Positions 1 to 64,000 of a stretch of DNA of 64,000 bases are shown one piece after another. Made by a program: the position numbers and the translations under genes. The DNA lies in NCBI GenBank assembly GCA_023920165.1, contig CP089278.1, positions 3,100,001 through 3,164,000 of the forward strand, written 5' to 3'. How positions within the stretch are numbered: the stretch's first letter is position 1; each line of letters starts with the position of its first letter. The notes beneath the pieces are model-generated. The model did no database searches. It saw nothing but the letters and a program-made list of their open reading frames with translations, and was not told where the DNA came from. Origin of the DNA: Curvularia clavata (lineage: Eukaryota).

Positions 1-869
1 TTATTTGATGGCGCATTTTCGGCCTGGGCACACATGAAACCCTGCTTCACTGGTTTCGAGACGGGGTGGAGTGGAGGCGTGCGCGCGCGTCCTCGTCGTG
101 CTGGTGCATGACGTAGGTAACCGAGGAAGTGCGGCCCTCAGGTTTAGCTAGGCACGGGTTGCCGACAACACCATTGAAAGTAGCCCAACTTTCTCCAAAC
201 GCTAGTGTGTACATGTTTACCCTAAAACTACATGTACACACATAGCTTACGTGCTTCCAATATATATGTGTATGTATATGTATATTTAGCTCATTCACAG
301 AGAAGATTTGTCTCTTACCAAAAATGGAGTATTGCCTTCCGAGATCGGAAAGAATTTCTGAGACAAGAGCTACCCAAGCATATACTTATAGGACAGGGTT
401 ACGACGCATATGTACCCGACCGGAGAGCCCGACTTTCAATCCTGAATCGTGAATAGAGATCTTAGGATAGCAGCCGCCGCATCCGGCTCGCAACCCATCC
501 ACTCTGTTGACAAAAACACCGGGACTGCGTGCCACCAAAATCAAAGAGGAATATTGATCGTATCTGTGTCGGAGTATCTATAAGTATATTTCACTAATAT
601 GACAAGTGTTTTTGGGGACTCTTGCGGTGTTGTGGTGGGCTACGCCATTTCAGAGTCCCGATATTTTTGTCCACATGGTGCCATCCCCACAATTCAGGTA
701 CCGCGCGAGTCAGGTATCGACTGGATCAAGACCCAGGATCGACATATATTAAGGGATGCTGGTAGGGATCTTGATATCACCAAGCCGTCTGGGTAGCTTC
801 ATTATGCTGATTTTCCTCATTGTAGAAGCCAAGGTTCATCCGCATAGCACGCAATATCTGTGTACATTG

Positions 870-1535
870 TCAGCTGGGGTTTCTCCTGAAGCCTGGATTA
901 CGAACGCCTTTACAAGCTCTCCTTTGCTTTGCGTCTGGTATCTCCTTGATCTCCTTGGCCTTCATATCCAGCCATTCCTCTGGCGTGCGATCAAAGTAAT
1001 GATTCAGTTGCTCCGAGTAGATGTCCCCGGTATCATCTTCGATTGGATTAAAGAAGTCGTAGCCGAATACCTTAACGTTCATGGAATTTTCCCGGAATTT
1101 GTAGAAGAAGGGTCTAGTGACTTCGAGAACCTCAAACAACCTCACTCGATATTGCATCCACGTAGAGAGATAGATGATGATTTTAATGCTTCGATCGTCT
1201 TTGAGCGTCAGAAGAGCATCCAAGCTATCTCTCCAGGCTGCTTCTGCGAAGCTTTCGATGAAACCAAAGCTATCGCAGCCTACAGTGATGGTCAAGCAGT
1301 TGATGAACCTTTTGAAGGGAAAATGCAAAGATCCGAAGCGGTCGCGATTTAGGTGGGCTCGGACACAACGGTGGTCAATTTCAGCAGCAGTCAAAGCCCT
1401 GACATATCTCAGTGCAAACTCTGCTGCAAATTCGGTACCAACAAGGCTTGGATTGGCGAATATTGGCACTGGAAGATCCGGCAAATGCACGGCAGGTTGG
1501 TTCTGATATCGAATACCGGCGGGAACGGATGACAT
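870..1535 (-). CDS. hypothetical protein (221 aa)
   Basis: Uninterrupted ATG-started ORF with globular-looking composition; no recognisable motif. Confidence 0.55.
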   Translation of the reverse strand: MSSVPAGIRYQNQPAVHLPDLPVPIFANPSLVGTEFAAEFALRYVRALTAAEIDHRCVRAHLNRDRFGSLHFPFKRFINCLTITVGCDSFGFIESFAEAAWRDSLDALLTLKDDRSIKIIIYLSTWMQYRVRLFEVLEVTRPFFYKFRENSMNVKVFGYDFFNPIEDDTGDIYSEQLNHYFDRTPEEWLDMKAKEIKEIPDAKQRRACKGVRNPGFRRNPS

Positions 1536-2743
1536 GACCTTATCGACGCATTTGATATCATGACTACTCCAGAGCAGATCGTAGCTACAAGTATTGCATT
1601 AGCAATGTTTACTGTATGCATGAATGTAGGTATTGCTAATTTTCAGATGAAAGGCCCTGCCGCTATACGCTCAGGGCGACGGAAGGCAATGACGCACATG
1701 TAATCGCGAAGCTCGCGTGGGAGTGTCGAGAGAATAGGTTGCACTAAAGCTGGGCACAATTGTATTTCTGAGCATTTTGTGGCAATGTCATCTAGTTGTC
1801 TGCGGAGAATCAGCCATTTCTTAAATCAAATGCTATGGAATTGAGCATACTTGTCAATTGCTCTCAGCTCCATTTCGAGCCGTGTATGCGTGAATCCTCC
1901 ACTCATCATTAGCTGGCCTTCCTGAGCCATGGACACTAATCCGTCGGCCTCGTTTGGAATCAATGTGGAAGCTCTGTCAATAGATTCATTATCGATATTT
2001 TTCCGAAATTCACTAAGAACAATCTTGGTGTTCGTTGTGATTCTGTAAGACTTAGTGAATGCACTAGTATGGAGACATACTGTTCACATACTCTTGTGTT
2101 TTTCTGCGGTAGCTGGTCATCAAACTAACAATGTGTATTAGAAGTTTGTGATTTAGAATACCAGGACTTCTCACCTTCTTCCCTCATCATACAGGCGAAG
2201 GAGACTCATGGATTGATCATGATCGAGGGCCCAGAACCGGCGGTCTAATTCAAAGGTGATTTTGCTACAACAAAGTAAGGCCCCATTGTTGCAACACGAA
2301 AACGAATGAAAGCTCGTGGAAAGAACACTATACCTGCACGATCGTACGGCCATGATTTCTGGCAAGTCTTAATGAGAAGAGTTTAAGAAAAACAAAAGGA
2401 AGGGGGAGTGAGTGCTTATTGACCGATGGCTAGTGGGATGGTGTATTAGGCGCCAGCCAGCTGTAATTGGTTGACGCGAAGAATGGCGCCAACGCGCTTT
2501 CACGTGACGATAGGGCACTTGTCAAAAGAGTTATAAAAAGAAATCATGTACATGCATACCTCATCTTACTTCAAGTTGCACAGCCTATCAAAAGCGTTTA
2601 TCGGGGTTGCTACAAAAGAATACTAGCGTCATTGGCGGAAAGCACGCCAGAAGACGTCATCGAACGACACATTCAGACCTTCTCATACCTTCTTATACCA
2701 TTATAAGCCTTCTCAATAAACTGTTATTTCCAGAAATACCAGC

Positions 2744-3641
2744 ATGTCTACCATACTCATCGTGGGAGCCACTCGCGGGCTCGGCTCGAGCCTTGTGCAG
2801 GCATACGCGGCGGATGTGAACAATCATGTCCTAGCAACTGCAAGAACATCAACTCCTCCAGGCAATAGTGAGCAGAACTCGAGATTTCACATGGTCAAAG
2901 ATGGTTATGATACTAATTAATGCACTTTAGCAAAGAACATAACCTATGTACCTGACATTGACCTCGAATCGCCACAAGCTGGCAGCAACCTCATAAACTT
3001 CCTCGAAAAACAAAGCATACAACAACTAGACATTGTCATCATCACCGCGGGCTACTTTGCAACCGAATCGCTCAAGGAGCCTTCTTTCTCAGCCCAAGAG
3101 CGCATGTACCGTACGTGTGCGATTGGCCCCACTATCCTCGTCACAGCACTTGCCAACTACAGCAACGCACTTCTCGATGACAAATCCAAGGTCGTACTTG
3201 TCTCATCAGAAAGCGGCAGCATAACTCTCAGACATGAGTCGGAGGGTGGAGGTAACTATGGCCATCATGCGAGCAAGGCTGCCCTTAACATGTGCGCGAA
3301 GCTGTTGAGTTTGGACTTGAAAGACAGAGGCATCGCGGTATTCACTGTGCACCCTGGCTTTATGAGAACAGAGATGACGCGGAACGTGGGATTTGATAAA
3401 TTCTGGGACGTAGGAGGAGCTGTAACACCTGATGTTGCTGCGAAGTCACTGATGGAATGGATTGAGGCGGCGGATATGAGCAAGACAGGTCAGTATTGGG
3501 CTCCTCGAGGAGCTAGGTAAGTGGTTTGCCGTCAAAAGCTTGTTTAATCAAACTGACCATTGTGTTAGTGACATTGGTACTGCTGAGCCTGTACTGGGGT
3601 CGAAAGACAAGCTCCCTACTCCTCTTCAGCTGCCGTGGTGA
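2744..3641 (+). CDS. short-chain dehydrogenase/reductase (CsgA/C-factor-like), 3 exons
   Basis: MSTILIVGATRGLG Rossmann motif from ATG 2744. Introns 2868-2930 and 3517-3568 (GT..AG). YGHHASKAALN and VHPGFMRTEM motifs; ends LQLPW-TGA at 3641. Confidence 0.9.
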
Positions 3642-3778
3642 GCACACTGTAAAATTCATGACGCAAGCAAAACCAAAGCGTTTATCCATGTATAGGCAAT
3701 ACGCTACACATTCTTCTTAGCTACCTAATCGAAAATTGCTTTGACCTTACAAAACCGCTGAATCCTCGCTCAACTACC

Positions 3779-4923
3779 TCATTTGCTCTCTAGCAGTGAG
3801 TCAGGTACTATGGTCACAACTTCTGCAGAGTTTGTGCTTTGTTCCTTTGGTGCCTGGGGGGACCACCTTTGTGCATCACCCAGCCGATCTGCTGTGAGAC
3901 CGGCCGAGCCTGGGTTGCGCATACCAGCTTCGAGTTGTCTTTGATAGCTCACTTGTCTCAGTCTTTCGGCTTCCTTCGGTGTAAGGCGAAGGTAAATCTC
4001 AACTCCAACAGCGTGCAACGCAAGAGAGAGCCAGATTGCCATGCCAAATACCACGTTCAACGTTGCGCCGATACTTGCTGTGTCTCCTGCTCCAAATGTC
4101 GCCGCCACAGACGACACTGCATTGGGATTCGTACCATCAACGTAATTGGCGCATGATGGATACGAAGTCAAAAGATCAACATCCTCGGAGATGGTCGCGG
4201 CAATCTTTGCGCAAGTCCAAACAACATAATACCCTTGACTCGCTATGATCTTGGCAGAGATGATGGTGATAATGCGGGAAGTAATGATGGCTCCGGCGTA
4301 GAACCACCCCCTGAGCATCCACGCGCGATGTTGTTCGATTTGCAAACGCTTAATGTTGATGTAGCTAAGGATGAAACATCCCAGCGTACCAAAACCTAGA
4401 ACACCGACAGCGCTTTGTACGTCTAGTCCGCCACCAAACGCGTGTCGTGCAATCATGAACGCTCCTACAAGGCCGATGAGGTAAAGACCGAGCGCAGCAT
4501 ATCCGCCCACGCGATGGATGATAATCCAACGATGGCGAATGAACGGCGTGAACTGCGCTACTGCAATCAAACTAGCAGGCAGAACACCAGCAAGGTGAAG
4601 TAGTATTCCAATCTTGTACTGTGTGAAGTTGAGGTAGTAGTAGCATTCTCCTGGGGCTGCGCTGTTTCCGCTCTGACTTGGTCCATTGGCTGGGCAAAAG
4701 TTACGTGAAAAGTTGAGATATGGAAATCGTGCTAAAGCAACTATTCGCACAGTATTAGCGATTGGCAAAGGGAAGAGAAAAGAAGCACGATGCGAAGAAA
4801 CCTACATCCAACGAATGCACCACTGAATATTATGTATAACCAAAAGTTATACGCTTTGGTGAAGCCGACCGGGTTCATGACTTTTCGGGCAAAAGCACCA
4901 GTGTAGGGAGGTTGGGCGACCAT
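3779..4923 (-). CDS. DUF2306-like multi-pass membrane protein, 1 intron
   Basis: Exon 1 MVAQPPY...IIFSGAFVG joined to ORF 3779-4768. HRVGGY and EQHRAWMLRGW motifs and several TM helices fit this family. Confidence 0.75.
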
Positions 4924-5590
4924 TTTTTTCTCGGTGATTTTTTTGGGGGCGCAGAGGCTTAGAAAGATATGTTGTATTTAATCTTGAAGTAAACAATATA
5001 TCCTCCTCCTACGAACATTGAACTATTTTATATATACATCTCTCGCCATTTCATTCCATACCGTGTAGAGATGATTCTGCGCTCGTAGCCAAAACATCTA
5101 ACTCTGGCACTTGGCGTTGCTAGTACAGTCTTAGAGCGTGGGACGGTATACTGCAAAGAGTGATTCATGCGATAGCACCGAAACTCGATTCAAGAGTCTC
5201 TAGTACGATCGCAGCATACGAGTATTCTAAGCCTGCTCGGAGAATAGTGGGGCTGTACTTTGACGAACTACTATTGGCTGCGCAGAATCAACCAAATGAG
5301 GAATAGTGCGATTGCTTACAATTCGTCAAGGAGGATGACACAGCTGGTCGCCTTATTACTATCCCACCTCAGAGTGCTCTCAGCCATCCTTGAGTACGTG
5401 CTGAGTCGTCATAGATGTGCGCATACCAATGGGCGAGCAATTTTGCTCTCCCCCTAGACTAGTGCATTCTCACCGGTAATAGGTTAAAGAAGCAAGCCAT
5501 TCATGTCTACAAAAGGTACATTCTGCGCTGGATTTCCGCACTAGTCGTACTGAGTTTTCCGTGTACACGCCTTTCCTTCAGTCGAAGACT

Positions 5591-7167
5591 ATGGTTGGGA
5601 TTCCAGGTCGATCTAAAGGGTGTGTGACATGCAGAAAAAGGAAGAAAGGCGTAAGTCGAAGCCGCCCTAGTAGATGGTCTAACGCAGTGCAAAGCTGATG
5701 TACCCGCTGTAGTGTGATCAGGTCCAGCCCGAGTGCGGCCAATGTAAAGAACGCGGGATAAAATGTGGAGGCTACGACTCAGATCGCATCTTCATCTACC
5801 AGAATGGCGGGTCAAACCGGCCCGTACCGAAAGAAGCCCAATATGCGACCACTAAGACATCTCCAAACCAGCCATCTCGTCAGAACTGGCAGATGGCGTA
5901 CAAGCCCGCGTTTGCTCTACAACGACGCGATCCGCTTCTCACCCCTGTCAACATTGAACTTCCGAATGGACTTGCAAAATCTGCGTACACCGAGAAGACT
6001 ATTGCAGCTTTCCTGGAAATGTACAGTCCTGCAGGAACGGCCCATGCCCAAAACGTCTACGCAAAGGAACTAGCTACCTTATTGCCTTTGTTGAATTTGC
6101 GTGATGAAGCACTACAGGCAGCCACTCTAGCTGTTGGTATAACGCAACTGGGGATAACTACGGAAAACAAAGCCCTTACTAGACAGGGAAGAGTTTTGTA
6201 CGGCAAGGCGCTGAAAGAAACAGCATTGGCGCTGCGAAATCCTTCAAGAGCAAACAGTGAACCATTGCTTGCTGTACCACGTGTCATGGCACTTTTCGAT
6301 ATGCTGTTTGGCGCAGAGCCTAACTCTTACAACCAAGCAAAGAGTTGGCTGAGTCATGCGGAAGGCGAGTTAGCCATGATACTCAGCCGTGGGCCAGAAG
6401 CTTTTGCGTCAGATGAAACAACACACGCATTGTTCACTAACGCCCGATCCCGATTGCTGTGGCCTGCTATACGTGATCGGAAACCGACTATACTAAACAC
6501 AGAAGAATGGATGACACTGCCCTGGAAAGGGAGAACCAAAACATCAGAAGATCTCCTCATGGATATATTCTGCGGCATACCTGAGCTACTGGAAGCTACT
6601 GATAGACTCCAGTATGATCCTATGGACGATCTAGAGAGGGAAACACTTCGCGCGTACGCCTTGTCAAAGTGCTGGACATTGCATTCTCTTCTTGCCGACT
6701 GGACACAAGCGAATACCATGTGTACACCTGAAATAACCGACCCGTCCACAAAAGTCACTTTTCCGGACATTGACAATGCTTGCATCACTGTCCGATACTG
6801 GCTCGTTGCTCTCTTCCTCTATTCCTCTTTTGACATCGCTTCCGGCGTCGATATTTCCACTGACTACTCTCTCACACGTCCCGACCGCCCTCACCCTCGT
6901 CCATTTGCACGGATGATTGTGTGTTCAACGGACTACCTTTTACAGGAGCAATTTGGAATTACAGGTCTTCTGACTATTTGGTTTCCATTGGGCAACACAC
7001 TATTTTACATGAACCGCAATCGAGATGCAGACGAAGAGTACATCTTGGAGGTCATGAAGCTCTGGTGTCGGCCCAAGCTACCTAGCGTGATGAGGGAATT
7101 TCTGAAGAGTTTTCGGCTGACGGTTGACATGTATACATTGTCGGCCACTCCTCTCCGTGAGCTTTGA
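5591..7167 (+). CDS. Zn(II)2Cys6 transcription factor
   Basis: MVGIPGRSKGCVTCRKRKKG, then intron 5651-5712, then CDQVQPECGQCKERGIKCGGY; in frame with ORF 5893-7167 (fungal TF middle domain). Confidence 0.9.
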
Positions 7168-7351
7168 GAACATAGGCAAATTTGAAGAGAAAGGAAGAAG
7201 TGATCATATGATGCAAGATTTGATTAAGATATACTTCGATCAAGCTATAAAGACATTACACTAGTGGCGCTTCCAGAACGCTGACTCAATATTCCAAGAA
7301 GACACCCAACGCCGTCGCTATGCATAGAATAAATCGCCCTCACTCCACCGC

Positions 7352-8386
7352 TCAATACATTTCAATAATTCCTGGCCCAAAAATGGTCTGCTTCGCAACA
7401 TCATCCGCACCAGCGAAATGATCCGCTCCCATCGTAACCGCAGCAATCGTCAAGCCCTGCATGACAAACTCCTCAAATGGAAACTCTGCCTGAAACGCCA
7501 CCCGCTCGTTTAACATCTCTACATTTTGCGGTTTCTTGACCAGCGGCACATTCTGACCGTTTAGAAAGACCAGCCTCAGCTGATCAAGCTCAAACATACC
7601 CGCATCCTTCATGGAGAAAGAAAACGTCAAGTTCTGCGTCTTGGGATGAATATCCTTGGTCTCGACCGTCAGAGGCTTAAACGTCTTGAGCGGAATTGAC
7701 CCGATACTCGGACAACTGCCCTCAATGACGAAGCTTTGGATAGCCGTAAAAGCAAAGTCACGCGCTGCACCCGTCAGAAAGGGCTGCGCTGATGGTCGTT
7801 TGCCCTGCTCGACCCGGAAAAAGCCTTCTTGTTCGCCTTCGTTGCCAATGACAGATGCCACCGCGTGCACGAGATCAAAGTCGCCCGAGCGAGCGAAGAT
7901 CTCGGACACGTCTTGCAAGGTGCCCAGTACCATGTCGGTGAAGGTTGCTGCGAGACGAATTGCGTCGGTGAAGTTACTGACAGGAAAGCTGTATTTGCAT
8001 GGCTGGATAGCGCCTTGGTTGAAATGCGTCAGGGCGCCGTTCGCATTCACCGCATGCATCTCTTCTTGCGCAGCGATAACTTTAACGGCGTCAAGAACGT
8101 AGTCGTGCTCATCCGCAAGATCGTAACCGGGGATTTTGGCTGTCAGATTGGCGACGAGTTCTGTGAAGAAGGCGACCTCGAAGAGCTCATTGAATGCAAT
8201 AAGCTTGAGGTTTGTGGCTCCATCTGGGCTAATTGTGGGTGGTGGAGGACCGTTGGGGAGAATGCCTTGGCCTTCTCTTTCGAGATTGAGTAGTGCTTGG
8301 TCAGAGGATGAGTCGCGTTTACCGGTTGGTGCCGCGTATGCGAGGTTTGTGGCAATGAAGGCGAGATATGATATTTGGTAGCGCAT
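7352..8386 (-). CDS. secreted ferritin-like protein (late sexual development LsdA / Rds1-like)
   Basis: Signal peptide MRYQISYLAFIATNLAYAAP from ATG 8386. FNELFEVAFF, AQEEMH and IGNEGEQEGFFR ferritin-like helices. Confidence 0.75.
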   Translation of the reverse strand: MRYQISYLAFIATNLAYAAPTGKRDSSSDQALLNLEREGQGILPNGPPPPTISPDGATNLKLIAFNELFEVAFFTELVANLTAKIPGYDLADEHDYVLDAVKVIAAQEEMHAVNANGALTHFNQGAIQPCKYSFPVSNFTDAIRLAATFTDMVLGTLQDVSEIFARSGDFDLVHAVASVIGNEGEQEGFFRVEQGKRPSAQPFLTGAARDFAFTAIQSFVIEGSCPSIGSIPLKTFKPLTVETKDIHPKTQNLTFSFSMKDAGMFELDQLRLVFLNGQNVPLVKKPQNVEMLNERVAFQAEFPFEEFVMQGLTIAAVTMGADHFAGADDVAKQTIFGPGIIEMY

Positions 8387-9647
8387 CTTGTACAACAGCC
8401 AGGTAGTATTACAAAAAGACAAAAAGAAACTACAAAAAGAAACCTCGAGCTCACAACAGTAATTCAAAGGGAAACAAGGCCGTCAAAAGAGCAAGAGGCC
8501 GCAAGATACACACCGCCACAGATGCCGTTGAAACCGCCGAAAGTGTTCCAAAACCATTACCCGAGACAAAAATAATTCGCTGCCGTATTCTCACATCTAT
8601 TGAAACCTTTTCTGTTCCCCTTACTGCCTTACCTTGCCTAGCTCTAGCCCTAGTCCATCCAACCACGTCTCACTCACATCCAGTATGACATTTTCAAGCC
8701 ACACCCTCAATGCTCACATCGGGAAGGCTTTTAGCCATCACTGCATGCCAGCATCACAGTGTACCTATTTCCGGGAACAAATCCTTTGGCGCCATTCCCA
8801 TCCTATCCGCTATAAACCTGTAGCCGCCACACCGTCCACTCGGAGACAAGTCCGCCGACTGTGCAAAGCCAGCGAAACATTCACACTGGATCCCAACCGC
8901 CTTCGCACAAACACCATGTACCGTCCGCGCCTACCTCGCAAGCGCTGCGCCAACTCTGTCTCTACCGGAAAAGCTTAATCCACGACCCGAAAAGCTTAGC
9001 TGAGACTTCATGTGTGGCACCTGTGACGGGAAGAGCGTGGTGCCGGCCGGATGAGTAGTGTGGCTTTGTGGCTGGGTAGAATATCGTTTGAGGGGGCTTG
9101 TTTTCTGAATCAAGTATGGCCCGGCACAGTGGATGCTTGTTGTATGCACACAACTTGTTGCGCAATTGGTTTGTTGGCCTGTGAGATGGTAGCGAATGTG
9201 AATGCATCCGCGAGCAATCGTACATCTTGTTCGCTTTCTCTATGGATCTAAACATGCTATATCGGCAGTGATGATTCCGCGTGTAAAAAGATAAACTTTA
9301 AAAACAGGGTTTTGTGCTATACGATTGGTGTTAAGACGATCGATATCAGCCCCGGTTGTTTCCGAACTGTTTCCAGTTGGAAACGCGCCACAGTTTACGT
9401 TAGTGGGGGAGCCCCGGCTTGTCATGAAGCCGAGAGAGGACCATCTAGCTTTCTCGTTTTGCGGTCTAACTTGTCGAAGCACTAGCATGATCTTCTTTTT
9501 TATTCGACATGCAAAATTGAGTATATGGCCATGAGATGAGATGAGAGAATATATTTTGGATGTCCGGACAATGCTGCTTCGACCACTGTCGCAAACGCCC
9601 ACAAATGACTTCAGAGGATAAATATCTCTTGTTTTGTGCGGATTGAA

Positions 9648-9699
9648 CTAATTATTCCTCTGGCTCTTTTGCTTCTTCGCCTTCTGTTGTTGTTGTCCT

Positions 9700-9743
<44 letters not shown>

Positions 9744-12700
9744 CTGTTTCTTTTTCTTGTTTCCTTTCCCACCCTCTCCATCGCTCTCACTAGCTCTCTT
9801 GCCACTACTCTTCGTATCGCTCATTCCGTCCGCTCCATCATCAGCCTCCTCCTCTTTAAGCAGCAGCATGTTCAGTGCTTCGTTGAAGTGCGACAACTCG
9901 CATATTTCGCCAATCTTGACGCGCATGTAGTCGAACGCGATAGCCACCTTCAAATCTTTATTTCGAATCTTGATCACACGCTCATTTTCGCCTAGAGATG
10001 AGGGCTGGTGCTGCAAGGTTGGAACTGGCTTTGCTGCGTCGCGGGCTGGAGCGAACGAAGGATGGATATCCACGTTGTCCGCGTTTTCGATGGTAGGGTC
10101 TACTTCTTCCTCATCGGCAACATCTTCAGCAACCTTGGCGGGATCAAGTAGTGGGTCTTCTTGCTCGCCGTCTGTGACTGTCTGAAGGACGGGAATCTTT
10201 TGGTATCGTTGGCTGAAATGCGTGAGTACGACAGCTTTGGCGTTCATCTGAGCACCGACGCCGAGAGCTTCAGAGGTAGTTGAATGCTTTTTCGCTTTGG
10301 CGTCGCCCTGTAGCGCGTCATCAAATGTAGCCTCGTGAATGAGCACAGTGGTATCTGTGCCAATCTTCGAGAAATGAAAGCTTGGCCTGCAGTCACCCGA
10401 ATAGCTGACTTTGAGCGGCTTGACGCCTTCCGGATCTGAAGGTGATCGAGGGAAAGTGATTGAAACGGCCATGGCTCCGTGGCAATGCGCTACCCTTGCA
10501 GTCTGAATATCTTCGAAACCAAAGAGCATCTCGTATGCCTTTCTGTTAATATCTGGATTTTCGGTGCTGTCCTTGCCGAAAGTGTTGTTGATCGAGAGTC
10601 GCGAAGAACTGCGATGTTCATTGGGAGTGATTTGTAGTGGTAGGATGCGACTATATCCGAAATCCTCAATTGCAGAGTACTCATTAAGCCACTGAAGCAT
10701 GCCGTTATGCGAGATGACAGAAAGACCGTAAGCACTGGTATCAATGCCCGCCACAGTGCTGCCCAGGGGTTGCGGGTTTGGCACACTGTTGTGCACTACT
10801 TGGTACCAGGCCCGAATCACGGCAGCTGTACCCAAGTGATGATCAGCATGCAAGTGGCTAATCCAGATTACCCTCAGGTTTTGGAGGACATCAATTAATT
10901 CTTCGTGGGTAAACACTCTTGCAAGTTGTCCTAAAGTGTTCTCGCCAGCGTCGAAGAGATAGTTGCCAATGCCTGGAACGCGAACGAGAGTCGCAGAAAC
11001 GTTGCGGTACTTTGATGGCAGAGCAGAACCCGTACCAAGTGTGATAACTTCAGTATCTGGACGTGCCAATAGCTTCCTCCACTCGTTCATCTCGCCGCGA
11101 TTAAGATCCAGTGCATACTGAGCCTTCTGTGCGAGCTGGAGTACCTCAGGCGCTGTATCTCGTCGTGCCACTTCTTCGTCGAATTTTTGTGAGATCAACT
11201 CCTTCTTCATCATGAACTTCGGCATGAGTGTAAAGGTCAGCCCTCGATCGGCAGCAATGGTGCCATCTGGCAGCACAGATGACGCCGATTGGTCAGCTCT
11301 GTATATGCTCTTCTGAGGCACACTAGTACCATCGGACACAGGTGTAGAGTATCTGGCAGGATCTACTAGTCCCAGACGCGTCGCTTGGGTAGCAACTGAG
11401 TCGTTGGTGATACGGTTCGGCGCAGTATCTATGGAGGATATGACATGTTCCACGTTGCTCAATCTCTTCATGAATTCTGTCAAAGTGGGGTGGCCTGCTA
11501 CCCCAGGGCCAAGCATCCAAACTATGGCACCAATACCGTCCATGACTTCTGGAGAATTGAGCTCCTCTCGCTGGACGAGGTTTTCAACATAATTAACGGA
11601 AGGCACATCCAGGATGGCAATTCCTTGACCAGGACGGTCAGGGCCCATAACCTGATCCGGTGTGATCCACTCCCCGTCACTATTCTGGACCGATTTGCCT
11701 CTTGTAAGCTGACCAAATTGCGGTCCTGGCTTGATCCCAAGTGCTTTTGCGCGCTCAACGTCAAATTGTCCACGGGTTGGGTGCGTTCGCATAATATACG
11801 AAACGCATTCTTGAGCAGGCTTAGTTGGTGGGAGAGCCAGAATCATCGCACCAGGCCAGGGTGTGCGGGTCCAGACGGTCATGTCAGGAAGAGGATCTGG
11901 GCCACCTGGTTTTGGGCCATTGTAGGGCTCGTAGCCATGTGTTTCTGGGTTTCGAACAAACATGGCGGCAGGCATTTCCACCTCCGAGATGTGTCGCTCT
12001 ACAAGCGTGTCGAAGCTCCAGTTGGAATCGAACATGGACTTGATAGTAGCGGTCCGTATCTGGTCGTACCTGAGCTCACGTGCTTCTGGGCTTTCGTTCT
12101 CTGGAGCCTGGAAGTCCTGGAAGGTGTTCAGATGCGTGTCAAAATGTCGTCGCCGTTGCTCCAATTCGGCATCAGCTAGAGCATCTAATTTGGATCCGGT
12201 AGGAGAGACGGACATGGCCCAGATGTTGATATTATGGTCTGTCCAGGTAGGAGGTATGGCGCCGTTTTCGTCTTTGACGGGCTGCTGGTTTTTGTATTCA
12301 GTAGCAACAATCGGTATACCTTTTCGAAAGATGAACCTCCGGCAGGTTCCTAGAGTATGCTTCAAGTTGGGAGGGCCGTATACATCAAAGTGTGGCTTGG
12401 GCGGTGCTTCAACCTTCTTTCCTCGCTTTTGGGCCAGTTGGAAGGTCTCCATGGATGTAGTGTAAGAGCTTGTGCTTGCGTCGGCCAAGGTAAGCATCAT
12501 GCCTATGAGGCCGCCCATATTTCTCCACTCGGTTCTTCCGGTCAAGAAGAAATCCTGTGCCTTCAACAGACGCGTCCCCTGCTGCACCATTGCACGCTGC
12601 GTACCTTCAGCCATGCTGCCAAAGACATAGTGCCTGTTAGGTGTGCGCACCACAAGCGCAGTGCCTGGGCTGTCCGCCGTAGGCGTGGTGATGATTTCAA

Positions 12701-13028
12701 CGCTACAAGACATGTGTGTTGATTCCCTGTTCAGCCTGCTTCTACCTGAATGCGCTGTGACTTTTGCATACAATAGTTCGGATGACTTGGAGCGTGGTAG
12801 GAGGAGAGGCTGGCATCGAGTTTGCCCCCGGCGTAGGCTGTATGATGTCAAGAAACGGGCATGGATTGTAGCAGTCGCAACACGACCAATAGCGCCTATT
12901 CTAGAAGCCAATTTGGCGGTGTTCGAAGTCAGCACGATGAGGCGGCATGTAAAAGCATCAGCATGGCGAACTTTCAGTCGCGTGTCCAAAAGTAGAGTAA
13001 TGGCAGAACTCTTGGCAAAAGCGCGCAT
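9648..13028 (-). CDS. TRZ1: tRNase Z, long form (ELAC2/Trz1 metallo-beta-lactamase)
   Basis: TLGTGSALPSKYRNVS, HLHADHHLG, YSGDCRP, LIHEATF, KHSTT and LTHFSQRY motifs, plus the GP-rich exosite. Conserved domain starts at ATG 12713; upstream in-frame ATG at 13028. Confidence 0.95.
9705..9740 (-). repeat. (CAG)12 coding microsatellite, polyQ tract in the tRNase Z C-terminus
   Basis: 12 perfect CTG on the + strand plus 2 TTG, encoding Q14 next to KKKKQK. Confidence 0.95.
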
Positions 13029-13245
13029 CACTTTTTTTTTCGCGATGCGTCAATGGTTCGTGGTAGGGTTGGGTCCGTGCGGGCAAGGCTGAGTGGCCTC
13101 GTTCCTCAACCTGAATTTTGACCAGTCCAGTCACCTCGCTTCTCTATTCAGAAAGCGTCATGCTTTGGGTATCGTTTTGCATTATGAAATAACTAATCAT
13201 CCACACCGTTCAGCCATGGCTCTGCGCCAACTTCGTCACTAGACA

Positions 13246-14118
13246 TCAGGCCTTCTTCCTGAGTGCCCCTCCATCGATCGTAATATCTTGACCAGTCACG
13301 AAGCCTGCCTCGATCAGATACAGCACTGCATCAGCAATATCCTTTGGTCTGCCGGCTCTGTTTGTCGGGTGATCTGAAATATCCTTCTCACTAATCTGGC
13401 TGGCCCAATCTGCCCCATTCTCGTCGCCCTCTTTACTCTCGTGCGCCACCTTGATGCGACCAGGCGCAATCAGGTTCACTCTGATACCCAACTGTCCTAG
13501 ACTAATCGCCATGGAATGCATCAGTCCAATTAGCCCCGACTTGCTCGACGCATAGCCCTCTTGGTTAGGGTCCGACTGGTGGGCCCGGAACGAGCCGATG
13601 TGGATGATGCATGGTCCCGCAGGGCTGGAGTTGTTTGCATTCTGCATGTGTGCGCCTTCTTCCACGTCCGATGCTCGCGCCTTCATGTAAGGAATGCATG
13701 CTTGGCTCATGGCAAATGGCGCAGTGAGATTGGTGTCGATGTATGCCTGCCACTCATCAATCGTCGAGGGGTCCTCCATCGTCTTGCCATCCTTCCACTG
13801 AGGACTGGCAATGCCGCCGTTGTTGATGAGGACGTCAATGCGATCATTGAAAAAGCTGGCAGCTTCCTTGACCTTGGCTCGGATCTCATCCACACTGCGA
13901 AGGTCGCAGATGGCATATCCTAGCCTGCCGTCTGCGTAGTACTGCTGGAGATGAACTTTGCATGTATGCTCAAGCTCTTGCTCGTCGATATCGAAGACGT
14001 AGGCGTGATGTCCAGCCTCGAGCATCATCCGAGTCAACGCTCTGCCAATTCCTCGGGCTCCACCAGAGATGATAATATTCTTATACAAAGCCGGTGCCGG
14101 TGGTTGAGGAGACGCCAT
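13246..14118 (-). CDS. short-chain dehydrogenase/reductase
   Basis: SGGARGIG, INNGGI, catalytic YASSK, IRVNLIAPG, VTGQDITIDGG. Confidence 0.93.
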   Translation of the reverse strand: MASPQPPAPALYKNIIISGGARGIGRALTRMMLEAGHHAYVFDIDEQELEHTCKVHLQQYYADGRLGYAICDLRSVDEIRAKVKEAASFFNDRIDVLINNGGIASPQWKDGKTMEDPSTIDEWQAYIDTNLTAPFAMSQACIPYMKARASDVEEGAHMQNANNSSPAGPCIIHIGSFRAHQSDPNQEGYASSKSGLIGLMHSMAISLGQLGIRVNLIAPGRIKVAHESKEGDENGADWASQISEKDISDHPTNRAGRPKDIADAVLYLIEAGFVTGQDITIDGGALRKKA

Positions 14119-15193
14119 TTTGAAGTTTGAAGGTTTACTGAGTTGGTAGAGACTTTGTGTGCGTCGCTGACTGCCTTTTGATGTTTCTACCAGTACGTGG
14201 TTCTGACGTCACGTCTCAACATATTGTTAATTCTGCTGTCACTTCGTTAGAGAACCAAGCACCTCTATGCATGTACTAGCAGTGTGCTGGAACATAGTTA
14301 CCATCGATCGATCTCATCTCCTTAGAGTGTTGTTATCTTCGCTCTGTTGTCAGACCAATGCCACCTCTTTCAGGTACTGAACAGGATTCAAAACGTACCA
14401 AAATGGATAATTTCTTTTGTCATCCATCAACTGCTATATATCCTAAATCTATGTCCAGAGAAACAAGACTGGTAAATACCAGAATGTCTATATATGTTGC
14501 GCACAGGAGAACTCATATTATTTCCATTAAATTAGCCTATGGGACAACAAAACATGATTGAGGATACTCTACCATTATGCCGATCTGAAGTTTACTCATG
14601 GAGAAAGAGACTCTCAATACAAAAGACTTTCTTGTGATCTCTTGCTAGAAAAAACACTACTATAATAAGACAACCCATGCTTCTGTTGTTGATGGCGTCC
14701 CCCTCTTCATGGAAAAGACATTCGATTACAAGAGCAGACATTGCATGACTGAAGCCTTGCCTACTTGGCAGAGAGGGGGAAACGCTTTCTGTTGTTGTCC
14801 AGTGGTGCGCAGCTACCCTTGACCAAATAGCATGCAATCAGTTCAATGCACCGGAGATAAGAAGGATTTAGCACCTGAGAGAACAAAATAAATTCAGCCT
14901 GCTACGATACATTTTTTTAATGCTGCTGAATCACGACAGCGTTTGCTCAATAACCAGGAGCATGGCCTAAGCGCATAGTCTCAATGCACCGAGATAGACA
15001 TCACAGTGCATTCCACAAAGGCTGTTCGATTCGAACGGTCCAGATCGCATCCATAGATCTTTTATCAAAAACAAAAGATTCCCCACCTGACGCCTAAGAA
15101 ACACCAAGTTCCATGAAAGTACAGGTATATGACCATATTGCATGCATCGTTGAAATCAGAAAAAGCGCCGTCAGCCTATCGCAATTTAACCGT

Positions 15194-16345
15194 CTATTGC
15201 GTACGCTGGTAGACACCCACAACCATGGCGTGGTCACGCTCGAAGGGCTCGAGGGTAAGCTGCTCCTTGGGCTTGATGCCCATCTCTCGTAGCTTAGCGA
15301 CTTCCTGTGCGAAAACGGCTTCGGGAGCGGCGGTTGAGTCGATACAGTTGGCCTTGATGGAGATGACGACACCACCACCAACCTTCAAGAACATGCCGGC
15401 GTTAAGACCGACGATACGCGCTTGATCAGGCTGAGCAACATCGGCGAAGATGCAGTCAACCATTCCCAGAAGCATCCTGTATTTCGATGGGTGCCTGGCG
15501 TCCTCAACGATAGGGATAACGTTGGTGCGGTGGGTGGCCATGTTGATCAGATCACGGCCGGAGCGGTGGGAGAATTCGACGGCGAAGACAGTTCCCTCTG
15601 GGCCGACGATATCAGCAACGTGAGAAACTGATGTACCGGAGGCAGCACCAAGGTAAAGAACCTTGGAGCCAGGGCCCATATAGATGTTGTCCACACCACC
15701 CAAGATACCAGCGGCCAACTTGGAACGGAAGGGGTTCCAGACACGGTACTCGGTGCTGCTGGCCTCAGTCTCGCCATCCTTTGCGGCGCTGGCGCCAACA
15801 CTGATGCGCTTCTCTCCGTAGACGGATTCACCGGGTGTCAAGTTCTTGGTAACAAGGAGATCTTCCTTGCCGCGAGCGACGAAGACACCAGCATGGCGAT
15901 GGCTGATTCACAGTTAGCAAAAGTTTTAATCCAGGTAGAGGCTTAACTTACGGCTCAACAATGACCTTTGCTCCACCGCGCGCGCCTCCGCGACCGCCGC
16001 CGCGAGGAGCACCACGGCCTCGAGGAGCACCACGGCCTCCACCACGGCCACCACCACGGCCGCCACGGTCACCACCGCCACGACCGCCACCACGTCCGCC
16101 TCGGGGAGTGAAGCCGCCGCGACCGCCACGGTCACCACCACCACGTCCACCGCCACGACCGCCTCTGAAGATGTGTTAGTAAAGATTTTCTTCGGGTACT
16201 TTAGTGCCTCATGAATTGAGCAAAAAAGTCGAGATGAAAAGGTTTCCATCCCGTCATTCTTTGGTCAACACATCGCATAAGCAGCAATTTCTGCTTCGCG
16301 ATAGAAGCTCGAATGTTGAGAGCCGTACCTGGGAGTGAAGGCCAT
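15194..16345 (-). CDS. NOP1: fibrillarin, rRNA 2'-O-methyltransferase, 3 exons
   Basis: MAFTPR, intron 16165-16328, RGG/GAR domain, intron 15903-15951, then [37 protein letters not shown]. Confidence 0.97.
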
Positions 16346-16713
16346 TGTAGTTTCGTTCGGAGTTCTTGTCGGAGTTTATGAAGATGCGAAAGCTGTTGCG
16401 CATGGTTAGTCTCTGGATCTCGAGTTGCGATTTAAAAGAATACGAACTCTTTGTGACTTGTTCCACTCTATGCGCGGTCTTGTTGCGCGTTGAAGCGGGT
16501 GTGGATACTGAGTGTCGCGGTAAAAGCGATGGGTGCTGCAGGAGCTTGGAGAGCTAAGAAAAAAAGATATCGTCTGGGCTGGGCGCGCCAAGTCTCACAA
16601 CCATGAGGCCCGTGCTCATTGGCGGCCACACTCGCTTCGCTCTACCCACATCGAATTTTCCTCAATCACGTCGTCGTCAATTCCTACTAACACCACCAGC
16701 ACAATTCGACAAA
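16346..16713. promoter_or_regulatory. compact bidirectional promoter region shared by NOP1 and RPL17
   Basis: The two start codons are divergent and about 370 bp apart. Confidence 0.6.
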
Positions 16714-17513
16714 ATGGTATGTCTGCCGCCGTCACGATGCTTCGATAAGCTCTGCAATCCGAACATGAAATTAATTCTCGCAGGTTCGCTACGGAGCAAC
16801 CTCCATTGACGGCGCAAAGTCTGCCCGCGCCCGCGGCAGCTACCTCCGCGTTTCCTTCAAGAACACCCGCGAGACCGCTCAGGCAGTCAACGGCTGGAAG
16901 CTCGAGCGCGCCCTCGCCTACCTCGGAAATGTCCTGGAGCACAAGGAGGCCGTCCCCATGAGGCGGTACGCTGGCAGCACTGGACGCACTGCTCAGGGTG
17001 AGTGGCCCTGATGATGATTTGCGCATTGGTGGAAGGAGAAACATACACGCAAGAGGAGGGAATTTTTGGGGATTGGACGGTCTTCGCATGAGCCATTGTA
17101 GGAACGCAGGCTGACTTCAGCAGGCAAGGCTTTCGGTGTTTCCAAGGCCCGCTGGCCCGTCAAGTCCGCTGAGATCCTCATCGGTCTCCTCAAGAACGCT
17201 GAGGCCAACGCCGATACCAAGGGCCTCGACACCAGCAACCTGATCATCAAGCACATCCAGGTCAACCAGGCTCCCAAGCAGCGAAGGCGCACTTACCGTG
17301 CTCACGGTCGTGTACGTACACCGAGTTGAGTTGCGCAAACTTGCCTAACATGAACAGATCAACCCTTACATGTCCAACCCCTCCCACATCGAGCTTATCC
17401 TCACCGAGGGTGCCGAGGTCGTCCAGAAGGGTCCCCAGACCCTTGAGCGCCGCCTGAACTCCAGGCAGCGTGGCCGTGCCGTCCGCAAGGCCATCACCGC
17501 CTCTGAGGAATAG
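16714..17513 (+). CDS. RPL17: 60S ribosomal protein L17 (uL22), 4 exons
   Basis: ATG, intron 16717-16783, [23 protein letters not shown], intron 16998-17123, [19 protein letters not shown], intron 17312-17357, [13 protein letters not shown]. Confidence 0.97.
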
Positions 17514-18373
17514 AGGAAACGAGGGTGGTGATGTTGTGGCGAAGAAAACGGTCAAGGCATGGGCACGGTTTGGAGTCAAATGAGCGATGAATCTTTAGGG
17601 TCTTTCACACTCATCATGTATGCATGATATGGCACTTCGAGGCACTTCGATTTCTCCGGTGTCTGGTCCATGAAATAAAATAGGGCCAAGGCCTGGTTCA
17701 CACAAATACCGAGACCGTATGCGTCTATGCCAATTTTGTCGTCTCTCCTGTGCTTCTGTATGGTGACGTTCTCCAACACAAATGTTCGAAACTGCGTAAT
17801 CTGCACTTTACCGCATGCAGGTTTACACAACACAGGCTTGTGTAACTTGTTATAATCATGGACGCACAACATTGCTATTTTAGCTCCTTATACCTATAAC
17901 AGCAGCTATGATTCCACTAGAGACCTTGCTCTTTGACATTTTTGTGCTGACATTGCTACAGCTCTGTACTAGTACCCATCCGCATTGGGACTAGCGTGCC
18001 ACATGGCCACCCGTAAATCGAGGACAAACATCGGCGGATTTGAACATTCAACGGCTATTTTGACAGGGCAATGGGTCCGTGGATGCTCCATTGAGGTACT
18101 GATTGACCCCACGTCTCGAGTCATTCGTCATATCATGCTTCGCCTCGCTCCAACCGGGCTGGCCAACTTTCTCGCGATCGATGACGCAAGCCCAGCACGA
18201 ACCGACCACTTCACCGCGAAGTCTAAAGATAAAAAGCAATGTATCAACCTTAGATGTCTCCGTAGTGTAACATATCCCTTATATATACCCCCTTGCTGTA
18301 GAAACAGTAACCTTGTAATTTTGCAAGAACCACCATGTACTTGCGGCACCCATCATCACAGCACCAGCGGCAA

Positions 18374-19342
18374 ATGAGTCTCTTCACCGGCCTTGTCTCT
18401 CTACTTGCAGCAACAGCGCTTGCACAAGAAACAAAACGCGGATTCGCATACATTGGTGACTCCCACAAAACCGACAATCAACTCCTCACCTCCGACTCCT
18501 CGCCACTATCATGGTACTACAATTGGTCGCCTTACCCCAACAGCGACCTCATTCCGGCCGGCAGGCTAGAGTTCGTGCCGATGATCCATGGTATCGACGC
18601 CACCAAGGACGCTCAAACCGAACGTGTGATAAGAGGCTTGCCGGAAAGCAGCAAGCACTTGCTATCTTTCAATGAACCTGACGGCTCGCAAGGCAGCGGC
18701 GGAAGCAGTATAGAGCCTGAAGATGCCGCAAAAGCGTATATCGATTACGTTGTTCCCTTTCGGAATGGAACCAGTGGAGGAAGAAAGTGGTTGATCAGCC
18801 ACCCTGTTACAACAGGGAGCCCAAACGGTCTTGACTGGTTACGTCGCTTCAACGAATCCTGCTACGAAATCGATTCTCAAAACGGATGTCCAACCGACTT
18901 TGTGGCTGTGCATTGGTATGGCGCTTTCGATGGCCTCAAGGGCTGGCTAGGGACCCTGGACGAATTTTACAACAAAAACACGTCCCGAGGTATACCGCTC
19001 AAATTCTGGGTCACGGAGACGGCGCTCCCCCAGCAGGACGTCGACGCAACGGTCTCAATGATGAACCAGACACTACCCTACCTCGACGGTGAGGAGTCTG
19101 TTGCGAGATATGCGTGGTTCGGAGCGTTTAGGTCCAACGACGCCAATGAATGGACTGGAGATAGCGTTGCATTGTTCGACAAGAAGGGTGGTCTCACAGA
19201 ACTCGGCGCCCTTTATATGGGGGATGGATTCGAGAAGGGACAGAAGGGTCAAGGCACGGAGGATGCTGCGAGTGGACTCCGGGTCAGTGTCAGCATGATG
19301 GCCGGATTGGTTGTCTGCGCTACGATTTTCGCCATGTTGTAA
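18374..19342 (+). CDS. GH128 (Glyco_hydro_cc) beta-1,3-glucanase, probably GPI-anchored
   Basis: Signal peptide MSLFTGLVSLLAATALA. KRG, WYYNW, FVPM, FNEPD, DFVAVHWY, WVTE and RYAWF motifs; hydrophobic C-terminal GPI-like tail. Confidence 0.9.
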   Translation: MSLFTGLVSLLAATALAQETKRGFAYIGDSHKTDNQLLTSDSSPLSWYYNWSPYPNSDLIPAGRLEFVPMIHGIDATKDAQTERVIRGLPESSKHLLSFNEPDGSQGSGGSSIEPEDAAKAYIDYVVPFRNGTSGGRKWLISHPVTTGSPNGLDWLRRFNESCYEIDSQNGCPTDFVAVHWYGAFDGLKGWLGTLDEFYNKNTSRGIPLKFWVTETALPQQDVDATVSMMNQTLPYLDGEESVARYAWFGAFRSNDANEWTGDSVALFDKKGGLTELGALYMGDGFEKGQKGQGTEDAASGLRVSVSMMAGLVVCATIFAML

Positions 19343-20119
19343 ATGACAATTATCGCTTCTTGTTTTTCGAGATACCCTAGCTCGTTTGTAGATATCTTTT
19401 AGGCTCTGTTGAGAAGCTGCGATAATGATACTTGGATGATATTATGGCTATGAAAAGTTGGTTGCGTAATATGTGCATGATACTGCCTTCGCATCGAACG
19501 AGATGTTTTGTTTTAGTGGCGAAGATGACGAAAGCAAATAACGGCTAATATTTGTTTCCATGGAGGTCGTCACTATATGCGCTCGCCCATCTATTCGTAT
19601 ACTTCAGTACTCGTATAACTAATTCTCCCATTGTAAATAGCCTGTACAACTCATATCGGGATATCAAATAACCTTAACTTCTAGAAGGTCTCCTTGACTA
19701 AAATTCATCTCCAAACGAATCGAAGTTAATTGATTACCAAACGTACTGTGAGCCAATCATGCGTGCTCTCTTCACTTGCGCTTCAACTTCACATTCGGCA
19801 AGTAAAAGACTTATTCTCTCACTTGCAGTTGCTAACTACGTACTGTCCTTTACTCTGACATTTCCACTCCCTCGTTGTATACAATCTACGGCCGCCCCTC
19901 AGCAACCATCTACACGACCAAACTTTACGACAATCACGGACTCAGATATGGGGGCTCAACGCTCAGTAAGGATATATAAGAGCAGTATATGTATTTATTG
20001 ATATGATACCAAATTGGGAAGCAGTCACCGCAGCTCTCACAGGTGACTCGGCGACCACTGCAAAATCCATCAAGGGGACTAAGTCGGCATTAATACAAAC
20101 TAATTCGAAAGCAAACACC

Positions 20120-20581
20120 ATGTCATTCCCGGGTTCTTATAGAAACACCGGTGTCATTGCGACGAAAGCACCCCGACAACAGGACTCTTCGCTTGCTGGA
20201 AGCCTGTCAGTAACTCAACTGCTGCCAACCCGCCCTTGGCTCACACGTCAACAACCGATCTCTGCGCAAGACTCCTTTAATATACATCACCGACAAAACC
20301 TTGTGCCTGGTGCTGTAAACCTCAAGGACTGGGCTTCTGATACTAGAGAATTCAATAAAGATGAGCTAAGTAAATCACTAGCTTGGAAAACGCTCAGTAA
20401 GCGGTGCGAAATCGCCAGAAAGATTTTTCTGTGCGAGAATCCAGGCTACGAGTACGCAACCAGGTATCCCGTGCCAGTTTGTGATGATCAAGATACTGAT
20501 GAGGAAACGGGTAGCGGGGAGATGGTGGATGTAGGTACTGAAGACCTCACAACCAGGTCCACGCATCTAATGCCCGATTAG
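20120..20581 (+). CDS. hypothetical protein with degenerate HMG-box-like segment (possibly a pseudogene)
   Basis: DSFNIHHR...WKTLSKRCEIARKIFLCENPGYEY resembles HMG helix 3 and the NPGYxY motif; start codon uncertain (20003 or 20120). Confidence 0.35.
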   Translation: MSFPGSYRNTGVIATKAPRQQDSSLAGSLSVTQLLPTRPWLTRQQPISAQDSFNIHHRQNLVPGAVNLKDWASDTREFNKDELSKSLAWKTLSKRCEIARKIFLCENPGYEYATRYPVPVCDDQDTDEETGSGEMVDVGTEDLTTRSTHLMPD

Positions 20582-21056
20582 TATGACCCGTCGTCCAGAT
20601 CAGAACACTACGTCACGGGCTTTGCACGCGCCAAGTACCATCTCGGTCGCCTGAAGAGTCGTCTGGGGAGAATTAAGCTGCTTTTGATTGAGCCCAAGAG
20701 GCATTAAAGGAGATGAGGACTGCGATGGAGGAAGTGAGTAAGGCTGCCAAGGAGATGCATGAACGTAGCGAACTCTGAACCCGATAGCAAATGTTCGCGT
20801 AGAGGTTTTCAACATTTATGTAAGACAATGCCATCCATGCCAAAAAAAAATAATCGATTAGTGTTGGCGAGAACAATGTATTGGTGTTTGAGCATAAGTC
20901 GAAGGAGCTATGAACGCAGTAGTGCCAAGATGCTGCGATCTGCTATCTCAATCGACCACTTTGTAGTCTGATTGTTTACGAGCGTTCTCATTTGACTTAG
21001 GGATTTTGTAGAAGAGCTGAAAAATGCGATTGAGAACTGGAATAAGAGTCCTACAT

Positions 21057-22890
21057 CTAAAGTCTTTCAATCTCGACAATGTTGCCTTGTCCATCAACCC
21101 TGAACTTCTTCTTCATGAGTGAGGCATTCCTCGGGTTTGGTGCATTGAAGATGTCATCAATCTCCTCGAGCGTACGGTTTTTAGTCTCCGGAATAAAGAG
21201 CCAGACAATGAAAGCCTGAATGGGGCACCAGCAAGCAAACACTATGTACAACTTCCAACCGATGTTCTGCAAAGCGATAGGGTAAGCAAATTGGTTAATC
21301 ATCATAGCCACGATCAAGGAAAACTGTGAGAACGCCATGCCCTTTGCTCGGATTTCAAAAGACAGTACCTCAACGGGATAGAGTGCCTGGAGTGGTGTGA
21401 TGCCGAATGCATAAACAGCGTTGAATAAGAACACGAGTGCGACAAACGCGTTTCCAGCGGGGACGCTGTTGTGTTTGTTCTGGTAGGAAACAGCACTGAT
21501 GGCGCCAACCCAGATGAAGGTCATGGCACCGAACGCCCCTATCAGCATCGGCCGGCGACCGATTTTATCAACAAAGGTAGCGCCAATCACAGCCTATCAC
21601 GAGGAGTCAGCTTGTACTAGCAGATTAAAAGCCAGAAAACCTACGAAGGTAAGCTGCATACAGCTTTTGCCAAGGTTAATGTTCATCTGCGTAATCTCCT
21701 CTTTGACTCCTGCAGATTCAAGAACGCCAGCAAAAAAGTAATCTATAGCTCCATTTCCAGCCCACTGGGCAAAAATGGAAACAACACAGTTACAGGCGAC
21801 TCGGTAGCGCGCTTGGCGGGTCTTGAAGAGTGAGCCATAGTCCCACCAGCGCTTGTCACCTCCGTTCATGTTGAGATAAAGCTCATACTCACGGATCTGC
21901 ATGGAGACCCAAATACTGTCTTCGTTGCCACCACCGTGATATTTTGTGAGAATCTTTTTGGCTTCTGCCTTTCTTCCACGAGTGTAGAGCCAACGGGGTG
22001 ATTCCTTCTTAAAGATTAGCAAAGCTTTGTCACCGAACTGCTAGGTAGAGGCAACTTACAGGCAGAAACCATGGTAGTATGACAAGAAGTGCTGGAAAGA
22101 GCATTTGAAGCCATACGGGAACTCTCCAAGACTGATTACCCTCAAGACCGGCAGATCCGCGAGTAACACCGGCTGCAAGAAGCGACCCGACGTACCAGAA
22201 AGTGTTGTAAAGACCGGTAACGACGCCTCGATGAGCAGGGTGCGCAGTCTCGGTGACGTGCACCGGCCCAGCAGTCGACATAATGGGTACAGCGAATCCA
22301 AGCAAAAAGCGGCCGCCCATGACTTAGCAAAGAGTCAAAAAAAGGTTTCATGCGCAATTGGTGAGTTGGAATGACTTACACTGACCAACAGGCTTGGTGG
22401 CAGGAGCAGTCGATTGAATGATCACCCCAGCACAGCCAAGAACGCCCCCGATAACCATACCAACTCTGCGACCCCAAGTATCGCAAGCAGGTCCTATTAC
22501 TAGAAGTGCAACCACACCACCAATTTGATACATGGATGTTACAATACCAGCCCATGCACCAGTACTTTCGACATTGTAGTATTCCTTGAACTGTTTGTTG
22601 GTGAGAAGAGAGCCGAACATGGAGCCGTCAAACCCATTGCAGGAAGAGCAGAAGAAGCCGACGAATGCACAAAGGTATAGCAACATTGTTGCACTGGTGA
22701 AAAGCTTCACGGGCTCTTTCAATTTGGCCTCTGCAATAGCCTCAGAGCCGGCGACAACGGCGATTTCCGCCATGACATTGTTGCTGGCCTTTTGAAATGT
22801 AAGCTGCCCATGTACCTAAATGATAAGGGTACAGGTACTCACGGAGCGTTGTGAGTCCGTACTGACATGAATCTCCTTGACGTCAGACAT
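21057..22890 (-). CDS. MFS sugar porter, lactose permease/cellodextrin transporter-like, multi-exon
   Basis: MSDVKEIH start. NGFDGSM, DTWGRR, ETAHPAHRG, ESPRWL, QWAGNG, DKIGRRP, YPVEVLSFEIRAKG and PETKNRTLEEID across spliced exons. Confidence 0.9.
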
Positions 22891-24981
22891 TTTTGAGGTG
22901 GAGACGTCTGAGATGGAAGCTAGTGCTGAGGGTGATCGCCTGGGAGTTGACCAAGCTATAAGGTGTGCAAAGAGGCATGCGAAGCAGTAGTAGATGGGCA
23001 GAGGAATTGGTAATGGCTCCGAATTCTCCGGCTTATGCTTTATCCCTGCCGTGTATCCAGGTCACCGTTCTAGAAAGAAGCATACCCAGCGAATAATATG
23101 GGGAAGACCCCTTGATACGTAATACTTTCGAGAAGCGGCTCCCCGGCGCCTCTTATGTGCATTGAGCATTCCGTCTGCATGCAGATGCGCTACTGCATAA
23201 ATGATCGCGGTAGGCTGGAAAAGCTTCCATTCTGGACTTCCAAAGGAACGCACAAGCGCACTCGCTTGAGAATACCAATCACTCTCATCAATTTCACGTA
23301 GCACAACAGCTCGGAGCCGAATGGAAAACGTAGAAGGATGCGGGGGGCTTCGCGTGGCTGCAAAAGTGTGGGTCAGAAACTTTAACTGCGAAGAGGGGGC
23401 ATTAGTGCTGTATCAGAGCTTGACAGCACTCGTCAATCGCGCCGCGTCAGTGGCAGCCACAGGTCGACTATGCAGATCACCTTGCGAACCATGCCGCTAC
23501 TCTGCCAGTCACAAGAATACGCATCAGCACGAACAGGCGAAAACCCAACAAACACTAATCTAGAGGCGAACTTCCCGCCTCAGTGGCGTTTGGTGATCTC
23601 AGCACGAGTCAGCCCTCGAGCTCGTGCTATGCAAGGGAAAAAAAATAGTTGGCTTGGCTGGCTGCTTAAGGTTGAAACAGGATCCTGAATGACACCGGCT
23701 TTTCCAGTGAACGGCATTCCAGCATCATTGAGAGTACCGCCGTCCGGTCATGCATACGACATGCAGCGGAGGCATGGTAGTTTCAAAAAGTCCAAAGTCA
23801 GAAAGGTTCATGAACGCACATGGCAACTACACATGCACAGGTATTCGCTAATCTATCTGTTAACGATGGGCCAGTAGTGAAACAGGACGGTGATATGACG
23901 GGGAAATTCCCATCCCTTATATCGAGCATGAAGGTAGCATTTAAGCAAAGGCGTTGCTGCGGTTTGCTTCCCGGTGCTAGTCCCAATCGAAATAAGCTCG
24001 TCGGAATGATCTCCGCGTGGGGTTCATTCGATTCAACATCGTCCAAGTGCGAATTGCGCGCAAAACTAAAATCTGATTCATCGCGGCGTCATCGTAATCT
24101 GAGCAAGAGCGCTAATTCTTTATGGCAATGTGATTTCTTTGTGCATCTTCTGGCAATTCGTAAGGTCTTTCATATTTGGTTCTTGTATCGTCCATCTACA
24201 CCTTGCATTTCTTCAGGCGCGCGAATGTAAAGCAGGACAATATATGAATATTTGAGAAGAAAACAGCGAAGACTGGGTAATAAGATGATTTGAGTGTGTT
24301 AGATTTCGGGTGGCAAAGTCAGGGTCTTTGGAAAGAGGACACAAGACGTGATAGGCCGCTGACACACCAAGGCTATTACCCAAGATTTTCAACTTTGCTT
24401 GCTGCAATTAGGAGGAGTATAGCGATTGGACCTGCTGAGCCATTTTGAGCCCTGCTGGTTTCGACTTGCGAATTCCATTTACGAGTAGCAATCTACTTGC
24501 AGAAAGAGCAAGTAGCGTGGCGCACCGCGACTCTACTCGCGCCGCTTTAGTTAGTCAGAACGAAGAGGTACGCCTAGTGTTTTCTACATGAGGGTCAGGC
24601 GCATCACTTTAGTAATATGTCATATCTAGAAAAGGAATTCTTTGGTTTTCTTAATTGAAGGTGCTTCAGGCTATAAAATACTTACTGTGACAATAGTATG
24701 GATGCCTCCGAAACTTCATCGCATCTATCAACTTCTTCCAATATGCCGGCCCATCACGGATACAACCAAGTTGTTCTAAAATACTCGTGTATTATCTTCT
24801 ACAAGATACATATAACTACTCAGCGACGCTAGTTCTCTTTTCTTAGTATGAATGATGTCTGAAACAAAGACATTGTTCGAAAGTGGTTTGACACTGGGAA
24901 CCCATGCATCCATGTCGAGGGCGTAGAACACTCTTCTAATTTTCATCTACCATACGACGGATACGAATACAGTAACCAGCC

Positions 24982-26229
24982 CTAATCTTCTTCGTCCTCC
25001 ATATATTTCATGCTTCCCTCCGCTTCCAGGCGTTGGAGACAGTCAGCCAGCGCGGATCCACATGTATCCATCGCAAGCAGCTGTTCAGCTAGTCCCGCCG
25101 TACATATCGACCTTGCCCAAACTTCTTGCGCCGGGTCACTGCAGTGCGTACTCTCAAAGAGCAAGTTCAGATCATCTAGCACAATATCGACATCTTTGTC
25201 TTGCGCGGAAAGCAAGTGCCATCGATCCATGACCAGGCCCTGAACATGATCATCGTCCAACTGCGCAGCTAAACAATAAAGCTGCATGAGGGAGACGTCG
25301 TTGTATGTTTCTTGGTCCGTTGGTTGAGGAAGAGCGTTTGAGGACTTGCAAAGAGCATAACACTGAAGTATCTTCTCCAATGGCCCATGTAGCTGCACAT
25401 GTATTTTGTCTTCGCCATTGTCCAACAAACCGATAATACCGGAGTCTTCTCGCAAAAGTTCGCGTTTGATAGTGGCAGTTCCAAGCAGCGCTTCGCGTGT
25501 GTCAAAGATTTCGATGGTTACTGCACTGGGTTTTGCCAAAGCCGCGCGATCGATGTAATTACGAAGATCGGATGCGTTACGAAGGTCATCTGGTGGCGTC
25601 CATCCTGCAATACGTTCATGAGAAGTATCGTACTCTGAAATCCGCAGCATATCTCTGTCTTCTGTTATTCCAGCGCCGGTGCCTGCGTCCGATGCTGGGG
25701 TTACCTCGTTCCTTTTCGCATAGGTGATCTCGGTAGGATATGATGGATGTTTCGCTATCCATGCAGCGCGATGCTGGCGTGCCCGCTTTTCCATGGCCGC
25801 AGGAGTGACGGAGACACCATATTTCTCGTTGTACGCTTTAGCTACAATTGTCCAGGATGAAGGCCCATATGTAGTTGAGACTGTGCCGTATGGATCTGGC
25901 TTGTTGTTATCGCGCCTGAGAATGATGAAGCCAACTTGTTCGTCCAGATGTTGCTGCTTTGCGCGTTTCTCTGTGCCTGTCATAGCTCGGTGTGCGGGAC
26001 GTTGTTTGCTGGTAAGTGGATGTGGCTTGATGCCTTTCTGTTTATTGTTCTCAAATCTGAAGCCGCTGGGATGATGGCCATTTACGCCAGCGGTGGCACC
26101 GACTGCGTGAGAAACATGTCGCACAAAGGTGTTTTCCGAAGACTGTGTATGCTTCAATTTCTTTGTCGGTCGGGCTGAGACATCGTCAGACGTGCCTAAA
26201 GCACTGCGTTCGCGTTTCGTTGAAGCCAT
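24982..26229 (-). CDS. hypothetical nuclear protein (NLS, Myb/HTH-like segment, BTB-like C-terminus)
   Basis: 415-aa ORF; RPTKKLK NLS, WTIVAKAYNEKYG..AMEKRAR, LMQLYCLAAQLDDDHVQGLVMD. Confidence 0.65.
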   Translation of the reverse strand: MASTKRERSALGTSDDVSARPTKKLKHTQSSENTFVRHVSHAVGATAGVNGHHPSGFRFENNKQKGIKPHPLTSKQRPAHRAMTGTEKRAKQQHLDEQVGFIILRRDNNKPDPYGTVSTTYGPSSWTIVAKAYNEKYGVSVTPAAMEKRARQHRAAWIAKHPSYPTEITYAKRNEVTPASDAGTGAGITEDRDMLRISEYDTSHERIAGWTPPDDLRNASDLRNYIDRAALAKPSAVTIEIFDTREALLGTATIKRELLREDSGIIGLLDNGEDKIHVQLHGPLEKILQCYALCKSSNALPQPTDQETYNDVSLMQLYCLAAQLDDDHVQGLVMDRWHLLSAQDKDVDIVLDDLNLLFESTHCSDPAQEVWARSICTAGLAEQLLAMDTCGSALADCLQRLEAEGSMKYMEDEED

Positions 26230-26517
26230 GAGTGGCTCATATAAGAGGCGGAGATGGTAGATGTAATAATTTGATAAAGTTTGCGCGAAGAGCGAACAAA
26301 GATATTGGCTCTATGGATTAGTGCAGGGATGCTTCGTGAGTTTACTATGCGTTGCGTCTCCACATCGTGAAGGTTCTTGGCGGTGTGAATTCACAATTCA
26401 CTGCGCGACCTACGTCATACCACTTCACCTAGCCAAACGGACAATATGTAGTGCTTATTGTCTGGAAGCATCACAAGCGTAACAATCTGTAGCACTGAAA
26501 AAGTGAGCTGTAGCTGG

Positions 26518-27950
26518 CTATCCAGCTTCACCTGTTAACATGACCGTGCCAAAGATGTGCGGCGACTCGTTTCTCTTGTTCTTTCCTAGCCACTTGACAA
26601 TTGAATTCCAATCAGCATCCAAACTATCCTCGTCAAGGAAAAGCTCGTATGATTTCTCGTCGGACGCTTCCTCACTCTCTTTGAGAAGAATACTCGTCAT
26701 CGTTCGGTCCCATAACTTTTTGCGCTTCTCAGCTTGGATTCGAAAGTCCTCAAAGAAAACCTGCCCGGGCGCGTCTGGGCGCAACCATACACCAAAACGT
26801 TTCTCGCCCCATTCGATTGCTATGCGGAGCTTGTCGGAGGGTACGTCTGGCCGGGTTTCAGAGACTGCACTCGTGGAGGCAGCGGTTGCAACGGTGGCAC
26901 GGTACAGGTTAGGTTGCGAGGTTTCGTGTTGCGTTGGTTGTGAGCCAAGAAATGCGTTTGACGGCATGTTTTGCGGGTAGTGATGGCTTTCCATTGGCCC
27001 ACCAGAAGCTGACGGTGCAAAATTCATGGTTTCTGGTATTATCGGGATATGGTTGTTGTGCCGTGTTTGATACTGTGTTCGTAGCGAATCATTGTTTGTG
27101 TCGGCGGAACGATGGAACGATCCTAGAGGCGGCGATCGACCTGAAGGTTGCAGTCCTGAATTGTATCCCTGAAAGGGACTAGGCTCAGGATGCAGTGGTG
27201 GAACATCGGGAGCGGGATATTCTGAAGAAATTGGAGCGTTGATCAGCACAGTAAAATAGCAGTGTTCGCCAAACACTGTGCGTACGCACCTACACCAGTA
27301 TCGATGTGACTAAGGATGATATCATCATCGAGTGCTTCATCGGAAACTACGCAGAATTCGGTTCTATGTGTTCTGCCAGACTTTGGACGACGCCAGGTCA
27401 GTTCTACTAAGCAATGATATGGAACAGCAATGGTTGTTCTTGTGTCCGCATTCCCAGGTATATGGACTTCCCCCCCTTCTCTCGAGACTGTATTGGCATC
27501 GATCTCGTCCTCGGATAATAGGTTATGGCGGATGACGCTGTGGGTGGTTATTGGTGCGATTTTCATATGGACGGGTTGCTCCTTAACACCATCTTCGGTA
27601 TTTTTCAACAGATAGATGTACTGTTTATGGCCACTGCTACCTTTTGTCGAATCTGACCTTGGGGTCCTCGCAGGGCTAAGAGGATACGCTGATGGCGGGC
27701 GCTGTGTAGTTTCCCGTTGGTGAATATGGGAACCAGAATGATGCGACTCGTGCAGAGAGGGTGCCACAGAGGATCCGAATGATCCTCTTCCTGCTGGCTG
27801 ATGCGGCGACGCGCCCGGTTTCGGGATAAAGTAAAAGATTTTATCGCAAACTTCCTGATACTTGCAACACTCAGCGAGGATGTCCTGGACTTTCTCCTGG
27901 TCGTATTCGAACAGTTGCGCGACTATTGCGCGTGCCTTGCCGTACTCCAT
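26518..27950 (-). CDS. retropepsin-like pseudo-protease with P/S/Q-rich linker and putative PB1/ubiquitin-like C-terminal domain (about 454 aa)
   Basis: The two overlapping ORFs join in frame through intron 27222-27289 (GTGCGT..GCTGAT..CAG). VHMKIAPITTHSVIRHNLL, VELTW, TEFCVV and DDIILS follow the retropepsin pattern but lack DTG. Confidence 0.65.
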
Positions 27951-28544
27951 TCCCTGTGGTCAAGGCAGACTGGAGCCGCATGTGTGCCTGACGCTTACCG
28001 GTATCAGCGTTGCACAACCGAAGTCCGGATATGCTGTGAGGGGCAGCGCGAACCGAGGCGCATTCAATCAACATGGCTCATACTTGTCGCCTGAAGGGGT
28101 AAGAACAATGAGATGCGCGAGGCGCAATGCGCGCGAAACAGAGGCCGCTGGCGATGCAGAAGACGATGAGGCGCAGATGGGAAGGGCGGCCGTGATGAAA
28201 GTGGGGTCCATCGATTTCTCATACCAACATGGCGTTCGCAACCACGCCTTTCCCTGATGATTTGACCGGAAACGCCCATGTTCGCACCATCTCTGACAGG
28301 ACTGGCTGGCTCATACGCCACATGCAACCGGCAAGGCAGATACTACTAGCATATCACACCCCCCCGCTCGGCTGCTCAGGCCCTCAAGCGCTCAGTACCG
28401 ATCGCACCCCCGTCCATTCAGGCCTGGGCAGTTCAAGACTCTTGGGCATCCTGCCCGCATGTGCTTCTCGCCATCTCGGGCATGCATCCCACTATGTCTG
28501 CGACGTCTGCCTCCAGCCGCTGCTCCAACGACAAGAGAGCGACC

Positions 28545-29255
28545 ATGATGGCTACATCAGTGAGCCGAAACATTTCTAGCGGCAATGCCGTCCAGATTAA
28601 TGGTCCGGTAGCAGACAAAGTCTGTAATCTTCACTTGTAAGTTCTGATCCAACTTCAAAAACCAAGGCGTTGCTGATGTATCCAAGTCAAAACCTAATCG
28701 TCAGTTGCCAGTGCATCTCGGTCACCAAGTTAGTCACTTCGGCGAAAGCACCAGCAACTTCGAGTACTCCAATATTAGAGCCACCGACTTCCTTGAGTGT
28801 GAAACAGGTTCCATCTGTGGTGCAAGTCGTTGACCAACCGGTCACAGCCTTGCTGGTGAGTGCAACTTACCACAACATACCGTATAACAGGTACTCATGG
28901 TATGCAGGAGAGCGCCTCAAACAAAGCAGACTTTCGTCAAGAGAATCTGGTTTTCACTTCTCGGCTGCGTAAGATACGTCAAGTTGTTCGCGCCATATTT
29001 CGACCTGATCTACCCATCAGCTTCATTGACCGCCGGATAGTAAAACGACTTGAATTAGTGACGCATCACTACAACCGGAATGGAAAGGAGATCTCAATGA
29101 ATCAATCAAAAACACCATACATGACAGACTACGTTGACCTTCCTTGCTGCCCAAGCAAGGGTGGTAAATGCGTCATACATCGATTTTACGTCGTCAAAGA
29201 GTGCCCTTTCGACCTCGTATTCGGCGCCAATTCGATAGACCCCCACCATTCATAA
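28545..29255 (+). CDS. small protein with N-terminal amyloid-like motif and C-terminal retropepsin-like pseudo-protease (about 202 aa, 3 exons)
   Basis: Exons 28545-28636, 28687-28855 and 28908-29255 splice in frame (GTAAGT..AAG, GTGAGT..CAG). Starts MMATSVSRNISSGNAVQINGPV; later VRAIFRPDLPISFIDRRIVKRL, YVDL, HRFYVV, PFDLVFG. Confidence 0.75.
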
Positions 29256-29652
29256 TCCGCAGAAGACGATGACTCGACGCGGTTGGACTGCATGAATTCA
29301 AGACGAAAGGTATATCTTGACTCGCGTCAAGCCAGTCAGCCCTGGATTGCGTTTATCGGGATCTGCTGCTTCCCATTGGGTGCCGGCAACGATGCGAACG
29401 TGGGGTACTTGTGGTGTGCAGCTGCAGCTGCAGGGCGCTTCACGATGGCGAATCAGTGGTTGAAACCACCAATACTGCTGGTTTGTCACTGGACAACCAC
29501 CAGATGTAATGGCTGCATAATTAATACTGCGCCGAGCGTGGCTCTGCTTTGCTCGGCTGGTCATAAATACGCTATTGTATCAGCTCAACTGCCGGTGCAA
29601 CTTCGTTTCCATCTGTATCTTGATTCAAGCCAACTGTCGCACGATCTTCAAT

Positions 29653-30621
29653 ATGGTAAGTTGAATAAGCAGATTGGGAAAAATTTGAGCTTACGTGGTC
29701 CTAGGTTGACCCCATCAGCCTCGTCTCTGCAATCCAAGCTAGTACTCAACTCATGGAGCAAGCCTTTCGGATTCTAAAACGTCTTCGCACGGCGTATGAG
29801 CGACAGAAAGATGTTGTCGACGTGTTGAATCGACACGAAACTGAACTGTCTGGTGTCAAAACCATCATTGGTATAATCGAAGATGAGGATGGGTTGCGAA
29901 CTCCAAGCATCGCTATGGAATTGGGTCGGTTACAGGTTGTCCAAACAAAATTGGCTAAATTGCTTCATGATCTGGATCCACAGGGGAAGGGAAAAGTAAG
30001 CCAGTATACACGGCAATTGATACATGGCTCAGAAGATGAACGGAAACTGTGCGTGATCATGACTGAACTGGCGCATGTCAAGTCAACACTTCTCGTTTGC
30101 ATTCAAGTTGCCAATATTCGAGAGATGGGCAACAGGTTCGAGGCCAATGCAGAAGCCATCCAGCGCATCGACCAAATCCTTCGAGAAAACTGCGAGGGTC
30201 TACAAATTGCACGCTTACTAAAAGGCAGACGCCCGTCAAGTAAGTGTTCCATATTTCCAGATTTGCTAAAACGTTACTTACGAAATTAGATGACGGATAC
30301 GTGCCACTGACTCGGGCTGAGCTGAAGTCCCTTGAAAATGACGCAAGCAATAGCGAATGCAGCGAAGACGAGACTTTGGTTGACGAGTCTGAAGAGAAAC
30401 AGCCAAATGGTATCTTTAAAACTGAGCGTATTTTGTCAAACAACGAATCGCACGATGAGTCTGTTCAGATTAACGGTCCAGTGGAAAAGGACCTTTGGAA
30501 ACACATCAGCCGACTGGAGATAAAAGACAATCACTCTAAAGACAAGAGTCTCCAATTCAACTACGCCATGCCTCTCAATGTGGTCTTGGCCCTTCTTAAG
30601 AATAGGCGGGATGGATCATAA
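29653..30621 (+). CDS. HeLo-like/SesA-type helical effector with C-terminal two-repeat amyloid-like domain (about 289 aa, 3 exons)
   Basis: ATG, intron 29656-29704, VDPISLVSAIQASTQL amphipathic N-terminal helix and helical bundle, intron 30240-30289, acidic linker, repeats at 30436-30483 and 30523-30570. Confidence 0.8.
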
Positions 30622-30978
30622 GGGAACAAACCAGGAAATTGAGTCCATGTCAGGAACACGCTGTCAGGGTCGTGTGTAGGTAGCAATCTTGAGTCGCTGT
30701 TGTATGAGATCTTTTGTCGCTTTCAGTAGTATGATTGAATGAGATGATTCTATGTCCAAAATGCCGTTGCCACCACGTAGTGACACGAAGATGAGGACTG
30801 ATGTGGTGAATGTCAGAGTACACATGCGGTTGGAAGACAAAGGCTTGAGATCCACATCTGACTCAGGCGTCTTATCGATAACGACCACGTTGCACGCTTC
30901 AACCGCGTCCCGTATCCAGCCCTCGGATGCACCACCAATATGTGAAGCCACGCGCCCACATTACGCGTTGCGCAAAAC

Positions 30979-31701
30979 ATGTACCACCTTTTCAAGTCTA
31001 TATACCTCCATGCAACGAGCAAAGAAGGCACGATTCTTTTCTCCCAGACATGCCGAAACGCCGCCTAACTATGTCTAGAATACTCTGTTCTCCTCCTCGG
31101 CCTCGATAATGCCGGCAAAACAACTCTCCTCGAGCAAATAAAAGGCACATACACCTCTGCGAACGCGAACCTCAGGACAGTCCCAACAGTTGGACAAAAT
31201 GTCGCTACCATTGCGCTTCCGCCGCCAAACCCTCCGATCTATCTTAAGATATGGGATGTCGGAGGCCAACATAGCCTGCGCGGTCTTTGGCAATCCTACT
31301 ACAGCAGTTGCCACGCCATTGTATTCGTCATAGATAGCAGCGACGTCGGGAATGCGACGCTGGCGGATCTGAGCGCGAGCAATGCAGCGAACAACGAGGA
31401 TATAGGCAGGCTGGATGAGTGTAAGCTAGTACTCGAGAGTGTGCTGGCGAATGAAGAGGCTAGCGGTGTGCCCATTCTCATCTTGGCGAATAAGCAAGAC
31501 AGAGAAGATTGCGTCGAGGTTGTTAGGATCAAGGAGGGGTTTGTCAGGAGAGTGTTTGAGGGTGAGAAGGGCGGCAACATGAGAGATAGCAGAGTGTTGC
31601 CTTGTAGTGCGCTTACAGGCACCGGTGTGCAAGAGGCTGTCGAATGGTTGTGCAGCAGGATGGCTTTCAACAAAGAGGCACGGCCGCCGGTTATGCGGTA
31701 G
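30979..31701 (+). CDS. ARL3: ARF-like small GTPase Arl3/ARFRP1
   Basis: MYHLFKSIYLHATSKE, GC-AG intron 31028-31078, then EYSVLLLGLDNAGKTT, PTVGQN, WDVGGQ, LANKQD, CSAL. Confidence 0.93.
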
Positions 31702-32482
31702 TCTGCTAGTTTTCGGAGATTTGGTCACATCAACACTCAATATACCCTGTGATAGTGAGATCAGTCTTCTGCCTCGTGAGTATTCTTTTCATAAAAGTGA
31801 CTATTTGCATGTCAGGGCTGGTTTTACCCAGTGGTAATTGAGTTCTGCAAGGTCCTTCATAACCGAACGAGCTAAATCGAACCCCATGCTTCGCCTCCTT
31901 TGGCATGTGTTCTGTCTGAGAACTGTTGCAGCATTGCATCTTTACAGTGTATGTTTTTCCCCTCTTGATTTGTCCTAGGGTCCAGAATTGCTGCACCAAG
32001 CATCATATTCGCATGTATAATTGACAATGTAAATTCAAATTGTATTACCCGCCGCCCATCCATCACACAATCTTCAACACTTCCTCGCATTTGGTCTATT
32101 TCCAAGCCTCCTGTGGTTGTCTTTAGCGCTGTTGTGTATCACAGTACGGAGATGAAGTGGATTTAAGCTAGCGACGGCGAGTTGTTGGAGCCTTGACGAT
32201 CCTCGGCCTCGGACGCTGAAATATCCTTGCTCAAAGAACAAAACCCGCCCTCAAAAACGTGAGGCATTGTGAATTTCAGAGACTTTCAGAAGACTTACAA
32301 AAAGACCAATGTTCTTGGACAATTTTCGAATGTACATACAATTGAGGATATCGTTGTGTGCGACATATGCATGATACTCGAACCGTATCACATGACCCGC
32401 TTCACGCGTCTTGGCTGTGGAGACTAGGATCGTGCCTCTCTAAACACTTCTCCCACACTCTTCGCTTCTAGGATCACTAGCT

Positions 32483-33523
32483 ATGGATCGGCTCGGCGCC
32501 TGGGTGAAGCAGCATTTCCGTCCAAAATCAAGTCTCAGAAAACAACCTTCAAAAAAGCTGCCGTATCTCCCCTCGACACGTCGCCCCCTCACACCAACAT
32601 CGCTAGAAAACCCAGCATGCTCTTTCTTCGAACTCCCTGGCGATATTCGAAGCAAGATTCTCACCATGGCCTTTGGTGGACGTACCCTCCATATAGATAT
32701 TGTGCAACAAAATGAAGCCTGGCAATCGCGAGGTGCTGTCTGCAACCGGAACCTGCCAGGGCTGCTACCATCTATGCAGTACACCTGTATTAGCCCATTG
32801 AATGAGCAATGCCCGGAATGTTACAGTGAGGGAAAAGGAAGGGATTTAGAAAGTTATAACATGGGCATCATGGGGTTCTTGCTGTCTTGCAGGCAGGCGT
32901 ACACCGAAGGTATCGAGTTTTTATACTCTACCAACAGCATCAACATTCAGAGCGAGGCCTTGCTCCTTCAACTCCCACAACTTATTTTTCCCAATCGACT
33001 TGCATGCATCAAGGCCCTGGAAATAGTCATCAGGGTGCATCATATCCAGCAGGAAGAGAGTGGGTTATCGCTGAACATAGACCACCTGAAGCCTATCCTT
33101 GATCACATCGTCGCGCATTGCCATAGCCTTCATAGCATTTGCATCTCGTTCGTGACCCAGAGCTGGGGTAGTGGGAAACTCAACGGCCTAGCATTGCCCT
33201 TGGTCGATGACTTTTATCAAACCACACGGTTGCGCGACATGAGAGTGGAGCTACCCCCTGGAGCCTATGGGGCAGCGTTCAAATCTGAATCCCTAAATGA
33301 TCCCCCACGCGAGGCGCCACTCATCAGGCGGTTCCCTAGATCGATATGGAGATCTTTGGATGATGAGGTGCCTGTGGTACAGAGGAGATCCCTCGAGCGC
33401 TATCCATATCCACCATTGAGGTGGCCTGCACTTGGTGGCGAAGACAAGAACATAGAGAGCGCGGGGTATTGGGTTTCCATTGGGTTTGAAGAGACAATCC
33501 GATCGCCCATGGTGTGCTTTTAG
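32483..33523 (+). CDS. hypothetical protein with F-box-like/DUF7730-type N-terminal domain
   Basis: FFELPGDIRSKILTMAFGGRTLHI and FLLSCRQAYTEGIEFLYSTN are typical of this ascomycete family. Confidence 0.7.
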   Translation: MDRLGAWVKQHFRPKSSLRKQPSKKLPYLPSTRRPLTPTSLENPACSFFELPGDIRSKILTMAFGGRTLHIDIVQQNEAWQSRGAVCNRNLPGLLPSMQYTCISPLNEQCPECYSEGKGRDLESYNMGIMGFLLSCRQAYTEGIEFLYSTNSINIQSEALLLQLPQLIFPNRLACIKALEIVIRVHHIQQEESGLSLNIDHLKPILDHIVAHCHSLHSICISFVTQSWGSGKLNGLALPLVDDFYQTTRLRDMRVELPPGAYGAAFKSESLNDPPREAPLIRRFPRSIWRSLDDEVPVVQRRSLERYPYPPLRWPALGGEDKNIESAGYWVSIGFEETIRSPMVCF

Positions 33524-33665
33524 AGTCACATATAGCCCTAAAGTGCAAATGAATACAAGACAAAAAGGTACTAGCGATAGAGTTCACAGATCTAATCCAG
33601 GACTTGCAATGATTGAAATTGATTGATTGCACGTTGATTAATATACTAAACCTAGCCGGTTGGTT

Positions 33666-34712
33666 TCAATACCCCCGCCAGATAACCTCGTCGCAGTCAG
33701 GGTGCTTGAAATCGCCGTTGCTCATCTCGTACTCATACTCGAGGTCGGGCTGGAGCTCCCAGTACAGTGTTTCCGCGTCGCTTCCCATACGGCACGTATA
33801 CTCAGCGGCCTCATCGTCGATATAAATCTTGGGCACGCCGTTGGCAGCAGCGGCTTCGACTTGAAGTTGAACTGCACAGGAGCGTTCCATAAGGGTGTAG
33901 AGATATGCAGCCTCGTCAACGGTTTGTCCTACAGTCTGGCTAGTGTTAATACAGCAACTTCGTGAGTGTCAAAAACTAAAGGTGTGAACTTACCAGTAGG
34001 CCGTGATTGCGCAAAATCATACCCTTGCCCTTCGGTCCTAGTGCGGCGGCTAGTCTTTTGCCCTCCTCTTCACTGAAGACAATTCCGCCGAATTCTTTAT
34101 AAACGGCTTGCGCCTCGCCATAAAAGTAGCACACATCCTGGTTGATCATTTCCAAGGGCTTGGCGAAAGCGCTCCAGGCTTTGCCGGCTATGCCATGGCA
34201 ATGGCACGCGGCATTGACATCGGGCCGCGCCTTGTGTAGCGCTGAGTGAATAAGGAAGCCAGCACCATTGGCGGGCCTGCTCTGATTACCCCCTACGACC
34301 TTTCCATCGTAGTCGACAAGTACCATGTCCGAAGCCTTGAGCAAAGCAAAGTGCTTACCAAGTGGGTTCGTCCAGAAAGTGTGTGGGTGCTCAGGGTCGC
34401 GAACAGAGATGTGCCCGCTCATGCCCTCTGCCAGTCCATGCCTAGCAAAGACACGAAAGGCGCCTGCCACATGTTATTTAATGCGTCTGATTACATAGAA
34501 ACTAGGGACTTTTACTAACCCGCCATGTGAGAGAGCATCCATGCGCGCTGTTTGTCATACGAAGAGAAGAGAGGTACGCCGGGAAGACACACTCCTTGTG
34601 AGATAGCTTGGAGCGGCGTCAATTCTTTTGACTCGTTATCCTTTGAGCGTGGTACCAGTTGTTTAGACTGTGGCGCCGGTGTCGGCTCGGCTTGAATGGC
34701 TGAGGGGGCCAT
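33666..34712 (-). CDS. class II aldolase/adducin family protein, 3 exons
   Basis: GHISVRDPE, FWTNPLG, GFLIHSALHKARPDVNAACHCH, ILRNHGLL, TVDEAAYL. Confidence 0.92.
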
Positions 34713-35233
34713 GCTGAGGATAAATGAGGCAATAAAATCCGACTGATGGATGGGAAAATTGTCAAAAAGTCACAGTTGATAAAGAAAAGTGTACGCTAGA
34801 TCCGTCCAAGTACTACTGATACCGTGCAGATAAGCCCTACTTATTCACATGATGAAATCTTGGTCGTCGCTCAATGAGGCGTGTCCACGCGAAACAGTGG
34901 GTTCATATCGACCGGCCCGGTCCAGCTTGTGGCGGTATGCGGGGTACTTGCAACCGGACACCAATACCCAGTTGTGCCAGTTACGTCCGGTCTACAGCTG
35001 CGAACACTACGTTTTCCTCAAAGACTTCACCCGGTATGGCTCTCGGTAATGATGGTGTCAACGTGTGAGAAACTTAATTCGTTATTTACACACATGCTGT
35101 ACGTCTCACCACTTTAGAAGCAGGTTTTTTCTTCCGGTCGGCAAATCACCACATCGGTCCTGATGGCAATATGAACATCTGAATGATATTATTTAATAAT
35201 TACATACTGATACAAGTCACTCTCGATACAGCC

Positions 35234-36756
35234 CTACATCTTACCGCCAGGGAAACTGGACAGCAAGCCCATGTCGAATTTAGCAGCTTGTGGGCAACCA
35301 AGCGTTGCGAGAATCGGGTCCAGAACAGTGGCCAACTTTCGCACAGCAAGCAAAACGTTTCCAAGCAGACCATCCAGGATATCCGGTGAGGCAAACTGGA
35401 TGAACTGGAATGCGAAGCACATGCAGTTGTTGCCTTCAAGGAGCGTTTCCGCGTTGAAAACACCGCCCGTCAGATCGCCAATGTTAACTCCAGTGAACGT
35501 GTTGGGTTTGCCGGTGTTGCCGCCAACGACAGCCATGTAAGGGAGCACCTGGAGCGAACGTACGGCATCGAGAGTGAATGCAGCAAGCCCGTACTCATCA
35601 CCAATAGCGCGGCGGTACCACTGTGTTGAGAGTTAGATAACATTCCAGTCTCAAAATGCAAATGGGTCCACATACGTTTTCAGGGATCTTTTCACGGCCT
35701 GAAGCCCACTGGAAGCTTCCTGGCTCTCCAGTGACACCCTCGAACGACTTGAGAGTTTCGGCGCTAAGATAGCCGTCAGGGAATTCGGCGCTGTGGTTGC
35801 GGAAGAAATGATAGGTGAACAGATAGGTTGCGGTATTGATGGCGAAGTGTGTGAATGGACCAGCGAAATAGCGGCCGTTGGTTGCAATCGAGTTGTTAAA
35901 GCGCGAGCCACGGAATGGAAGCATGACTGTGAGATCGTAGCCGTTCGGGCCCTTGGGCATGGCCATGAGCTCTTCGAACTGAGACATGTCGAGGGAATCG
36001 GCATCGCCACTGGAGACAGTTAGTTATGGCGTTCTTAGGTTGGTTGTGAACAGGTAGCGCAGTTGCCTACGACGTACGTCTTGTACAAGTCCGCTCGTGT
36101 TGGAGAGCAGTCAGCCTCGAAACGGTTGTGCGACGCACTCAGACCTTGTGGCTCTCCGAGAAGACCAAGCGAAGAGGTCAATCCACCCAGGAGTCCTCCG
36201 CTCTTTGGCTTGCCACCGATAGATACCGAGGTAATATCTCCTGCCATGATACCAGAGTACACGGAAAGGAACGCAGAGAGATCGGTTGACATGCCGAAGA
36301 CTAGCAAATTGTTAGCATCCGGATAATCGATAGTACATTTTCACGCACCCTCAGTAGAAGCAGCAGTCAATTCCAAGACCGATGCAACACCAGTTCGGGA
36401 GATGTAGCCGTGGTTGGCTAGGACATTCAGACCTGGGCAAGGTCCACGAATGTCGTTGGGGCCTGGAGCAATCTACAACGACATGTCAGTAAATCAAACA
36501 GAATTCCCTCAAGAGAAGCACATACGTATCGATGCTCTCCAGAAGTGCTGATGCGCTGGGCGTTGGCATTGAATCCTGGCTTGATGATGCCGGCTCCAAG
36601 TTGGCGCTTCACGTCCGCCTCTCTCTTGATCTTCTCCACCAATCCAGTGATTTCCGCGAGGGTCTCATCACTGATGTCCTTGTTGAGCAGACTGGCCGGG
36701 AAGGCAAACGCCGACGCGGCGAACAGCGAAGCGCTGCACAGAGTCGAAAACTTCAT
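35234..36756 (-). CDS. secreted heme-thiolate peroxidase / unspecific peroxygenase (chloroperoxidase family), multi-exon
   Basis: Signal peptide MKFSTLCSASLFAASAFAFP. DIRGPCPGLNVLANHGY (PCP proximal Cys) near 36400-36455; SHNRFEADCSPTRAD. Confidence 0.9.
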
Positions 36757-37517
36757 GGTTGCGGAACGTCAAAAGAAGGGCTCAAAAAAAAAAAATAAAG
36801 GAGTGTTTAAGGAGAGAGGTGAAGTTGGGTTGTGGTGCAGAAACAACAAGACCGATCGCCCAGTTGCTGAGCGTATTATAACTTTTGCGTGTTGCACGCC
36901 GTCGACATAGTCAAATGACCATCTTCTCCTGATTATCACGCTGAGTCGCTCCTTCAATCATAGGGTGAGCAGGGTAGCATAGCATGCTCGCCTTGCCTAC
37001 CTGGACGAAGCGGGAAGCCCAAAGAATGCGACCCTCGACGCAGGGGATGCTTTATCACGTCTCTTATGATTGGCTGTTGCACTTCAGTAGAGGTGTAGAT
37101 CTTCTCTTGGGTCCAGTGAAGAAGGGACGTGCATCAACGGGCCCAGACGCCACACGATGGTACTGGAACAAGGTTCAAGCCACGCGGGGCTCTAATCGCG
37201 CCGTCTAAGATTGTGCAACTGAACTAGGTAAGTGATCATTTCCAACTTGGGGGTTCTACACTATCGCTGCCGATTTTATGCCGTAATCCAAATCTTGTTT
37301 CTGATGCATCGCGCAAGAGACCCCAAATGGAATGAAGATTTCTCGGCCTAGAGACCCGAGTAGGTGTGGCACGGAGAACGGCACTGCTAGCTGCGGTGAG
37401 AGTGAAAAAGAGATAGGGTATATTACATTATGACGTCGTTACTCATGCTGGTTCTATGTGTTGATGCTACAGATTACCGCCAATTCGCTGAAAATTTTCC
37501 AAAACAAAGAAAGATCA

Positions 37518-38969
37518 TTATACAGGTAAGTGCGGCCGGTGATGTTTCGAGTCATCTAATGATGGAGAAGTGGATCCTGGATTTGCGAGCGTGACTCGTC
37601 CCGTGACCGGGTCCACGATGAGGTTGTCCATCTCGAGATAGGCTTCTTGGGATTTCCCACTTACGTCGACCAATGATTCTTGACTAACATTCCCTAGAGT
37701 CGATCGTCGTTTGTTCGTCGACACAAGGGTGCCTTCAGTCTTGAGGTGTTTAGAACCAAGTCTGGAAGCATTCGAACTTTCGCCCATGCCAGACAGATTG
37801 GACCCGTGAGTTCTCGTTTTTCGCTCCCTCGATGAGTTCTGATAGGAAGCCATGGCTGTGTTTACAGCTTGCTTGAAGAATACTCGGAGTACGGGGATTG
37901 AGGTCGCTACGATAGTCATGGCAGCTTCTGCTGAGGACCATATGACGCTTTTGGTGGCATCATCTGTCTACATCAGTCGGGTTCGTATAACCAGCCGTGA
38001 ATATCTTACAGGAAATGTCTTGCTTTGTCAGTTGCTCAACGTATCTGCCTCTGAGAATAGCTGTGACTCCTGCTCTTTGATCCTGTTAGCAGAGCCTAAG
38101 ACTTCGAAGTAGTAACTCACAATACTCCCAAGCTCATGGCGACACCAACACCAAGCTTCTCAGCCGTGCGCATCTGCAGATTCCATATGATCTTCCAAGG
38201 GATCAATGCAAGAGATATGTCCATGATTGCAGACCATACTGCATACCAAATTAGTAAAATGTTCCAACGCACCACCAAGGTTCTACCCACTAGCCTGGAA
38301 TCGCCCATACATCACAGTAGGCTCTTTGTTTATACATGTGCCAGGTATGATATCCACGAACGTCTTGGCTAAAGGCTTGCATATGACCCAGGGGAGGACG
38401 CCGGCTGGTACAGCGAAGATAAACAGGGTAGCTATGGCAAAGCAGACATAGGCTCTGAGCCATCCTTCCGTCAAACGAAACAGTGTTATTCCGAACGAAA
38501 TTTTGCTGAGAGTAATAGCGACGACGGATATGGTGAGTCCGCTGGCACCATAATATGTAATGCGCTCGAAGTTGCCGAAGTCAACTGGTGCAAAAGGTTA
38601 GAACCGTTATATCGCATGTGTCTCTCCATGTTGAATTTTCTTACTGTCGAACGCATGTTTCCCGAATCCCAGGTTTATGTTGAGCTGAACTAAGATCACC
38701 TGGCCAAGGAGGAAAACCTGCAAAAATGCACATTAGCAACTCACTTCTCATAGAGGTGTTTTAATCTTGCTTACCCAGCTGATGGTGAGTAGAAGACTGT
38801 CGTACCACAATTTCCCTTGCCCCAGTTGGATCCAGAGACGAAGGCCAAGGAAAAAACCAGAGATTCCGCAAAGTGACCAAACAGCGACGCTCATGAGTGG
38901 ACCATGTGTCTCTCCCGGGTTACTGACCCAATTATTCAATGGGTTTGATGGATCTGATGGGCTTGACAT
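37518..38969 (-). CDS. PTH11-like/rhodopsin-domain integral membrane protein (no CFEM), multi-exon
   Basis: FLGLRLW..LWYD, GFGKH, LSKISF, DISLALIPWKIIWNLQM..EKLGVGVAMSLG, WSSAE..TIVATSIPVLR. Confidence 0.85.
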
Positions 38970-41900
38970 GCTGGAAATGCGGGTTGAGCCCGGCTCTTCG
39001 AATGCGATTGTTGACCTTCTCCAGTAACCAGGCTTTGAGGAACACCCTCGTTTGGACGTCAGTGTCGAAAATGGGATTGGAATCGCATGTAAAAGTAACA
39101 ACGGCTTCGGTATAGCTGCATATCATGGAAGAGAGATGCCGCCGCCAGGGTTTCTCATTCTCCACATCCCCAGTACCTAGTGCTCGGAAGGGCGTCTGGC
39201 CGGGCCCACCCTTTTGATCGGGAAATTTACAAAAAGAGTGGGTAAAAGGAACGTTGCAGTTTGCGTGCGGATGTATCCATCCCTCCGAGCAAGCTGACTC
39301 AAATTTGAGCCCGTCACGGGGCAGGGTCTCATCTTGGTTTTCACTGGGGGTCTTCCTTGTTTGGACTTGATTTCCACCTGCCGGCCCACCCTCTCGATCT
39401 AGACTTGCTACCTGGTACTGCTCTTGGGGCTCGACAAGTGACAATGACTCGTATGGCGCAGCCTGCCGGCGGCCCGCGGGGTGATCGTCGGCGCTATTGT
39501 ATTTAGTCCTTGAGCTAAGATCGTTTCCCCCCGTCCGATAGGACCGTATGCTCGAGTCGCTATGCTTGAGTTGCACATGGAAATAAGATAGGGTTTATGT
39601 CAGTAGGGGTTTGGTTGCAGATCGATATCCTGTGAGCTTGGCATAGTCTGGTCGACCGTGTGATGGCGTAAAGGTACTCAAGAAACAAGGCTGGAAATGG
39701 TTCACCAAACGTTCTCGAGTCAGGAAAAGGCAGTTCGGGATCGTACTAAGAAACTAATCACATGGCACATAACACGGCAGTGTCATTTTGACTGCTTCCA
39801 GGATGTACTTCGTGCCCGGTTTCCTGGAAAGTTAGCATTACGATGGGATTTGGGTTTACACGTCGATGACAGGCATAAAGCCAATCCTTTATGACAGCTT
39901 ATGGTCGGCCGCGTCATAGATCCGTAGCTTCTCGGCATCAGAGAATGTATTTCAAAGTAGCCATCTCCAGGTCAAACTACAACAAGGCTTCTGCCGGTGG
40001 AGCAGTGCGTCATATCGACGGCGCGCTATGTTCAGAAGAGGCTGTTACTTATATACTAGAGCTCTCTTGCTCCCACTCTGGGCTTAGAACATGCAGACTC
40101 CACTTTCCGAGCCCCCAGGTCGTTATTGTATCTATTCAGTGTGGGAAAACTCGCTTCTGCATTCATTTGCATGATCCAAGCTGCTTGTACGTCAATAATC
40201 CCTCACCTCACTGATCCTTTTGTTCCGAAGAAAGGCCTTTGACGGCGGCTTTTGCGGCTAGATACCCAGATGACAGGATCTTGGGGAAATGCCTGTGCCG
40301 TCATATGCGGCGATCGTCCTCACACAATGCTGTGCTTTCAAATCTACTCTGAGCACGAAAACAGATATAGGGCTGTGTACTTGAGCGCATGCCTAAGCTT
40401 ACCTAACGATATTCTTCTTCTATCTTGTTTTCCTGTCAAACGCTGACAGTTCCCACATACCTGTGTGTCTCATCATGAAGTCGGCGTCTCGTGGCTTGTC
40501 ATACGCCTCCGTAATGATGTGGCGCTCATCAACACAAACTAATCCATGGTGCTCGGGATTTTGCATCGCTCAAGACAAGCGACGATCATTAGGCTTGGAA
40601 ATGAGGGTTGCGTGCATGTCACGCATCGCGTGTTTCTGCTAATAACCTGGCCTGTAATTCTCGCTATTCACTTGATGTCAAGTAGTTGAAGTGTGTTCCA
40701 AAGTTCACAGCTAAAAAATAGGTAAAGCATCGATTTATTCGCCCCTGTGCTAACTTGATCGTTTACTGAATTTTGACACAGGACCAGATGCTATGAGGCA
40801 TCAAAGCAGAACAAGATCATCCAACCCGATGTTCTCGGCGAACCCACAAAAGCGGTAAGAGATCCAATGACCAGGATTTAAACCACATTCCATATGAGCA
40901 GTCCGGAGCCAGCACACAAGAACAGACCCATACAAAAACTCAGCCACACAAATACGCCAACACGGTTGTTTCAAAGCCTCGCTTCCCCGTGCCACATAGT
41001 TAGATTTAAGCGTCGCACTAGGTAGGTACCTAGGACGACGCCAAGGCACCGCCGGAAGACCTTCCAGTCGATGCACCAAGACCTTTTCCTCTTGGCAACC
41101 TCCAATCCCTACATCTTGGTAAATTAAAAACTCGTCATGAATGAAACAGTCAGTACATAGAAACCTAAACAAAGGGAAAACGACGAGTGAATGACCCGCC
41201 GCTAATACACACCTCCCATCGCTTCCATCTCGTCCATCAGTTCTAGAACCATTATCCAAAGTCGCTTCGCACCACTCCTTCTACACCCCCGGCCCCCGTG
41301 CTCCCCTTACTCCTCTAGGACCTGCATATCCACCAACCTCCCGGAATCTCTCATCCCTTCCTGGACTAATGCAGCAGACCCCCGACCTCGATTTTAAACC
41401 CCTCCCAGAACATCAGGTAACCTACCAAACATCCCAACACACCATCACGTGACCCGTTGTTCTGCTTAGCACTGCACTCTCCGCCGACACAAGCCCGTTC
41501 CTGGTACTATCCGTGCACCCGTCTAACACTTTTTCATCAACCAACGCGACCACCAATCGCTACCCATGGCACAACTAGTAGTCCCCCAGTTTTTCGAACG
41601 CCTCGACCTACAAAGTACACTATAGATGCCGCTTATTTGCCGAACTTCCCACGTCGGCTACTAGCATCCGCCTCCGTCCCTTCTCACTCGCTTTCTCATT
41701 CACCGTCTGCCCCGCCCAGGCATTGCAACGCCCAGCACGCGCGGGACGAAATCGGCAATCACTGGTGGGGTTTGGGGTGGATCTAACTAGCCAACTGATC
41801 AACTCCTCTAGCCAACTAGCAACTGACTCCATGTATTGACCAACTTACCAACTCGCCTAGCAGACCCCTTTGTACACTGTGGGAAAAAAATGGTACCAGT

Positions 41901-42495
41901 TTGAAACCCTAAGAGCACTTTCATATCCGTACCTAGCAGATGAACAAGAAGTTGGTAGACACCGTTAAGAAACTAGCACAACGGCCATCATCTCCCTGCA
42001 GCTCCAAGGATAAACACCGATTTCTACACTATACCATTGCACGTCTAATCGCGCTTCCTTTGTCCGCCCTAATCACTCCGTTACACCACACCTGTTATAA
42101 CCAATTTTCACACTCCTACACTAGTTACTCAACTTCTCCTCCTACCCCCTCCCTCTCTCTCTCACACACAACGCTTCCACCCATGGTTCGTTTCACATTC
42201 CCCGAGTGGGTCGCCCAAGCAAAATCCAAGCCGGAGTTTTCTTCGCTCCTCACAACGAACTAACAGTAGCTAGTGTTCTGTGCGCCGACTTCGCTCTTCG
42301 TTTGTCTTGGCGTGGTAAAGTACCGAGACCGATGTGAAGGGGGCACTATGCTTAGTGAAAACAAAAATAAAATAGTATGTAAGAGGAAGAAGGGTGGGTA
42401 CAAAACGTTCTTGGTCCGATGGATATCGGTATCGGCGTAGCTGATGAGCAATATCGGCGAAACTGTAAGAACATTGGCGTAGTCAAGTGAAATGA

Positions 42496-42519
42496 TGAGT
42501 GAGTGAGTGAGTGAGTGAG
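42496..42519 (+). repeat. (TGAG)6 microsatellite downstream of GAD
   Basis: Six perfect tandem copies. Confidence 0.9.
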
Positions 42520-42670
42520 AGAGGACTTGAACAAAAAGGAGACTGTCGCCGGATACTCTGATTCAAAGGTTCAAAGTTTATGATTTCATTTCTCGTCTGC
42601 CGAGTATATTCATTGTATACTGCACCGTACTGAGCAGCAGTATTCATATCATAATCATCCACCACCCAGC

Positions 42671-44737
42671 TTAGCAAACCGCATGCGTCTTGCCCGTCTT
42701 GCCCTGCAAGCTGTGCTTCTCCTGGAAGTGGTCCGTCGCCCGTCTCTGGAAAATGGGGCTGACGAGAGTCGAGCGGCGGCGCATAGCGAACTGGTGCCTA
42801 TGGTCATGTCAGTACGCTGAACCAAATCTGTACCATTAGGTGTGAAAACGTACTCCTTGTGCTCCTGGATCTTCTTGGCATCAAGGGCATCCAGAGTTTG
42901 CAACGCTAGCCTGAAGTCTGCAATCAGGGCATCGCATCGGGACTTTGTAAAGTCTTCACGGACAACAACGCGCAGCATCTTCATCTGCTCCGAGTGAGGG
43001 GCCATGGTGTAGGCGGGTACGACCCATCCACGCTCACGGAGTTGGTGTGCAATGGCGAACTCGTCGTACTGCTTGCCGAGGTCCTCGTCAATGCGACATG
43101 CAACAAGAGGAAGTCCCTCGCCGCCGCGCTGGCTCATGATCACGAACCCCATGGACTCGAGGTTCGCAGCTAGGTAATCAGCAGTGCGGGTGAGGTTCAG
43201 CATTATCCTCCTGTAACCACGCTTGCCAAGACGAATGAGCTGGTAGTACTGTCCGATAATCTGCGAGGCTCCACGCGAGAAGTTAAGCGTGAAGGAAGCT
43301 TGGTCGGCACCGAGGTAGTTGATGTTGAAGACAAGTTCCTGGGGCAGGTACTTGGGATCGCGCCAGATGACCCAACCAACACCCGGGTAAACTAGACCGT
43401 ACTTGTGTCCTGAAGCGTTGATGGTTGTGACCTTGGGAAGGCGGAAGTCCCAGAGAAGGCCGGGGTTGACAAATGGAGCAACGAAGCCGCCAGAGGCAGC
43501 GTCAACGTGAATGTTGATATCCATATCTCTCTCGATGAGCAGATCGTTGATAGCCTTGATATCCTCGTACTCGCCAGTGTATGTTGTTCCGAGAATGGCA
43601 CCTATTTTTGGTTAGCAATTAATGCCACATTCAAGGGTCGCAGAAATCGTACAAATGCCAATGGTGTTCTCATCGCACATGTCTACGGCTTCCTTGGGGT
43701 CAATGACATAGCGGTCAGCCGTGCAGTAGACGTATTTCTCCTCAATGTCAAAGTATCGGCAGGCTTTCTACGGGCTGTTAGCATCGACCGAGTTCTTGTT
43801 CTAGTTTTTTGAGTGACGACACTCAATACTGACCTCCCAGCAAACTTGTACGGCCGAGTTCATAACCATATTGGGCTTGTCGTACGGCTTTCCCTCTGCC
43901 TTGCGCTTGTTTTGCCAGAGCTTCTTCATGGCCAACACTCCCAGCTATGCAGTGTCAGCCAAAGTTCTCATATCTCGGTACGCCGATACGAACCATGATG
44001 GCCTCGGAGGATCCAATTGTCGAAGTACCAATAATGTTTGCATCGTCCGTAGCCGGCGCGTTGAACAGCCTCGCAATCATGGAGACACATCCTATTCACA
44101 GCTCAGCGACTGCCCCTACGCTTCCCATTGTGCTCCAGAATACGTACGGTTTTGGATGTCGGCGCTAACGGGATATTCTTCGTAATCAATGAAGTTCTTG
44201 GAAAAGGCGTCGCTAGACGATAGGGTTATTTTTAATGTTCTCGAAAGGGAAGTGCTTGGGCGTACACCATGAGCTTCTCGACCTCCTCTTCCTGCAGATT
44301 CGGTTAGCATTGAGCGGTGGAGACGGTACGGGTGGGGCCATACCATGTACGTTGTGACGAAAGAAGCCAAATTTAGCGTTGGTGTTCCGTCGAGTGTGAG
44401 GTCATCTTTAATCATACGATATGCCCTATCAAAGTTAGCAACCGGCTTCGAGCGGCTGTTTCCCGACGTGGGACATACACCTGAGGAGGCATCTCTCGGT
44501 CCTGTGCTCAGTCAGCATGTTGTGCTTGTCAATGTGGGCTGCCTGAAGGGAACTGACGGGCATCTCATGCTTGGGTAGATCCTCTGAAGCATACTTGCTG
44601 CCGTAGACGGTGGCAGTAAAGTCATCGAGCTCATCCTCTGGCGTCAGGTTGATGGCGCTTGTGCTGGCAACCTGCTCGAACTGAGCCTTTTCCTCGGAGA
44701 TTTCCTTGAAGGTGGCTACGCGATTGATGTGCACCAT
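42671..44737 (-). CDS. GAD1: glutamate decarboxylase (PLP-dependent), many introns
   Basis: MVHINRV start; [36 protein letters not shown] (PLP lysine), GWVVPAY. Spliced last exon ends GKTHAVC-TAA. Confidence 0.95.
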
Positions 44738-46172
44738 GTTGAGAAGAGTGAGGAGGAGCAAGAATGTGAGAAGAAGAGGGAAAAGGAGAGCAAGACAAGA
44801 AGTTCAGGCAGGAGCAGGAGAGGCTGTCCAGCAGAAAGGAGTGCAGCGGGGCAAGATGCCGTTTAATATGGCCCAGATACGGACGCGCGTAAGCAAGCCC
44901 GATTGTGCATTGTACCTAGCTACCGGTTCAGCTCAATAGTACAGCGAAGCACAGCACAGCAGTGCTGCAGCCCCACCATGGGCAACATGGAACGCGGCAT
45001 GCAAGCCCATGCGGTACGACGCGTCAATTGTTGGCCAGACCACCGTATTTCCCAGGCTACGTGTACTGGCGTATCTGCCAGGAGCAGCTAATGTCCTCTT
45101 GCAGTGTGGGCGCGGGGGAGTGAATTGCAGTCTGCCACGGCGTCATGGCGGGGCACCTAACACGTGCCTGGGCTAAGCATTTGTCCCTTGAAGCTTGTCT
45201 TGGAAATCATACCAATCCGGCTTCACCGCCCTTCACCAGCCAAACCGCTTTGGGCTAAAAGCTAGCTGCATTCGGGCGACTAGGAGCGGGGTCGAAGGGG
45301 CCGCGGGGTTATCGCCAGGTACGCATATTCGTCCATTTCACTGCGTCATTTTACGCATAGCCATGACATATTGCTCTCCAATAGTTGGGAAAGGAGAGCT
45401 GCATTTCAAGATTACACATAGACTTAGGGAGGCTGACGCATCCTCCGGTAGCTAACCTCGTGTATACTGTGGTATTGGTTCGGGTATCTATGCACCGCCA
45501 CGGCTATCAACCCTCAGCTATCTACATACCGAAATTGTGGCCTCTTCTACATAGGACCGATTAGACAGTGCCACCGCAGAGCTGACAAGAGAAGCTTTGG
45601 GTGCTATACGGCGCGGACCTCGAGTTGCGAGAACAAAATGACCGTTAGTAGCCCGCCCTCCCTAGTCTGTGGTATCCTGGACAGTCCACTTCCCCCCTTA
45701 TACACGTATCACCCAACACGAATTCGCCAAGCTTGAGCCCATCTCCTCCGATCCTAGTCAATCTAGTTCCGCTCGCGTATCGGTCTTCACGAGATGGAAG
45801 ACCGGAGCTGAACATGCAATTATCCGTTGTGCCTCTTCCCCTCAGCGATTCTCGCAACACACAAATGCTGTCTGACAGACGTAAGCTTGTTCCGCTAAGC
45901 TGCCTTCCCGGTCCCCATAATCTGACTAAAGGCCAACCGTTGCACAAGCCAAGTATAGACAATCTGTGATGCGAGACGGTGTCCCAGGCCGCTATTCGGG
46001 CCTACAAATGTATGGATCCCCACGGTGTGCAGTACCAGGTACCATTGGGAGCAGCTAGTTACTTTGGAGTACCTTGCTTCGACCCTCCATCCCACATGGC
46101 CATAGCAACCGGCTGCATGCAGGCGAGAATGCTCCTTGTACGTATATGATCTTCGCTGCCCCTCTTCCTGCC

Positions 46173-48964
46173 TCAAATGATATTCGCTATGCTGATACGA
46201 CTTGCGCTCGACGGGGCCGGGCTGGCATTGGAAAGAGGCTTTGGCGGTGAGTACGTGTCAGGAGTAAGTTGGACTCGTTTGACCGGGTTGTGAGGCGGCG
46301 GGTAATAAGTCTGCGGTTGCGTATTTTGGTGAAGACGGTCGTCCATCAACTGCCGTACCATGTGCTCAACCCGGCCCCAGTCATCCCATTCTGTGCTTCC
46401 ATTCCACCAAGTGCTGGGTGTCGCTCGTGACGGCCTCCTATCTCGCATCATTTCGTCACCTCCTGGTGATCTCACAGCACCAGGCCCTACATCTGAAGAA
46501 GCCATATTGGTGCCTGCCCACACCCAAGAATGCTCCAAACTGCCCTGAGTATCCGCACTAAGGTATGCAATCATTTCCTCGTCATGTTCCAACTGCTTGC
46601 CACCCCCAATGCCGTTATGTATTCGTTCGAGTAGTCGCTCCACAAAAAAAGCAATATTCTTGCCACAGGCTGCGTTGATCTTGCGTGCGGGACCAATAGC
46701 TCTCAAAAAGTGTAAGCAAACCAAGGCTGCGTTGTACTCACCTCGGAAGCACAGCACTAGGACGCATCGCCATATATGTAAGCATACGGCATTACTGGCA
46801 ATAACTGCCATCCTCTCTGTGTCCGTCTTTCCAGGTTCCTGAACAGGATGGTTGTATAACGCTCTCGATACATACTTGGCCGTGTCCTGACCAATGGAGG
46901 TGCACCGTTCCAATGCATTTATCCGCGCGGCTGGACTGGCTAACGGACTGAGGTTGCGGCGATACAGATGGAAACGAGCAGAGAGAAGGACGAGGACGGT
47001 TGGCAAAGCCCTGGCATCGAGCAACGCACTTGAATCCGGTTGATGGTTTTCCGGAAGAAGTAATAGCTTCGAGCGAAGTTGTTCGTCAAAGCTTTCCGTC
47101 GTTTGCGAAGAGATGGTGCTAGACTTCAGCGCCTGTTGCAACGGCGCGTAGAGTCGTGTCATATGTATTGTCGCTATGAATCCGGTAAAGTGTACTGGCT
47201 TCGTTGAAGAACGGATGGGTTCGTTGGGCTGTATGTACCGATCGTCCAACGGCGATGGAAGAGAAATCTCGCAGTCACTCTCGTTGACAAGCATCGGCCG
47301 GTTTGTCTCGAGAGACATGATCCTGCTCCATAGTTAGTTCTAGGAACAGCCATGGTTGAATAGCTGGGTTTGCACACCTGTCGCGAACGTAGGTAGACCA
47401 CCAAAGTCTGCGTCGAATCTCTGCATCAAAGGCAGACCAGCAGTCCATCTCGGGGCTGATCTGTAGCTCTTGCACAACTCTTACCGCAGACGCAAGCCAG
47501 ATGGAGCCCAGAGACCGCTTGTTGTTCTCTGCAGCAAATATGCTCAGCATCAAAGCCGCCTGGCCATGCGTGATGGTGAGGTCTTCTGACCAAAGTTGAA
47601 GAGCAGAAGCCGCAATCTCAAACATAGCCTGACCCTCTGATGACAAATCCCTGATACCACTGTGCTCGGATCTGGGATGCAAAGAGCCACAGGCCAATAC
47701 TGCAAAGAACAAGCCAATCCACTCCCGAGGGCAACCTTCAAAGCTCCGTGAAGCATAAACCTCATCGACTTTGTGCTGAAACGTAGGCCAGTGGATTGCA
47801 GGATACCAAGCGTGTATAGTATCGACAAAAGACCGGGAGAAATAGGCATAATCGGCACGCGAAGGAACTTCAGGCAGCGGCCAATCCGGCTCTGCAGGCT
47901 GTGAAACGTTTTGGTGAGGCGTGCTGAACACGTTGTGGGCATGCTCTCGGATTCTGCTGCGAACGTGGTCGAAATTGTCCAAGGCGGGTACAGATATATG
48001 CCGGGGTGCCAAGACTACTTTAGGATATGCTTCTGAGTATCGTCGCTTCAAATCATTTCGGTCCATGTCCATGGCACTATGATCGGATACCTTTGTCCGT
48101 AGCTGTGAATTGACATGAGTCAACTCGGCAATTTGACTTTGAAGGTCTTGGACCTGCCTGGGTTCAAGGTAAGTATTTCTACAATAGAACTTTGCACAAG
48201 ACACAAGTGCTCACTTGATCGACGACATTCGGCGGTTTGTCTCCTTGGTAAACTGACACCTGTGATTTCGGCTTGAACACTCTGAACATGCCGAGGTCTC
48301 GGTAGCGTCGCACTGTAAACCGGGTTAGCCAAATGCCAACAGAGGACCCCCTCGTCCGCCTGCTCAAGCCATGCGTACAAATAGTGTACCTTTGCTGGAA
48401 AGGGGCACACAGATGCCTCTGGATGCATGCTTGCTTGATGCGCGGACATGGACTGCGGATGTCTGAACGGGTACCCAGCCAGAGCCAAGATGACCTATGA
48501 GTCCCCCACACCTCTCTAACCAGCTATCGTCTTACTCGCATTCGTGGTGAACAGGTGGACGAGGGTGTTTGTTCGGGTTGTTGCAGTCCTGTTGTGACTT
48601 TGAAACTCACCTTTACTTTGCGTTCTCGACATGCATCGCATGAAGGATCCTTTCTGCGTTGTCTGTAGGCTCTTTTCTGCGAATTCAGATTTGTGGACGA
48701 CGATTGAGTAGGAGAAATCATCAAGCCAGTGCCATCTTGGTGTTGAATCTCTGGTAAGCCTGTAGAAGCGTTGCTCGGTGATACTGAATGGCTGTAAGAA
48801 GTCGAAGGATAATTCGGCGACCTAGAGCCTAGCGTAGGTATGCTGGGCGCAGCAAGAAGAGTTGCTGGACGAGCGATTGGCTGCGCCAGGACGAAGGGAT
48901 TTGGCGCAGGTACCATGGTTGTCGGTGATGGTCCATCTGGGCTTGTGGGGGACTTGTGCATCAT
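46173..48964 (-). CDS. Zn(II)2Cys6 transcription factor with fungal TF domain
   Basis: RQRRKDPSCDACRERKVK, intron 48313-48610, CDATETSACSECLSRNHRCQFTKETNRRMSSIK; EIRRRLWWSTYVRDR; C-terminal RISIANII. Confidence 0.9.
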
Positions 48965-51081
48965 GTCTAACAGCACACGTGTGTCGGGGGAGTGGAATCT
49001 CGCCCTTGTGACTTTGGATGGATTACGAGGGGGTTTTGAACGAGATCTTGTCACTGTACAGTAGTACGTGGTCGTAGCAGTGGCAGCTGAGCCCAACGCC
49101 ACTCCAGATGTCCCAACGATTTGAGCACTTCGCGGCACCAGGCAGACACGGTCAACCAATGAGAAAGGCCGTCAGTGCATAATGTTGCCGTGGCGGAAAG
49201 GCGGGGGGGCGTGGAGTGTGATGGATCGTAGATGATCGAGTCGATGAACGGACCGTCAGTGTAGAGCGGGGGACCCGTATGGAAGAGCAGAAGATTTGGT
49301 AGAAGGAAAATGGCCTGAGGCGTAGACTCTCCAAGCTGGATGCGCCGCGGTCGGGCAGTCGCTTGATCGAGTGCTGTCAGCCAACCGATGGGTCGGTGGG
49401 CGAGGGATGTCCAAGCTTGGGGTAACAATCGGGAGCAAGGACGGCTAGAGTCCAAGGGACGACCCGCAGGTACTTGATCTATTAGTTTAACGTCTACCGA
49501 GGGCCACCGGGTGTGAGGAAGTGTGAGGCGCTCGGTCGACAAGGGTGTTTAGGACAGAAGGATTGGTTCCACGCCCCTACGAAAGCAATACTCCAAAAGG
49601 CGATGCTGCAGTGCTGATTAGCTCTAGTCCGGAGCGTGGTGGTGGAGACCCTGGCGCAGCTTCCGGCGCGGCGAGCGAACAACAAGGTTTTAATCACCGC
49701 AGTGCCTGTCAATATTGGACGGAGGAGACGAGGGCCGGGGAAGAATTGGCGAAGGCGGCCCCTTGGCAGCACATGTGACAACGCTGTGCAGTCCGGTGAG
49801 TGATGGGAGTACAATGGCAAAGCAAAGGTCGGCGTGGGTGTGTACCAGATTGGCGGATAGCTGGTCGTGCGGCGGCCAAAAGGGAAAGAAAAATGCTGTT
49901 GACGGAAGTGTCTGGCGTACAGGAGGACATGCGGGTATGCAAGAGGCAGTGAGGCTTTTTGCGGGCCCAAAGTGCCACCAAAGTCGAGATATAGATAATG
50001 GCTTCAACTTGGGCCAGCGGGTGGGGCCCTGGAGGTTACTGTATGCATGGTTGCGTGCCTGTGTTTCGTGAATACAGCCCAATGGCTCCGGAAAGCGGGT
50101 ACGGATCACGGCGCTTGCTTGATAGGGGACAAGACAGAGGGGAGAGACATGTGGCTCTAGGACCACACGGGAGGCCATCTCCGTGGTCGACTCGGACGCA
50201 GATCCGGGTGGTTAGGCTGAGAAGGGTTCCCAGACAGCGTAATGAAGCCTCATTGTTCCAGAAGATGATCGGTTCGTGCCTAAATGCCAGCGGTCCACAA
50301 CGCTTCTCCGAAAACGCCCAGGACACGCCTCTTCGGCGAGATTCCAGCAGGGGTCAACCTGCATGTGGGAATTGAAGGCTTTTTTTTTCGCTACCGCCTG
50401 TCACTTGTGGCCAAGATGTCTACGAGCATGTCGGGTGAGCATGGCGAATGCGTGGCAAAGACCGTGGCAGCGGCGCAGAGGGAATGTCAAGCCCAAAGCA
50501 GCATCGTCAAGGCGACATGTACCGAGAGCGCCGTCCGGGCGGTTCAGCCGAGAGCAATGAGTGGGCGAGGCTGCAGGATGGGGGTTTGGCTGCTTGGTTG
50601 GGTGCATGGCATGGATACCGTGCGGAGGGAAATGGGAAGACGGACTAAGCCACAAGAGGATGCCAACGGCGGGTGCGCCACAGACGACGTCAAGCCACCT
50701 TTCCCCACCGTGCGCCTGTCACCCAGACGTAATGCAAAGCTGAGATTGGCGGGAGTGGCGGCGACGAGGCCGCTGAGACGTGCAACTGCAACTCTGCTTG
50801 GCCGCCCTCGGCCTGCCCACTGCCGATGCAGAACCCGCCCGCCCCGTTTCCAACAAGGGCCCGGCCATCGTTGGGACCATGCACCCTCATCCTCCGAGAC
50901 GATCCCTGGCTATGGTTGCGTTCGCTGCTGGCCCTCAGACTGCACCGCACCACTACGCCGTACGACTATGGTACCACATGCCAGAACGTGTTTCCCCACG
51001 TTTGGCGCCCGTCCCGAGAGACCCACTCGACCACCTCACTCCCACGCCAGCTTTTTATCCGTATCCTATCCTATCCTGCCA

Positions 51082-51105
51082 TGCTTGCTTGCTTGCTTGC
51101 TTGCT
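51082..51105 (+). repeat. (TGCT)6 microsatellite
   Basis: Six perfect tandem copies. Confidence 0.9.
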
Positions 51106-53897
51106 CACGCGGCAGCAAGCCCATTCACGTCAGACGCTAGGCCACGTCCCGCGGGCGGTGACCAGGCACCGGGTTGGCCACGGGCGGCTCCTATTCATGC
51201 TCAACTGCCGAACCGCTCGTCTAGACCAAGATAATCCATCACCCATCGCCACGTCGAAGCTGACAGCTGCCGGTCGCCTAGTAGCAGGCGCGGATCGGGA
51301 GCCCTATGGGGCGTTCGCCGGAGGCCTCAAACACAGACTCGCACAGCTGCCATGTTTCTGATACAGGCTTGGCGCACACTAGCCTCCGCCCGAGAAAGCG
51401 ACAATCTCACCACCTTCTACGATTACGCCACTCGGAGCTTTGCTTGTTGTTTGATTCTTCTTGTTTCTTCCCTCCCTCGTCGCACCCGTCGCGTGCTGCG
51501 GGCACCATCCGCCATGTCTGCCGTTGAGTATTGATTCCATGCGCTTGCGCGCCTTGGCGGCTTCCATGGCCTGGAGCGACCCCTACCCACGATCTGCGCA
51601 AAGTGATCGCTTGCTGATCATTCGTGATTGCGCGGCCCCCCTGACGCACCGGCACTTGCCGTCGCAGGAAGCCAGCCGAGGGGCTCTCGACAAAGGCGAC
51701 ACGACATGACATGGTTCGAGTCAACCGCAACAATGCTAGCAGACTGCTCGTCCACGAGCCAGGGCCGCCGAATCTTTCTCAGCTCCCACGACGCCTGCAA
51801 CCAAAAGGGCGCCGTTAGCTGCGCGCTAGCCTTCCGCCTAGCCTGTCGACAGCGCCGCTGATCAACGCCTTGCGGAGTCTGATAGAGCGATACCGTGCAG
51901 AAAACCTTGCACGCGCTTGGAGAAGGAGAAAAAGCTTGGTAGCCCGCCCATGCAGGGCCAAAGTCGCAAAAGGGACATGTATGCCACAGATCGGTGGCGA
52001 CCTGACGACGCGTCCACTGGCGGCCGGCCTTTGCGGCACGTCGGCGAACGCTGTCAAGACTCCTGAAAAGGCATCAATCGACAAGATGATCGGCAACAGG
52101 ATCCAACGTGGTTGCCCCTGCAATATCCGCCCGCACTTGATTTCCCTGCCTGGCATTGTTCGGAACGTGCCACGACTTTTGTGAGGCCGCTTCTGCATAT
52201 GGACACACACACAATCACATAACCCCTCGTCAACGGCACACAATCGCGGGATTTGCCTGAGGCCATATCCGTTCAGATGACGGCCTCATCTCCGATGCAG
52301 TCCGCAGGTGTATTATGAATGCCATTACCAAGATCTTGGTCATCACCGGTTTCGCAACTTGAGACGAGTCTGGTGCCGCAATGTCAAATTCGCCGCGGTG
52401 TAATGTCCCGACTGAGTGGCTCAGTCAACCCCAAAACTCCAAACCTTAACTCGACTACCTCCACTCAACCACTCCAAGTAGGACGAATCCAAAGATTGTA
52501 TCCCTCTGCATAACGGAGAATTCTACGTTGCCTCGCTCGACGAGCTTTCACGCTAGCACACAACCGGGCTCCCTAGCACCCTCAACCACGTTATAGGGCT
52601 TAGTGCTATCCATCTCATGTTTTCCGAGAGGCCATGCATAACACCAGACCTCAGCAAGATTCTACGTACAACAATAATGCCTGTACATGGTAAATATTCT
52701 CATAGTCATGCTGAATGTCTTCGGCTGCTGGATACCCTTTGCAGCTAGTAGGTTAAAGCCGCCTCGGTACATTTACCTGCTGCATACATAGTCATCATTG
52801 TAGCCGTCAGCCGCCAAGGCCTTGACTCAGTGACCCGTATCCTGTCAACTCGCAATACCAAATCTACTCCTAGGCCCATTTGCTTTTTGTACGTTAGTAG
52901 CACCACCATAGTGCCTGACGAGTGGTTACAAGTTGAGTCCACTAGTGAGGCCCGAGTAGGCAAAACAGGATTTCAGCTCCACGACTTTGTCAGCGGCGTT
53001 AACCTGCAAGATCGCAGTTGTTAGCGACGGCCCATCAGCCTCAGGCCCCCACTCTGCAGCCAAATGCTGAAACAACGACAGCATAAAAAGTAATTGCGTC
53101 TATAAATATTCCAGCTGGCTACGCAAGTTTTTCTTCACCTCGCCTAAAGCATCAGCCTACGGCTCGGCCAGACCCTCATCTCCTCGGAACGAATCTCCGA
53201 GCGCATGAGCCTGTCCAGCTCCACAGTCTCCGACTAACCGGTAAAGTAGAGTACACGGATCATGTGGATGAAGAATTGTGGATGTTGTGGCTTTGTGGGG
53301 CCTTATGGGCCTTGGAAAGCAGTACGCTTGACGCGGTTGAGACGAGTAAACAGGATAAGGTAATGAGCCTAGATGCAAAGGGGAATCTTCCACGTTGCAA
53401 AAGTGCCATTTACGCCCGTATCCTACAACCTCGGCATTTGTTGTTTTTTGAAGCTGTGCACGCAAGGATCTGATAAGCAACTTCAAAAACAAAGACAGGA
53501 AGCGGGGCATAACGGCCAAAAGAAACATCGTTGACGCCAAGCAGCATGGCCTTATTACTCGGAAAAGCAATCTTACATCTTGCGCCCAACTTTGCTGTTG
53601 AACTGGAACCGTGGCAAATCCTTGTCAGTGCATGACCCTGGGTGCTTGGGCAAGATTGCTTGTGTATTGGTGGAACCGGTAGACAGGGAAGACCTGGGAC
53701 ACTCAGTCCGAGCAGAGCGTAGGCAACACAGAGGACACTCTGTGACAGTAAGGTATCGGATCTTCAGGACAGGCAGTCATGTTAAGGGGGATATGACTGT
53801 CCCTATGAGACAAGATCGGATCGTGTGACAAGTTGCAAAAGATCATGTGTGCGTATGTATACAGAAGAAACAGAACTATGTCATCCCGACCACCATC

Positions 53898-54974
53898 TCA
53901 CTCCTCTCCAGTCGGAATCTTCATCCCGTGCATCCCCTTATATCCACTCCTCTCGGGTCTCTTCCAATCCCTCAGCACCTCTCCCCTCACCTCCTCCTTA
54001 ATCTCAAACACCTCGACACGGATCGGCCGACACGTACTCTTCATATCGGGTTTATCCCCTTCAGTCTCATCCGCCTGATGCCACCCCCAAGCGCTCAAGT
54101 CGCCCCCGGGACAAGTACTCAACGCACACAGCAGATCCTGTTCCGCGAAAAACGTAATGAAGCTGTCTTTCGTGGCCGGACTGGCTTCCATAAAGTAGCG
54201 ACCCTGGGAATCTAGCCCAGTGACTTGAAAGACGTTGAGTACGTCGTGCACATCGAACTCTGTCAGACCGTGTGGCAGCACTGCTCGCACGAGATTCGAG
54301 TGGCAGTGGTAATCGTAGCTTGCGCCAGTGAGCATATGGGATACTGCTTTGGGTCAGCCTCTGGGAAACATTTCCCTTGCATTTACTCTTCTCTCTCTCT
54401 GGGTGTGTGCAGGTAAACACCGTTCCTCACAACCCCCTGAGCCATGAAACCAAGAAAATAGGAGACAAAAAAACCCCATACCATAAGGATCACACCTCGT
54501 CCCCAATAAATCATGACATCTCCCACCCCACCTAGTAACCACACCCCTCTCATCCCTCCTGCCCCCCTTCTCCCTCTCCCCACTGACCACACACCCATCC
54601 TCGATCATGCCACAAAGCGGTCTCATAAACGGCAGATTCGACCACAATCGATCCCCCTCCTTAACATGCGTCCCTTGCAACTGCCTCGTTCTCGCCGCCC
54701 AAAACCTCTCTCGAGGATCCGACGCATTCCAGATATTCAGGTCGCCGACTTGCGGGCCCGAAGGCGTAGAGAGCCGGAATAGCGAGCCAGCAGGGACGCG
54801 CCAGGCGTGTGCGCTGCGAGGGGAGATGAGTGTGTCGTGGGTTTTCTCAAGGGAGGAAGGAGGGAGCGAGCGGAGCGTCGTGTAGAGGGTTGTTGGGGGG
54901 TGGAGGGGGGACGAGGACGAGGTGGGGAAGTAAGCGGGGGCGGGGGGGATGTTGGATTCTGCGTTTGAGGCCAT
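53898..54974 (-). CDS. DUF1989 / urea-carboxylase-associated family protein
   Basis: GPQVGDLNIW, HDLLGTRCDPY, intron 54344-54481, HCHSNL, VHDVLNVFQVTG, LSTCPGGD. Confidence 0.88.
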
Positions 54975-55456
54975 ATTTGGGCAAAAATAGATTAGAGGTG
55001 GTGGTGGGCAGACGGTGATGTGATGTTTGAGTTGTGTCCCAGTTTGACAGCATGCACACGTCCAAGGAAAATGACGGGTAACACTACATAAACATTACCC
55101 GCAACGACTCGGTGCGCCCTGCATGTACTACCATTTGACTAGTCTGAGACCCACTGGTTTCGTATGCTTTCCAAAGCCGGCGATAACCGTGTTTTGTGAT
55201 TGCTATCATTGCGGCCGATATCGGGTTTGCTTTACGAGTAGTCGGTAGTAAACTTGCTGCTGCTGATGAGTCTGAGTGCACGAATTCGGAAAACACAGTT
55301 CTTGGCAAACGGCTGAGAAAGAACGTTTTGGTTGATGATTCATGGTACTTTTCATGTCCTAAATCACAATTTTTAAACTCCACTATCATGTTTTTATGCC
55401 CCGTACCCGATTTTTACACCAGTGAAAGACTTGGACCACAAACAGTTTCATGCAGC

Positions 55457-57480
55457 TTAGACACCCGCACTCTGAACATCCGCTTGTTCGCCATTGACAG
55501 CAGCCTCCAGCTTATCGACAATAGTACTTCCATTCGCTTTTTCCTTATTCGTTGGACTCGACTCGGGGCTAGGAATCTCCAGAGTGTTTGATCGCTTGGG
55601 ACGGAAGGGGATAGGTGTGGTTGGTCTTGACGACAGGAACTACCATATATTAGCATGCTTCTCGCAAACAAAGAATCCATTCAGAAAACTCACCGAAGAA
55701 GCAGCACTCAGCATGGCAATCAGAGATGCTTGGACCACATCTTGGTGGATGCCCACACCCCAGACCTTCTGAGAGCTTCCAGCAGCAGTACAACCTATGT
55801 AAGTCGCTGCTTTAGCGTCCTTGCTGGTACCAATCGTGTGCTCGTTGTAGTCTACAACGTCTAGGTCGATGCCCAGACTCCTCAGCGCATCAGCCAGGGA
55901 TGACAGGGCACCGTTTCCCGATCCCCGGATTCTGTGCTCTTGGCCATCGATCTCAATGACACCAGTGAAGATACGGCGAAGATTGCTGTTGCTGGCCGTC
56001 TTGCCGTCTTGTGGAGGCTGAGGTGTGGCTGAGCGATCTGCCTTGATCTCGTAGTCGATGAGAGAGAAACGAGGGTTGCGCTTCAGGTGGTATGCCTCTT
56101 CGAAGAGGACTGTGATTTCGCTGGGCAGGAGTTCGCGGCCAAGCATGTCCGTCTCTTTTTGGACAATCTTGGAAAAGGCAATTTGCAGACCACGCGGCAA
56201 GTCGAGTTCGAGCTGGCGCTGAATGATCCAGGCAATGCCTCCCTTTCCGCTTTGCGAGTTGACACGGATGATGGCTTCGTATGTGCGACCAATGTCTTGC
56301 GGGTCGAGAGGAAGGTATGGAATCTGCCATCGGCTCTCGTTTGTTGCACCGTTCTTCTGGCGCAACTGGAAACCCTTCTTGATTGCGTCCTGATGTGAGC
56401 CACTGAAGGCGCATACGACGAGCTGGCCACCATAAGGCGCGCGGGGATGGACTGGAATCTTGTTGCAGCTCTCAACCATGTCGATGACCGACTTGAGGTC
56501 AGAGAAGTCAATCTTGGGGTGAATGCCCTGAGTGTACAGGTTCAGGCCCAGGGTCACGAGGTCAACATTTCCAGTGCGCTCTCCATTTCCAAACAGCGTT
56601 CCTTCTACACGGTCTGCGCCTGCCATCTGAGCCAACTCCGCAGCCGCCACGGCGCAACCTCGGTCGTTGTGTGGGTGCAGCGACACGCAAATCTTTTCCC
56701 TCTCGCTAATGTTCTTGCAAAAATATTCAATCTGGTCGGCGTACACGTTGGGCGTAGACATCTCGACAGTGGCTGGCAAGTTGAAGATGATTGGGTTCTC
56801 GACAGAAGGCTCCCATGCTGCCTTGACTGCCTCGCAGACCTGGATGACGAACTCTGGTGACGAGTCTGAGAAGGTCTCTGGCGAGAACTCATAAGACCAG
56901 TGGGTACCGGCCTGCTCTGGGTCATCCTTTGTTATTGACCGCGCATACTTTGTGCATTCGACAGCAAGAGCAAGCGTCTCCTCGTTGTTCATGTTGAAGA
57001 CAATCTGCTGGAAGCAGGGGCTGGTCGCAAGGTACAGGTGGAGAATGGCTTTGCGCGCACCCTTGAGGGAGTCGACGGTTCGGCGGATGAGCTCCTTGCG
57101 ACACGGCGAGAGGACTTGTATAGCGACATCGTCTGGTATTACACCGGGCGTTTGGATGAGGCGTTGTGTAAAGTCAAAGTCAGTCTGCGACGCCGAGGGG
57201 AACGAAACCTCAATTTCTTTGTAACCAAGCTTGACGAGCATTTGGAAGTAGTCCCATTTTTGGGCGCCATCCTAGGGCCTGCGTTAGTGTACAGTCACGC
57301 AGCAGTGATATGTCGGTAGTAACACACCATGGGGTCGACTAGACTCTGGTTACCATCTCGCAGATCCGTCGACAGCCAGCGCGGTGGCTTGTCAATGGTC
57401 TTGTTTGGCCATGTCCTGTCTGGCAGATGCAATGGCTTGAAAGGCTGGTATTTCTTCCAAGGCTCTGCAAGCATCGGCAT
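55457..57480 (-). CDS. LEU4: 2-isopropylmalate synthase
   Basis: [63 protein letters not shown]. Last exon after an intron near 55640-55693. Confidence 0.96.
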
Positions 57481-57512
57481 GTTGGAGTATGGCGACGCGA
57501 TTTACTATTTTC

Positions 57513-57519
57513 TGAGTCA
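57513..57519. promoter_or_regulatory. Gcn4/CpcA consensus site TGAGTCA upstream of LEU4
   Basis: Exact TGASTCA 33 nt upstream of the ATG; near-consensus TGAATCA and TGATTCA about 190-230 nt upstream. Confidence 0.45.
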
Positions 57520-57801
57520 ATTGGTTCCGCTAGCCGACGACGCGGAAGGGGTATCGAGAGATGTTTTTGTGGATGAGGATGCAAGGAACTGCAAGGTGAC
57601 GGAAGAAAGCGGCTTTATAAAGAGAAAGACGTCGAGGTGGAAGTATTAGTAAAGGGCTACTGAGGTATGAATCACATCTACGAAGAAAAAAAGAAAAGTC
57701 TGGTGCTCGGTGATTCAAGGGCCTTAAGGCGAGTGCTGAATGGCATATGACGATGCGGGGCGCAGAAAATCGCTTGCGGCCTGTGCTCTGAACTGCGGGG
57801 T

Positions 57802-57811
57802 CCGATTTCGG
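57802..57811. promoter_or_regulatory. Leu3/LeuB binding site CCG-N4-CGG
   Basis: CCGATTTCGG about 320 bp upstream of LEU4. Confidence 0.6.
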
Positions 57812-58212
57812 GCTGCGAGAGCTGACGGCACCCGGGCCAATTGCATTGTGGCCATTGGCCGTCTCTCAGCCATCTGTGGCATGGTCGGAACAGTGCATCG
57901 CAAGCAATTTGTAGGGTGCATGGTGGTTGGCAGCATAGAGACGAGCACGCAGATTGCATACGAGCAGTGAGCGCTTCGGCTGCGGGGTGTGGGAACAGCA
58001 ACGTCAAGGCGAATCAACGACTACGGATATTTCAGGAACGCCGTCTAGCGCATACTCCAATTCGCCCAAAAAAGAAATTGCCTGGTAATAGCTACAAAAC
58101 GAACGCCTGCATCCGGCGACGAATACCGCGTCAATCTGCTGTATCACCGCCCAACCAGGACGGGAGCCTGCCGGTCCGGTGGCTATCTGCATGCTACAAA
58201 TCCCCAACCACA

Positions 58213-59986
58213 CTAGAACACCGGTACCCTCAAGCCACAGCAGTCAATCTCGCTGCCCTTGACCCCGACTGTGCGGCCAAAGTACAGACTGCCAAACTCT
58301 TGGACAAACGCCCGGTCGGCTTCTGACCAAGTGTCCAGCCCCATCCGCGAGAGGTCATCTCTGTCGATGATTAGCCCCTCTGCCTGGTCGTCGTCCTCAT
58401 TGTCCCGTTCGCCTTGCTGTTCGGCCTCGATTATTTGTGACAGAGATTGTATGAGCAACGACGACTGGCGGTGAAAGTAGGCAATGATGGCTGTCTCCAA
58501 CGACTGCGAGTACTCGGCCAGATCGCCAATAAGCTCGCGGTCCGCCTCTCGCTCTGCAGCCGCATATGCATCCTTTTCACCCGCAGACGCCCACCACATG
58601 TAGCCCATGTATGCAAGCCGCGACCAGGTCATGGGCTCCACCATGGTGTCATCGTATGTTTCGTTGAACTCGTCATTTGCGCGCTTGGTATCGACCTCTT
58701 CGCGTGACAGCAGCGGCGCCGCGTCGTCGTTTTCTTCGTCCGTATACGGCTCGGGTGCTGTCTGCGGCCGAGTTCGCTGTTTGTACAGTTCTTTGTGCAG
58801 GATTTTGAACCGCTCAACATCCCGTTGGCTGGCTTTAATCAAGCTGCCATCACTCGTCCGTATTCGCGGCCAGCATCGCTCTTGTGGCGGCGCGTCGTAT
58901 GTGTGTGGCAGTTCAACTATGATGTCGTAAAGCTTTGGCTTTGTAGATATGATTTCGTCGGTGGTGCAGGCGACCCAGCCGATCGATGAATCGGCGCCTG
59001 GCGTATGCCCGCCGTGTCTCGGTGTGCTCATGTCTTCGAGGTAAGGTATATCATGGACGCCGACAGAGAAGAGACAGGGCAGACGCAACAGGTCTTCGGT
59101 ACCAGGCGTGAGATGTTCAGTGTCGTGCGGCGATATGCTTGAGAGGATGGAGAGGTTGTATACTGGTCGAGTCAGCGTCATTGTCAAATCATGCACAGAG
59201 CTACCCAGAACCTACCAAATTCGCAAGCCGTCCTGACTGGTGGAATGCCCACAAACATGATCCTCTTTCTCAACAGCGCTGCCTGCTGCAGCCGGAATAC
59301 CAGCGGCCCAAATACATCCAGGAAGCGCTGAATCGATAGTGCTGGGTGGTATTTGGGGAGGCTCTCCTCGTCCTTTGGAACAGCGGTTACTGTTGAAATG
59401 GCACGCGCCCTACTGTGCCCTTTAGCCTCACCGTCTGAAGCCCCACCAGCCGCATAAATGTGTCTTTCCGTCTGCTCACGCCAGAATTCCTCCAGGGGTG
59501 CTACCGTCTCACTGTCATCGGCCAGTGCCGCTGCCAGCTTCTCTAGGCGCCCAGCTAGCAGCCATGCTCTTCCCAGGCGTCCAAATTCGCCCTCCTTTTT
59601 AACAAGTATGCCTACAGAAACAAAATTGGCATTGCGCTCCTCGGCGCCTGCGTCGCCCTTTGCAAATGCGCTGAGGCCGGCGTAGCCTTCGTGTGTAAAG
59701 TAGACGAGATCATTCTGTACCGAATGCAGGCCGGAAGGCAGTGATTTGTATTCGACGGCATTTTCGAGCGTGATATCCGGGGTTGCGGTGCGTTTCCACG
59801 AGACGGTATACCTGTGGCTGGTTCAGCGCATAGCTCCTTGAGGTACTCAGGCAGCAGGATGGAGAGCTATCGCATGACGTACCCGACCTTCTTGTCGAAC
59901 TTGATGAGAAACAAGGCCTCTACGCTGGGCGCATCCTCGCCGTGCGAGTCTACGTTTGTCGCGCTCGACTGGGTCGAAGCCAACAT
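58213..59986 (-). CDS. DENN-like protein (DUF4484/DENND11/Anr2-like)
   Basis: LFLIKFDKKVG, intron, YTVSW, VEYKSLPSGLH, YHPALSI, FGPLVFRL, VYNLSILS, GWVACTTD. Confidence 0.8.
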
Positions 59987-60580
59987 GGTGGCTGATGCGA
60001 TTGAAGGTTTGGCTGCTGCGCGGCTGGTGATGCAACGGCTGCCAGGGCGCTTCGCTTATGGGAGGGGAATTGCCCCGGCCGCGCTCCACGTCGATCCACT
60101 TGCCGTCTCAGCCGAGCATTAATGTGTACTACTATTCTCCAACATGACATGAACGCACAACAGTGAGTATCTGTCATTCTTCATACAAGTGTGCGAATTC
60201 CTAATTGCCGAGATTATCATTTTGACTGGCATTGTCTAAGTTACCACTCGTGCTCTTTAGTCATCTTTTTCACATGGTGAAACTTCATTTTCAAGAATTA
60301 GAAAGACGTCTTCCATCGCAAGCAAATCTAATCATACACTCACTCCGCGCTCAGTGCTTCGAAAGCGCAAAGATCTAGCCTAATCATCTCCAGAGTGGAG
60401 TACAATATAAACATCCTTACATTTGTGCTACAACCCCTAATCCTCCCTTACGGAGAAATACCTACGGACAATTGTGACCGACAGACATAAAACGCAACAA
60501 GCTTCTGCTCCCGCAAAGGTGGCTTGACAAGAACTCCACTGCGACTGTCTCTCGGCAATTCAGACTTCTGTCCTAGTCTC

Positions 60581-61018
60581 TCAATCCGATTCATCATAGA
60601 AGATCTGTGCTATCCTATCTTCATTCCTGAGCCTCGTAGTAAACACGGCAACCGCACCAGCCGGGAAGTCCTTGATGGCAGCGGTCAGCGTGGCCTGACT
60701 TCTGATAGCCAGGTATTGCTGGTGGCGTGGCGAGAGGTATAGCGTATCGGTAAAGCGGAAACCTGAAAAGTCACTGTATGTATGAGCTTCTTCGCTGAGA
60801 AGCTCCCACGATAGTGTCCCGTCATATGAGACTTCCTCGGGGTCGAGCTCGGCAATGACCTTGTCGGGCTTGTCGAAGAGAACTCGAACAAATTTTATCT
60901 TTGTCAGTCGGTGACAGGGCTCGATAGTGTGGTTGTCGGCGCCGAAGTTGTTCATGAAGCGCACTCCCTTCATTCCTGCATCGTTGTAGGGATTGTGATG
61001 GGGATTGTGCGCAGCCAT
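60581..61018 (-). CDS. hypothetical protein (145 aa)
   Basis: ATG in good context (ACCATGG) with a plausible TATA upstream; no recognisable motif. Confidence 0.5.
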   Translation of the reverse strand: MAAHNPHHNPYNDAGMKGVRFMNNFGADNHTIEPCHRLTKIKFVRVLFDKPDKVIAELDPEEVSYDGTLSWELLSEEAHTYSDFSGFRFTDTLYLSPRHQQYLAIRSQATLTAAIKDFPAGAVAVFTTRLRNEDRIAQIFYDESD

Positions 61019-62100
61019 GGTCTCGGTATGAGTAGGGGACGTTGCGTTGAGTTGGAGAGTGGATAGGTAGGGAGTAAGAACCGAAGCTTGGTCGAGCGAA
61101 TTGGTCTTATTTGCTTCTGACTACAAGTGGGAGTGGGGAATATAAAGATTAAGCGCACGTGGTAAAAATTAGGCAGTTACTTACTGCAGACGAGGCAGGT
61201 ACAAACATAATCTCACCCTCACTCTGACCCTCAGTTTCCTTTTGACTCTCTTCCGGGTGATGGTGACGTAGCAATATGCCGAGGGAGTACGTTTAAGGTT
61301 TTTAGATAGCGCATACGCGTGCGTGTGTGGATGTTTGCGTGAGTGAGTGTGTGAGAGAAGGGAAGAGAAAGACCGCCCAAACACACCTGCGCACCTTTTA
61401 CGCCATTACCACAAACAAACACCTCGCACTCCAACCTCGCACCAACGCCACACCAACCACTACATCTCCCTTTGCAAGAACCTCCTGCCCACCACTTCTC
61501 CTGCTCAGCTCCGCATAGCTGTGCAAGATGTGGAAAAGGGCGGTTCGAGAAATCGAAGGACGAGACTTGTGGTCTGTGACAGAATACGCTTAAGAGAAAA
61601 TTGAAGAGTAGCCTTGGAGCTATGTAGAGCGAGCATGGAGATACCTTCTTAGATATTCAGAAAATATTCTCAAAGTTTATAGAAAACCCACCATCTTGTG
61701 GTGGCATTGGAGGCTTGTAAAGCAATGACCCTGGGGCAACTTTATTGTTTTGATACTAATTGAAGTTGATGCCGAGTCCCCTTGTCTTTTTGAACAGGGT
61801 CCTGATATGTAAAATGGTAGAGTGGAGCAAGATATCTGGCTCGAAGTAAGATAAAAAGAATGTGATAAAGGGTCGCTTTGAACAGTGAGTATATTCGGTT
61901 ATTGATATGCTGGTGCTGCTTCACTCAAATAATTGGACACAGTTGAAGCAGAATCAAGCACAACAGTACAATTGGGTATTAACAAATCGGAAAAGCTGAA
62001 CCATTACAGCCATACACGCATAAATGACGAGCGGTCTTCCACTCTCTACTAAATGCCCCCTCATAAATCCATCTTCATCCTCTTCCAATCCAAACTTCAT

Positions 62101-63854
62101 CTAAACCTTCTGCGCAGCATCCTCGACCCGCTCAGGACTCTGCTCCAACCCCTTCTTACTCTCAAACTGGCCCCTCTCGGCATTACGTGTAGAGCTGTAC
62201 TCAACCTTCGTCTTGTACGCAGGAATGCCCCTCATAAACATCTCTTCGACATCTTCAAGCGTCTTTCCAGCTGTCTCTGGGAAAAGGAAGAAAGTGTGAA
62301 CAGCCATGGCAGCGCAGAAGCAACCAAAGACAAGGTACACCTTCCACTGAATATTGACGAAAGCCGGAGGAACGAAGTATGAAAGCGCAAAGTTGAAGAT
62401 CCAATTAGCGGAGGTGGAGAGAGCAACGGCCTTGCCACGGATGCGTAGGGGGAAGATTTCAGGCGGGTAGACCCATGAGGCTGGACCCCAGGTGGGAGCG
62501 TAAGAGGCGACGAAGAGGTATGTGCAGGCGATGACGGCCTTTGCGGGAGCACCGCTGATTTCCCAAGATTGCTCGGCAATGTTGTTGAGACCGCCTGGGG
62601 GTGCGGGGCGGCCGTACGAAGCCATGAGTCCGGCGTTGGCGAACATCCAGGTCATCATAAGGACGGCGCCAATGACGAACATAGGTCGGCGGCCCCAGCG
62701 GTCCATGAAGAGAAGAGCCGGCACAGTCATGAGCACGTTGATGATGTACTGGATCGAACTGGAAACGAGGTTGATGTTTCCGGTGAGACCTGCCATTCCA
62801 AAGACGTAGGTGATGTAATACCTAGAGGAAGATTAGCGCCAAATATGTTCGAAGCGAGTTTTCGATTACATACATCATAACGTTCATGCCAGTAAGCTGG
62901 GACCAGATCTGCGTGAAAACACCAATGTGGAGGCGGTTAATCATGTTGGGCTTGAACAGCTCCATGAAGGAGACATCGGCATTCTGGCGCTCGAATTCGA
63001 TAGCTTGGCGGATTTCGTCCATCTCAAGCTTGACAAAGGGGCTGTTAGGGTCACCCTTGCCATGAACCAGGGTAAGAACGGCGGCAGTCTCTTCCCAGCG
63101 ATCATGACGGGCGAGCCAACGTGGTGATTCGGGGAGGAATACGAGGCCAATTGCAAGAAATATGGCTGGAATCATTTGGAGGGCCCATGGGACGCGGAAG
63201 GCCTTGGGTCCGTCCAAGAAAGTACAACCGTAGGAGATGTAAAACATTATAAGTATACCCCATGTAATGGCCCACTGCGTTATTGGAATGATAAGCAAAT
63301 GCAAAAATACACTCCAGGTGTCGATAACATACCTGTTGACTTCCGACAACACGACCACGGCGAGAAGGTGGGGCCAGTTCAGAGACGTAGACAGGAACTT
63401 GAGCAGAGCAGATACCGACAGAGAGACCGTTGATAAAGCGACCAACGATGAGCATACCAATGTTCTGGGCAGCACAAGAAATCACTGATCCGATGATCCA
63501 GATGAGACAGCCAATTTGGATAGCACGACGACGGCCCAACTTGTCTGTGAGATAACCGGAGACGAGAGCACCAATAAAGGAGCCACCAGGCATGGCGGCT
63601 GTGATACCGCCTTGAACATTGGCTGTCGGGCCAGAGCATGCGTCTTCAGGGCCGGTAAAAGGCGGGCCCAAAGGACCCTGATTAAAGTAGCAGCGGTATT
63701 GCTGAGTTGGCAGACTGTCAATGTCAGTATTTGCTTTTTCTGGTGAGTCGTGGTGGAATTACATTGCACTCATCGAACTGATATCGAAGCCGAAGAGGCC
63801 ACCGCCAATGACCGCAATGGCGGTGATGCCATAGATGTTGCCGATCTGATACAT
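62101..63854 (-). CDS. MFS high-affinity glucose transporter (HGT1-like), multi-exon
   Basis: IGGGLFGFDISSM, DKLGRR, QWAITWGI, PESPRWL, QLTGMNVMMY, PETAGKTLE. Confidence 0.93.
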
Positions 63855-64000
63855 GATGCCCGTTTCTTGTCTCGTCAACCAACCCTGAGCAAGTGTGTAT
63901 TAAGGGAGCCCGAGGTTGAACAGGCGTGGTTGAAGAACAAATGTTAACGAGGGGCACCCGAAGGACTTAAATGTCTTGGTGCCCCAGTACCATGGATCAG

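What the first reader, a model, noticed from the sequence alone, without database searches (positions are those of the whole stretch)
26518..29255. Divergent pair of catalytically dead retropepsin-like proteins
Both head-to-head genes (ATGs 27950 and 28545) contain the retroviral-type aspartic protease pattern of strand-[LDTG]-x-x-x-[NS]-hydrophobic-I, V-x-L, F-x-VV and D-x-hydrophobic-hydrophobic-G. In each, the catalytic DTG is replaced (FRPDL in one, IAPIT in the other). Retropepsins are obligate dimers (established). Inference: the two may heterodimerise, or act as decoys for retroelement or viral proteases, their substrates or inhibitors. That could cluster the R0 motif and fire the effector, making this a three-gene defence or allorecognition module like paired sensor/helper genes.
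Basis: inference. Interest (0 to 1): 0.75.

Follow-up and report, generated by a model that had tools for sequence, protein, structure and literature searches.

The report
Fungal dead-protease amyloid signalling gene trio
A conserved three-gene cluster in fungi appears to use two enzymatically dead protease-like proteins, instead of the usual immune receptor, to start an amyloid switch that would turn on a neighbouring cell-death-like protein.

Summary
The observation largely holds. The window is fungal; named relatives are Pleosporales. Gene B (202 aa; both introns seen in run contigs) carries an N-terminal single motif (R0) and a retropepsin fold with Arg at the catalytic Asp. Downstream gene C has a helical, weakly HeLo-like domain plus two repeats (R1/R2) matching R0. 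A-B-C order is kept in 7 of 7 loci with enough flank, while flanking genes change. No NLR is evident in the window, and a strict motif pattern hits only B and C in the genome. R1/R2 show in-register charge complementarity and R0 is charge-poor, as in HET-s-related motifs, but the motif is absent from the published HRAM table. A predicted A:B complex passes (0.61, best control 0.00), through a surface that is not the canonical retropepsin dimer. Best reading: an NLR-free amyloid signalling module in which a PB1 scaffold arrays B and seeds C. Amyloid formation, cell death and the trigger are inferred; the retroelement-protease decoy idea has no support.

The parts
26518..27950 (-). Gene A, 454 aa: helical N-domain + linker + pseudo-retropepsin + linker + PB1-like domain; exons 27290-27950 and 26518-27221, intron 27222-27289
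   Evidence: joint in X1 and X3; relatives in 7 loci
27825..27950 (-). A N-terminal small domain (about 42 aa, helical by inspection), conserved pattern across relatives; lies mostly in a stretch too divergent to lay at 85% in run X3
   Evidence: no credible Pfam family
27294..27644 (-). A pseudo-retropepsin domain (res. 103-219); dead loop IAPIT at 27546-27560; out-of-register invariant D-[ST]-G at 27294-27302
26521..26847 (-). A C-terminal beta-grasp domain, best matches PB1 domains; invariant Arg in strand 1 plus two acidic clusters
27951..28544 (.). 594-bp divergent intergenic region; in run X3 the contig covering A ends at 28254 and the contig covering B-C begins at 28266 (shared bidirectional promoter inferred)
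28545..29255 (+). Gene B, 202 aa: R0 motif + linker + pseudo-retropepsin; exons 28545-28636, 28687-28855, 28908-29255
28548..28610 (+). R0, single charge-poor copy of the N-x7-Q-h-N-G motif
28935..29246 (+). B pseudo-retropepsin domain; FRPDL at 28998-29012, Arg at the catalytic Asp position
29653..30621 (+). Gene C, 289 aa: helical putative HeLo-like effector domain + acidic linker + two-repeat C-terminus; exons 29653-29655, 29705-30239, 30290-30621
30421..30483 (+). R1 repeat of C
30508..30570 (+). R2 repeat of C, 29 residues after R1 in every complete copy seen

Best explanation
An NLR-free amyloid signalling and cell-death module. SHOWN (sequence or computation): the three genes travel together; B and C share one motif in the receptor-side (one copy, N-terminal) and effector-side (two copies, C-terminal) layout; both retropepsin-like domains are catalytically dead; A ends in a PB1-like fold. 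MODEL-SUPPORTED: A's and B's dead domains bind through a non-canonical surface. INFERRED: A is the sensor-scaffold that replaces the NLR hub. When its variable N-terminal part meets a non-self cue (most simply a different allele after hyphal fusion, or a pathogen cue), A arrays through front-to-back PB1 contacts. The arrayed pseudo-protease domains collect B. The crowded R0 motifs nucleate a beta-solenoid, which templates R1/R2 of C and frees C's N-terminal helix to damage the membrane, as in NWD2/HET-S.
For: Synteny: B beside C in 13 of 15 loci (2 lack flank); A-B-C in 7 of 7 loci with at least 5.9 kb upstream, five sequence groups plus the window; window flank genes have no significant hit; adjacent locus tags for B and C in two Pyrenophora teres annotations. 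Motif: 3 hits in the 64-kb six-frame translation (R0, R1, R2) against a shuffled mean of 0.24, with 1 of 200 shuffles reaching 3; the pattern was derived from these sequences. The stricter DNA pattern hits only R0 and R1 in 32 Mb. R1/R2 in register: 32 opposite-charge vs 1 same-charge pairs over 13 distinct pairs; slid controls 3-11 vs 4-21; R0 8% charged vs 16% and 24%. Both traits are described for HRAMs in PMC4518210. Folds: B retropepsin (Ddi1 E 2.8e-4, TM 0.61; EIAV protease Z 8.7, rmsd 3.2, 95 aligned); A C-domain PB1-like (Cdc24 PB1 Z 8.2, rmsd 3.2, 89 aligned) with basic and acidic faces conserved. A:B complex score 0.61, best of 3 controls 0.00; runs agree in at least 59% of contacts; partner pLDDT at least 69; mark reached by 51 of 78 solved and 2 of 108 mismatched pairs (eukaryotes 39 of 65 and 2 of 126). 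B's polar interface positions are more conserved than its other polar positions (0.57 vs 0.40, p 0.012). B's own copy of the hairpin that A uses is variable, so B probably needs A to be arrayed. Two deeply diverged A types: 121 differences in 1079 bases of A vs 4 in 536 of C exon 2 in run X3; X1 holds both types.
Against: No amyloid, toxicity or binding was measured. C's effector identity is weak: PF17111 E 0.078, below cut-off; no PF17111 or SesA hit in 8 C proteins or 8 further C sequences; hhalign probability 8.6% although the score (25.1) beats 40 of 40 shuffles. The motif departs from HRAM rules (Gly19 replaced in most R1 and all R2; Asn at 8 and 18). One of three complex runs scored 0.00, and blind neighbouring genes passed 7 of 44 times. 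A's side of the interface is not more conserved than background (p 0.40, 5 relatives). The PB1 matches are tied within 1-2 Z with other beta-grasp folds, and none has Foldseek E below 0.001. In a second lineage A exon 1 diverges no more than C (94% vs 95%; exon 2 87%). The trigger is unknown.
Confidence: 0.45

Rival explanations
1. Same amyloid-to-death output, but A is a brake (guard or antitoxin). A binds B constantly and keeps the R0 motifs apart; cleavage, loss or allelic mismatch of A frees B to seed C.
For: Same synteny, motif and complex evidence; long low-complexity linkers in A that could be cut; PB1 domains with both faces often polymerise constitutively (own knowledge), which would need gating; diverged A types.
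Against: B lacks an evident self-association module: short C-terminus and a variable hairpin. A polymer-type domain on A fits a scaffold better than a simple cap.
Confidence: 0.2
2. The trio is a signalling complex but not a death pathway or not amyloid: R0/R1/R2 form a small soluble beta-solenoid in trans, and C's helical domain has a regulatory or developmental output.
For: C is below the Pfam cut-offs for HeLo-like and SesA; its N-terminal helix is only moderately hydrophobic (0.73-1.31 on a 19-residue Kyte-Doolittle window); the motif is not in the HRAM table.
Against: One-copy/two-copy layout, charge complementarity, charge-poor R0, gene adjacency, C's size near 300 aa and the MxDPxS-type start all match the published amyloid-effector pattern. 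UniRef names one C relative 'Fungal N-terminal domain-containing protein'.
Confidence: 0.15
3. One reading: the dead domains bait retrotransposon or viral proteases, or their substrates or inhibitors, and this binding clusters R0.
For: Retropepsin fold shared with such proteases; the genome holds many retropepsin matches in long retroelement-like frames (43 PF13650 matches among 44 candidates), so a ligand exists.
Against: No special closeness to these proteases (best 4.9 bits for the B profile, none above 3 bits for the A profile, over 7 loci). B seems to lack the C-terminal dimer strand needed to pair with a protease in the canonical way. B's conserved surface is taken by A in the model.
Confidence: 0.1
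4. A is not dead: its invariant D-[ST]-G after the hydrophobic-Gly motif is a relocated catalytic residue, and A or A:B is an atypical protease that cuts C or itself.
For: D-[ST]-G in 7 of 7 A sequences; B has one invariant Asp.
Against: Wrong register for the catalytic loop; not in the predicted interface; an Asp shortly after that Gly is a common structural feature of the fold (own knowledge).
Confidence: 0.04

Closest known systems
NWD2/HET-S and other HRAM NLR-effector pairs (PMC4518210; PMC9815663)
   Same: Adjacent genes; one charge-poor motif at the N-terminus of the upstream partner, two charge-complementary repeats at the C-terminus of a roughly 300-aa helical effector.
   Different: The R0 carrier is a 202-aa dead retropepsin, with no NACHT/NB-ARC or repeats; a third divergent gene is conserved; the motif has Asn at 8 and 18, Gln at 16, lacks the conserved Gly19 in most R1 and all R2, and is not in the published HRAM table.
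Bab/Agp BASS11 antiphage pair (bioRxiv 10.1101/2024.11.07.622273)
   Same: Amyloid signalling from a non-NLR activator to a small helical death protein encoded next door.
   Different: Bacterial; two genes; the activator is a 1094-aa TPR-GreA/B-PIN protein; no pseudo-protease or PB1 scaffold.
Ddi1-type retroviral-like protease proteins (RVP; Pfam Asp_protease_2 / gag-asp_proteas / RVP_2)
   Same: Retropepsin fold; A, like Ddi1, combines it with a beta-grasp domain (Ddi1 architecture recalled).
   Different: No catalytic D-[TS]-G in the loop; short C-terminus in B; predicted hetero-interface is not the active-site dimer; beta-grasp is C-terminal and PB1-like; below Pfam cut-offs.
PB1 scaffolds (Cdc24, NBR1/p62, MEKK3)
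   Same: Fold, a basic residue in strand 1 and acidic clusters.
   Different: 5-16% identity; no Pfam PB1 hit; polymerisation untested.
Fungal gasdermin-protease clusters (PMC12881547)
   Same: Two- or three-gene cell-death clusters holding a protease-fold gene.
   Different: Those use active serine or CHAT proteases and gasdermins; the review's main text has no word starting 'aspart'.

Membership tests
Retropepsin (clan AA) proteases | Retropepsin fold, gene B | tested here: met
   AlphaFold2 pLDDT 81.7; Foldseek top hit Ddi1 RVP E 2.8e-4; VIA Z 8.7 with EIAV protease
Retropepsin (clan AA) proteases | Retropepsin fold, gene A | tested here: inconclusive
   No separate model searched. Atlas feature hits 0.91-0.92 to retropepsin clusters with 127-155 shared features; hhalign to B family 100 columns, E 5e-4, score 28 vs shuffle maximum 21
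Retropepsin (clan AA) proteases | Catalytic D-[TS]-G in the active-site loop | tested here: not met
   B: 0 of 31 relatives with D-[TS]-G there, 2 with Asp alone; A: 0 of 7
Retropepsin (clan AA) proteases | Two-fold dimer through terminal strands and catalytic loops | tested here: inconclusive
   A:B model uses another surface; B C-terminus short; homodimers not modelled
HRAM (HET-s-related amyloid motifs) | Two C-terminal pseudo-repeats on the effector and one N-terminal copy on the adjacent gene | tested here: met
[quoted passage not shown]
   32 vs 1 pairs, slid controls lower; 8% vs 16% and 24% charged; related sequences, so counts are not independent
HRAM (HET-s-related amyloid motifs) | Invariant Gly19 and hydrophobic positions 5, 8, 10, 16, 18 | tested here: not met
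   With the numbering set by R0's Gly: Gly in 1 of 13 R1 and 0 of 13 R2; Asn8, Gln16, Asn18 fixed by the search pattern; only 5 and 10 fit
HRAM (HET-s-related amyloid motifs) | Amyloid or prion formation and cross-seeding | not testable with these tools
   needs experiment
NLR-effector amyloid signalosome | R0 carried by a NACHT/NB-ARC receptor | tested here: not met
   R0 is on B; strict pattern finds no other copy in the genome; no NLR-like frame by inspection among 28 ORFs of 200 aa or more
HeLo-like (PF17111) / SesA (PF17107) effectors | Profile match of the N-terminal domain | tested here: inconclusive
   PF17111 E 0.078 over residues 2-159, 12.8 bits vs cut-off 27.2; hhalign 25.1 vs shuffle maximum 20.5; relatives no hit; no model made
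PB1 domain | Beta-grasp fold with basic and acidic (OPCA-like) faces | tested here: inconclusive
   Top structural hits are PB1 (Z 8.2, 7.5, 7.3) but close to other ubiquitin-like folds; charged faces conserved in 7 of 7; no Pfam PB1 hit
het (allorecognition) locus | Deeply diverged alleles and allele-specific death on fusion | tested here: inconclusive
   Two A types about 10-12% apart with C nearly identical; weaker in a second lineage; death not testable

The most novel reading that the evidence does not exclude
A fungal amyloid cell-death pathway with no NLR at all, in which a domesticated pair of dead retroviral-type protease domains serves as the adaptor interaction module (as death domains do in animals), a PB1 polymer supplies the clustering, and a new Asn/Gln-ladder beta-solenoid motif family carries the signal; A's alleles define self and non-self.
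Probability: 0.4. Interest if true: 0.88.

Novelty: new variant of a known kind. Interest (0 to 1): 0.72.

Why it matters
The fungal amyloid signalling motifs in the papers consulted were found and defined through NLR receptors, and 57 of 155 HRAM effectors had no adjacent NLR (PMC4518210). This cluster suggests another activator class: small pseudo-protease adaptors with a polymerising scaffold. If true, it adds a new motif family and a new use for the retropepsin fold. It also gives a compact three-gene system, with relatives across Pleosporales including crop pathogens, that can be rebuilt in Podospora or yeast to ask how amyloid nucleation is gated without a nucleotide switch.

Tried and rejected
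Alternative B model with an intron at 28969-29020 that would remove FRPDL: not supported by the spliced contig. Pfam gave no significant family for A, B or C exons; only 2 of 34 B-family members weakly hit Asp_protease_2 (best E 0.004). PDB sequence searches with B, A-C-terminal and C profiles gave nothing significant. A search for full-length A relatives among proteins of 386-2000 aa found none among 760 candidates (weak evidence). No paralogues of A, B or C in the own genome. No C relative in 185,579 prokaryote genomes. A fourth gene (NPHP3_N, NACHT-like) lies tail-to-tail with A in L016/L018/L019 but not in the window, L009, L010 or L014, and lacks R0, so it is not counted as core. P0017 and P0037 were dropped from the B alignment as repeat artefacts (33 of 35 hits aligned). 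P0001 and L018 were dropped as near-duplicates before the conservation counts. One of the 18 'R0' rows is an R1 counted by a script slip. Contig depth was not used to rank genes. Earlier-findings look-ups returned nothing. Scans of viral and prokaryote collections with the A and B domain alignments could not be run (no conserved seed), so non-fungal relatives of those domains are untested at DNA level.

Full report
Setting. The window is part of a 32-Mb, 8-contig genome with fungal-type introns. Named relatives of genes B and C are all Pleosporales: Pyrenophora, Alternaria, Plenodomus, Paraphoma, Neocucurbitaria, Aaosphaeria, Lentithecium, Neodidymelliopsis, Stagonosporopsis (order assignment is my own knowledge).

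Gene models. A (minus, 27950-26518, one intron, 454 aa), B (plus, 28545-29255, two introns, 202 aa) and C (plus, 29653-30621, two introns, 289 aa) translate without internal stops. Of 17 listed runs I laid 4. A's joint appears in X1 and X3, both B introns in X3, C's first intron in X3, X11 and X15, and its second in X3 and X15. These are assembled contigs, and three of the four runs are only guessed to be RNA, but the GT..AG skips in B and C match the models. FRPDL is therefore exonic.

The dead retropepsins. B's exon-3 domain was modelled from a 34-sequence alignment (pLDDT 81.7). Its top matches are Ddi1 RVP (Foldseek E 2.8e-4, TM 0.61) and EIAV protease (Z 8.7, rmsd 3.2 over 95); Atlas features agree (0.95, 183 shared). 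A weak profile alignment to a retrotransposon protease of the same genome puts B's Arg on the catalytic Asp. Among 31 relatives with a residue there, 2 have Asp and none has D-[TS]-G. A's domain (res. 103-219) was not modelled alone. It aligns over 100 columns with the B family (E 5e-4), scoring 28 against a maximum of 21 in 40 block shuffles and 15 reversed. Atlas hits are retropepsin clusters at 0.91-0.92 with low shared-feature counts. None of 7 A sequences has Asp in the loop. All 7 carry D-[ST]-G at the domain end, out of register; this is unexplained.

A's last 109 residues fold as a beta-grasp (pLDDT 80.9). The best matches are PB1 domains (Cdc24 Z 8.2, MEKK3, NBR1), though other ubiquitin-like folds follow closely and no Foldseek hit is below E 0.001. 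An invariant Arg in strand 1 and two acidic clusters are kept in 7 of 7. That is the pattern of PB1 domains that polymerise front to back (own knowledge).

Linkage. A metagenome scan with C gave 15 loci. B lies just upstream of C in 13 of 15; the other 2 have under 200 bases of flank. A lies head-to-head with B in all 7 loci with at least 5.9 kb upstream; the other 8 are too short. These 7 fall into five sequence groups. The five window neighbours tested had no significant match in any locus, so the trio persists while its surroundings change. Two P. teres annotations give B and C consecutive locus tags.

The motif. N-x7-Q-h-N-[GAHYS] occurs three times in the window's six frames: at B's N-terminus and twice at C's C-terminus, 29 residues apart in every complete copy. 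Shuffles give a mean of 0.24, and 1 of 200 reaches 3; the pattern was drawn from these sequences. A stricter DNA pattern hits only R0 and R1 in the genome, with 1 hit for the reversed control, so no NLR with this exact motif is evident elsewhere. Across 13 distinct R1/R2 pairs there are 32 opposite-charge and 1 same-charge in-register pairs (slid controls 3-11 and 4-21), and R0 is charge-poor; the sequences are related, so these are not independent events. PMC4518210 describes both traits for HRAMs. But Gly19 and the hydrophobic positions 8, 16 and 18 are not kept, and seven motif words gave no hit in that paper's two supplementary files, where a HET-s control word hit 8 times. It works like an HRAM but is not shown to be one of the five families.

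The effector. C's N-domain is conserved (57-67% identity) and starts with a moderately hydrophobic helix. Membership of HeLo-like is weak: PF17111 E 0.078 over most of the domain; profile score 25.1 against this genome's PF17111 members vs a shuffle maximum of 20.5, probability 8.6%; no hit in relatives; one UniRef name 'Fungal N-terminal domain-containing protein'. No model was made.

A:B binding. The complex scored 0.61 (runs 0.61, 0.00, 0.65), best of 3 controls 0.00; runs agree in at least 59% of contacts, partner pLDDT at least 69. The mark was reached by 51 of 78 solved and 2 of 108 mismatched pairs (eukaryotes 39 of 65 and 2 of 126; blind neighbours 7 of 44). This supports binding but does not show it. 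The interface joins A's first strands and its 83-94 hairpin to B's 11-15, 24-30, 41-47 and 99-102. It leaves out both catalytic loops and both C-termini, so it is not the canonical retropepsin dimer and is unlikely to be recall of it (inference). B's polar interface positions are more conserved than its others (p 0.012); A's are not (p 0.40, 5 relatives). B-family proteins mostly stop 5-15 residues after the hydrophobic-Gly motif, and structural alignments leave the last 3-5 residues of HIV and EIAV proteases uncovered. 'Obligate dimer' therefore does not transfer simply.

Variation. In X3, A differs from the window at 121 of 1079 laid bases, and two further stretches, one covering most of the N-domain, do not lay at 85%. 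A's 5' region differs at 7 of 313 and C exon 2 at 4 of 536. X1 holds both a window-like and a diverged A; X15 holds a diverged one. This resembles allorecognition loci, but fast drift in a sister species is not excluded, and the second lineage shows less contrast.

Mechanism. Most likely A replaces the NLR hub: a variable N-domain as input, a PB1-like polymer as scaffold, and a dead retropepsin as docking site for B. Arrayed B molecules stack R0 and template R1/R2, releasing C's helical domain to kill the cell. The genes, folds, dead sites, linkage and motif layout are shown; A:B binding is model-supported; polymerisation, amyloid, death and trigger are inferred. I put an amyloid-to-death module of any polarity near 0.75 and this scaffold version at 0.45. 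Rivals: A as brake (0.2), non-death or non-amyloid complex (0.15), decoy for retroelement or viral proteases (0.1; such proteases abound in the genome, but show no special likeness), relocated active site (0.04).

Literature. Seven full-text searches (listings only, at most 20 rows each) showed no paper on such a cluster. No listed paper combined 'retropepsin' or 'PB1 domain' with the fungal amyloid terms, and lists are ordered by number of terms held. Seen: PMC4518210 parts 1-3 of 5 and two supplement searches; PMC9815663, PMC12881547 and PMC12261475 selected passages only, supplements not opened; bioRxiv 10.1101/2024.11.07.622273 abstract and section 4, supplements closed. The motif could sit in unopened supplementary motif tables or in subscription journals. 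Bab/Agp shows that non-NLR activators exist in bacteria.

Verdict. A real, conserved, apparently undescribed three-gene variant of fungal amyloid signalling, built from two pseudo-retropepsins and a PB1-like scaffold rather than an NLR. New variant of a known kind; interest 0.72.

Noticed in passing
L016:3406-4344, L018:3727-4566, L019:2884-3831 (+): NACHT-like gene (PF24883 NPHP3_N, E 4e-9 to 7e-12) with an apparently degenerate P-loop lies tail-to-tail with gene A in this lineage only; between L016 and L018 it is just 69% identical while the trio is 87-96% identical.
   Followed up: partly
window 27294-27302 (-): Invariant D-[ST]-G at the end of A's retropepsin domain, right before the intron, in 7 of 7 sequences; out of catalytic register; unexplained.
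   Followed up: partly
P0054 (P. teres PTT_13168, 404 aa): An annotation that fuses the N-half of B (with R0) to C; probably a gene-calling error, since other P. teres annotations keep them separate.
   Followed up: no
window 28266-30794 (+): In run X3 one contig spans genes B and C with all four introns spliced; could be read-through or overlapping UTRs.
   Followed up: no
window 24982-26229 (-): Intronless 415-aa ORF just downstream of A with no Pfam family; not syntenic in related loci.
   Followed up: partly
G000 contigs C1-C8 (L052-L068): At least 17 retropepsin matches with identical scores in 1100-2100-aa open frames, i.e. a young, high-copy retrotransposon-like family with an intact D-S-G in the copy inspected.
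   Followed up: partly
L069 = G000:C1:1063687-1066938: A 464-aa frame with two tandem Asp_protease_2 matches; one aligns weakly with the B profile and keeps D-T-G.
   Followed up: no
P0039-P0049: Distant B-like dead retropepsins without a visible R0 (some may be partial gene calls), two with Asp retained; suggests a wider fungal pseudo-retropepsin family.
   Followed up: no

Follow-up and report, generated by a model that had tools for sequence, protein, structure and literature searches.

Fungal amyloid signaling, in the available text of PMC5485727, PMC9815663 and PMC12881547, is NLR-based in every system described. In the NWD2/HET-S system of Podospora anserina and in HRAM-type pairs, the partners are encoded by adjacent genes. 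The upstream partner bears one N-terminal copy of the motif, while the helical effector ends in two C-terminal pseudo-repeats, with an Asn and an h-Q-h core (available portions of PMC4344463 and PMC4518210). We found the same layout in a stretch of Curvularia clavata DNA (the window, 64,000 nucleotides, analyzed at its full length), which differs from NWD2/HET-S in that the upstream partner is not an NLR and is without NACHT, NB-ARC, WD, ANK or TPR. The two genes, designated A and B, and their motifs R0, R1 and R2 are laid out as follows.

28545-28636, 28687-28855 and 28908-29255, plus strand: coding exons of gene A (202 aa)
28545..28636, plus strand: exon 1 of gene A (92 nt), encoding the N-terminus including R0
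28563-28610, plus strand: R0, the single N-terminal motif SRNISSGNAVQINGPV, residues 7-22 of gene A
28637..28686, plus strand: intron 1 of gene A (50 nt, GT..AG)
28687..28855, plus strand: exon 2 of gene A, with the conserved post-R0 stretch QNLIVSCQC and then a variable linker
28856..28907, plus strand: intron 2 of gene A (52 nt, GT..AG); joint 28854>28907, cut +1, in X1 and X24
28908..29255, plus strand: exon 3 of gene A, with the retropepsin-like domain (about residues 88-197) and the stop codon
29434..29652, plus strand: 5' UTR of gene B, at least this long (X24 record 12 begins at 29434)
29653..30621, plus strand: coding region of gene B (289 aa), with introns 29656-29704 and 30240-30289
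29653-29655 (ATG), 29705-30239 and 30290-30621, plus strand: exons of gene B
30436-30483, plus strand: R1, the first C-terminal pseudo-repeat of gene B, SNNESHDESVQINGPV
30523-30570, plus strand: R2, the second C-terminal pseudo-repeat of gene B, KDNHSKDKSLQFNYAM
30622..30761, plus strand: 3' UTR of gene B, with a loose A end behind 30761 in X11

An earlier note, made from the sequence alone, had placed the three motifs at exactly these positions. Its spacing of 29 residues between R1 and R2 agrees with repeat starts 87 nt apart; the repeat period in HET-s is about 36 residues. The core of all three motifs is [AS]-h-Q-h-N. R0 and R1 are identical at 10/16 positions. Among all 16-mers that the 64-kb window encodes in its six frames, the runner-up reaches 7/16 to R1, in one case, and 8/16 to R0. 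R2 by itself is weak (4/16 to R0 and 6/16 to R1): three 16-mers in the window match it at 6/16, R1 among them, and two more at 7/16. The R2 core, N..(7)..Q.N, is invariant in an alignment of gene B with four full-length homologs, in which N, Q and N are invariant per repeat in both R1 and R2, as they likewise are in the metagenome loci described below. At the DNA level, the codons for the shared VQINGPV stretch carry synonymous differences.

Transcript evidence came from contigs of public RNA runs, whose depths are not a basis for ranking expression. X24 record 11, whose first position is 28536 (9 nt upstream of the gene A start codon), carries the joints 28636>28687 and 28854>28907 with GT..AG borders; the former is found in both X24 (side 101) and X1 (depth 2). 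The 92-nt first exon on which the proposal of an amyloid pair depended is thus present, transcribed and spliced as modeled. Splicing of the first gene B intron is seen in X9, X11 and X24 and that of the second in X11 and X24, so that both spliced models are borne out by RNA contigs. A putative antisense transcript also runs over gene B. An exon equivalent to exon 1 of gene A, with the same end point, occurs in 12 loci. The description of the R0 carrier as a protein of about 202 aa with no NACHT, NB-ARC or repeat domain also stands: Pfam matched no family in gene A, and a search for NACHT, NB-ARC, NPHP3_N, WD40, ANK and TPR gave no match in the 45 window ORFs of at least 160 aa.

The pair is linked in other lineages too. 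In 12/15 metagenome loci, an effector homolog is preceded on the same strand, at a distance of about 1.9 kb, by R0 and a gene A ortholog; the three other loci are short of flank, one holding only the gene A C-terminus (L014) and two having <200 nt (L007 and L013). The loci represent about nine distinct lineages, with the window included. R0 is kept in these 12 loci and, across the eight other lineages, is identical at 10 to 21 of 21 residues. Linkage of the pair and conservation of R0 across lineages, both put forward as checks in the earlier note, were therefore found. A third such check, co-variation of the motifs across genomes, gave a different outcome: over nine lineages, R0 identity to R1 or R2 was the same in cis and in trans, with mean R0-R1 identities of 6.9 (cis) and 7.0 (trans) of 21 residues and mean R0-R2 identities of 4.4 and 4.5. 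L005 and L010 were dropped from this comparison as near-duplicates, and its power is low because R0 is almost invariant.

In a first protein search, gene A had one close match. Its C-terminal domain is only 30-42% identical in 10 locus orthologs, which set beside the conservation of R0 speaks for selection on that motif; a near-identical 95-aa fragment (P0015) shares 93% identity with the domain. This domain has the look of a divergent retropepsin fold in which the catalytic Asp-Thr/Ser-Gly is missing, a resemblance drawn from sequence comparisons that all sit below curated thresholds. In a PDB profile search the top match was the retropepsin domain of Ddi1 (E 0.054), aligned colinearly from position 27 to position 113 of a 114-position profile, and a wider profile retrieved DDI2 and DDI1 as its sole PDB matches (E 1.2 and 1.6). 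Sub-threshold matches to Pfam families of the retropepsin clan were obtained for 6/20 relatives (best 5.9e-4), and the ESM Atlas feature neighbors of the domain are retropepsin clusters (0.93-0.95). Structure prediction was uninformative: an AF2 model of the domain from 12 sequences was poor (pLDDT 53), a wide VIA-align search with that model had as its best match the UBL domain of Ddi2 (Z 4.2) with other beta-grasp folds close, and a complex prediction for two copies of the domain, with the alignment unused, scored 0.01 and so has no bearing on dimerization. At the catalytic site, where retropepsins have Asp-Thr/Ser-Gly, gene A has Arg-Pro-Asp. Therefore, if the domain is a member of the retropepsins, it would be a pseudo-protease. 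The earlier reading of gene A as a non-NLR protein was right, and this retropepsin-like, putatively pseudo-protease C-terminal half had been overlooked.

The domain profile retrieved 115 representatives at E<=1e-3 from 1.84 billion proteins, and removal of four repeat proteins left a family of 111, with lengths of about 100-290 aa. Named members come from Pyrenophora, Parastagonospora, Neocucurbitaria, Bimuria, Aaosphaeria, Eremomyces and Coniochaeta. The column of the catalytic Asp holds Arg in 34 and Asp in 26 of 112 aligned family rows, with DTG in 2 rows only, those of two distant relatives that retain it. An R0-like motif lies near the N-terminus of 25/111 representatives, and of 22/32 among those of at least 195 aa. 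The combination of R0 with a retropepsin-like domain is thus kept across orders.

The N-terminal 175-180 aa or so of gene B are helical and are followed by an acidic linker before R1-R2. An AF2 model of this N-domain has three long helices (pLDDT 78). The earlier label of HeLo/SesA-like is tentative and falls short of Pfam thresholds: PigL_N (PF17111, formerly Helo_like_N) gives E 0.078, with 12.8 bits vs a cut-off of 27.2, in 1/13 family members, and among the 13 members none scores above gathering for PigL_N or SesA (PF17107). The ESM Atlas neighbors of the domain are PigL_N and SesA clusters (0.94-0.96, with 185-197 of 256 features shared). Foldseek, run with the N-domain model, matched no PDB entry at E<=0.001, nothing below E 0.4 came from a PDB profile search with the alignment of that domain (A2), and no Pfam family matched the gene B tail. 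We therefore regard the N-domain as only weakly akin to PigL_N/SesA.

The unit also extends upstream. A third conserved gene, C, which the earlier note had overlooked, is divergent from gene A.

26518..27950, minus strand: gene C, divergent from gene A, about 430-454 aa
27222-27295 (approximate), minus strand: candidate intron of gene C
27951..28544, no strand assigned: upstream region shared by the divergent genes C and A

Gene C consists of a conserved N-terminal region of about 55 aa, a middle domain and a conserved C-terminal domain of about 100 aa. It has no R0-type motif and, its C-terminal domain included, no Pfam match. Its 5' part is covered by X24 record 10 (27900-28187). The middle domain is probably related to the C-terminal domain of gene A, as suggested by profile-profile comparison: hhalign of the 112-row gene A alignment (A6) with that of gene C (A4) gave a probability of 68.8% (E 4.5e-5, 108 columns), and a small gene A alignment compared with gene C gave 4% (E 0.0099). 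Gene C orthologs adjoin gene A in each of the 6 long loci, and synteny between the window and these loci is confined to genes C, A and B. One public gene model merges three genes into one, and the present models correct it.

We lean slightly toward reading this cluster as a conserved Pleosporales-type fungal unit that would work like NWD2/HET-S, the place of the sensor being taken by a protein that is not an NLR. Gene B would be a helical, putatively membrane-attacking cell-death protein of the PigL_N/SesA type whose C-terminus bears R1 and R2. Gene A would present the cognate R0 at its N-terminus, joined by a variable linker to a retropepsin-like domain minus its catalytic Asp. When gene A molecules meet, their R0 segments could stack into a cross-beta nucleus, which could then template R1-R2 of gene B into a like fold and so release or activate the helical domain. 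Because retropepsin folds are obligate dimers, self-association of the gene A domain would be a likely route for two R0 copies to meet. A domain that dimerizes constitutively would need a regulator to keep it from firing all the time, and that regulator is a guess: gene C, with its related dead domain and no motif, may keep gene A as a heterodimer with a single R0 until a signal removes gene C. We speculate that what the pseudo-protease senses could be a peptide ligand, or else a catalytically active retropepsin of a retroelement or virus with which it forms a heterodimer. A fuller version of this reading, which we offer tentatively and with less confidence than doubt, is that a domesticated, catalytically dead protease fold of retroelement type serves as an oligomerization or sensing module that gathers R0, that gene C is its paralogous, motif-less brake, and that the three genes move through Pleosporales genomes as a unit, which would be the first fungal amyloid signalosome with a non-NLR trigger.

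We consider it unlikely that the locus is instead part of an ordinary NLR-driven system, in which an unlinked or lost NLR with the same motif is the trigger and gene A a modulator such as a fibril cap or inhibitor, an adaptor or a second client. A small constitutive dimer would be odd as a sensor, and such an arrangement would agree with the NLR-based systems described in the available text of PMC5485727, PMC9815663 and PMC12881547. Also in its favor is an NPHP3_N-type NTPase gene found 2.5-4 kb upstream of gene A in three of the six long loci (L008, L010 and L011), in a scan of the flanks that took in 58/97 ORFs of at least 150 aa, the other 39 being the trio itself, nested or opposite ORFs and short end pieces. 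This gene was rejected as a cognate sensor because its N-terminus lacks an R0-like motif, and neither the window nor L001, L002 or L006 contains it. A word search for proteins of at least 379 aa sharing the R0 region gave six candidates and two matches, both mis-fused models and neither an NLR, which is weak evidence against an NLR with R0. Two further points argue for gene A as more than a modulator: its motif is at the N-terminus, the sensor position, whereas clients bear theirs C-terminally (available text of PMC5485727), and the joint R0 and retropepsin-like architecture is itself conserved across orders.

An alternative hypothesis dispenses with amyloid. It is well established that retropepsins accommodate peptides in extended form, about 8 residues long, and excise themselves at flanking sites, and the gene A domain is retropepsin-like; the motif could then be a linear peptide for the substrate groove of the dead domain, with R0 as an auto-inhibitory pseudo-substrate (in cis or in trans) and R1 and R2 as docking sites by which gene A, and perhaps gene C, hold and release the effector. 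The cluster would in that case be what remains of a protease and its substrate, a pair comparable to the fungal gasdermin/protease clusters; the available text of PMC12881547 describes fungal clusters of two or three genes that combine a protease and a pore-former. A near-invariant R0 and the absence of co-variation would fit a fixed binding groove. Against such docking stand the replacement of the catalytic Asp in gene A and most of its family, and an Asn/Gln-rich core, a C-terminal tandem spaced by 29 residues and a single N-terminal copy, which are hallmarks of amyloid pairs and not of docking (PMC4518210, in the portion available); we judge it decidedly improbable. That the motifs have no function, as a chance match or a remnant of local duplication among poorly conserved orphan genes, would suit a gene A with no Pfam domain and a single close match in the first search, and an R2 that alone is not above background. 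It is already contradicted by the conservation data, with motifs, order and strand kept in 12/15 loci, and is further opposed by the R0-R1 identity of 10/16 vs a background maximum of 7, the synonymous differences in the VQINGPV DNA and the expression and splicing of both genes; we give it next to no credence.

How the putative relay of genes A and B, as preferred here, relates to known motif families was assessed against the published signatures. HRAM is a 21-residue repeat with Gly at position 19 and Asn, Gln or His at position 3 (available text of PMC4518210), and the present motif departs from it. The Asn-to-Gln distance is shorter, with Asn 8 residues before Gln, and the position-19 Gly is not kept in R1 and R2 of most orthologs: Q-h-N is followed by Gly in R0 and in R1 of the window, and in the other lineages R1 has Ala there and R2 has Tyr or His. 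HRAM r0 motifs also cluster with their cognate r1/r2 (same source), whereas no partner-specific co-variation is seen here. The comparison with PP/RHIM, in which a GxQxG segment is centered on a conserved Gln (PMC5485727, here and below in its available text), likewise failed to yield a match: GxQxG is lacking, and a pseudo-palindromic look is confined to R0, whose core G-N-A-V-Q-I-N-G is arranged around Gln much as in PP. The PP systems (HELLP/SBP/PNT1) and sigma (SesA/SesB/Het-eN) are similar to the present pair in that a motif is common to neighboring genes and the effector is HeLo-like or SesA (PMC5485727). Unlike PP, Asn flanks h-Q-h here and the effector has two copies, where PP has a single one; and the PP and sigma clusters include NLR and lipase proteins, where the present cluster has two retropepsin-like, putatively pseudo-protease proteins (PMC5485727). 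A literature search for amyloid signaling with retropepsin, aspartyl protease, Ddi1 or non-NLR triggers, and for four family locus tags, returned no description of this architecture; the supplementary motif lists of PMC9815663 and PMC4518210 could hold the motif.

For the gene A domain, the closest known relatives would be retropepsins of the Ddi1 type and of retrotransposons (PDB 5ys4, 5yq8, 4rgh and 3s8i; Pfam RVP_2, gag-asp_proteas and Asp_protease_2), which provide its best colinear sub-threshold matches and its ESM neighbors. Ddi1-type retropepsins differ in that gene A is without UBL or UBA, has Arg-Pro-Asp at the catalytic site and carries an amyloid-type motif fused N-terminally. In animals, RHIM signaling through RIPK1, RIPK3, ZBP1 and TRIF is amyloid signaling among non-NLR proteins by means of a short h-Q-h-G-type core. 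The RHIM proteins differ from the present pair in being kinase or nucleic-acid-sensor scaffolds, with neither an adjacent-gene layout nor a two-repeat effector tail.

In this pair, which is both conserved and expressed, the receptor position is occupied by a 200-aa protein that is not an NLR, and fungal amyloid-controlled cell death is described downstream of NLR receptors only (available text of PMC5485727, PMC9815663 and PMC12881547). Under the proposed mechanism, a role could be assigned to a whole family of fungal proteins, about 111 in number, that are labeled 'hypothetical'. Outside fungi, non-NLR amyloid triggers are already known, in bacteria (Bab/Agp) and in animals (the RHIM proteins), and Bab/Agp, an antiphage system of E. 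coli, is by analogy a bacterial precedent for the trigger proposed here. As with genes A and B, the two genes are adjacent, and the non-NLR partner bears its motif N-terminally while the small helical killer bears its motif C-terminally; in contrast to genes A and B, the system is bacterial, its BASS11 motif is present in single copy and there is no retropepsin-like domain (bioRxiv 10.1101/2024.11.07.622273, available portion). If genes A and B act as proposed, the amyloid relay would be, as was recently shown for Bab/Agp, a portable module that other sensing or oligomerizing domains can drive.

R0, R1 and R2, the three motif copies proposed to link genes A and B as an amyloid-signaling pair, lie exactly where they had been placed from the sequence, with 29 residues between the starts of R1 and R2. 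The features discussed here are as follows.

26518-27950, reverse strand: gene C, transcribed divergently
28545-28636, 28687-28855, 28908-29255, forward strand: gene A, 202 aa
28563-28610, forward strand: R0, N-terminal motif of gene A
29653-29655 (ATG), 29705-30239, 30290-30621, forward strand: gene B (effector), 289 aa
30436-30483, forward strand: R1, first C-terminal copy in gene B
30523-30570, forward strand: R2, second C-terminal copy in gene B

R0 and R1 are identical at 10/16 residues; among all 16-mers of the 64-kb window, translated in six frames, the runners-up reach 7/16 to R1 and 8/16 to R0. A chance resemblance is very improbable. Codons of the VQINGPV stretch common to both differ at synonymous sites, which indicates that the resemblance is maintained in the protein and does not stem from recent copying of DNA. 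R2 alone does not rise above the same background (4/16 to R0, 6/16 to R1), and its case therefore rests on conservation. All three copies fit one 21-residue register with a hydrophobic start, an invariant Asn and a common [AS]-h-Q-h-N, and across the gene B tail and four full-length homologs the invariant residues include Asn, Gln and Asn in R1 and Asn, Gln, Asn and Ala in R2. R0 has likewise been retained in orthologs, at 10 to 21 of 21 residues identical to the window across lineages. The stretch that follows it over the exon 1-2 junction (28611-28720, ADKVCNLHF / QNLIVSCQC) is also conserved (KIYNLNF.NLVI.CQC in orthologs) and may form another structured part of this N-terminal module.

Both gene models are borne out by RNA. 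Introns in the window, which is from a fungus, are short and of the GT..AG type, and their enumeration returned the gene A model of the earlier note, with R0 in a 92-nt first exon of an about 202-aa gene. Among contigs of four public runs aligned to 27900-31100, record 11 of X24 (615 nt) joins 28536-28636, 28687-28854 and 28907-29224, in agreement with the modeled splicing of gene A, and X1, from a relative (95-99% alike), holds the joint 28636>28687 at depth 2, plus one unspliced piece. Gene B intron 1 is removed in X9, X11 and X24 and intron 2 in X11 and X24, and the metatranscriptome X11 has an A-tail at 30761; as contigs, these data speak for presence and splicing, not for levels or ends. 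A 2001-nt X1 contig over 28687-30803 retains gene B intron 1, has gene A intron 2 spliced, and skips 30218-30281 with ends CT..AC, a minus-strand GT..AG intron; this points to antisense or read-through transcription across gene B in that relative, or to a contig merged from two strands. The NCBI protein P0131, named for Curvularia clavata (643 aa; window 28545-31701), stems from a mis-fused model: its sequence matches, letter for letter, residues 1-131 of gene A, residues 1-265 of gene B and 206 residues from the Arf-like GTPase downstream, and the RNA contigs favor separate genes A and B. In P0130 of Alternaria postmessia (400 aa), too, the N-terminal part of gene A is fused to gene B.

The pairing extends well beyond this genome. 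Metagenome contigs, scanned with the alignment of gene B, gave 15 loci, or about 9 lineages, window included, once near-duplicates were collapsed. An R0-like motif precedes R1 by ~1.9 kb, on the same strand, in 12/15 (L001-L006, L008-L012, L015), with the first exon ending at the same point in all 12, and tblastn finds a gene A ortholog in 13/15; L014 retains only the gene A C-terminus because its contig ends, and the upstream flanks of L007 and L013 are <200 nt. Identity over the gene A C-terminal domain is 30-42% in the 10 locus orthologs, whose linkers cannot be aligned; in L011 the linker includes six residues (HKTLNA, 6944-7060) repeated seven times in tandem. Gene C adjoins gene A in 6/6 long loci, and synteny with the window is confined to C, A and B. 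The window neighbors include tRNase Z (9651-13049, reverse), fibrillarin (15197-15907, reverse), the Arf-like GTPase (31069-31701, forward) and isopropylmalate synthase (55643-57271, reverse), so that the surroundings of the cluster are ordinary and gene-dense rather than an island rich in repeats or NLRs.

Pfam finds no domain in gene A. A profile of its C-terminal 114 residues, searched against 1.84 billion proteins, matched 115 representatives at E≤1e-3 (64 at E≤1e-10), reduced to 111 by excluding four internally repetitive proteins (P0086, P0115, P0120, P0128). Nearly all are 60-290 aa, with three longer (up to 410 aa), and carry the domain at or near the C-terminus. An R0-like motif occurs within the first ~90 residues of 25/111, and of 22/32 of those ≥195 aa; many shorter entries are ORF calls that omit the short first exon, such as P0021 and P0022, which are identical to the ORFs lacking that exon in L006 and L015. 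Named members (Pyrenophora, Neocucurbitaria, Parastagonospora, Bimuria, Aaosphaeria, Eremomyces, Coniochaeta) are all annotated "hypothetical." Three independent lines, individually weak, suggest that the domain belongs with the retropepsins: a best PDB profile match to the Ddi1-like retropepsin domain (5ys4, 5yq8; E 0.054, colinear over profile positions 27-113 of 114), with DDI2 (E 1.2) and DDI1 (E 1.6) the sole PDB matches of a 112-row profile; sub-threshold gag-asp_proteas, RVP_2 or Asp_protease_2 matches in 6/20 members (best 5.9e-4); and ESM Atlas feature neighbors in retropepsin clusters (0.93-0.95). Gene A has Arg-Pro-Asp at the catalytic position, where the triplet starts with Arg in 34 of 112 aligned rows, with Asp in 26, and is Asp-Thr-Gly in only two (P0119, P0129), so the domain is best read as a putative pseudo-protease. 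The middle domain of gene C aligns with this family (probability 68.8%, E 4.5e-5) and also lacks the catalytic Asp. Gene C has no Pfam family and no copy of the motif; its C-terminal ~100 aa (26518-26830, reverse) are well conserved, with invariant W, F, K-R, L-D, A-D-W and P-H, and have no Pfam match.

For the effector, the proposed HeLo/SesA-like identity is plausible, with membership not demonstrated. The second exon (178 aa) has 14 homologs at E≤1e-3 and 56-65% identity, including proteins named for Pyrenophora teres, Neodidymelliopsis and Stagonosporopsis. The ESM Atlas neighbors of the N-domain are PigL_N and SesA clusters (0.94-0.96), and AF2 predicts three long helices (pLDDT 78). The Pfam match to PigL_N (formerly Helo_like_N), seen in 1/13 family members, is weak (E 0.078, 12.8 bits with the cut-off at 27.2), and Foldseek returned zero PDB matches for the model at E≤0.001.

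The absence of NLR features from the R0 carrier also held: NACHT, NB-ARC, NPHP3_N, WD, ANK and TPR match 0/45 window ORFs of ≥160 aa at E≤1e-4, and a word search among proteins ≥379 aa long for the R0 region found only P0130 and P0131. An NPHP3_N-type NTPase gene, absent from the window, L001, L002 and L006, does lie 2.5-4 kb upstream of gene A in three loci, multi-exon in each.

L008 4152-6344, forward strand: NPHP3_N-type NTPase gene
L010 4413-6566, forward strand: NPHP3_N-type NTPase gene
L011 1710-3839, forward strand: NPHP3_N-type NTPase gene

These NTPases have a degenerate Walker A, no C-terminal repeats and no R0-like motif at the N-terminus. A trigger role for an unlinked NLR, with gene A as a modulator, is unlikely. 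Rather less likely again is that the motif docks as a peptide into the groove of the pseudo-protease. Partner-specific co-variation of the motifs was not found, identity being equal in cis and in trans (R0-R1, 6.9 versus 7.0; R0-R2, 4.4 versus 4.5, of 21), in a test that is weak because R0 barely varies.

Genes A and B most likely operate by templated folding. Retropepsin folds are obligate dimers, and self-association of the gene A domain could therefore unite two R0 copies. Such self-association would serve as a clustering device, a new element of the system; clustered R0 segments would form a cross-beta nucleus, which could convert R1-R2 and so activate gene B. We infer each of these steps, as we do a brake in which gene C, as a motif-less paralog, could hold gene A in an inactive heterodimer. 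The observation of the earlier note is thus confirmed and its interpretation partly supported: motifs, layout, conserved adjacency and a carrier free of NLR domains stand.

A literature search, its scope excluding the supplementary motif tables of fungal surveys, found no description of this architecture. Non-NLR amyloid triggers have precedents in the bacterial Bab/Agp system and in animal RHIM proteins. One N-terminal copy in the upstream protein, two C-terminal copies on a helical effector, and adjacent, co-oriented genes is the layout of genes A and B and, in excerpts of PMC5485727 and PMC4518210, of NWD2/HET-S-type systems. The motifs themselves differ: set against the HRAM signature as excerpted from PMC4518210, conservation of Gly at position 19 is lacking and Asn and Gln stand closer together, and the GxQxG segment of PP and RHIM, as excerpted from PMC5485727, is missing. 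Genes A and B are taken to work like an HRAM pair, with gene A departing from it in not being an NLR, and lend themselves well to direct testing in Podospora or yeast.

What the first reader, a model, noticed from the sequence alone, without database searches (positions are those of the whole stretch)
28590..30483. Shared VQINGPV core differs only at synonymous third codon positions
R0 reads gtc cag att aat ggt ccg gta and R1 reads gtt cag att aac ggt cca gtg. All four nucleotide differences are silent third-position changes, and the flanking DNA is unrelated. This argues for protein-level selection to keep the two peptides identical, as templating would require, rather than a recent DNA duplication or chance. 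R1 and R2 also place E opposite H and E opposite K, similar to the inter-rung salt bridges of the HET-s beta-solenoid (inference).
Basis: partly seen in the sequence, partly recalled or inferred. Interest (0 to 1): 0.7.

Follow-up and report, generated by a model that had tools for sequence, protein, structure and literature searches.

The report
Fungal amyloid switch without immune receptor
A fungal cell-death-type gene ends in a two-repeat motif predicted to fold like the HET-s prion, and the matching single copy that should trigger it sits on a small neighbouring protein resembling a dead protease rather than on the usual immune receptor, which suggests an undescribed way of switching on this kind of cell death.

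Summary
The codons are as stated, but the argument from them is weak. Identical peptides can only differ silently, and 4.5 differences are expected against 4 seen. The 7/7 identity is lineage-specific: 2-5/7 in 14 other loci.

The underlying system is real. Gene B (289 aa) has a HeLo-like four-helix domain (hhalign 96.8%; MLKL among top fold matches). Its C-terminal R1-R2 model matches only the HELLF and HET-s prion folds among 48,161 chains (Z 4.5, 4.2). R1 and R2 co-vary and pair opposite charges in register (100 vs 9). The motif fails the HRAM1-5 signature.

R0 lies at the N-terminus of gene A (219 aa, splicing RNA-supported), a retropepsin-like protein lacking the catalytic Asp, not an NLR. 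It is present in 16 of 16 related loci long enough to show it and is under strong purifying selection (pN/pS 0.06). It shares a Q16M/N18 change with R1 and R2 in one divergent clade. A third gene, U, with another dead-protease-like domain, accompanies the pair in 10 of 10 loci.

Best reading: an NLR-free amyloid-signalling cassette (0.65). Templating and killing are untested.

The parts
26518..27221 (-). Gene U, exon 2: low-complexity stretch, then a conserved ~100-aa C-terminal domain (26521-26835) of unassigned fold
   Evidence: Conserved in 10 of 10 loci with enough upstream DNA. No Pfam, PDB-sequence, Atlas or PB1 match.
27290..27950 (-). Gene U, exon 1 (U = 454 aa): helical start, low-complexity stretch, retropepsin-like-looking domain (about 27294-27650) without an Asp-Thr/Ser-Gly motif
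   Evidence: Intron 27222-27289 inferred from a joint in run X1 plus GT..AG ends and frame. Alignment. Only weak profile likeness to A's domain (prob 8.8, E 0.004), so the fold is inferred.
28494..28636 (+). Gene A exon 1 (A = 219 aa), carries R0
   Evidence: Joint 28636>28687 in run X3. Upstream ATG matches ortholog starts. Frame check.
28548..28610 (+). R0: single copy of the 21-residue motif; core VQINGPV at 28590-28610
   Evidence: Present in 16 of 16 loci long enough.
28687..28855 (+). Gene A exon 2: conserved short beta-prone stretch, then variable linker
   Evidence: RNA joints; ortholog translations.
28908..29255 (+). Gene A exon 3: retropepsin-like domain (about 28941-29237); the catalytic D-T/S-G position reads (F)RP
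   Evidence: ESM Atlas score 0.95 to RVP_2/gag-asp_proteas clusters, 10 of 10 top family hits agree. Alignment. One of 14 members hits Pfam Asp_protease at E 0.24. The placement of the catalytic position is by eye.
29653..30239 (+). Gene B start codon (29653-29655), intron 29656-29704, exon 2 (29705-30239): HeLo-like four-helix N-terminal domain
   Evidence: Introns in runs X11 and X15. hhalign to own-genome PF17111 domains: prob 96.8, E 2e-10, 134 columns. Homolog model matches MLKL at Z 11.4.
30290..30621 (+). Gene B exon 3 (B = 289 aa): acidic linker, R1, 8-residue W-containing loop, R2, C-terminal helix
   Evidence: Intron 30240-30289 and poly(A) near 30761 in run X15; model.
30421..30483 (+). 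R1; core VQINGPV at 30463-30483
30508..30570 (+). R2

Best explanation
A three-gene fungal cell-death cassette that works like NWD2/HET-S but without an NLR.

Shown by sequence or prediction: B is a HeLo-like protein whose C-terminal R1-R2 can form a two-rung HET-s/HELLF-type beta-solenoid. A carries one copy of the same motif at its N-terminus, fused to a retropepsin-like domain with no catalytic Asp. U travels with both.

Inferred: clustering of A brings R0 copies together. They nucleate the solenoid and template R1-R2, which frees B's N-terminal domain to attack the membrane.

More speculative: the dead-protease domains of A and U pair (retropepsin folds are dimeric, from established knowledge) and serve as the sensor or brake. 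Selection keeps the inward ladder (N8, small 10/14, Q or M16, N18) compatible among R0, R1 and R2, not the seven residues identical.
For: Fold: the B tail model (pLDDT 91.8) gives 2 matches of 48,161 chains, HELLF 6eka (Z 4.5, rmsd 2.6, 53 aligned) and HET-s 2kj3 (Z 4.2, rmsd 5.0). 6eka also ranks first in Foldseek (TM 0.70 by target, E 0.92).
N-domain: HeLo-like by profile. MLKL, Rx-CC, MLA13, NRG1.1 and AtMLKL3 are 6 of the top 24 fold rows.
R1/R2 stacking in 62 of 74 parsed homologs: position 16 is QQ in 48 and MM in 11. Opposite charges in register number 100 vs 9 like charges; shifted registers give 35/10, 25/67, 54/17, 24/26.
R0: found in 16 of 16 long-enough loci. Core pN/pS is 0.06 vs 0.48 for A's protease-like domain and 0.25 for the R1 core. 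D/E/K content is 1.6% vs 8.5% and 16.9% in R1 and R2, the r0 trait described in PMC4518210. Q16M with loss of N18 occurs in all three repeats in L016/L017/L019.
No NLR: none of 48 NACHT matches lies in the window (nearest about 117 kb away). No R0-like motif occurs in the 30 NACHT loci scanned. All 9 R0-bearing database proteins are A-type or fragments of A.
Adjacent locus tags in three Pyrenophora teres annotations. The window's flanking genes are not found in the related loci.
Against: No experiment. The Z-scores are low (4.2-4.5) and HET-s was probably known to the predictor. Helical-bundle Z under 13 can be generic, and the top row was IncA (Z 11.9). Pfam hits are sub-threshold (PF17111 in 5 of 70, SesA in 3 of 70).
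The R0/R1/R2 co-change rests on one clade, a single event. R0-R1 identity is only 6-10 of 21. R0 and most R1 carry Pro at 20, and R2 never has Gly at 19, unlike HRAMs.
The window's N-terminal helix is less hydrophobic (0.73) than most homologs (0.8-2.1 in 18 of 19). No oligomerisation or sensing mechanism is shown for A. Partners of the distant B homologs (Aspergillus, Penicillium, Fusarium, Botrytis) could not be seen and may be NLRs. The R0 protein search scored only 7,999 candidates, and 18 of 48 NACHT loci were not scanned.
Confidence: 0.65

Rival explanations
1. R0 binds B's solenoid as a cap or decoy. A is an inhibitor (antidote) that blocks spontaneous conversion of B, and loss of A releases killing.
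For: R0 is more conserved than R1 or R2, and A has no recognisable oligomerisation or sensor domain. Pro20 in R0 could end a fibril. Inhibitory hetero-amyloids exist (viral M45, passage in PMC13506858).
Against: R0's low charge is what homotypic R0 stacking predicts (PMC4518210). Pro20 is also in 47 of 62 R1. N-terminal R0 next to a C-terminal R1-R2 effector is the activator layout.
Confidence: 0.15
2. R1-R2 is a small soluble two-rung beta-solenoid capped by its Trp loop and C-terminal helix. R0 adds one rung in a discrete A-B complex, with no fibril or prion behaviour.
For: Loop length is nearly fixed (8 residues in 56 of 62) with a conserved Trp, unlike the variable Gly-rich loops of HRAMs. 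The monomer model is confident.
Against: The only structural matches are amyloid fibrils. HELLF-type HRAMs also have short loops and a C-terminal short segment (supplement rows).
Confidence: 0.1
3. The true trigger is an unlinked NLR or other receptor. A is an adaptor or a relic of a duplicated B tail.
For: Unlinked NLR-effector pairs are suspected (PMC9815663 section 24). 57 of 155 HRAM effectors had no adjacent NLR. R0 aligns with R1 plus loop, as a duplicate would.
Against: R0 is under strong selection. The motif pattern occurs only at R0 and R1 in the 32-Mb genome (the pattern was derived from them). There was no hit in 30 NACHT loci.
Confidence: 0.08
4. Chance match or recent DNA duplication with no function.
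For: Exact 7-mer repeats arise by chance in the window; all four changes are transitions.
Against: Conservation of R0 across loci with saturated synonymous sites (pS 0.70-0.85) and the independent matrix test.
Confidence: 0.02

Closest known systems
NWD2/HET-S and FNT1/HELLF of Podospora anserina; HRAM1-5 (PMC4344463, PMC4518210, bioRxiv 10.1101/2020.07.06.188508)
   Same: Adjacent genes; HeLo-like effector with C-terminal R1-R2; single low-charge N-terminal R0 on the neighbour; predicted beta-solenoid; in-register charge pairing; concerted change.
   Different: The R0 carrier is a 219-aa retropepsin-like protein, not a NACHT/NB-ARC receptor. The motif has N8, Q/M16, N18 and P20, no Gly19 in R2, and a fixed Trp loop. 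Its strings are absent from the 155-pair HRAM table. A third gene (U) co-travels.
PUASM, PP, sigma and other fungal amyloid signalling motifs (PMC9815663)
   Same: Motif shared between an effector C-terminus and a neighbour's N-terminus.
   Different: Those were found by starting from NLRs or NLR proximity. This motif is a two-repeat HET-s-fold type and its strings were not found in the 11 supplements searched.
Bab/Agp antiphage system of E. coli (bioRxiv 10.1101/2024.11.07.622273)
   Same: A non-NLR protein with an N-terminal amyloid motif activates an adjacent HeLo-related killer, so a non-NLR donor has a bacterial precedent.
   Different: [quoted passage not shown] Here the donor is small, protease-like and fungal.
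Retropepsin-fold proteins (Pfam RVP_2, gag-asp_proteas; Ddi1-like)
   Same: Domain features of A's C-terminal half.
   Different: No catalytic Asp, no retroelement context, no ubiquitin-like domain recognised.

Membership tests
HRAM1-5 (Daskalov 2015) | Two ~21-residue pseudo-repeats at the C-terminus of a HeLo-related protein under 310 aa | tested here: met
   B is 289 aa; R1 and R2 with an 8-residue loop.
HRAM1-5 (Daskalov 2015) | Conserved Gly at position 19 | tested here: not met
   Gly in R0 (13 of 13 aligned) and in 30 of 62 R1, but 0 of 62 R2 (Y/H/D). The register was set by me from the Gly.
HRAM1-5 (Daskalov 2015) | Hydrophobic residues at 5, 8, 10, 16, 18 and R/K at 15 | tested here: not met
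   5 is hydrophobic and 10 small, but 8 and 18 are N, 16 is Q/M and 15 is mostly hydrophobic. A one-residue shift repairs 16/18 but breaks 8/10/19.
HRAM1-5 (Daskalov 2015) | In-register charge complementarity and co-variation of R1 and R2 | tested here: met
   100 opposite vs 9 like pairs; 48 QQ and 11 MM of 62. Relatedness among sequences was not corrected.
HRAM1-5 (Daskalov 2015) | [quoted passage not shown] | tested here: inconclusive
   Predicted only. The only matches are 6eka and 2kj3 at Z 4.5 and 4.2.
HRAM1-5 (Daskalov 2015) | Amyloid/prion behaviour and seeding of R1-R2 by R0 | not testable with these tools
   Needs experiments.
NLR/effector amyloid-signalling pair | R0 on an adjacent NACHT or NB-ARC receptor | tested here: not met
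   A has no P-loop or NOD domain; no NACHT match in the window; R0 carriers are all A-type. NB-ARC was not searched genome-wide.
NLR/effector amyloid-signalling pair | R0 resembles and co-evolves with its cognate R1/R2, with low charge | tested here: met
   The co-change rests on one clade.
HeLo-like (HELL) domain, PF17111-related | Profile homology to HeLo-like domains | tested here: met
   hhalign prob 96.8, E 2.2e-10, 134 columns; six control pairs gave prob under 1. Below Pfam's cut-off. That PF17111 (listed as PigL_N) is the HeLo-like family is recalled.
HeLo-like (HELL) domain, PF17111-related | MLKL-like four-helix bundle with hydrophobic N-terminal helix | tested here: inconclusive
   MLKL Z 11.4, rmsd 2.3, 99 aligned, tied with unrelated bundles. 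Hydropathy 0.73 in the window's B.
HeLo-like (HELL) domain, PF17111-related | Membrane-targeted cell killing | not testable with these tools
   Needs experiments.
Retropepsin (A2-type aspartic protease) | Retropepsin fold | tested here: inconclusive
   Language-model match 0.95; no PDB sequence match; not folded.
Retropepsin (A2-type aspartic protease) | Catalytic D-T/S-G motif | tested here: not met
   Absent from all 14 A rows and all 9 U rows.

The most novel reading that the evidence does not exclude
An NLR-independent amyloid cell-death pathway in fungi. A pseudo-retropepsin (A), gated by a second pseudo-retropepsin protein (U), uses an undescribed HET-s-fold motif to nucleate and activate an MLKL-like pore former (B). 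Dead protease domains would then act as sensors or scaffolds of amyloid signalling.
Probability: 0.4. Interest if true: 0.82.

Novelty: new variant of a known kind. Interest (0 to 1): 0.63.

Why it matters
In the papers I could read, fungal amyloid signalling runs from NLRs to effectors, and the motif screens started from NLRs or from HeLo-family queries. This cassette would have been missed because B falls below Pfam thresholds and its partner is not an NLR. If R0 seeds B, it adds a new motif class of the HET-s fold, with a polar N/Q/N ladder and natural Q and M variants that allow a direct cross-seeding test. It would also add a new kind of upstream switch. B relatives occur in Dothideomycetes, Aspergillus, Penicillium, Fusarium, Botrytis and others, so the family is widespread and unannotated.

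Tried and rejected
- Complex prediction of R0 (33 aa) with B's tail gave 'no answer' (0.14, mark 0.34; alignments not used). It is not counted either way.
- U's C-terminal domain looked PB1-like by eye, but hhalign against four own-genome PB1 domains gave prob 0.08. Atlas, Pfam and PDB-sequence searches were blank.
- Foldseek on the full B homolog gave no match at E<=0.001. PDB sequence search with A's domain gave none.
- No paralogs of B, of A's two parts or of U's C-terminal exon were found in the own genome.
- The annotated 643-aa model P0100 (A+B+Arf fused) was rejected: RNA shows B's own introns and a poly(A) end before the Arf gene.
- Twelve of 74 B homologs did not parse with my repeat pattern and were left out of the counts. 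P0042, a 6,954-aa low-complexity hit, was dropped beforehand.
- Nine of 25 loci were too short to hold R0. One of the 16 with R0 lacked R1 and another lacked R2, leaving 14 for the comparison.
- Literature searches for this arrangement found nothing relevant: no listed amyloid-signalling paper holds 'retropepsin'; 0 papers; unrelated.
- Earlier scan notes had nothing for this place or sequence.

Full report
Setting. The window is fungal: 32 Mb, 8 contigs. Its exon sequences match a Curvularia clavata gene model (P0100). The finding spans two genes, here A and B, next to a divergent third gene, U.

The observation. The two heptapeptides and their codons are as described. The inference is circular, since identical peptides differ only silently. 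The window's codon usage predicts 4.5 differing codons and 4 are seen. Eleven exact 7-mers recur by chance in the six frames. DNA flanks are near random (13/42 and 12/30), yet the protein likeness covers 27 aligned columns. A fairer test used a matrix built only from R1/R2 of 62 homologous proteins. It ranks R2, R1 and R0 first to third among 62,698 positions, with a gap of 18 bits to the next.

Gene structure. Contigs from four runs (one on record as RNA, three guessed) show GT..AG joints for both introns of A (run X3; the first at depth 2) and both of B (X11, X15), and a poly(A) end after B. U's intron is inferred from a joint with a relative's indel. The models are open frames of 219, 289 and 454 aa. 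R0 is therefore fused in frame to A's last exon.

Gene B. The N-terminal domain has no Pfam hit above cut-off. It aligns with 14 own-genome PF17111 domains at prob 96.8, and UniRef names several homologs 'Fungal N-terminal domain-containing protein'. A homolog's model (pLDDT 86.8) matches MLKL, plant CC and CC-R domains and AtMLKL3, mixed with unrelated bundles. The last 70 residues fold at pLDDT 91.8 and match only the HELLF and HET-s fibril structures out of 48,161 chains, with low Z. Of 75 related clusters, 74 were examined and 62 parsed. N8 and N18 are nearly fixed, position 16 switches between Q and M in both repeats together, and opposite charges face each other in register.

Gene A. Exon 3 is retropepsin-like by language-model features and lacks the catalytic Asp in all 14 rows. 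It was not folded. The 9 database proteins carrying R0 are A orthologs, fragments or fused models from Pleosporales; none is an NLR. The genome has 48 NACHT matches, none in the window. Thirty were scanned and none has the motif.

Orthologs. A scan of metagenome contigs gave 25 loci at 47-64% identity, about nine distinct lineages among those long enough. R0 is present in 16 of 16 that reach far enough, and U in 10 of 10. The window's outer neighbours are not found in them. R0-R1 core identity is 7/7 only in the window and 2-5/7 in the other 14. Close relatives read L for I in R1. Among eight lineages, R0's core has 90% mean identity and pN/pS 0.06, against 68% and 0.25 for R1's core and 45% and 0.48 for A's protease-like domain, with synonymous sites saturated. 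On a tree of B's N-domain (33 rows) the window sits in a 100/99 clade whose other 12 rows lack Gly19 in R1, while most outgroups have it; QINGPV ends R1 in 9 of 62 homologs. The window's identity is thus retention of, or return to, the family consensus. An old conversion from R0 is not excluded, given four transitions. In the sister clade, Q16 is M and N18 is T or C in R0, R1 and R2 alike. This is the best sign that R0 stacks on B's repeats, though it is one event.

Mechanism. Shown: architecture, splicing, conservation, co-variation, predicted folds. Inferred: R0 nucleates a solenoid that converts B and releases a membrane-damaging domain, by analogy with NWD2/HET-S, where one 21-residue repeat suffices (PMC4344463). 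Speculative: A's and U's protease-like domains supply the control that a NOD domain normally gives. Odds: activator 0.65, cap or antidote 0.15, soluble complex 0.10, unlinked receptor or relic 0.08, chance 0.02.

Comparison. It works like an HRAM pair but fails two HRAM1-5 sequence criteria and the NLR criterion. Ten of its strings gave no matching motif in the HRAM supplements (one, INGP, occurs in an unrelated canonical HET-s row). In 11 supplements of PMC9815663, six terms gave one unrelated hit; two files were not searched and one was cut, so those may bear on the novelty claim. Bab/Agp is a bacterial precedent for a non-NLR donor. Seven literature searches found no description of this cassette; most subscription journals are outside the library.

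What I saw of each paper. PMC4518210: parts 1-3 of 5 of the text, passages, parts 3 and 5 of supplement 2, string searches. PMC9815663: abstract, sections 19 and 24, supplement searches. bioRxiv 2024.11.07.622273: abstract and section 4. PMC4344463, PMC12881547, PMC13506858, PMC12261475 and bioRxiv 2020.07.06.188508: passages. bioRxiv supplements were not available. That retropepsins dimerise and that PF17111 is the HeLo-like family are recalled.

Verdict. The codon point is ordinary and its strict claim is wrong, but it marks a real, apparently undescribed variant of amyloid signalling. Interest 0.63.

Noticed in passing
window 28856 (donor) and 29704 (acceptor): A's second-intron donor and B's first-intron acceptor are both phase 0, so a splice between them would give an in-frame R0-HeLo-like-R1-R2 protein. 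Annotations from two genera (P0107, P0111) model such a fusion. No contig of the four runs shows it.
   Followed up: partly
window 30218-30281: Run X3 shows a CT..AC joint over gene B, which points to a spliced antisense transcript in a relative.
   Followed up: no
window 28494-31701: The public model P0100 fuses A, B and the downstream Arf-family gene into one 643-aa protein, a likely mis-annotation that hides the system.
   Followed up: yes
window 29705-30239: The window's B has two 3-residue deletions relative to most orthologs and a longer branch (0.41 vs 0.12-0.21 for several siblings).
   Followed up: no
window 26521-26835 (-): Conserved acidic, Trp-rich ~100-aa domain at the end of U with no family, structure or Atlas match.
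   Followed up: partly
L012-L016 versus window 28856-28907: A's second intron appears absent in several orthologs, which read through in one frame. L021 has a six-residue tandem repeat in A's linker.
   Followed up: no
window 31099-31701 and 32483-33523: Arf-family GTPase gene and DUF7730 gene downstream. Five related loci instead have a gene with a GPPGTGKT P-loop there, an AAA ATPase by recall.
   Followed up: no
window 21597-22773, 33660-34712, 35200-36756 (-): ORFs that look like a sugar transporter, a class II aldolase and a heme-thiolate peroxidase (labels recalled from the translations, not tested).
   Followed up: no
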